Source: Dehalococcoidia bacterium (lineage in GTDB: Bacteria > Chloroflexota > Dehalococcoidia > Lucifugimonadales > UBA3495). From it: DNA of 26,292 nt. Shown in pieces: positions 1 through 26,292 of the stretch. The stretch is taken from positions 1 through 26,292 of the forward strand of contig JASLXV010000103.1 of assembly GCA_030740155.1 (NCBI GenBank), given 5' to 3'. A program made the position numbers and the translations under genes. The notes beneath the pieces are model-generated. The model did not search any database. It saw only the letters and a program-made list of their open reading frames with translations, and was not told the DNA's origin. Within the stretch, counting starts at the first letter, position 1; the number at the start of each line of letters is the position of its first letter.

Positions 1-31
1 CATTGGCCTTAATGTTTTCTGACTGGGACAC
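1..31 (-). CDS. 5' end of a gene running off the left edge (MSQSENIKAN...), product unknown
   Basis: Minus strand reads AAAGGAG, 5 nt, GTG at 31, open to the window edge. Only 10 codons visible. Confidence 0.4.
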   Translation of the reverse strand, partial: MSQSENIKAN

Positions 32-277
32 ATTTGCTCCTTTCTGGAAGTAATGTACCTTCATTCCAGGAGCTCACGCCACTTCCACTTTCTCGGGTTT
101 TCTTACACCCCAATGTGTCCCATTATCGCTGACGGTCTACATGTGTGGCTACGGCGCAAGGTGTCCCCATTTAGGGACAGCACATCCTTGAGGCGCGGCA
201 CCGGAATTCCAGCCATCCTGGTTCTGTCTCCGGTGTCCCGATTGGTTTCGGTAAGGGAGTTGGTTCAGTCGTGATAA

Positions 278-306
278 TTGACACCCGGCGCAGCTCCTAG
301 TAGGCT
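278..306 (+). promoter_or_regulatory. Sigma70-type promoter for the first methyltransferase
   Basis: TTGACA (278-283), 17 nt spacer, TAGGCT (301-306); GGAGG RBS at 334-338. Confidence 0.6.
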
Positions 307-344
307 CCATGCGCTATTATGCTGTTTAGAAATGGAGGTGTGTC

Positions 345-992
345 TTGACCCTGCCTGGCCGTGAAGACAGAGTGCAATGGGTCCTTTCCTCTGGGACCAA
401 AGAGGAGGTGGCTGAAAAATACGACACCTGGGCTACAGAATATGATGCCGATTTACAATCCTACGGCTATCGTTCCCCCGCGATAGTCGCCGGAATCGTG
501 GGCCGCTATGTACCGAGCGACATCTCGCCGATTTTGGACGCTGGCGCTGGCACGGGCATCATGGGTGAAGTGCTCAATACCTTGAGGTACAATGGCATCA
601 CCGCGTTGGACCTTTCCGAGGGAATGCTGGAGGTCGCCGCCAGCAAGGGAGTGTATGCGGACACTCGCCAAATGGCGCTCGGAGAGGTCTTGGATTTTCC
701 AACGGACTACTTCGCGGCAGTCGTGTGCATTGGGACGTTCGCCGCCGGGCACGCACCACCAAGTGCATTTGACGAACTCGTTCGCATAACGCGCCCAGGT
801 GGACACATCATCTTCACGGTACGGAACGACATGTACCAGCAAGGTGGCTTCAAGGAGAAACAACAGGAACTCCTTCAAGCAAACGCATGGCAACTGGTGG
901 AAGTGGTCGGTCCTTACGTCTCCGTACCCGGAAGCGATGACCCGGAAGGGACCAATCAGGTGTTCGCCTACCGGGTTCTAAGTCAAAGTTGA
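345..992 (+). CDS. Class I SAM-dependent methyltransferase
   Basis: Motif I ILDAGAGTG, LDLSEGML, ELVRITRPGG; N-terminal YDTWATEYD; TTG start with GGAGG RBS. Confidence 0.9.
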   Translation: MTLPGREDRVQWVLSSGTKEEVAEKYDTWATEYDADLQSYGYRSPAIVAGIVGRYVPSDISPILDAGAGTGIMGEVLNTLRYNGITALDLSEGMLEVAASKGVYADTRQMALGEVLDFPTDYFAAVVCIGTFAAGHAPPSAFDELVRITRPGGHIIFTVRNDMYQQGGFKEKQQELLQANAWQLVEVVGPYVSVPGSDDPEGTNQVFAYRVLSQS

Positions 993-1241
993 CCCAGTAC
1001 CTGGGTTCCCGCACCGTTGGGCGCGGCCTTCAATCTCTGACAGCCTGCAACCATGTCTCACGCCCAGCGTCGCCCCATGGGCACTATATTTGGTATCAGG
1101 CAATAGAACCCACCTGCTGATATTGAGCCTCTTCAGAACAGATCAGCCCCATTATCGGCTCATGGAATGAGATAAGGGCGGATACCCGACGCCTCTGCAT
1201 TATCCATCGACTCCATCCACAATCATTTACCTTCCAGAAAT

Positions 1242-1270
1242 TTGACGGTACTCCGCTACGCTGCTAGACT
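1242..1270 (+). promoter_or_regulatory. Sigma70-type promoter with extended -10, about 360 nt upstream of panD
   Basis: TTGACG (1242-1247), 17 nt spacer, TAGACT (1265-1270) preceded by TGC. Confidence 0.6.
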
Positions 1271-1635
1271 CCCGCGGTGTTCATTGACAGACCATGCTTC
1301 CGGACCCAAGAACGTCCGCGGAGTTGGTGGTCACGATATCTACTTATCTCAGGTGAGAACATGATATTGAGATCCAGGAGCAATCTACAGGAAGAGCCGA
1401 AGGCTGCGACGGTCCATAACCTTTTGCGCCGCTGCTGCCGTCCTCTTTCCAACCTCTTCCCCGGGTACACCAATCGTACCCCCTGCGCCCTTCCCTCCAA
1501 CCCATAGCGCCACCCACAACCTCCACACCCACGCAACCTAACCCCCTTGCTATTCCGGACCTTGATGTCCATAGGGCTAGTGGTGCCTTTTTTTGCTTTG
1601 CAGGCACCCAATACGTTTACCAATGGAGAGTAATT

Positions 1636-2007
1636 ATGAGAGATGTGTTGAGATCCAAGATTCATCGCGCCCACGTGACCGATGCCAATCCCGACTATGT
1701 GGGCAGTATTCTTATCGACGAACAGCTGATGGATATGGTCGGTCTGTGGAACTTCGAAAAGGTTCTGGTATGCGACATCACCAATGCCAACCGGTTTGAG
1801 ACCTATGCCATTGCCGGTGAGAGAGGTTCCGGCGTCATCGCGGTCCAGGGCGCAGCAGCCCACCTGAGCAAGAAGGGTAACTGCGTAATCATCATGGCAT
1901 TCGAGGCGACCGACACGCCCATTGATCCCAAGATGATCTTAGTCGACGAAAACAACCGGTTCGTTGAGTACCTGGAGGCAGCCAAGCAGCCTCAGAAGGT
2001 CCACTGA
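1636..2007 (+). CDS. panD: Aspartate 1-decarboxylase family (pyruvoyl-dependent)
   Basis: SKIHRA N-terminus, YVG/SI self-cleavage site (Gly23-Ser24), RFETY, GAAAH; GGAG RBS. Confidence 0.92.
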   Translation: MRDVLRSKIHRAHVTDANPDYVGSILIDEQLMDMVGLWNFEKVLVCDITNANRFETYAIAGERGSGVIAVQGAAAHLSKKGNCVIIMAFEATDTPIDPKMILVDENNRFVEYLEAAKQPQKVH

Positions 2008-2148
2008 CCGTCCAAATACCTTGCGGGCCAAATCAATCGAGGGGTCGAAGTCACTAGGCACACCGTTGGCGGCAGGGTCGATTGCACGACGAATATAGCT
2101 AACGGGCCACGCGCCGACAGTTTTTGGCATATTTGGAGGATAGCTAAC

Positions 2149-2967
2149 ATGACCATCAAGTTCACTGAGAAGGAAACCGAAACCTACTACGACAACGAAG
2201 ACGCAATATACCGAGCGTTCTGGGACCGGGAAGGTAGCGTTCACTGGGGGGTATTCGACCAAAGCACGGGCAGAGACTTCTTGAAGGCCTGTGCCAACCT
2301 GAACAAAGTTATGGTCCGGCGGGGAAAGATCAATCGGGACGCGAAAGTTCTTGACCTGGGCTGCGGCAACGGCACCACCGCCATCTGGCTGTCTGAATCA
2401 GAAGGCTGCCGCGTGACCGGCGTGGACCTGAGCAGCGTTCGCATCGGCAACGCCAATAATGCCCGCTCGAACCGGTCCCCCGAGCTTCAAAGCCGCCTGG
2501 TTTTCGAGAAAGCCTCAGCCACTGAACTCCCTTTCCCGGACGGTACTTTTACCCACGTGTGGAGCCAGGCGGTGATCTATCACGTTCATGACAAGGACGC
2601 CGCCCTCCGCGAGGCTTACCGGGTGTTGAAAGACGGTGGGATCATGGTTTTCGATGACATGATCAAACCCAAGAGTGACATCTCTCCGGATGCCCAAAAA
2701 TATGTATACGACCGGTTGTTGTTCGACACAGATTTCAGCTTTGAGTCGTACCAGGTGTCCCTCAAGGCCCAAGGTTTCAAGATATTGGAAGCCCATGATT
2801 TCTCGGAGCATTTGAAGACCAGCTATCTGTGTCTGTCCGAACGCACGCCCGTGGGTGAGGGTGAACACTATCAGCATTTCCGGGATTTGAGCGCTGCTTA
2901 CGTTCAGACGGCCAAAGCCGTGGACAACAATGAATTGGGCTGGGGCTTCTTCGTCTGCCAGAAGTGA
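2149..2967 (+). CDS. SAM-dependent methyltransferase, resembling sarcosine/dimethylglycine N-MT and tocopherol/sterol MT types
   Basis: YYD...FW...SVHWG N-terminal segment, VLDLGCGNG, GVDLS, LPFPDGTF, YRVLKDGG; GGAGG RBS. Confidence 0.88.
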   Translation: MTIKFTEKETETYYDNEDAIYRAFWDREGSVHWGVFDQSTGRDFLKACANLNKVMVRRGKINRDAKVLDLGCGNGTTAIWLSESEGCRVTGVDLSSVRIGNANNARSNRSPELQSRLVFEKASATELPFPDGTFTHVWSQAVIYHVHDKDAALREAYRVLKDGGIMVFDDMIKPKSDISPDAQKYVYDRLLFDTDFSFESYQVSLKAQGFKILEAHDFSEHLKTSYLCLSERTPVGEGEHYQHFRDLSAAYVQTAKAVDNNELGWGFFVCQK

Positions 2968-3055
2968 ACTCCCACGGCGTTGAATACGGCAATCAAGTCA
3001 CCACGGCCTGAAGCGCCGGATAGGCCTAGAGGCGTATAAGCAGGAACGGTTTAGA

Positions 3056-3688
3056 ATGCAGGAAAGCGAAAACAGGGTCCAATGGGTGTACGCAGCCACC
3101 AACAACCAGGAACTGCAGGAGCGCTACGACCAGTGGGCCACAGAGTATGATAGAGACCTGGAAGAGGACTTCGCCTGGAATGCGCCCCTGGCTGCGGCCC
3201 GAGTGTTTTCCAAGTTGGTTCCCAGCGACGCCAAGGTCTTGGACGCCGGCGCCGGGACCGGGCTGGCGGGCGTGGCCCTTTCCCATCTAGGGTATCGCAA
3301 CCTGGTGGCCATGGACCTGTCTTCGGGCATGCTAGAGGAGGCCCGCCGGAAGCAAGTCTACACCGAGTTCCAACAGATGGTGCTGGGTGAACGGCTGGGG
3401 TTCGAAAGCGATCACTTCGACGGAGTTATCTGCGTCGGAGTGTTCACCCTGGGCCATGCCCCTGCCAGCGCCTTTGACGAATTGGTGCGTATCACCAAGC
3501 CAGGTGGGTTCGTGGTGTTTTCCCTCAGGACCGACATCTACGCGGAGGGCGGGTTCAAAGAGAAGCAGGAAGAGCTGGAGTCGGCGGGCAGGTGGTCTCT
3601 ACGAGAGGCAACGGAGCCATTCCAGCCTCTGCCCAAAGGAGAGCCCGAAGTGTACCACCAGATCTGGGCTTACGAGGTGTTCCCGTAG
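3056..3688 (+). CDS. Class I SAM-dependent methyltransferase, paralog of 345..992
   Basis: VLDAGAGTG, MDLSSGML, GHAPASAFDELVRITKPGG; collinear with 345..992. Confidence 0.9.
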   Translation: MQESENRVQWVYAATNNQELQERYDQWATEYDRDLEEDFAWNAPLAAARVFSKLVPSDAKVLDAGAGTGLAGVALSHLGYRNLVAMDLSSGMLEEARRKQVYTEFQQMVLGERLGFESDHFDGVICVGVFTLGHAPASAFDELVRITKPGGFVVFSLRTDIYAEGGFKEKQEELESAGRWSLREATEPFQPLPKGEPEVYHQIWAYEVFP

Positions 3689-4146
3689 GTAGGCCGTCAG
3701 CGATGAGGGGAAAACTTTCAGGGTAAGACAACCCGAGAGAGGCGGGTGGCGGGAACTATCGAAGTTAGGCTTTAGCGGAATCGGAGAAGAGCAGACGCGG
3801 GCCCGGCCGCGCCCCAACTGAGGGCCACCAGGAGCGCCCATCCGTGTTCACGGGCGAGTTCGACTCTGCTCCGTCTCCCCGTCTGATTGGTTCGTTTGAT
3901 ACTCGGCCGCCGTCGTCACTTGATTGAGGAAAGCCATGTTTCGACCGACAGTACGCGAATGCCCGATGATAGAATTGATGTAGGTGGCGATTGCTCAACC
4001 CAGGGTGAACGGATGATCGTAACGTCGATACTCGATGCTGGGTACCAGGTCAGAGCGGCCGCCTTCGAATTGGTTGGGATTTTCAAGATTCAGATTCGGC
4101 CCGGAAGGGCATCAACCGGCGCAAGTAAAGGAGCTACATAGGTCTT

Positions 4147-5337
4147 ATGGCGGAAAACAAGATCATCCTGGCCTACAGCGGGGGGTTGGATACCTCGGTG
4201 GCAGTCCCCTGGCTAAAGGAAAAGTACGACGCGGATATCATCACCTTGACCATCGACCTGGGCATGGTGGACCTGGAGGCGATACGTCAGCGGGCCCTGA
4301 CCGTCGGGGCGGCCAAAGCGCTGACGGTGGACGGCAAAGAGACCCTGGTGAACGAGTTCCTGTTTCCCGCCCTCCAGGCCGGCGCCATCTACGAAGGCCA
4401 GTACCCTCTGGCGACCGCCCTGGGACGGCCTCTCATCGCCCGGTATCTGGTCGAGGCTGCCCAGGCCGAGGACGCTTACGCCGTGGCCCACGGCTGTACC
4501 GGCAAGGGGAACGACCAGGTGCGGCTGGATGTCGGCGTGGGCGCCCTGGCCCCGGAGCTGAAGGTCATAGCGCCTACCCGGGACTGGAGCATGAGCCGCG
4601 AGGATGAGTTGGAGTACGCCCGAGCCCGGAGTCTCCCCGTCAGCCCCGGCAACAGCAAGTTTTCCGTGGATGAAAACCTGTGGGGCCGCAGCGCCGAGGC
4701 CGGAGAGCTGGAAGACCCCTGGGCGGAGCCGCCCGAAGAGGCCTACGCCTGGACGAGCGCGGTGGCCTCCGCTCCCGACCAGGCGGCCTACCTGGTGGTC
4801 CACTTCGAGCACGGGATTCCCACCGCCATCGATGGCGAGAACATGGCCGGAGTCGACCTCATCCGCCACCTGAACACGGTGGCCGGCAACCACGGGGTGG
4901 GCCGCATCGACGCGGTCGAGAACCGGCTGGTGGGGATCAAGTCGCGGGAGATATACGAGGCGCCGGCGGCGACGGTGCTGCATGCCGCCCACCGGGCCCT
5001 GGAAGCCATGACTTTGAGCAAGGAGCAGGCCCGGACCAAGGACCGCATCGCCCAGGAGTACGCCGACGTGGTGTACAATGGCCTGTGGTTCACCCACCAT
5101 CGCCAAGACCTGGATGCCTACGTCCGCAGCACCCAGCGCGAGGTGACCGGCGACGTCCGGCTGCGGCTGCACAAAGGCACCTGCACCGTGGCGGGGCGCA
5201 GTGCCCCCCGCTCTCTCTACCAGTACCGTTTGGCTACCTACGACCGGGAGGATCAGTACGACCACCAGGCCGCGGAAGGGTTCATTTCGATCTACGGGTT
5301 GCCGTCACGGACCCAGAGCCAGGCCCAGCCCGACTAG
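4147..5337 (+). CDS. argG: Argininosuccinate synthase
   Basis: LAYSGGLDTS, AHGCTGKGNDQVR, SVDENLWGRS, ENRLVGIKSREIYEAP. Confidence 0.98.
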   Translation: MAENKIILAYSGGLDTSVAVPWLKEKYDADIITLTIDLGMVDLEAIRQRALTVGAAKALTVDGKETLVNEFLFPALQAGAIYEGQYPLATALGRPLIARYLVEAAQAEDAYAVAHGCTGKGNDQVRLDVGVGALAPELKVIAPTRDWSMSREDELEYARARSLPVSPGNSKFSVDENLWGRSAEAGELEDPWAEPPEEAYAWTSAVASAPDQAAYLVVHFEHGIPTAIDGENMAGVDLIRHLNTVAGNHGVGRIDAVENRLVGIKSREIYEAPAATVLHAAHRALEAMTLSKEQARTKDRIAQEYADVVYNGLWFTHHRQDLDAYVRSTQREVTGDVRLRLHKGTCTVAGRSAPRSLYQYRLATYDREDQYDHQAAEGFISIYGLPSRTQSQAQPD

Positions 5338-5349
5338 GGGCGGGACCAC

Positions 5350-5802
5350 GTGTGGTGGGTGAGAGACTCCGGGACTGAGGACCTGTCGGCCATTGAAGAT
5401 CTGGTGGCCCTGGTCGATGGCGACGGGGAAGATTTACAGGCAAGCCAGTTCGTTGTCGCAGAGGATGAAGGCGGCGGCATCCTGGGATGCGCCCGCTTGA
5501 GGCCTTACCAAGGCTTCCTCGAGTTGGCCAGCGTGGCCGTCCGTGATGGGCTTCGGACCAGGGGCGTGGGCCGGGAGATGGTGATCAGGCCGCTGGGGCG
5601 GTATCACGGCCCCCTCTACCTGGTTTGCGAGGACCGGGAGGTGGGGTTTTTTCGCCGGTTCGGCTTCGGATTGATTGAGCCCCAGGAAGTGCCGCCCAGC
5701 CTGGCGCCCAAGTGGCGGCGCTACACGGCCCGGGTTGGCCGGATCAACGTCATGCGCCGCAACGCTTCAGAAAGACCGAACGCCGGGGCCCCGGCGTCTT
5801 GA
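5350..5802 (+). CDS. GNAT N-acetyltransferase (short ArgA-like amino-acid acetyltransferase type)
   Basis: ILGCARL, ELASVAV, RTRGVG acetyl-CoA motif, FFRRFGF; 12 nt after argG. Confidence 0.75.
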   Translation: MWWVRDSGTEDLSAIEDLVALVDGDGEDLQASQFVVAEDEGGGILGCARLRPYQGFLELASVAVRDGLRTRGVGREMVIRPLGRYHGPLYLVCEDREVGFFRRFGFGLIEPQEVPPSLAPKWRRYTARVGRINVMRRNASERPNAGAPAS

Positions 5803-5962
5803 GCCGGTCTCCATCGCGGGTCGCGCCGGCGCCGTGGTTCCGTCCTGTAAAGGCCCACCCTCTTCATCCATCAACCGGGAGAGAGGGTGATTCGCAAGAC
5901 ATTTCCCGAAGTGTGGCATTTCGGAAGCAACGACATTCTTTGAGCGGTGACATGGAGGAAGT

Positions 5963-7132
5963 ATGAAGCTCACCAGCAAGATTTTGAACCTGGGCACCGA
6001 GGCCGCCTTCGAGGTGCTGGCCAAGGCGCGGGCGCTGGAGGCCCAGGGCAAAGATATCATCCACCTGGAGATCGGTGAGCCCGACTTCGATACGCCCAGC
6101 CATATCGTCGAGGCGGGAGTCAAAGCCCTCAGAGACGGCTACACCCACTACGGCCCCACGGCCGGGCTGATGGAAATGCGCGAGGCCATCGCCCGCAACA
6201 GCCGGGAAGTCCGGGGCATCGACACGGTCCCGGCCCAGGTGGTGGTCACGCCGGGGGCCAAGCCCGTCATGTTCTACGCCATCTTGGCCCTGGCTGAACC
6301 GGGAGTGGAGGTGATCTACCCCAACCCCGGCTTTCCCATATACGAGTCCTTGATCCGGTTTGCCGGCGCCACCCCGGTGCCGATGCGCCTGCTCGAAGAG
6401 AAGAGCTATCACCCCGATCTGGACGACCTCGCATCCTTGATCACCGACCGCACCCGGCTCATCATCATCAACTCCCCGGAGAACCCCTGCGGCTCCATTC
6501 TGACCCTGCCGGAACTGGAAACCATCGCCGATCTGGTCAGACAGCATGACGACCTTTACATACTTACCGACGAGGTCTACAAGGATATTTTGTACACCGG
6601 CGAGCACCACAGCATTGCGGCCCTTCCGGGCATGGCGGAGCGTACCATAATCCTTGACGGGTTTTCCAAGAGCTATGCCATGACCGGCTGGCGCCTGGGC
6701 TACGGAATCATGCCTGAAGAGATAGTCCCGAACGTGACCAGGCTGGCGGTCAACAACATCTCCTGTCCCGCCACCTTCACTCAGATCGCGGGCATCGCCG
6801 CCCTGGACGGCCCTCAAGACGCGGTGCAGGCCATGGCCGCCGAGTTTGCCGGGCGCCGCCGGCTCATCACCGACGGGTTGCGCAGCATCCCGGGCATCCG
6901 GTGCCCCGAGCCCGAAGGAGCTTTCTACGCTTTCCCCAACATCTCGGAAACGGGCCTCACCAGCCGCCAGTTCGAGGATAGGGTGATGCAGGAGGCCGGG
7001 GTCGCCTTGCTGTCGGGGAGCGGCTTCGGCGAGTTCGGTGAGGGGTACGTCCGTATCTCCTATGCCAACTCCCGGGAAAACATCCAGAAGGCGCTGGACC
7101 GGCTGGACACCTTCGTGCGCGGCTTGGTGTAG
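5963..7132 (+). CDS. PLP-dependent aminotransferase class I/II (aspartate aminotransferase type)
   Basis: IGEPDF, NSPENPCG, DEVY, GFSKSYAMTGWRLG (PLP lysine); GGAGG RBS. Confidence 0.95.
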   Translation: MKLTSKILNLGTEAAFEVLAKARALEAQGKDIIHLEIGEPDFDTPSHIVEAGVKALRDGYTHYGPTAGLMEMREAIARNSREVRGIDTVPAQVVVTPGAKPVMFYAILALAEPGVEVIYPNPGFPIYESLIRFAGATPVPMRLLEEKSYHPDLDDLASLITDRTRLIIINSPENPCGSILTLPELETIADLVRQHDDLYILTDEVYKDILYTGEHHSIAALPGMAERTIILDGFSKSYAMTGWRLGYGIMPEEIVPNVTRLAVNNISCPATFTQIAGIAALDGPQDAVQAMAAEFAGRRRLITDGLRSIPGIRCPEPEGAFYAFPNISETGLTSRQFEDRVMQEAGVALLSGSGFGEFGEGYVRISYANSRENIQKALDRLDTFVRGLV

Positions 7133-7206
7133 GGGCTTCGGTCCCGGGTGGCTCAATGTAGGGCATGGTTCCCGTACCGGGTTACTGTCTCGTAAATGGC
7201 TTGATA

Positions 7207-7284
7207 CCCCATCGTCATCCCTGCGAAGGCCGGGATCCAGTCTTGCCTCCCTGGATTCCGGCCTTCGCCGGAAAGACGATGGGG
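7207..7284. repeat. REP-like imperfect palindrome
   Basis: CCCCATCGTC..GCGAAGGCCGGGATCCAG pairs with CTGGATTCCGGCCTTCGC..GACGATGGGG around a 10-nt loop. Confidence 0.75.
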
Positions 7285-7538
7285 GGTGGACCCCTTGGCT
7301 GATGCGGGGCATCAACCGAGGGGACTGGACATCGGGACAACAACCGCCAAGAATGTCGGGATCGGCCCGCTCTGCGCCCATCCGATTCCCCGCCTCCGTG
7401 GAAGTTCAAGCTCAGAACTCGGCGAGAAATCGGGAGCGGCCTCTTTATCGATTCACCGGTTAGTCACTCGCCTGGGATTGGCGCAACCGGGGGGCTTCGA
7501 TATCCGGCCCGGCGCTGGCGGCGAGTATCCATTCAACC

Positions 7539-7567
7539 TTGAGCCGGATTGCGCTTTACGCTATACT
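7539..7567 (+). promoter_or_regulatory. Sigma70-type promoter upstream of the acyl-CoA dehydrogenase
   Basis: TTGAGC (7539-7544), 17 nt spacer, TATACT (7562-7567). Confidence 0.5.
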
Positions 7568-7763
7568 AGCGTCGCTTTGACCGCCTGGGAGCGGTGATAG
7601 ATATCCTGAACGAACCACCACCGCCGGTCCCGTAGACCCGCGGCGGCAGAAACGGCCCGCTTTTTTCGGGCAACCGCGCTACAACCGGCAGCGGCAACCT
7701 GCTAACCAATGACTGCTCACCCAAGGCCAGGGCCTTGGCGAGCCGGCAACCGGAGGGAGAGTT

Positions 7764-8897
7764 ATGGACCTGGGGCTAAACGAAGTCCAGCAGATGCTGA
7801 AGGCCAGCGCCCAAGAGTTCCTGTCCCAGGAGTGCCCCCTGACGTTCGTGCGGACCATGGAGGAAGACCCTCGGGGCTATACCGATGGACTGTGGCGTCA
7901 GATCGTCAACCTGGGGTGGACCGGGCTGGCGTTTCCGGAGCGATACGGCGGGACCGAGGGCAGCTTCTTCGACCTTGCGGTACTGCTGGAAGAGATGGGC
8001 CGCGCCCTGTGCCCGGGCCCCTTCTTTTCCGCGGTGGTGCTGGGAGGCCTGGCCGTGCTGGACGCCGGAACCGACGCCCAGAAGCAGGACATCCTTCCGC
8101 GAATCTGCGCCGGGGACTTGACCATGACCCTTGCCTTGACCGAGCCCTCGGTTAGCTACGAGCCTTCGGGGGTTGAGACGGCCGCAGAGCGACAGGGAGA
8201 CAGCTATCTGATCAGCGGCACCAAGCTTTTCGTGCCTGATGCGCAAGCGGCCGACATCCTGCTGGTGGTGGCCCGCACCTCATCCGAATCGGACCCGGCC
8301 CAGGGACTGACCGTCTTTCTAGTACCCTCGGACAGCTCCGGAATCAGCATCACGACCCTCAACACCATCGCCTCGGACCGGCAATGCCAGGTGGTTCTGG
8401 ATCAGGTAAGCGTCCCCGCCGGTTCGACGCTGGGGCCGGTGGGCGAGGGTTGGCCGGTGGTGGCGCGGACCCTGCAACGGGCTACCGCGGGACGGTGCGT
8501 GGAAATGCTGGGCGGCGCCGGCGCCGTGCTGGACATGACAGTCGAATACGTGAAGCAGCGGACCCAGTTCGGACGTCCCATCGGCAGCTTCCAGGCGGTG
8601 CAACACCACTGCTCCAACATCGCGTTGGACGTGGAGGGATGCCGCAACATCTCCTATAAGGCCGCCTGGCGAGTCTCCGAGGGCGGCCCTTCGGATCGGG
8701 ACGTGTCGATGGCCAAGGCCTGGGTGAACGGTGCTTACGACCGGGTTTGCGCTACCGCGCACCAATGCCACGGCGCCATCGGTTTCACCAAAGAGCACGA
8801 CCTGCAGCTCTACACCCGGCGCGCCAAGGTCCAGGAGTTGACCTACGGGGATGCCAATTTCCACAAGGAGTTGGCGCTGCAATATTTGGACCAATAG
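7764..8897 (+). CDS. Acyl-CoA dehydrogenase family protein
   Basis: ALTEPS, ISGTKLFV, YVKQRTQFGRPIGSFQAVQH, HQCHGAIGFT. Confidence 0.95.
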   Translation: MDLGLNEVQQMLKASAQEFLSQECPLTFVRTMEEDPRGYTDGLWRQIVNLGWTGLAFPERYGGTEGSFFDLAVLLEEMGRALCPGPFFSAVVLGGLAVLDAGTDAQKQDILPRICAGDLTMTLALTEPSVSYEPSGVETAAERQGDSYLISGTKLFVPDAQAADILLVVARTSSESDPAQGLTVFLVPSDSSGISITTLNTIASDRQCQVVLDQVSVPAGSTLGPVGEGWPVVARTLQRATAGRCVEMLGGAGAVLDMTVEYVKQRTQFGRPIGSFQAVQHHCSNIALDVEGCRNISYKAAWRVSEGGPSDRDVSMAKAWVNGAYDRVCATAHQCHGAIGFTKEHDLQLYTRRAKVQELTYGDANFHKELALQYLDQ

Positions 8898-9048
8898 TGA
8901 GTCCAGGCCGGTCTGCTTTCAGGGCTACCGGTAATCCGGCCCATCGGTTGGCATCCTGGCGCCGCCGGGCCACGAGCGCGTGGCCGGGTCCGCGGACCGT
9001 TTTCCAGGGGCACACCAAAGGCCGGTCAGGGATGGAGGCGTACATAGA

Positions 9049-9396
9049 ATGACAACCAGGCAATGCATATTCTGCTCGATAGCCCGTGACACGACTCACG
9101 AGGCGCCAATCTACCGCGACGACCGGGTCATCGTGATCCGCGACATCAGCCCCAAGGCGCCGGTCCACCTGCTGATAATCCCCAACATGCACCTGGCGTC
9201 TTTGGCCTACGTGGGCCCCGGCCAGGTGCCGATCATGGGGCACCTGTTCGTCGTGGCGGAGGAGATGGCCCGGCGGGAAGACGTGACCCTGAGCGGCTAC
9301 CGGCTCGTCATGAACCAGGGCACGGACTCGGGACAGGCAATAGAGCACTTGCATCTACATTTGCTCGGCGGCCAGCCGCTGGGGGCCATGGGATAA
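9049..9396 (+). CDS. HIT-family nucleotide-binding protein (HinT-like)
   Basis: CIFCSI, DISPKAPVHLLIIP, HLHLHLLGG histidine triad; ATG 9049 follows GGAGG. Confidence 0.93.
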   Translation: MTTRQCIFCSIARDTTHEAPIYRDDRVIVIRDISPKAPVHLLIIPNMHLASLAYVGPGQVPIMGHLFVVAEEMARREDVTLSGYRLVMNQGTDSGQAIEHLHLHLLGGQPLGAMG

Positions 9397-9410
9397 GCGG
9401 AGGAAGCTGG

Positions 9411-9998
9411 ATGGACGAGCTGGTCCATCAGATTCAGAGAAGGGTGGATGCCCTGCCCGACGGCCTTCAGGCGCACATATACCGGGTCAGAGGGATTGCC
9501 CGCGAGCTGGCCGGTCGCCATGGAATCGATGGGGAACGGGCCGCTCTGGGCATGCTGGCCCACGATGTGGCCCGTGCCATGCCGGAAGAAGAGTTGACCC
9601 GCCGCGCCACGGAGATGGGCCTCCCCATCGGAGCGGTGGAGCGAGAGGTTCCGGTGCTGCTCCACGGGCCGGTGGGGGCCGAGATCCTCAAGCGGGAGTC
9701 CGGCTTGGACGACCCAGCCCTCTACCAGGCCGTCTACTGGCATACCACCGCCCACCCGTCTCTGGACGGCCTGGGGAAGGTGGTCTTCTTGGCCGACAAG
9801 CTGGACCCGGAAAAGATAGCCAGGTATCCGTACCTACCGGAGTTGCGCCGAATGGCGTTGGAAAACCTGGACCGGGCGGTGCTGGAGTTTCTGGACCGGG
9901 AGATCGTCTCGATGGTGTCCCAGGGCTCGATGGTCCACCCGGCGATGATCGAGACCCGCAACCACCTGCTGGCGGCAGGGGTTGCATCTACCCAATGA
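9411..9998 (+). CDS. yqeK: HD-domain symmetrical bis(5'-nucleosyl)-tetraphosphatase, YqeK family
   Basis: H..RV...A..LA, LAHDVAR, LLHGPVGA, AVYWHTT, VVFLADKLDP. Confidence 0.85.
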   Translation: MDELVHQIQRRVDALPDGLQAHIYRVRGIARELAGRHGIDGERAALGMLAHDVARAMPEEELTRRATEMGLPIGAVEREVPVLLHGPVGAEILKRESGLDDPALYQAVYWHTTAHPSLDGLGKVVFLADKLDPEKIARYPYLPELRRMALENLDRAVLEFLDREIVSMVSQGSMVHPAMIETRNHLLAAGVASTQ

Positions 9999-10075
9999 GC
10001 GGAGCATCTTAATGTTTAAGCGGATTGTGCGCCTGAGGTCCGCTTAGAATCACAAACCCAGGCCGAGGAAACCTG

Positions 10076-10396
10076 ATGGATGTAACCCTTAGCGATAATG
10101 CCCGAGCCGAGATTCAGAAGAAGGGCGGGCGGGCGGCCGTAGACCTGATCTGCCTGTCGTCTTGAGCGGGCAGCAGTGTAGAGGTATCGGTCGATACCCA
10201 CATCGGCAGGCGGGACACTTCCCGGTACCGGGTTGTCCGGCGAGACGGAGTCGAGCTGCTGGTAACGCCGGACCTGGCCCGGCAGGCCCGGAGCATCGAT
10301 ATTGACCTGAAAAAGTTCCTGTTTTTCCGCCGCCTGAACGGGGTGATCGAGATGTCCGGCGGTATGATGTTGGGGCGCGGGGCCTCGGTGGCTTGA
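10076..10396 (+). CDS. Putative selenoprotein (in-frame TGA at codon 30), HesB-like / CC-Se motif type, 106 aa
   Basis: GAGG RBS, ATG 10076; MDVTLSDNARAEIQKKGGRAAVDLICLSS-TGA(10163-10165)-AGSSVEVSVDTHIGRRDTSRYRVVRRDGVELLVTPDLARQARSIDIDLKKFLFFRRLNGVIEMSGGMMLGRGASVA-stop; hairpin just after the TGA. Confidence 0.75.
10176..10202 (+). promoter_or_regulatory. Candidate bacterial SECIS element
   Basis: GGTATC (10183-10188) / GATACC (10193-10198) stem with GGTC loop 23 nt after the TGA; lower GTG/CAC pairing. Confidence 0.6.
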
Positions 10397-10450
10397 CCCG
10401 GCGGCGCGGCCCTCGAACCGGCTCAAAGCCTATCCAATCACCAGCCGGTG

Positions 10451-10592
10451 TGGTTCGACAAGCTCACCACGAACGGAGAACATGCGGTCCAACGGGGAGC
10501 ATGCGGTCAGACGGAGAACATGCGGTCCAACGGGGATAATCCGTTCGCTCGGGGATCGGGGACATTCCGTTCGTCCTGAGCTTGTCGAAGGA
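10451..10592. repeat. Inverted pair of 26-bp REP-like units enclosing a 19-bp tandem repeat
   Basis: TGGTTCGACAAGCTCACCACGAACGG (10451-10476) vs CCGTTCGTCCTGAGCTTGTCGAAGGA (10567-10592); ACGGAGAACATGCGGTCCA-like unit x3.4 at 10473-10536. Confidence 0.8.
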
Positions 10593-10710
10593 CCAGGAAT
10601 GGCCTCCTTCGGAGTTGTTGAATAGGCTCTACGGGCAGCAGGCCACCCACATTCACCCGGAGGAGCGAGGGGCACCGCCCCCAAATAATCTCTTGACCAA
10701 CAGGAGTCTT

Positions 10711-11400
10711 ATGGAGATACGTTTGGGCAGCCTGGCCCGCGACGCCAGAGAGGCCGAGGGCACGGTCATCATCATCGACGTGTTCCGGGCGTTCACCACG
10801 GCCGCCATCGCCTTCGACCACGGCGCCACCCGGCTCGTGCTGGTGGCCGAGGTGGAGGAGGCGTTGGCCCTCCACGAGAGGGGAGTGGGAGACCTGCTGA
10901 TGGGCGAGGAAGGCGGGAAACGCCCCGAAGGGTTCGACTTCGGCAACTCCCCCTACGAGATTTCCCAGGTGGACCTGACCGGCAAATCCCTGGTGCAGTC
11001 CACCCGGGCGGGGACGGTGGGAGTCGCGGCGGCGACCAGGGCGGAGTCCATCTACCTGGGCTCCTTCGTGGTGGCCGAGGCCACCGTGAACGCCATCCGG
11101 CGGGAGAATCCGCCCCTGGTCTCAATCATCGCCATGGGCGACCACGGTATGGTCCGCTCCGACGAGGACGAGCACTGCGCCCTCTACCTGAGGAACCTGC
11201 TGGAGGGGCGAAAGCCCGACCCGACGGCGCTTCGAAGCTTGATTATGGAAGGCGGGGCCACCCGGAAGTTCTTCGACGACGACCAGCCCCAATACCACCC
11301 TCAGGACGTGGACCTGGCCCTTCAGGTCCACCGTTACCCCTTCGCCATGCCCATCACCCGAGAGGACGGGCTGCTGGTGGCGCGGAAGCAGGACGCCTAG
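10711..11400 (+). CDS. comB: 2-phosphosulfolactate phosphatase family protein
   Basis: VIIIDVFRAFTT, LMGE.GG..PEGFDFGNSP, QSTRAGT, EDEHCA; AGGAG RBS before ATG 10711. The upstream ORF-track start lies inside the repeat. Confidence 0.88.
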   Translation: MEIRLGSLARDAREAEGTVIIIDVFRAFTTAAIAFDHGATRLVLVAEVEEALALHERGVGDLLMGEEGGKRPEGFDFGNSPYEISQVDLTGKSLVQSTRAGTVGVAAATRAESIYLGSFVVAEATVNAIRRENPPLVSIIAMGDHGMVRSDEDEHCALYLRNLLEGRKPDPTALRSLIMEGGATRKFFDDDQPQYHPQDVDLALQVHRYPFAMPITREDGLLVARKQDA

Positions 11401-11436
11401 CGGAGGATGGCGGGGGCTGCGAGGAGAGGGGAGGGA

Positions 11437-11649
11437 ATGAAGTATGCAGTAGTCTACGAGAAGGCGGCCAACAACTTCTCAGCCTACGTGCCAGACTTAC
11501 CCGGTTGCGTGGCGACGGGCGCTACCCAGGAAGAGGTAAAGAGGAACATCCTCGATGCCATAGAGTTTCACCTTGAGGGCATGCGGCTTGAGCACCTGCC
11601 CATCCCGGAGCCAGATACCTGGACGGAGACGGTGGAGGTATCGGCGTAA
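11437..11649 (+). CDS. hicB: HicB-family antitoxin, short form without DNA-binding domain
   Basis: YAVVYEK, SAYVPDLPGCVATGAT.EE, AIEFHLEG, PIPEP; GGAGG RBS. Confidence 0.88.
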   Translation: MKYAVVYEKAANNFSAYVPDLPGCVATGATQEEVKRNILDAIEFHLEGMRLEHLPIPEPDTWTETVEVSA

Positions 11650-11677
11650 TGACCCTCCGACCGTCTCGCTAGTTCCC

Positions 11678-12802
11678 CTAGTCCCCACCAAACCGGGCGG
11701 GGTCCAGGAACTCCAGGCCGGGTACCTGGGTGCTACCGGTGACAATCAGGTCGGCCAGCCCGTGGCTCATGCCCACGCTCCACAGTATGCCCTTCCGCCC
11801 GGCGCCGGTGCCCAGGTAGAGGTTCTGCCACCCGGGCACCTTGCCCACGATGGGCAGTCCATCGGAGGACAGGGGCCGCAGGCACGCCGTCTGCTGCACC
11901 AGTTGCGCCTCCGAGAGCGACGGGGCCATGGTCAGCAAGCCGCCCATTATCTCGTCCCTGGCCCCGGAGGTCGTCTCCTCGTCGAACCCCACCTCTTCCT
12001 CGGTAGTCCCCGCCCAGGTGAGCCCGTCGGGCTTGGTGACCACGTAGCTTCCACCCCAATGCAGGGAGGTCTTGATTGGGCTCGAGCTGTGTTGTAGGCG
12101 GAGAATTTGCCCCTTGAGGGGACTTATCGGGATGTTGACTCCGCACCAGTCCGAAGCTTGCTGGGTCCAGGGCCCCATGGCCAGCACCACCACCCCAGCC
12201 TCCAGCCGGCCGCCATCGTAGGTCACTCCCAGGCAGCGGCCGCCTTCGCTGATCAGGCCGGTGGCCCGGCGCTGCAAGAGTGTCACGCCGATCTTCTCCC
12301 CGGCTTGGGCCGCGGCCAGGTTGTGGCGATAGGGCTCCACCGCGCCGACTCCTTGAATGTACACTCCTCCGAGGCACGCGGGGTTGGCCATCGGCTCGAT
12401 CTTCACCACCTCCTCGGGCGTCAGCCACTCCACTCCAAGCTCCCGGACATCCTTCTGCCACTTCAGGTCTTCGTGGAAGGCCCGGACATCCTCCTCGTCA
12501 AAGGCCAATTTCAGCCGGTTGCACACCTGGAACTGGTTGTCGACTCCGCCCGCTTCTCTCAACTCCCCGGCCAGGGTGCCGTGCCGTTGCAGCGACCAGA
12601 CGCTGAAGTCCAGGAGGGGGTCCGGAAGGCCGGCGCCATCCAGGGGGCCCATTTCGCCGAAGGCGAAGCCCGATGCATGGCTGCCCACCGAGTCCCGCTC
12701 CAGGATGGTTACCTTCATGCCCCGCCGGGCCAGCAGGTAGGCGGTAAGGCAACCGACGATACCACCTCCGACGACGACTGCGTCCCTCGTTTCATTGACC
12801 AC
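11678..12802 (-). CDS. FAD-dependent oxidoreductase, glycine oxidase/D-amino-acid oxidase family
   Basis: VVVGGGIVG, PLKGQ, CLRP.SSDGLPIVG, TGAGRKGI. Confidence 0.9.
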   Translation of the reverse strand: MVNETRDAVVVGGGIVGCLTAYLLARRGMKVTILERDSVGSHASGFAFGEMGPLDGAGLPDPLLDFSVWSLQRHGTLAGELREAGGVDNQFQVCNRLKLAFDEEDVRAFHEDLKWQKDVRELGVEWLTPEEVVKIEPMANPACLGGVYIQGVGAVEPYRHNLAAAQAGEKIGVTLLQRRATGLISEGGRCLGVTYDGGRLEAGVVVLAMGPWTQQASDWCGVNIPISPLKGQILRLQHSSSPIKTSLHWGGSYVVTKPDGLTWAGTTEEEVGFDEETTSGARDEIMGGLLTMAPSLSEAQLVQQTACLRPLSSDGLPIVGKVPGWQNLYLGTGAGRKGILWSVGMSHGLADLIVTGSTQVPGLEFLDPARFGGD

Positions 12803-12817
12803 TTGCAGCTACTCCCC

Positions 12818-12847
12818 TGGCTTCCGATTGGCTTCCGACTGGCTTCC
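12818..12847. repeat. 11-bp tandem direct repeat (2.7 copies)
   Basis: TGGCTTCCGAT TGGCTTCCGAC TGGCTTCC, immediately upstream of the RBS of the minus-strand oxidoreductase. Confidence 0.7.
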
Positions 12848-12953
12848 TAGCGACTGAACACGAGGTTAGCAGCAGGGCAGCGGAATATCAATGGCCCAGG
12901 TCACGGGCGCAGCCATTGAGGCCGGCCGGTCAGACCTCGCCTGTTTTCTCTCC

Positions 12954-13787
12954 CTAGAAACCTTTAAACCACTCCTCGAACCGCCGGAGCCGAGAGGCAT
13001 CGCCGTCCACGGACAGCCGGCCGGTGGCGACACCCGTGGCGGCGGTGAGCCTTCCGTACAGGTACAGCAGGTAGGAGTCGGCATCGCACCGCACCACCAC
13101 GTCGGCCTTCGGCCCACCGGCCTGGTCGACTTGGAAGCCGTCGCCGTTGACGACCACGTCGTGGATGAAGCCGGCCGGAGCCGTGACCTCGAACCGGAAG
13201 ACCACCGGGGCGTCCAACGGGCGACCGGGCCGGAAGCTGGCCCGAAGCCAGGTGAGGGCAACTTCCAGCAACACCGGGACGCTCTCCGGGTCCAGGCGAG
13301 CCCCGGCGTCGAGGCCTGAACGAATGTCCCAGTCGTGGATAGCCAATTCCTGAACCCGCAGGTCGACGTACTCCTCCGCCGGCATGGCGCCCTTCCTGGC
13401 GTGCCAGCACGGTGTGTCCCAACCCTTGGCGCCGAAGCCGTCCAGCAGCCCGGTCAGCTCCTCGTGCCGGGCGACGAAGACCGGCAGAAGCTGCTCTCCC
13501 AGCTCTTTGCGCAGGGCGATGTCACGCTGGACGTTGGATGCCGACAGCGCGCTCAGGTCCACGGATTCAAAGCCCGGCGGTGGCGAGGAGTCGCCGGCCA
13601 TCCCCCGGCGCATGCTATCGAGCTGGCGCCCCGCTCCCGAAGTCACGTGGGCCACCACGTCCCGGACCTCCCAGAGGTCGCAGGCGCTGGGCCGGACCCA
13701 TTCTTCCTGAGACAGGCTGGCCAGAAACTCCCGCAGCCGGCCGGCTAGGCCCCGGATCAAAGCGATGCGGCTAGCCATCTGGTCCAT
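12954..13787 (-). CDS. MDMPI / maleylpyruvate isomerase family (DinB-like) protein with SCP2-like C-terminus
   Basis: PSACDLWEVRDVVAHV, ELAIHDWDIR, LYLYGRL..GRLSVDGD; GGAGG RBS supports ATG 13787 rather than 14012. Confidence 0.85.
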   Translation of the reverse strand: MDQMASRIALIRGLAGRLREFLASLSQEEWVRPSACDLWEVRDVVAHVTSGAGRQLDSMRRGMAGDSSPPPGFESVDLSALSASNVQRDIALRKELGEQLLPVFVARHEELTGLLDGFGAKGWDTPCWHARKGAMPAEEYVDLRVQELAIHDWDIRSGLDAGARLDPESVPVLLEVALTWLRASFRPGRPLDAPVVFRFEVTAPAGFIHDVVVNGDGFQVDQAGGPKADVVVRCDADSYLLYLYGRLTAATGVATGRLSVDGDASRLRRFEEWFKGF

Positions 13788-14017
13788 CGAGCGTACCTCC
13801 ATCGTTAATGTTGCGCCCCGGACGGCCCGGCCCGGCGGTGGCAGTCCGCCGGAGGTCTGGTGTACAATCCCAGCGCCGTTCGAGAGATTCACCAGGGTAT
13901 CTCCGAGCGAAGCTTCGAGTCCTTCAGAAACCGGCCGGCCCCCGGCGCGATGCCGGGTGCTTCGAGCCGGGAAGAGATGAGCGTGAGCAAACGTCCTGCC
14001 GGCGAGGAACATCTCCG

Positions 14018-14215
14018 ATGATGCGGTATTCCTGTCTGGTCATCGGGGTCCTCTTCGCGCTGATAGTATTGACGGCGCTGTTGACCTGCCGGCTCACCGG
14101 CTTTCCAGTATCCGAGCAGTCCGAAGCGGGGTCAACGGAGCCGGCCCGCCACGGGCTGCTGATACATGACTCCCCCGGCACGAAGACCACCTGGGCCCTC
14201 CCCGCGGACCTATAG
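14018..14215 (+). CDS. Small hypothetical protein with N-terminal hydrophobic helix (65 aa)
   Basis: GAGGA before ATG; MMRYSCLVIGVLFALIVLTALLTC; TACAAT at 13863-13868; converges on yraN with 6-nt overlap. Confidence 0.45.
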   Translation: MMRYSCLVIGVLFALIVLTALLTCRLTGFPVSEQSEAGSTEPARHGLLIHDSPGTKTTWALPADL

Positions 14216-14578
14216 CTGGATGGCGTGGCGGAGGTGGTGGATGCGAGTCGCCTCACCTCCCCGGTCGAGGTGGACGCAAACGAGGTCGATGCGCCACTCG
14301 GTGTCCTCCTCGGACCGGCGCTGGATGTAGTCCTGGCAGGTAGTCACCAACCGCCGCACCTTGGCCGCGGAGAGGGATTCCTCGGGAGCGCCGAAGCCGC
14401 CGCCATGGCGGGTGCGCACCTCGGCGAACACCAACTCTTCACCGTCTCGGGCCACGATATCCACCTCGCCATAGCGGCAGCGGTAGTTGGTGTCCAAGAT
14501 GCTGTAGCCCGATTCTTCGAGGAACCTCCCGGCTAGCTCCTTTCCCCAGTTGCCCAGCCGGGTCCGGGGCGTCGGCAA
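14210..14578 (-). CDS. yraN: YraN family (UPF0102) protein
   Basis: LGNWG.ELA, NYRCRYGEVDIVA, LVFAEVRTR, WRIDLV; follows rnhB as commonly seen. Confidence 0.92.
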   Translation of the reverse strand: MPTPRTRLGNWGKELAGRFLEESGYSILDTNYRCRYGEVDIVARDGEELVFAEVRTRHGGGFGAPEESLSAAKVRRLVTTCQDYIQRRSEEDTEWRIDLVCVHLDRGGEATRIHHLRHAIQL

Positions 14579-14579
14579 T

Positions 14580-15215
14580 TCAGCCGCCCCGCATCGGTCC
14601 GGAGACTTCCCGCACCGGGGCGAAGGAGCGGCGATGGATGTCGCAAGGCCCCAGCCTTCGAAGCTGCTCCAGGTGAAGCGCGGTCGGATAACCCTTGTGC
14701 TTGGCGAAAGAGTAGCCGGGAAAGCGGGCGTCCTCCTCCCGCATCCAGCGGTCTCGAGTCACCTTGGCCACGTTGGAAGCGGCAGCGATGGAGTAGCTGA
14801 GGCTGTCGCCCCGAACCACGGTCTGAAAAGGAAGCGGGCATTCCCGCAGGTGAACGAAGTCGAACAGCAGGTGAGCGGGCTGCACCGCCAGCTCCGCGAC
14901 GGCCCGCATCATGGCCTCGATGGTCGCCCGCCCGATGCCCAGACGGTCGATCTCTTCCGGGCCCGCCTGGCCCACGCCTATTGCCAGAGCATGCTTCCGA
15001 ATCGCATCCACGGCTCGCTCGCGGCGGGCGGGCGACAGCGCCTTGCTGTCATCCAGCAGGTCCAGCCACGTCTCGGAGCCGGATAGCGCGGGAGGCAGAA
15101 TGACGGCTGCGGCCACCACCGGCCCGGCCAGCGGCCCCCTTCCTGCCTCGTCCACGCCGGCCACCAGGGGCACGCCCCGCCGGTAAAGACCCTGCTCCAT
15201 CGACAAGTCAGGCAT
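14580..15215 (-). CDS. rnhB: Ribonuclease HII
   Basis: AGVDEAGRGPLAGPVVAAAV, DDSKAL, SIAAASNVAKVTRD, HKGYPT, IHRRSFAP; ATG 15215 overlaps the mnmA stop. Confidence 0.97.
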   Translation of the reverse strand: MPDLSMEQGLYRRGVPLVAGVDEAGRGPLAGPVVAAAVILPPALSGSETWLDLLDDSKALSPARRERAVDAIRKHALAIGVGQAGPEEIDRLGIGRATIEAMMRAVAELAVQPAHLLFDFVHLRECPLPFQTVVRGDSLSYSIAAASNVAKVTRDRWMREEDARFPGYSFAKHKGYPTALHLEQLRRLGPCDIHRRSFAPVREVSGPMRGG

Positions 15216-16371
15216 TCGAGCCCTGGTCAAGCAAATATTCTTTAGGAAGGGCGTGGGAAACCCTTTCTTGAAAGAAAGGGTTTCCCACCGTCTCCCCGCC
15301 CGGAATGTCCCTCTCGATCGTTCCACCACCCAAAAGCACGTCACCCCGGTAAAACACCGCCGCTTGACCGGGGGTAACCGCCCGCTGCGGCTGCTCAAAG
15401 CAGACCAGCGCTCCCTCGGGCCGTGGGTGCAACACAGCCCGAGCCTCTTCGGACTTATAGCGGATCTTCACTCCCACTTCCACCGGCCCATCAGGCGCCC
15501 GCCCCAGGGTGTAGTTGACCCGAGAGGTCCACATCCGCGTTTGGTAAAGGGCCTCCTCCGGCCCAACCACCACCCGGTTGGCCTCGGGTTCCAACCGCAG
15601 CACGTAGCACGGTTCCCGGTTGCCGATACCCAGCCCGCGACGCTGCCCAACGGTGAATGACTCGATGCCCTGGTGCCGGCCCACCTGCTCCCCTTCCTGG
15701 TTGACGATCGAGCCGGGGACGGACGGCACCCGTCCCTTCAAGAAGGCCCGGTAGTCGCCAAAGGGCACGAAGCAGATGTCCTGGCTATCCGGCTTCCTGG
15801 CGACGCCGAGCCCGGCATCTTCCGCCATCTGCCGGATGGTGTCTTTCGGGTAAGCGCCCACCGGCATCAACGTGCGGGCCAGCTCCGGCTGCCCCATGCC
15901 GAAGAGGACATAGGACTGGTCTTTGCCGTGGTCCACGGCCTTCTTCAACACCATCCCGTCCGGGGTGCGCTCAATGATGGCGTAGTGGCCGGTGGCGACG
16001 TAATCCGCCTGCAGCGCCACCGCCCGGGTCATCAGGAAATTGAACTTGATCTTGTCGTTGCACGCGATGCAGGGGTGGGGGGTGCGGCCGTTCTGGTACT
16101 CGGAGCAGAAGTAGTCGATAACGTGGGCCTGGAACTCTTGCTGAACGTTGAGGACGTAGTGCGGGACGCCCAGCCGGCGGCAAACCGTCCTGGCGTCGAC
16201 CACATCGCCAACGGTGCAGCAACCCTTATAGTACTTGGGAAGGTCGGTGTGCTCCAGGCCGTACAGCTTCATGGTCACGCCCACGACTTGGTAGCCCTGC
16301 TGCTGGAGCAGCAAGGCAGCAACCGACGAGTCCACCCCGCCGCTCATGGCGACGGCCACCTTCTCCACCAT
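15208..16371 (-). CDS. mnmA: tRNA 2-thiouridine(34) synthase
   Basis: AMSGGVDS, TPHPCIACN, ATGHYA, KDQSYVL, DSQDICF, TVGQRRGLG, AVTPGQAAVFY. Start may be GTG 16383. Confidence 0.97.
   Translation of the reverse strand: MVEKVAVAMSGGVDSSVAALLLQQQGYQVVGVTMKLYGLEHTDLPKYYKGCCTVGDVVDARTVCRRLGVPHYVLNVQQEFQAHVIDYFCSEYQNGRTPHPCIACNDKIKFNFLMTRAVALQADYVATGHYAIIERTPDGMVLKKAVDHGKDQSYVLFGMGQPELARTLMPVGAYPKDTIRQMAEDAGLGVARKPDSQDICFVPFGDYRAFLKGRVPSVPGSIVNQEGEQVGRHQGIESFTVGQRRGLGIGNREPCYVLRLEPEANRVVVGPEEALYQTRMWTSRVNYTLGRAPDGPVEVGVKIRYKSEEARAVLHPRPEGALVCFEQPQRAVTPGQAAVFYRGDVLLGGGTIERDIPGGETVGNPFFQERVSHALPKEYLLDQGSNA
15253..15288. repeat. Perfect 16-bp inverted repeat inside the mnmA 3' end
   Basis: GTGGGAAACCCTTTCT-TGAA-AGAAAGGGTTTCCCAC. 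Confidence 0.85.
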
Positions 16372-16464
16372 CGGCCCGCGCACCTCTACAGACAGCCTAG
16401 CATAGCGAAGGTTGAGGGTTCAACCGAACGGCGGGATGGCGCAATTACCCGAGCAATCCACGAG

Positions 16465-16493
16465 TTGACAGTCTGAATCGACCCAGCTACAAT
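16465..16493 (+). promoter_or_regulatory. Near-consensus sigma70 promoter for the zinc-ribbon membrane protein cluster
   Basis: TTGACA (16465-16470), 17 nt spacer, TACAAT (16488-16493). Confidence 0.7.
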
Positions 16494-16619
16494 CCGGCCC
16501 ATCCGGGTGTCGCACGGGGAAAAGCCTACGGCATTCGAATCGAACCAGAGAGTGTTTGCCGCGCTTCGTTACATCGATATCGCACCGGCACCGGCGAGGG
16601 GGCAAACGGGGAGGGTGTC

Positions 16620-17099
16620 ATGGCAGAGGAACAGCAGAGTGGCGGTCCTTCCGGAGGGTTTTGCTCCAGTTGCGGGAAGGAACTCGAAGCGAACACCGGT
16701 TTTTGCCCTAGCTGTGGATCCGCGGCCGGCGGGCAGCCCGCCTCCGCTCCGGCCGCCGCCGGGGGACCGGCAAGCACCGGCCACATCAAGAACCGCAACA
16801 TGATCATGCAGGTCGTTCTGACCATCGTGACACTTGGTATCTACGTGATCTACTGGTACTACGTGACTCTGGACGAGATGCAGAAGGCGAACGGAAAGAC
16901 GGAAGGGGCGGGTCTGTGGACGCTTCTTTCGATAATCCCGATTGCCAATCTTTTCGCTCAGTGGCATCACTCTTCCGAGTACGCTGAGTTCAATGGTGGC
17001 AAATACCCAGGGATCGCCATTTTCATTCTATGGATCGTCTTCGCCCCGGTTGTCTGGTTCCTGGTCCAGATGGACTTGAACCGGGCGGCACCCCGCTGA
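16620..17099 (+). CDS. Zinc-ribbon plus DUF4234-like membrane protein
   Basis: FCSSCG...FCPSCG ribbon, Ala/Pro/Gly linker, IKNRN..LTIVTLGIYVIYWYY, further TM segments, LVQMDLN end. Confidence 0.8.
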   Translation: MAEEQQSGGPSGGFCSSCGKELEANTGFCPSCGSAAGGQPASAPAAAGGPASTGHIKNRNMIMQVVLTIVTLGIYVIYWYYVTLDEMQKANGKTEGAGLWTLLSIIPIANLFAQWHHSSEYAEFNGGKYPGIAIFILWIVFAPVVWFLVQMDLNRAAPR

Positions 17100-17272
17100 C
17101 GCCAGGCCGCGCGAGACGGCATAGAGACGTAATAGAACAGTCCAGCCAATAGCGGCAACACCGGCTGCTCCGAAAGGCGGTTGAATTCAAGCAGGGCTGA
17201 CTCTTGATGTCTGCCCTTTGCTCCCCCACCTGGCGGAGGAAGATTCACCCGCCCGAGGCCTGAGGTAGAAAG

Positions 17273-17704
17273 ATGGTACAAAGCCAGGAACCCTTCGGGG
17301 GCAGCCGGAAGTTTTGCTCCAGCTGCGGCCAGGCGCTCGAAGCGAATAACCGCTTCTGCCCCTCGTGCGGAGCCGAGGCCCGGGCAACCGAGGCGCCACC
17401 GTTTGCCGGACCGGCTTCCGGTCCCGCGTTCGGCACCGGCCTGGCGGGTCATCCTTACGCCCATGTTCCCAACTATCTGATACAGGCGATCCTAGTTACG
17501 CTGTTTTGCTGCATGCCATTCGGGGTCGTCGCGATCGTTTATGCGGCGCAGGTCAATGGCAAACTGGCCAGCGGTGATCATGAGGGAGCCGTAAGGACCT
17601 CCAGGACAGCCAAAACTTGGGTCTGGGTTTCTTTCGGCGTCGGGCTGGGATTGGTCGCCCTTTGGGTCCCGATTGCGGCATGCAGCACAGTGGTCAGTGG
17701 TTAG
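17273..17704 (+). CDS. Zinc-ribbon plus CD225/dispanin (IFITM-like) membrane protein
   Basis: FCSSCG...FCPSCG; PNYLIQAILVTLFCCMPFGVVAIVYAAQV...GD.EGA...S.TAK.W. Confidence 0.88.
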   Translation: MVQSQEPFGGSRKFCSSCGQALEANNRFCPSCGAEARATEAPPFAGPASGPAFGTGLAGHPYAHVPNYLIQAILVTLFCCMPFGVVAIVYAAQVNGKLASGDHEGAVRTSRTAKTWVWVSFGVGLGLVALWVPIAACSTVVSG

Positions 17705-18152
17705 TCGATTGGTTGGAAACGTTACCGGTTTCCCGCGGACCAACGGATCGCCCGTTGATTCGCGCTGGATCATCGCGGGCGCCGTGCTGCTACTGGTCAC
17801 CGGCACAGCGGTCCTTCTTGCTTTTGAGCCCGGTGAGTCGGGGCTCTTCCCACCATGCCCGTTCCGTGCCGTGGCGGGCCTCTACTGTCCCGGTTGCGGC
17901 ACACTGCGCGGGCTACACCAATTGCTTAATGGAAACCTCTTGCAGGCGTTTGGGTTCAACCCTTTGATGGTCCTCTCGCTGCCTTTCGTGGGGTACTCAT
18001 TGCTCTCCAGTGCCGTCTCTGGGTTGAGTCGACGGCGCATGCCGGAAGTCTTCATCCCGGCCAACTGGATCTGGATGCTGTTGGGGGTGATTGTTCTATT
18101 TTGGGTTTTGCGCAATGTTCCCGCCTATCCGTTCACAGTATTGGCGCCGTAG
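17697..18152 (+). CDS. DUF2752 family membrane protein
   Basis: PPCPFRAVAGLYCPGCGTLRGLHQLL.G, AF.FNPL, FWVLRN. GTG 17697 overlaps the upstream stop; ORF track begins at 17673. Confidence 0.88.
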   Translation: MVSRLVGNVTGFPRTNGSPVDSRWIIAGAVLLLVTGTAVLLAFEPGESGLFPPCPFRAVAGLYCPGCGTLRGLHQLLNGNLLQAFGFNPLMVLSLPFVGYSLLSSAVSGLSRRRMPEVFIPANWIWMLLGVIVLFWVLRNVPAYPFTVLAP

Positions 18153-18219
18153 AGCTAGCGAGTATTGGGCGCGAGGGCGGAGGCAACAGAAATCAACCGC
18201 TATCGGAAGGGGGGCAGTG

Positions 18220-18848
18220 ATGGCTCAGGACTCGGGAGGTTGGATGGAAGGCCAGAAAGCTTGCCCTAACTGCGGCAAAGGCATCTCCCCGGATGCCGGC
18301 TTCTGTCTTCACTGCGGGACGAGAGTCGAGGTCAATCCTTCGTTCTGCGGCCACTGCGGCACGGAGATCAAACTGGGTGCTCATTTCTGCGCCGGTTGCG
18401 GTGCCGCGCGACCGGCGCCGGCACGGCCCCCACTTCCGTTGCGAGCGCGGGCGTGGGCGCGGGCTGGGGAGCCGATACCAATGTAGGGTACATGGGCTTC
18501 TGGATCCGGGTGGCGGCCGTGGTGATCGACGCCATCCTGACCGGCATCGTTAGTGCAAGTGTGGATGCGATAATGGGGTTCCCAGGTACCGGAGCGCTCT
18601 TATCCATTGCGTACTACGTGTTGCTCACCGGCCTCAAAGGCCAGACCCTCGGCAAGATGGCCCTGGGCATCAAGGTGGTGGACGCCAGAGGCAACGTGCC
18701 GGGCATCGGGCGCGCCGCCCTTCGGGAGATCGTGGGCAAATTTGTCTCGGCCATCGCCATCGGGTTGGGCTACCTGTGGGTCGGCTGGGACCCCCAAAAG
18801 CGCGGCTGGCACGACCACATAGCCGGCACCTACGTGATTCGGAAGTAG
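18220..18848 (+). pseudogene. Double zinc-ribbon plus RDD family protein split by a frameshift near 18405-18410
   Basis: From ATG 18220: CPNCG, FCLHCG, FCGHCG, FCAGCG. RDD motifs (YMGFWIRVAAVVID, GQTLGKMALGIKVV, ALREIVG, KRGWHDHIAGTYV) lie in another frame. Removing one GC from CCGCGCG joins them. Confidence 0.7.
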
Positions 18849-18967
18849 CCTCGGCCGGGGAATGTCTCTGGCGGCTAGTACCCGAGTCAACCCTTAGCTG
18901 CTGAGCCAACACGCCGGGACGCCGCTTCGAGTAAGATGACCCGGAAAGCCCCAGGAGGAGTTGTCCA

Positions 18968-19921
18968 ATGCCCGTGACTTTTGGATGTTCCCTGCCCACC
19001 CGGGGGCAGCTGGCCACCCCGGAGGGGATTCGCTCCCTGGCCCAGCGGGCCGAAGACCTGGGCTTCGACTCGGTCTGGGTCAGCGACCACATCATTCTGC
19101 CCCGTGAGGTCCAGTCTTTCTATCCTTACTCCGCGGACGGGGTGGCCGTCTTCAGCCCAGACCAGCCGTACTTCGAGGCGTTGTCGGCCCTCAACTTCCT
19201 CGCCGGCTGCACCCAGCGGGTGCGGCTGGGCACCCACGTGCTCATCGTGCCCTACCGCAATCCCGTCCTAGCCGCCAAGACGCTGGCCACCCTGGACGCG
19301 CTCTCGGGGGGCCGGGTGATTGTGGGGGTGGGCGTCGGCTGGATGGAAGAGGAGTTCAAGGCGCTGGGGCTGGACACCTACGCGGCCAGAGGACCCGTGA
19401 CCGACGAGTACCTGCAGCTTTACAAAGAGCTGTGGACCAAGGACGAGCCGGTCTTCAACGGGAAGCACTACCAGCTTTCCGGCAGCGGGTTTATGCCCAA
19501 GCCGGTGCAGAAGCCCCATCCGCCGATCTGGATCGGAGGGCACACCGGCCCGGCGATCCGTCGCGCCGCCAGGCTTGGCGATGGCTGGGTGCCCATCGGC
19601 CTGCGCCCTCCCGCCATCCTGGAACCCGAGGAAATGGCCGGGAAAATAGCCCGCCTTCGCACCTTGACCAAGGAGGCCGGGCGCGCCGAAGACGCCGTAT
19701 CGATTTCGTTCAGCACCGGGGTATCGTTCGAGAAGACCCCGATGCTATCTCGCAAGGCCATGAGCGGCCGGCCCGAGCAGATCGCCGCCGACCTGCGGCA
19801 GTACCAGGACCTGGGGGTCCGGAACTTCATCCTCAGCTTCCCGGCCGATAGCATCGCCGGCCAGAAAGAGGAGATGCAACAGTTCGCCCGAGAGGTGATG
19901 CCCCTGATACCCCAAGATTAG
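18968..19921 (+). CDS. LLM-class (luciferase-like) probable F420-dependent oxidoreductase
   Basis: AEDLGFDSVWVSDH, RLGTHVLIVPYRNP, LDALSGGR, GVGWMEEEF, PKPVQKPHPPIWIGG; AGGAGG RBS. Confidence 0.93.
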   Translation: MPVTFGCSLPTRGQLATPEGIRSLAQRAEDLGFDSVWVSDHIILPREVQSFYPYSADGVAVFSPDQPYFEALSALNFLAGCTQRVRLGTHVLIVPYRNPVLAAKTLATLDALSGGRVIVGVGVGWMEEEFKALGLDTYAARGPVTDEYLQLYKELWTKDEPVFNGKHYQLSGSGFMPKPVQKPHPPIWIGGHTGPAIRRAARLGDGWVPIGLRPPAILEPEEMAGKIARLRTLTKEAGRAEDAVSISFSTGVSFEKTPMLSRKAMSGRPEQIAADLRQYQDLGVRNFILSFPADSIAGQKEEMQQFAREVMPLIPQD

Positions 19922-19990
19922 GGTGCCCTCACCCCCGGCCCCTTTCCCACTGGGAGAGGGGTGGCCGAAGGCCGGGGTGAGGGCGCGCCC
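19921..19990. repeat. REP-like palindrome
   Basis: GCCCTCACCCCCGGCC ... GGCCGGGGTGAGGGC with inner CCCTTTCCCA-C-TGGGAGAGGG. Confidence 0.75.
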
Positions 19991-20025
19991 AAGTCAATTT
20001 CCAAACATAACAAGGGAGGCCGAAA

Positions 20026-20913
20026 TTGTCAGCACGATCCGACCTGAAAAATAGGCTAATTTCCGGACAACCCATCGTAGCGCCGGGGGCCTACGACCCC
20101 ATATCGGCCCGGCTGATCCAGTCGTTGGGCTTCGACACTGTCTATACCGGGGGATACATGAGCGGCGCCCATCTGGCCGTCACCGAGCCGCTGATGACCC
20201 TGACCGAGCAGGTGGACGTAGCCGCCCGGGTGGCCCGGTCGGTTTCCTTGCCGGTGATCTGCGACGCCAACGCTGGGTATGGCGACCCGGTGCACGCCAT
20301 GCACACTGTCCGGACCTTTGAGGCCGCGGGCATTGCCGCCATCCACATAGAGGACCAGTTCTTTCCGAAGCGGGCCTCATACCACGCGGGTTTGGAGCAT
20401 GTCATCCCCGGCGACGAGTTCCTGGTAAAGATGAAGTACGCGCTGCAAGCCCGCACCGACCCGGACTTCATCATCATCGGCCGCACCGACGCCTTCTCCG
20501 CAGTGGAAGGGGACATGAACGAAGCCATCCGCCGGGGCAACGCCCTTCGCGACCTGGGTGTCGACGTGATAATGCCCCGGGGCGTGCGCCAGAAGGAAGA
20601 CCTGGATACCTACCGCAAAGGCGTATCCGATGTTCCCTTGCTGGTCATCGCCGGGGCCGACGATATCACGGTCCAAGAGTACACGGACCTGGGCTACCAG
20701 ATAATGATCTACGCCACCGCGCCCATAATCGCCGCGGTCGACGGTTTCCGCAAGGTTTACCAGAGCCTGAAGGACACCGGCCACATCGGCATCAACGAGC
20801 AGCGGGTGCGGGAGATGCGCGACGAGGTTGAGGCCCTGATCAGCCTCCCCGAGTACCAGGAGGTTGAGGCGCAGACCACCGAGCGGGAATTCCAGGACCG
20901 GCCCCGCCACTGA
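20026..20913 (+). CDS. Isocitrate lyase/PEP mutase superfamily protein (KRASY loop variant)
   Basis: PGAYDPISA, ICDANAGYG, IHIEDQFFPKR, IIGRTDA; TTG start after GGAGG. Confidence 0.9.
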   Translation: MSARSDLKNRLISGQPIVAPGAYDPISARLIQSLGFDTVYTGGYMSGAHLAVTEPLMTLTEQVDVAARVARSVSLPVICDANAGYGDPVHAMHTVRTFEAAGIAAIHIEDQFFPKRASYHAGLEHVIPGDEFLVKMKYALQARTDPDFIIIGRTDAFSAVEGDMNEAIRRGNALRDLGVDVIMPRGVRQKEDLDTYRKGVSDVPLLVIAGADDITVQEYTDLGYQIMIYATAPIIAAVDGFRKVYQSLKDTGHIGINEQRVREMRDEVEALISLPEYQEVEAQTTEREFQDRPRH

Positions 20914-21002
20914 CAAAAATCATCCTTGGTACGAAGTGGCCCTGCCGGGTCTCAGTACATCCGGCAGGGGCCGGCCACAAGCGTGGGGCTTTGCCTCAAA
21001 TC

Positions 21003-21113
21003 CGTCATTCCGAGGAGCGCAGGGACGACCCCGATTCTATCGGGGTGGTGCGGGGTCCCTCCATGGCAACCTTGACCCACCGCCCCAGACCCCTCGCCTC
21101 ACTCGGGGTAACA
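21003..21113. repeat. Degenerate REP-like palindrome between convergent genes, with nested CCCCGAT-TCT-ATCGGGG
   Basis: GTCATTCCGAG.AGCGCAG.GACGA at left, CCCTCGCCTCACTCGGGGTAAC at right; inner inverted repeat at 21029-21045. Confidence 0.55.
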
Positions 21114-21217
21114 TATGCCAGGGTGCTTTTGAGGCAAGGCCCAAATGTGGGGTATTGCCCGGGCCGCCCGATTCCGGAAAATCCGGGCAATGAAGCTCCA
21201 ACGGCCGGGACGCCGGG

Positions 21218-21544
21218 TCAGCGGCCCGGCGCCTGGTAGCCCACGGCCGACGCCTTCCGCATGGCTTCGACGGCCTCGTCCATCGGTAGGAGCACGGTGG
21301 TGTTGAAATTCCTCAAAGCGCCGCTGCTGGCTATTGCCATGGACATCGCCATCATGGTCACGTTGTCGGGGAGTTCCAAGATAGCCACCACGTCGTAGTC
21401 GCCGAAGGTGTAGTCGAAGGTTTCAAGCTTGCCGCCCAGACACTCGATCATCTGCCGCACCGCCGCGCTCCGGTCTTGGGGGTCCTTGATCAGGGCCCCG
21501 AGCCCCTGGCTGGAATAGCTAGCCTGTTTCATGTAGCGAGCCAT
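21218..21544 (-). CDS. GYD domain protein
   Basis: PQDR..AVRQMIE.LGGKL, YTFGDYDVVAILELPD, TTVLL; GGAGG RBS. Confidence 0.9.
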   Translation of the reverse strand: MARYMKQASYSSQGLGALIKDPQDRSAAVRQMIECLGGKLETFDYTFGDYDVVAILELPDNVTMMAMSMAIASSGALRNFNTTVLLPMDEAVEAMRKASAVGYQAPGR

Positions 21545-21547
21545 GGT

Positions 21548-22414
21548 CTACCTCCTCGTTTCGACGATCGTAGCACCGGACACGCCGTACTTCCGCTCCA
21601 GTTCGTAGACTTCCGGGAGCCCCAGCATGCCGGCGGCGTCCCAGCGGGTGGCAACCCGGCTTGGGTCCACCCTCCCTGTCTCCTTCAGCTCCTCGAAGGC
21701 GTCCCGCACCTGCTTGTAGACCAGCCAGATGGTGCTGCCGCAGATCATCAGCTTGAAACCCTGGGCGGCCACCTCCTGGGTGGGCAACAGGTCTCCGTTG
21801 TACATCCGGGGCAGGTCCCGCAGGTCGGCGGCGTAGTTGCGCAGATCATCCAACGTCTTGACACCATCGACGAACACCAGGTCGGCGCCGGCGTCGATGT
21901 AGGCGCGGCACCTCCGGACCGTATCCTCCCAACCGGTGACGGCGTAGGCGTCGCAGCGGGCGATGATGACGAAGTCGGGGTCGGTGCGAGCGTCCAGGGC
22001 GGCTCGGATCTTCTGGACCGCTTCCTCCATGGGGATGACCTGCTTGCCCTCGAAGAACCCGCACTTCTTGGGGAATACCTGGTCCTCGATGTGGATGCCG
22101 GCGACCCCGGCGGACTCGTACTCCCGAACCGTGCGCCGGACGTTCAGCGGATTCCCGTAGCCGGTATCGGCGTCGGAAACCACTGGAATGCCGACCGCGT
22201 TGGCGATGTACTTGGCGTTGGACACCATCTCAGTCATGGTCAGCAGGCCCACGTCGGGAAAGCCCTTCTCGGCGGCCGTGCCGGCGCCGGTCATGTACAC
22301 CGCGTCGAAGCCCACCGCTTCCGCGATCTTGGCATGGAACGCGTTAAGAACGAATGGGGCGGTAATCATCTGGCCCGAGGCCAGCATTTGGCGAAGCTTG
22401 GTGGTTGTCTTCAT
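21548..22414 (-). CDS. Isocitrate lyase/PEP mutase superfamily protein (methylisocitrate/dimethylmalate lyase-like)
   Basis: YMTGAG, GFPDVGL, SDADTGYGN, IHIEDQVFPKKCG, IIARCDA; GGAGG before ATG 22414. Confidence 0.92.
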   Translation of the reverse strand: MKTTTKLRQMLASGQMITAPFVLNAFHAKIAEAVGFDAVYMTGAGTAAEKGFPDVGLLTMTEMVSNAKYIANAVGIPVVSDADTGYGNPLNVRRTVREYESAGVAGIHIEDQVFPKKCGFFEGKQVIPMEEAVQKIRAALDARTDPDFVIIARCDAYAVTGWEDTVRRCRAYIDAGADLVFVDGVKTLDDLRNYAADLRDLPRMYNGDLLPTQEVAAQGFKLMICGSTIWLVYKQVRDAFEELKETGRVDPSRVATRWDAAGMLGLPEVYELERKYGVSGATIVETRR

Positions 22415-22434
22415 GGCGACCCCTCCGTGGTGCA

Positions 22435-22508
22435 AGCGGTCAGCTATCAGCCTTCAGCTTTCAGCTTTCAGGTTCGGAGGGAATTGTAGCTGCTGATAGC
22501 TGGCCGCT
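22435..22508. repeat. Heptamer-based inverted repeat
   Basis: AGCGGTCAGCTATCAGC (22435-22451) pairs with GCTGATAGCTGGCCGCT (22492-22508); TCAGCTA/TCAGCCT/TCAGCTT/TCAGCTT heptamers. Confidence 0.7.
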
Positions 22509-22714
22509 CGTGATTGCCTGAATGATAGCCCATTATCCTTCCCGCTGCCACTGCCTGAAAACGTCGCGATCCTGTTGGAGGGCAGGAGGTAATCGGAACG
22601 TGGCCGGTACTCAAATAGGCAAGGAGGCCGGCCCGAGAGGTCCGCGGCACTTGGGCGCTTCCGAGTCGGCCCGGAACAGGGAGTCCCAGAGGGAATACCG
22701 GCGCAGAGGGCTAT

Positions 22715-23080
22715 CTATCCATCCGAGCCGGAGATCAAGGGAACCACGATGCCCAGCACCAGCGCAGCGATGATGATTCCCGCGAAGACCAGCCAGAGAG
22801 TCGATCTCGACTCCGGCGCAGTGCCCCGGCGTTCCCGCTCCCGCAACTCCTGGGGTCCCAGGTCCAAGACTTCCCTGGCCGGCATCTGGTCGGACTCGTA
22901 GACGCACAGGTCATGGGGGAGGTTATAGGCCGAGCCCCAGAGGCCGGGCCCGCCTCGCAAGGACCGGATGACGCACCGGATGCCCGCCTGCCGCAGCCGC
23001 TGCTCGGCCAGCCGCGCCATGGGCTCGTTGTCGAACACGGTTAGTCGGACCTGTTTCTCCCGGCGACCCCGGTGGGGCAT
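22715..23080 (-). CDS. DUF2007-like putative signal-transducing protein with C-terminal TM helix
   Basis: VFDNEPMARLAEQRLRQAGIRC, LCVYESD...AREVL, hydrophobic C-terminus. Confidence 0.7.
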   Translation of the reverse strand: MPHRGRREKQVRLTVFDNEPMARLAEQRLRQAGIRCVIRSLRGGPGLWGSAYNLPHDLCVYESDQMPAREVLDLGPQELRERERRGTAPESRSTLWLVFAGIIIAALVLGIVVPLISGSDG

Positions 23081-23088
23081 CGCACCCC

Positions 23089-24204
23089 CTAGCCCGCCGC
23101 CTGGGAGGGCAGGGCCACGGTGGCCCGGCCGAGGGCCGTCTGCTGGCCCCGCTGGTCTTCGCACCACAGTGCCACGTCGGCCAGGCGCCGGTCTTCTTCA
23201 CGGTAGACCCGGGTCACCCGGCCCCGGCACCAGGTGGCGTCGCCATACCCATTGGGCAAGGTCAAGGTGACGCTCAGAGACTTGAGGAAGCCCGAGTCTC
23301 CCATCCAGTTTGTCAGAAGATTGCTCACCCAGGATATCCGGTCGATGCCCGAGTCATGGGCGTAGGGGAACCCGAACATGCCGGCCACGTCATCCCGCAG
23401 CATGGAAGCTTCCCAGCTTTCCCACGAGCCGTTGTCCGGGTCACGGAAGGCGAAGCCGGGGTGGCGCTGCCGGTAGCGCAGGAACTCCTTGAAGCCAAGG
23501 CTTGGGCGGGTGGCGTTGATGAATTGGATCATCTCCTCGGAGGTCAGCGGCCCCCGGACGATGGCGGGAAGCGGGTCCGACTCCTTCACGCTTTCCCAGT
23601 AGCGCGGTTGGCTGCCCCTTATCTCCTCGGCGTCATAGGCGTCCTCGATGGCCAGTGCCTCCGCCTCGGTCAGGGGCTGCTTGCGCCACTCCCGGTACTT
23701 CCCCGCGTCGATAGCCGGGGCCCGAGGGGTGCGCAGGACCCATGAGGTAGCCTTGGCCACGGCCTCGCCTTGGTCGTCGGTGAAGGCCGTTTCCCCCGTT
23801 TGGAGGACCATCGGCCCGCAGAACCGCCCCTCTTTCTCTTGAACGTCGACCAAGCGCGATTCGGACCGGACTCGGTCCCCCAAGCGCACCAATTTGAAGA
23901 ACTCCCACTGGGTGCCGCCATATATTATGTGAAGCTCAGGGAGCTTGGGGGCGATGCAGGTAGCGTCCACGCTGTACAGCCAGCACGGGGGCGCAACGAT
24001 GCGGCCCTCGCCGCCATTTCCGGGGTAAGCGGGGTCCAGCCAAAGAGGGTTGCGGTCGCCAATGCTCTTGGTCCAACGGTTGATGGCCGGACGGCTGGCC
24101 AGACAGTTGTGCAGGGGGCGGCGCAACGGCACGCCGATCAGGGCCCGCGCCGCCTCAAGTGACGCGGGATCCAGTCCTTCGGTGGGAGTACTTGGTAAAA
24201 GCAT
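23089..24204 (-). CDS. MaoC-like double hotdog dehydratase family protein
   Basis: IGDRNPLWLDP.Y, IVAPP, YGGTQWEF, RYWESV, NWMGDSGFL, GD.TWCRGRV. Confidence 0.85.
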   Translation of the reverse strand: MLLPSTPTEGLDPASLEAARALIGVPLRRPLHNCLASRPAINRWTKSIGDRNPLWLDPAYPGNGGEGRIVAPPCWLYSVDATCIAPKLPELHIIYGGTQWEFFKLVRLGDRVRSESRLVDVQEKEGRFCGPMVLQTGETAFTDDQGEAVAKATSWVLRTPRAPAIDAGKYREWRKQPLTEAEALAIEDAYDAEEIRGSQPRYWESVKESDPLPAIVRGPLTSEEMIQFINATRPSLGFKEFLRYRQRHPGFAFRDPDNGSWESWEASMLRDDVAGMFGFPYAHDSGIDRISWVSNLLTNWMGDSGFLKSLSVTLTLPNGYGDATWCRGRVTRVYREEDRRLADVALWCEDQRGQQTALGRATVALPSQAAG

Positions 24205-24211
24205 GGGAGGG

Positions 24212-25423
24212 CTACCTCTGCTCCAGGGGTGGAGGGACGATGGGTTGGTCTGCCGGGCCATGCACCGATGGCAGCGAGACCACGGCGCTCCCCGGCATGA
24301 TATTCTCGCCCCGTTGGTTCACCGCCGAAATGTCGCACTGCACCAGGTGATAGTCACCCTCCACCCATTTGCGCACGACCCGTCCCCGCAATCTGGTGAC
24401 ATCGCCGACGATGTTCGGGCGGCGCAAGAAGCCTCCGACCTGGACCAGGAAGGCGTTGTCCCCCATCCAGTCAGTCATGTAGCGGCAGAGCCAGGACAAC
24501 CGGTGAGGGCCGATGTCGTAGACGCCCGGCATCCCCACTTCCCGGGCCATGAACTCCTCCCAATGCCCCCGGTGGGGATGGTCCTGGACCCCCGTCTCCG
24601 GGTCCACAAAGGTGTCGGCGGGATGGCGGCGCCGGTTGAGGATCTGGTATACGTGGCCGCCGGGATGGCCTACTCCCTCTCCGCTGGTGGCCCCGGAATC
24701 GGTGTAGCTGCCGGCGAACGCGATATCCACCACCCTCAGGGGGCCGTAAGTTACCAGGGGCAGTTGTTCGTCGTCGGCTACCTCTTCCCAGTAGCGGGGG
24801 AGGCTGCCGCGGACCGACTCCTCCAACATCTCCTGCTCCACCGCATCCAGGTCCTCCAGAGACCACCGGTGAGGGTCGACGTGGTAGTTCATGCCCCCGG
24901 GGGCTTGGCGGCGGGGCGTCCGCATCACCTGGGTCCGGGTCTTGGCCACCAGGACGCCATCCGCGCTGCGGCAATCCACCTCGCCATGCTGAAGAATCAT
25001 CCGGGGCACCGTCCGCCCTCGCTTTTCCACGGCATCGACCAATCGGCCACTCTGAGTGATGATGTCGCCGGGACCCATCGGGTGGAAGAACTCCCACTCG
25101 GTGCCGGCGTAGATCCATTGGATGCCCCGCAGGCCCGGCGCGATTATCGCCTGGCCGACCATCACCGGAGGGGCAACGATGCCGCCCCATCGGGTCCGGG
25201 CCGCGTACTCCGGGTCCAGAAACAGCGGATTGTCGCTGCCCATGTAATTGCAGTAAGTGCGGATATTTTCCCGGGTTATCTCCACGGTGGCTTGAGCTCC
25301 CCGGTAGTCCACCCCAATCAGCCGCCTGGCCTCGGCTAGGCTGTTGTCATCCAGCCCCGGTACCTGGGTCGCGACCGTGTAGGCTTGGTCTTTGAACCTG
25401 ACCACATTTTCCGGTTCCGTCAT
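24212..25423 (-). CDS. MaoC-like double hotdog dehydratase family protein (paralog)
   Basis: MGSDNPLFLDPEYA..TRWGGIVAPP, YAGTEWEF, RYWEEV, HW...AREVGMPGVYDIG, DWMGDNAFL. Start may be GTG 25432. Confidence 0.88.
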   Translation of the reverse strand: MTEPENVVRFKDQAYTVATQVPGLDDNSLAEARRLIGVDYRGAQATVEITRENIRTYCNYMGSDNPLFLDPEYAARTRWGGIVAPPVMVGQAIIAPGLRGIQWIYAGTEWEFFHPMGPGDIITQSGRLVDAVEKRGRTVPRMILQHGEVDCRSADGVLVAKTRTQVMRTPRRQAPGGMNYHVDPHRWSLEDLDAVEQEMLEESVRGSLPRYWEEVADDEQLPLVTYGPLRVVDIAFAGSYTDSGATSGEGVGHPGGHVYQILNRRRHPADTFVDPETGVQDHPHRGHWEEFMAREVGMPGVYDIGPHRLSWLCRYMTDWMGDNAFLVQVGGFLRRPNIVGDVTRLRGRVVRKWVEGDYHLVQCDISAVNQRGENIMPGSAVVSLPSVHGPADQPIVPPPLEQR

Positions 25424-25775
25424 GTCACCCACGCAGCGTCGAGTATCGGCCTACCCAACCAGACCCGGCTGGTCTGGCGGCTATCCGGATTATATCAGAC
25501 CCCTTCTTCGCGGCACCAAGCAGCACCGGCTGCCCTGGGAAACCGCGGCTGAATTCGAGGTGGACCGGCCCGTGGATAATCCTTCCAGCTCCCCTTGCGG
25601 CCGGCGCGTTACCCGCGAGCCCAGGAAGCCTTTCTGGGCCGGGGAATGCCACGCTGCCGGATCTGGAAATGCCGCAGGACCGGGGCATTCCCGGAGCGAT
25701 GCCCGAGCCTGATTTTAGGTGAAACCGTGGTGCCTCCCACAGATGAACATGATATAATATGCGGCGCACGGCTAG

Positions 25776-25862
25776 GCCGAGGTGGTGGAATTGGTAGACA
25801 CGCGGTCTTGAGGGGGCCGTGGGCATTCGCCTGTGTGGGTTCAAATCCCGCCCTCGGCACCA
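25776..25862 (+). tRNA. tRNA-Leu (GAG)
   Basis: GCCGAGG/CCTCGGC acceptor, anticodon loop TTGAGGG, long variable arm, GGTTCAAATCC, encoded CCA; TATAAT at 25755-25760. Confidence 0.97.
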
Positions 25863-25892
25863 ACTCGGCGACATTGGTTGATAAAGAACCAC

Positions 25893-25969
25893 GGCGACGT
25901 AGCCAAGTGGACTAAGGCGGAGGTCTGCAAAACCTCTATTCGGCGGTTCGAATCCGCCCGTCGCCTCCA
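25893..25969 (+). tRNA. tRNA-Cys (GCA)
   Basis: GGCGACG/CGTCGCC acceptor, GAGGT-CTGCAAA-ACCTC anticodon arm, GGTTCGAATCC, T discriminator, CCA. Confidence 0.97.
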
Positions 25970-26204
25970 ATCAATCTCGCCACTCCGGAGCGGCACGGCT
26001 CCTCCCTCCAACGGCCGGGTCCGCCTGGCTTCGGCTCGGCGCCAGCCAGGACCGCGCCGTCCCGCACCGCTCCTCCAATCCGGCCCCGCGGCCCGAGGGC
26101 TCGGCAGCCCTCGAGCCCGCGCACGGCGGGGTTTCCACCGCAAGGGCGAAACAGTCTCCACTACCTTTCTCCTGCGCTCACTCGGGAATACCATAGGTCC
26201 ACCT

Positions 26205-26290
26205 GCCGGGGTGGCGGAACGGTAGACGCGGCGGACTTAAAATCCGCTACCTTAACGGGTGTGTGGGTTCGACTCCCACCTCCGGCACCA
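26205..26290 (+). tRNA. tRNA-Leu (TAA)
   Basis: GCCGGGG/CTCCGGC acceptor, GCGGA-CTTAAAA-TCCGC anticodon arm, long variable arm, GGTTCGACTCC, CCA. Confidence 0.97.
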
Positions 26291-26292
26291 AC

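Follow-up and report, generated by a model that had tools for sequence, protein, structure and literature searches.

Why a panD gene should stand among genes for SAM-dependent methyltransferases is the question raised by the left end of a 26,292-nucleotide stretch of Dehalococcoidia DNA (the window). The answer favored here, with a probability of roughly 0.55 judged from sequence and gene neighborhood, is that the panD of this locus (panD'), MT-B and MT-A' form a module for the production of N-methylated beta-alanine, most likely the osmolyte or piezolyte beta-alanine betaine. The initial annotation had described the order MT-A, panD, MT-B and MT-A', all on the plus strand and with no panB or panC in the window; four intact open reading frames were found so arranged, and neither panB nor panC is among the open reading frames of the window. 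It had also grouped panD with three methyltransferases, and three are indeed present, but the unit conserved in other genomes contains two of them.

Table 1. Features at the left end of the window.
Feature	Position	Strand	Description
MT-A	345-992	+	class I methyltransferase ORF, 215 aa, TTG start, PF08241
panD (panD')	1636-2007	+	123 aa, PF02261
MT-B	2149-2967	+	272 aa, PF08241
MT-A'	3056-3688	+	210 aa, PF08241
Low-GC island with cassette	1..3860	.	inserted upstream of argG
End of multicopy element, putatively IS-like	1..141	.	contig edge

Shine-Dalgarno-like GGAG(G) motifs precede MT-A, panD' and MT-B, and AGGA precedes MT-A'. The island has a GC content of ~0.55 compared to 0.63-0.66 downstream, and a GC3 of 0.63-0.76 compared to 0.81-0.87 for three downstream genes; a genome of the same genus (G001) resembles the window only from position 3861 on. 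The sequence at the contig edge has matches on many contigs of its own genome and very high depth in public runs. A viral scan gave one 19-residue match and a plasmid scan none at 1e-25. No riboswitch was found, since Rfam gave no match at E<=1 on positions 1-4200, and the promoter scan (2 vs 1.7 expected from shuffling) and terminator scan (1 vs 3.9) were at or below expectation. Contigs from the RNA libraries of three runs cover scattered pieces of the locus, intergenic DNA included, and demonstrate neither expression nor co-transcription of the cassette.

The genes panD', MT-B and MT-A' are a conserved unit in the SAR202-type Dehalococcoidia lineage, being found together in 28 of the 61 genomes searched, which are relatives and therefore give counts from non-independent samples. 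The linkage is far beyond chance. Both panD and MT-B are present in 28 genomes, panD alone in three and MT-B alone in two, and MT-B thus accompanies 28 of the 31 panD genes counted by genome. The two genes lie within about 1.4 kb of each other in 28/28, and MT-A' adjoins in 28/28, with one copy broken. In a scan picked on MT-B alone, panD was observed in 50 and MT-A' in 46 of 54 Dehalococcoidia loci. In 44 of 51 loci, panD and MT-B overlap at stop and start, respectively, and this overlap is kept while the flanking genes differ; no fourth gene is conserved across the Dehalococcoidia loci. The dnaE/hydrolase site holds the cassette in 16 of the fetched loci. MT-B also occurs where panD is missing: in 2 of the 30 relatives that have it, in 4 of the 54 loci of the scan, and in 6 of 12 loci from outside Dehalococcoidia. 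In 11 of 41 genomes, members of the MT-A family stand without either panD or MT-B, and in one genome (G016) MT-A' is kept at the cassette site without the other two genes. Apparent PanD-MT-B fusions (P0057, P0083, P0121, P0122 and P0128) may be indel artefacts of the gene overlap and were dropped as evidence, because none of the 51 genomic loci reads through in frame and P0128 looks frameshifted.

The remaining methyltransferase, MT-A, is probably outside the conserved cassette. This protein is predicted to be a METTL27/WBSCR27-like class I methyltransferase and a divergent paralogue of MT-A' (~50% identical). It falls outside the 18-row group containing the cassette MT-A' proteins and is missing the C-terminal LPKGEP motif, and its gene lies 643 bp from panD; of the 25 loci compared, only that of this genome has it upstream of panD.

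PanD' scores 119.2 bits against TIGR00223, above the cut-off of 106. Its Gly-Ser cleavage site is intact and the aspartate-binding and catalytic residues are present: the window protein has K9, H11, Y22, G24-S25, R54, T57, Y58, G73, A74, A75 and I86 (Mtb numbering), while K8, H10, Y21, G23-S24, R53, T56 and Y57 are invariant in 51/51 cassette loci. The residue list was taken from PMC3314653, and the roles of the catalytic residues from PMC3314653 and PMC3975893. Asn72 is replaced by Gln (Q71 in window numbering) in 50 of the 51 cassette loci and is kept in the best 30 of 73 phylum-wide panD matches. In these alignments, Q72 is a mark specific to the cassette PanD clade (support 100/93), and it could reflect an altered PanD' substrate; Asn72 is dispensable for PanD activation (PMC3975893). 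Independent recruitment of PanD, as suggested by the tree, was not retained, as one origin was not rejected by the AU test (p-AU 0.64, 0.52).

It had been proposed that panB, panC or a second panD be located elsewhere in the genome. Both panB and panC are found together on another contig (C67), and the panD' gene is the only PF02261 match of the genome, which is 93.7% complete; given this panB and panC pair, the sole panD may also supply pantothenate. Across the genomes searched, panD tracks MT-B and not panB/panC. Among the 30 genomes that lack panD, panC is present in 27 and panB together with panC in 25, and a panB match is missing in 6 of the 28 cassette genomes; a genome with a canonical panDBC (G055) forms the contrast case. 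The expectation of the initial annotation that the linkage of panD with these methyltransferase families would recur was therefore borne out in the 28 of 61 genomes, decoupled from panBC. Its claim that PanD feeds methylation rather than pantothenate holds in part: the linkage, the decoupling from panBC and fusions elsewhere speak for it, but we infer the product, and pantothenate supply is possible.

The model of MT-B (pLDDT 96) predicts a class I methyltransferase with an SDMT/PMT/RebM-like fold, matching AtmM, SpnF, MitM, 2o57 and PMT, and the closest solved relatives are natural-product O/C/N-methyltransferases. MT-B scores 93.4 bits against the SDMT family NF041675, far below the cut-off of 550, and the cyanobacterial comparison proteins, at 344-394 bits, are likewise under this cut-off. 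The MT-B residues W25, H32, W138-S139-Q140, H145, D170, R189 and Y226 align with SDMT-like proteins; R189 is missing in DsyG and in actinobacterial methyltransferases, and WSQ is also missing in DsyG. MT-A' is most probably a METTL27/WBSCR27-like methyltransferase by its best sequence, profile and fold match, 7qcb (E 3e-23, 1e-35 and 1e-17, respectively, the last with TM 0.71). The GSMT family NF051855 was not among the families matched by MT-A or MT-A' and had no match in the genome at E<=1e-10, and fold searches gave no substrate assignment for the cassette methyltransferases.

In the proposed pathway, PanD' would self-cleave to the pyruvoyl form and convert L-aspartate to beta-alanine. MT-A' would add the first methyl group or groups in place of GSMT, and MT-B would complete the trimethylation in its SDMT-like pocket, with the conserved Arg189 for the carboxylate; alternatively, all three methylations could be performed by MT-B alone. 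Beta-alanine might spill over to PanC, but this would not be the reason that panD' is kept. Consistent with such a pathway, the three genes are variously linked, overlapped or fused. Ocean microbial communities have been reported to form beta-alanine betaine by methylation from SAM (PMC9321204). Literature searches returned no bacterial genes for the beta-alanine betaine route, and the sole synthesis enzyme returned was from a plant.

MT-A' and MT-B are joined in one protein in marine cyanobacteria and in other organisms. In Calothrix, Dapis, Moorena and Ca. Paraprochloron, the MT-B-MT-A' fusions adjoin an Asn72 panD, and BBOX/TmpA-like dioxygenases are mostly found beside them. Symploca NER48858.1 is a fusion of PanD, a GSMT-like and an MT-B-like part; a second panD and a fusion of MT-B with MT-A' lie at a distance of 1-2 kb. 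Of the 52 genomes from its family, one has this triple fusion. The cyanobacterial clusters also carry asnB, a PF04115 protein, two BBOX-like genes and a halogenase-like gene.

PanD' could instead be the housekeeping source of pantothenate, with the methyltransferases as co-inherited neighbors acting on unrelated substrates (for MT-A', e.g., nucleic acid or lipid). The single panD of a genome that has both panB and panC, the frequent occurrence of MT-A' alone and the suggestion that METTL27 may act on nucleic acid, which its authors favor as substrate (PMC9240639), agree with this; however, panBC is present in 25 of 30 relatives without panD, the panD/MT-B overlap is conserved though the flanks differ, and PanD is fused to methyltransferases in cyanobacteria, and we consider it very unlikely. 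Somewhat less improbable, yet still distinctly unlikely, is that PanD' and MT-B make methylated beta-alanine while the end product carries only one or two methyl groups, is methylated on its carboxyl group by MT-A', or is a building block that is ligated or hydroxylated further. This would suit an MT-A' that is not GSMT-like, the ATP-grasp gene close to the cassette in 4 of 79 loci and in one further locus (L147) and the additional genes of the cyanobacterial clusters, but a three-gene end product is likelier in Dehalococcoidia because no fourth gene is conserved there.

The substrate might also carry another anion. Either the Q72 PanD would decarboxylate phosphonoalanine, cysteate or cysteine sulfinate, or 2-aminoethylphosphonate (AEP) or taurine would be the substrate of the methyltransferases, or both would hold, resulting in trimethyl-AEP or taurine betaine. 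Besides the restriction of Q72 to the cassette clade, this is suggested by an MT-A' paralogue (61%) of this genome that directly follows pepM-ppd-aepZ, as the end of that operon, at the dnaE/hydrolase site that holds the cassette in the 16 loci mentioned above; by ppd genes ahead of panD in G004; by the AEP operon of G029, which is separated from the cassette by ~1.7 kb; and by the cyanobacterial dioxygenases, which also match TmpA and DfmD. Nevertheless, 8 of 61 genomes have pepM (PEP mutase), which accompanies MT-B in only 4 of the 30 genomes that carry MT-B, AEP genes occur in 2 of 79 cassette-region loci, and the cyanobacterial cassette PanDs retain Asn72, so that this reading is judged unlikely. 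Cysteate is an inhibitor of canonical PanD. A joint reading, in which MT-A' is an omega-amino acid N-methyltransferase for beta-alanine in the cassette and for AEP at pepM-ppd-aepZ, is doubtful, if conceivable; as part of it, the products of the added BBOX-like and DsyD-like genes of filamentous cyanobacteria would introduce a hydroxyl group into the betaine and remove one carbon from its chain, possibly ending in, for example, glycine betaine. A DMSP/DMSHB pathway, with MT-B as a DsyG-like S-methyltransferase and PanD' as a DMSHB decarboxylase isoform, is extremely unlikely. A gene homologous to DsyD (30% over 176 aa) is part of the cyanobacterial clusters, and a DsyG-like fusion with PF02261 from Porphyra umbilicalis was deemed a good candidate by the authors of PMC11306096, but that fusion lacked both MSM and DDC activity (PMC11306096, Table 1). 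MT-B shares 25% identity (63/257) with the validated DsyG domain of NES17792.1 (P0298), a reference obtained by genome search, and is below the 38-50% applied in PMC11306096. With this identity, the absence of R189 from DsyG and no PF04115 match in the four genes, MT-B is not a DsyG. A search for longer PF04115 fusions, weak by design, found none. Pyruvoyl enzymes need a primary amine, which DMSHB does not have.

The cassette, proposed to make N-methylated beta-alanine, occurs commonly in a marine Chloroflexota lineage that is itself widespread. Since cultured cyanobacteria contain counterparts of it, it provides directly testable genes and a metagenome marker. It would represent a re-use of PanD outside vitamin B5 synthesis, and such panDs should not be counted as pantothenate genes. 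It also suggests what kind of substrate the orphan METTL27 family might have; if the omega-amino acid reading of MT-A' is true, this would be the first substrate class for that family, and SAR202 would be a de novo source of beta-alanine betaine in the deep ocean.

Several known systems resemble parts of the cassette. DsyGD also joins a type-11 methyltransferase to a decarboxylase, but DsyD belongs to PF04115 and not to the PanD family; in the red-algal Porphyra fusion OSX77567.1, as described in PMC11306096, a methyltransferase is joined to a PanD domain. The trimethyl-AEP pathways (TmpA, DfmD; PMC9296572) handle an anion with a trimethylammonium-ethyl group that is an isostere of beta-alanine betaine, and related dioxygenases adjoin the cyanobacterial cassette, but these pathways require pepM/ppd. 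MT-A and MT-A' both match METTL27/WBSCR27 best, whether by sequence, profile or structure (32% identity); the mammalian protein is an orphan, whereas the bacterial family is found in small-molecule operons. Pantothenate PanD (2c45, 1ppy) shares the family score and the catalytic and substrate residues with PanD', which differs in that it carries Asn72Gln, is shorter in its C-terminal part, forms a distinct clade and is linked to methyltransferases instead of panBC. The Trichodesmium protein Tery_2447 is described as a homoserine betaine methyltransferase (PMC5864184). Limonium BANMT is a plant beta-alanine N-methyltransferase (PMC6657504, PMC9699165), and panD has not been confirmed in plants (PMC6657504). 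BANMT corresponds to the cassette in proposed product and chemistry but is one trifunctional enzyme. It presumably belongs to the O-methyltransferase-like family PF00891, for which Pfam gave no match in the four window proteins. Glycine betaine synthesis by GSMT and SDMT, as in the Aphanothece pair ApGSMT/ApDMT (PMC9699165), likewise depends on two SAM methyltransferases, tandem or fused, and MT-B shares the fold and pocket residues of SDMT, including R189; MT-B, however, has 23-26% identity with SDMT-like proteins and groups in a clade apart from them, and the cassette is coupled to a decarboxylase and has a METTL27-like partner instead of GSMT.

The four genes were located in the window where the initial annotation had placed them, in the order MT-A, panD, MT-B and MT-A', with spacers of 643, 141 and 88 bp, respectively. 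They lie in a low-GC island flanked by repeats that also have copies on other contigs. In a 90% complete genome of the same genus (G001), similarity to the window is found only from 3861 onward, CoA-transferase-like ORFs stand ahead of argG, and neither panD nor MT-B was matched in the search. At window 1980-2148, the PanD tail resembles the tail encoded by the panD/MT-B overlap of relatives; the window instead has the 141-bp spacer, which the sequence suggests may be a later insertion. Named close homologues of MT-B come from SAR202/Dehalococcoidia, and public sequencing runs containing window DNA are marine. RNA-library contigs of three runs cover scattered pieces, intergenic DNA included, and give evidence of neither expression nor co-transcription.

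Features of the window and their positions
Feature	Position	Remark
Island	1-3860	low GC
Flanking repeats	1-141; about 3700-4050	
MT-A	345-992	ORF
panD	1636-2007	ORF
MT-B	2149-2967	ORF
MT-A'	3056-3688	ORF
Isocitrate-lyase/PEP-mutase-family-like genes	20026-22435	two, convergent; by eye only
MaoC-like dehydratase genes	23089-25432	tandem pair; by eye only
tRNA-Leu(GAG), tRNA-Cys(GCA), tRNA-Leu(TAA)	25776-26290	

Co-occurrence was cross-tabulated by hand in 61 genomes, the window's own and 60 relatives, using a PF02261 match for panD and cut-offs of E<=1e-40 for MT-B and E<=1e-35 for MT-A'. These were matched in 31, 30 and 41 genomes, respectively, panB in 51 and panC in 57. Both panD and MT-B are present in 28 genomes, always at most about 1.4 kb apart, and MT-A' adjoins them in all 28 (one MT-A' copy is broken). 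The linkage of panD to methyltransferase genes, for which a neighbourhood survey had been proposed, is thus kept for MT-B and MT-A'. The inclusion of MT-A as a third methyltransferase of the unit did not hold, since a gene of its family lies 5' of panD only in the window's genome among 25 loci compared. This family has six members here versus one in most relatives, and MT-A groups apart from the cassette MT-A' proteins; most likely it is a paralogue lying next to the cassette. The family is expanded here to six METTL27-like matches and a fragment, with members on contigs C20, C25, C50, C92 and C97; the C20 copy is split over two frames, and the C97 fragment, 68% like MT-A, adjoins a PF04115 gene.

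Three genomes have panD without MT-B (one match is partial, one belongs to a canonical panDBC operon and one is a stand-alone Asn72 gene), and two have MT-B and MT-A' without panD. The 30 genomes without panD hold panC in 27 cases and both panB and panC in 25, which indicates that beta-alanine for pantothenate is obtained without PanD in this order; the panB search gave no match in six cassette genomes. A GTDB scan selected on MT-B alone, not independent of the 60 relatives, gave at least 79 loci, at least 66 of them with MT-B at 39% or more; among the matches listed at that level, panD is present in 50 and MT-A' in 46 of 54 Dehalococcoidia loci. The start of MT-B is overlapped by panD in 44 of 51 loci, with an in-frame fusion in none of the 51, and among the loci compared the flanks vary, with no fourth conserved gene beside the cassette.

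The cassette enzyme, PanD', scores above the TIGR00223 cut-off. Residues with assigned roles in cleavage, in catalysis and in holding the beta-carboxylate of aspartate (available parts of PMC3314653 and PMC3975893) are intact and invariant in 51/51 loci. Position 72 is Gln instead of Asn in 50 of these; Asn72 is present in the best 30 of 73 phylum-wide PanD matches, none of which has cassette methyltransferases within 1.5 kb. The N72A exchange does not block activation of E. coli PanD (PMC3975893, accessible portion). In a 54-row tree, 21 Q72 PanDs, including a Hyphomicrobiaceae copy, form one clade (support 100/93) and cyanobacterial cassette PanDs form two further groups; repeated recruitment is not upheld, because an AU test on 27 of the rows did not reject a single origin. 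Two proteins named phenylacetate-CoA ligase at source (P0129, P0130) carry a fused C-terminal PanD-like domain, which in P0129 lacks the Gly-Ser cleavage site.

The confident MT-B model (pLDDT 96) matches the folds of RebM/AtmM, MitM, the Galdieria SDMT-like 2o57 and phosphoethanolamine methyltransferases. MT-B scores below the SDMT cut-off and forms a clade of its own versus cyanobacterial SDMT-like proteins, with which it shares W25, WSQ, H145, D170, R189 and Y226 at 23-26% identity. R189 may bind a carboxylate; it is absent from DsyG, whose validated domain in NES17792.1 (P0298) is 25% identical to MT-B. Nearest to MT-A' in sequence, profile and fold is METTL27/WBSCR27, which has no known substrate according to the available text of PMC9240639.

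The representative protein library contains many MT-B-MT-A' fusions, about 465 aa long. They lie directly 5' of panD in Calothrix, Dapis, Moorena and Ca. Paraprochloron, in clusters conserved among filamentous marine cyanobacteria (L047-L050, L139, L238-L240) that usually hold a PF04115 protein (30% to DsyD) and two BBOX/TmpA-like dioxygenases; some add asnB, a halogenase-like gene or an EamA transporter. Both methyltransferases and a TauD domain are joined in P0152, and a Mycobacterium fusion is followed by a TmpA/BBOX-like gene. Where enzymes of this dioxygenase group have been characterised, their substrates are trimethylammonium compounds (PMC9296572, in the part available). Symploca NER48858.1 is a single chain of PanD, GSMT-like and MT-B-like domains, an arrangement seen in one of the 52 Symploca-family genomes searched; at L137 10057-14668 this triple fusion lies in one run with a 2Fe-2S protein, a fused MT-B-MT-A' and another panD, and Dapis has a PanD and GSMT-like fusion. 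Circumstantial support comes from Porphyra, where a methyltransferase-PF02261 fusion, known by description, lacks DMSP-pathway activity (PMC11306096, partial text), and from its relative Pyropia, which accumulates beta-alanine betaine upon drying (PMC12113544, likewise partial). A different cluster in Symploca and Trichodesmium (L066, L079) lacks panD and groups an MT-B-like gene with radical SAM genes, a KamA-like aminomutase and one further methyltransferase. An ATP-grasp gene recurs beside MT-B or the cassette (L056 2214-3218, L147 7318-8385, L031, L057, L076), and is followed in a Hyphomicrobiaceae locus by a family-20 glycosyltransferase (otsA-like).

It is proposed that PanD' very probably converts aspartate to beta-alanine, which MT-A' and MT-B, in uncertain order, would N-methylate to beta-alanine betaine, serving as osmolyte or piezolyte; the whole pathway is given a probability of about 0.55. 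Counted against the cassette reading are MT-A-family genes without panD and MT-B in 11 of 41 genomes, one genome (G016) that keeps such a gene at the cassette site with panD and MT-B absent, and MT-B without panD in 6 of 12 non-Dehalococcoidia loci among the matches listed. On contig C50 of the window's genome, a complete 2-aminoethylphosphonate (AEP) operon, pepM-ppdA-ppdB-aepZ, runs directly into an MT-A' paralogue (L149, G000:C50:25000-38000, 3158-7052). It occupies the dnaE/hydrolase site, where 16 of 79 loci carry the cassette, as if the upstream module had been exchanged. This arrangement favours a substrate that is a small anionic amine and also opens the alternative that the cassette handles a phosphonate; AEP genes stand beside the cassette in 2 of 79 loci, but pepM is present in only 4 of 30 MT-B genomes.

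The available literature on alanine betaine, marine biosynthesis, SAR202 and cyanobacteria, largely non-subscription papers, does not describe the panD'-MT-B-MT-A' cassette, nor do the accessible parts of PMC6657504, PMC9699165, PMC9321204, PMC5864184 and PMC6753628. Among the matches listed, SAR202 and panD never appear together in literature on SAR202, betaine and panD, and "alanine betaine" is missing from that on cyanobacterial genera. The SAR202 osmolytes discussed in the available part of PMC9416657 are inositol and glycine betaine only. The cassette would resemble GSMT/SDMT glycine betaine synthesis in its working, but is not a member of that system; with the plant beta-alanine N-methyltransferase (BANMT) it would share the product, although it does not belong to the BANMT enzymes.
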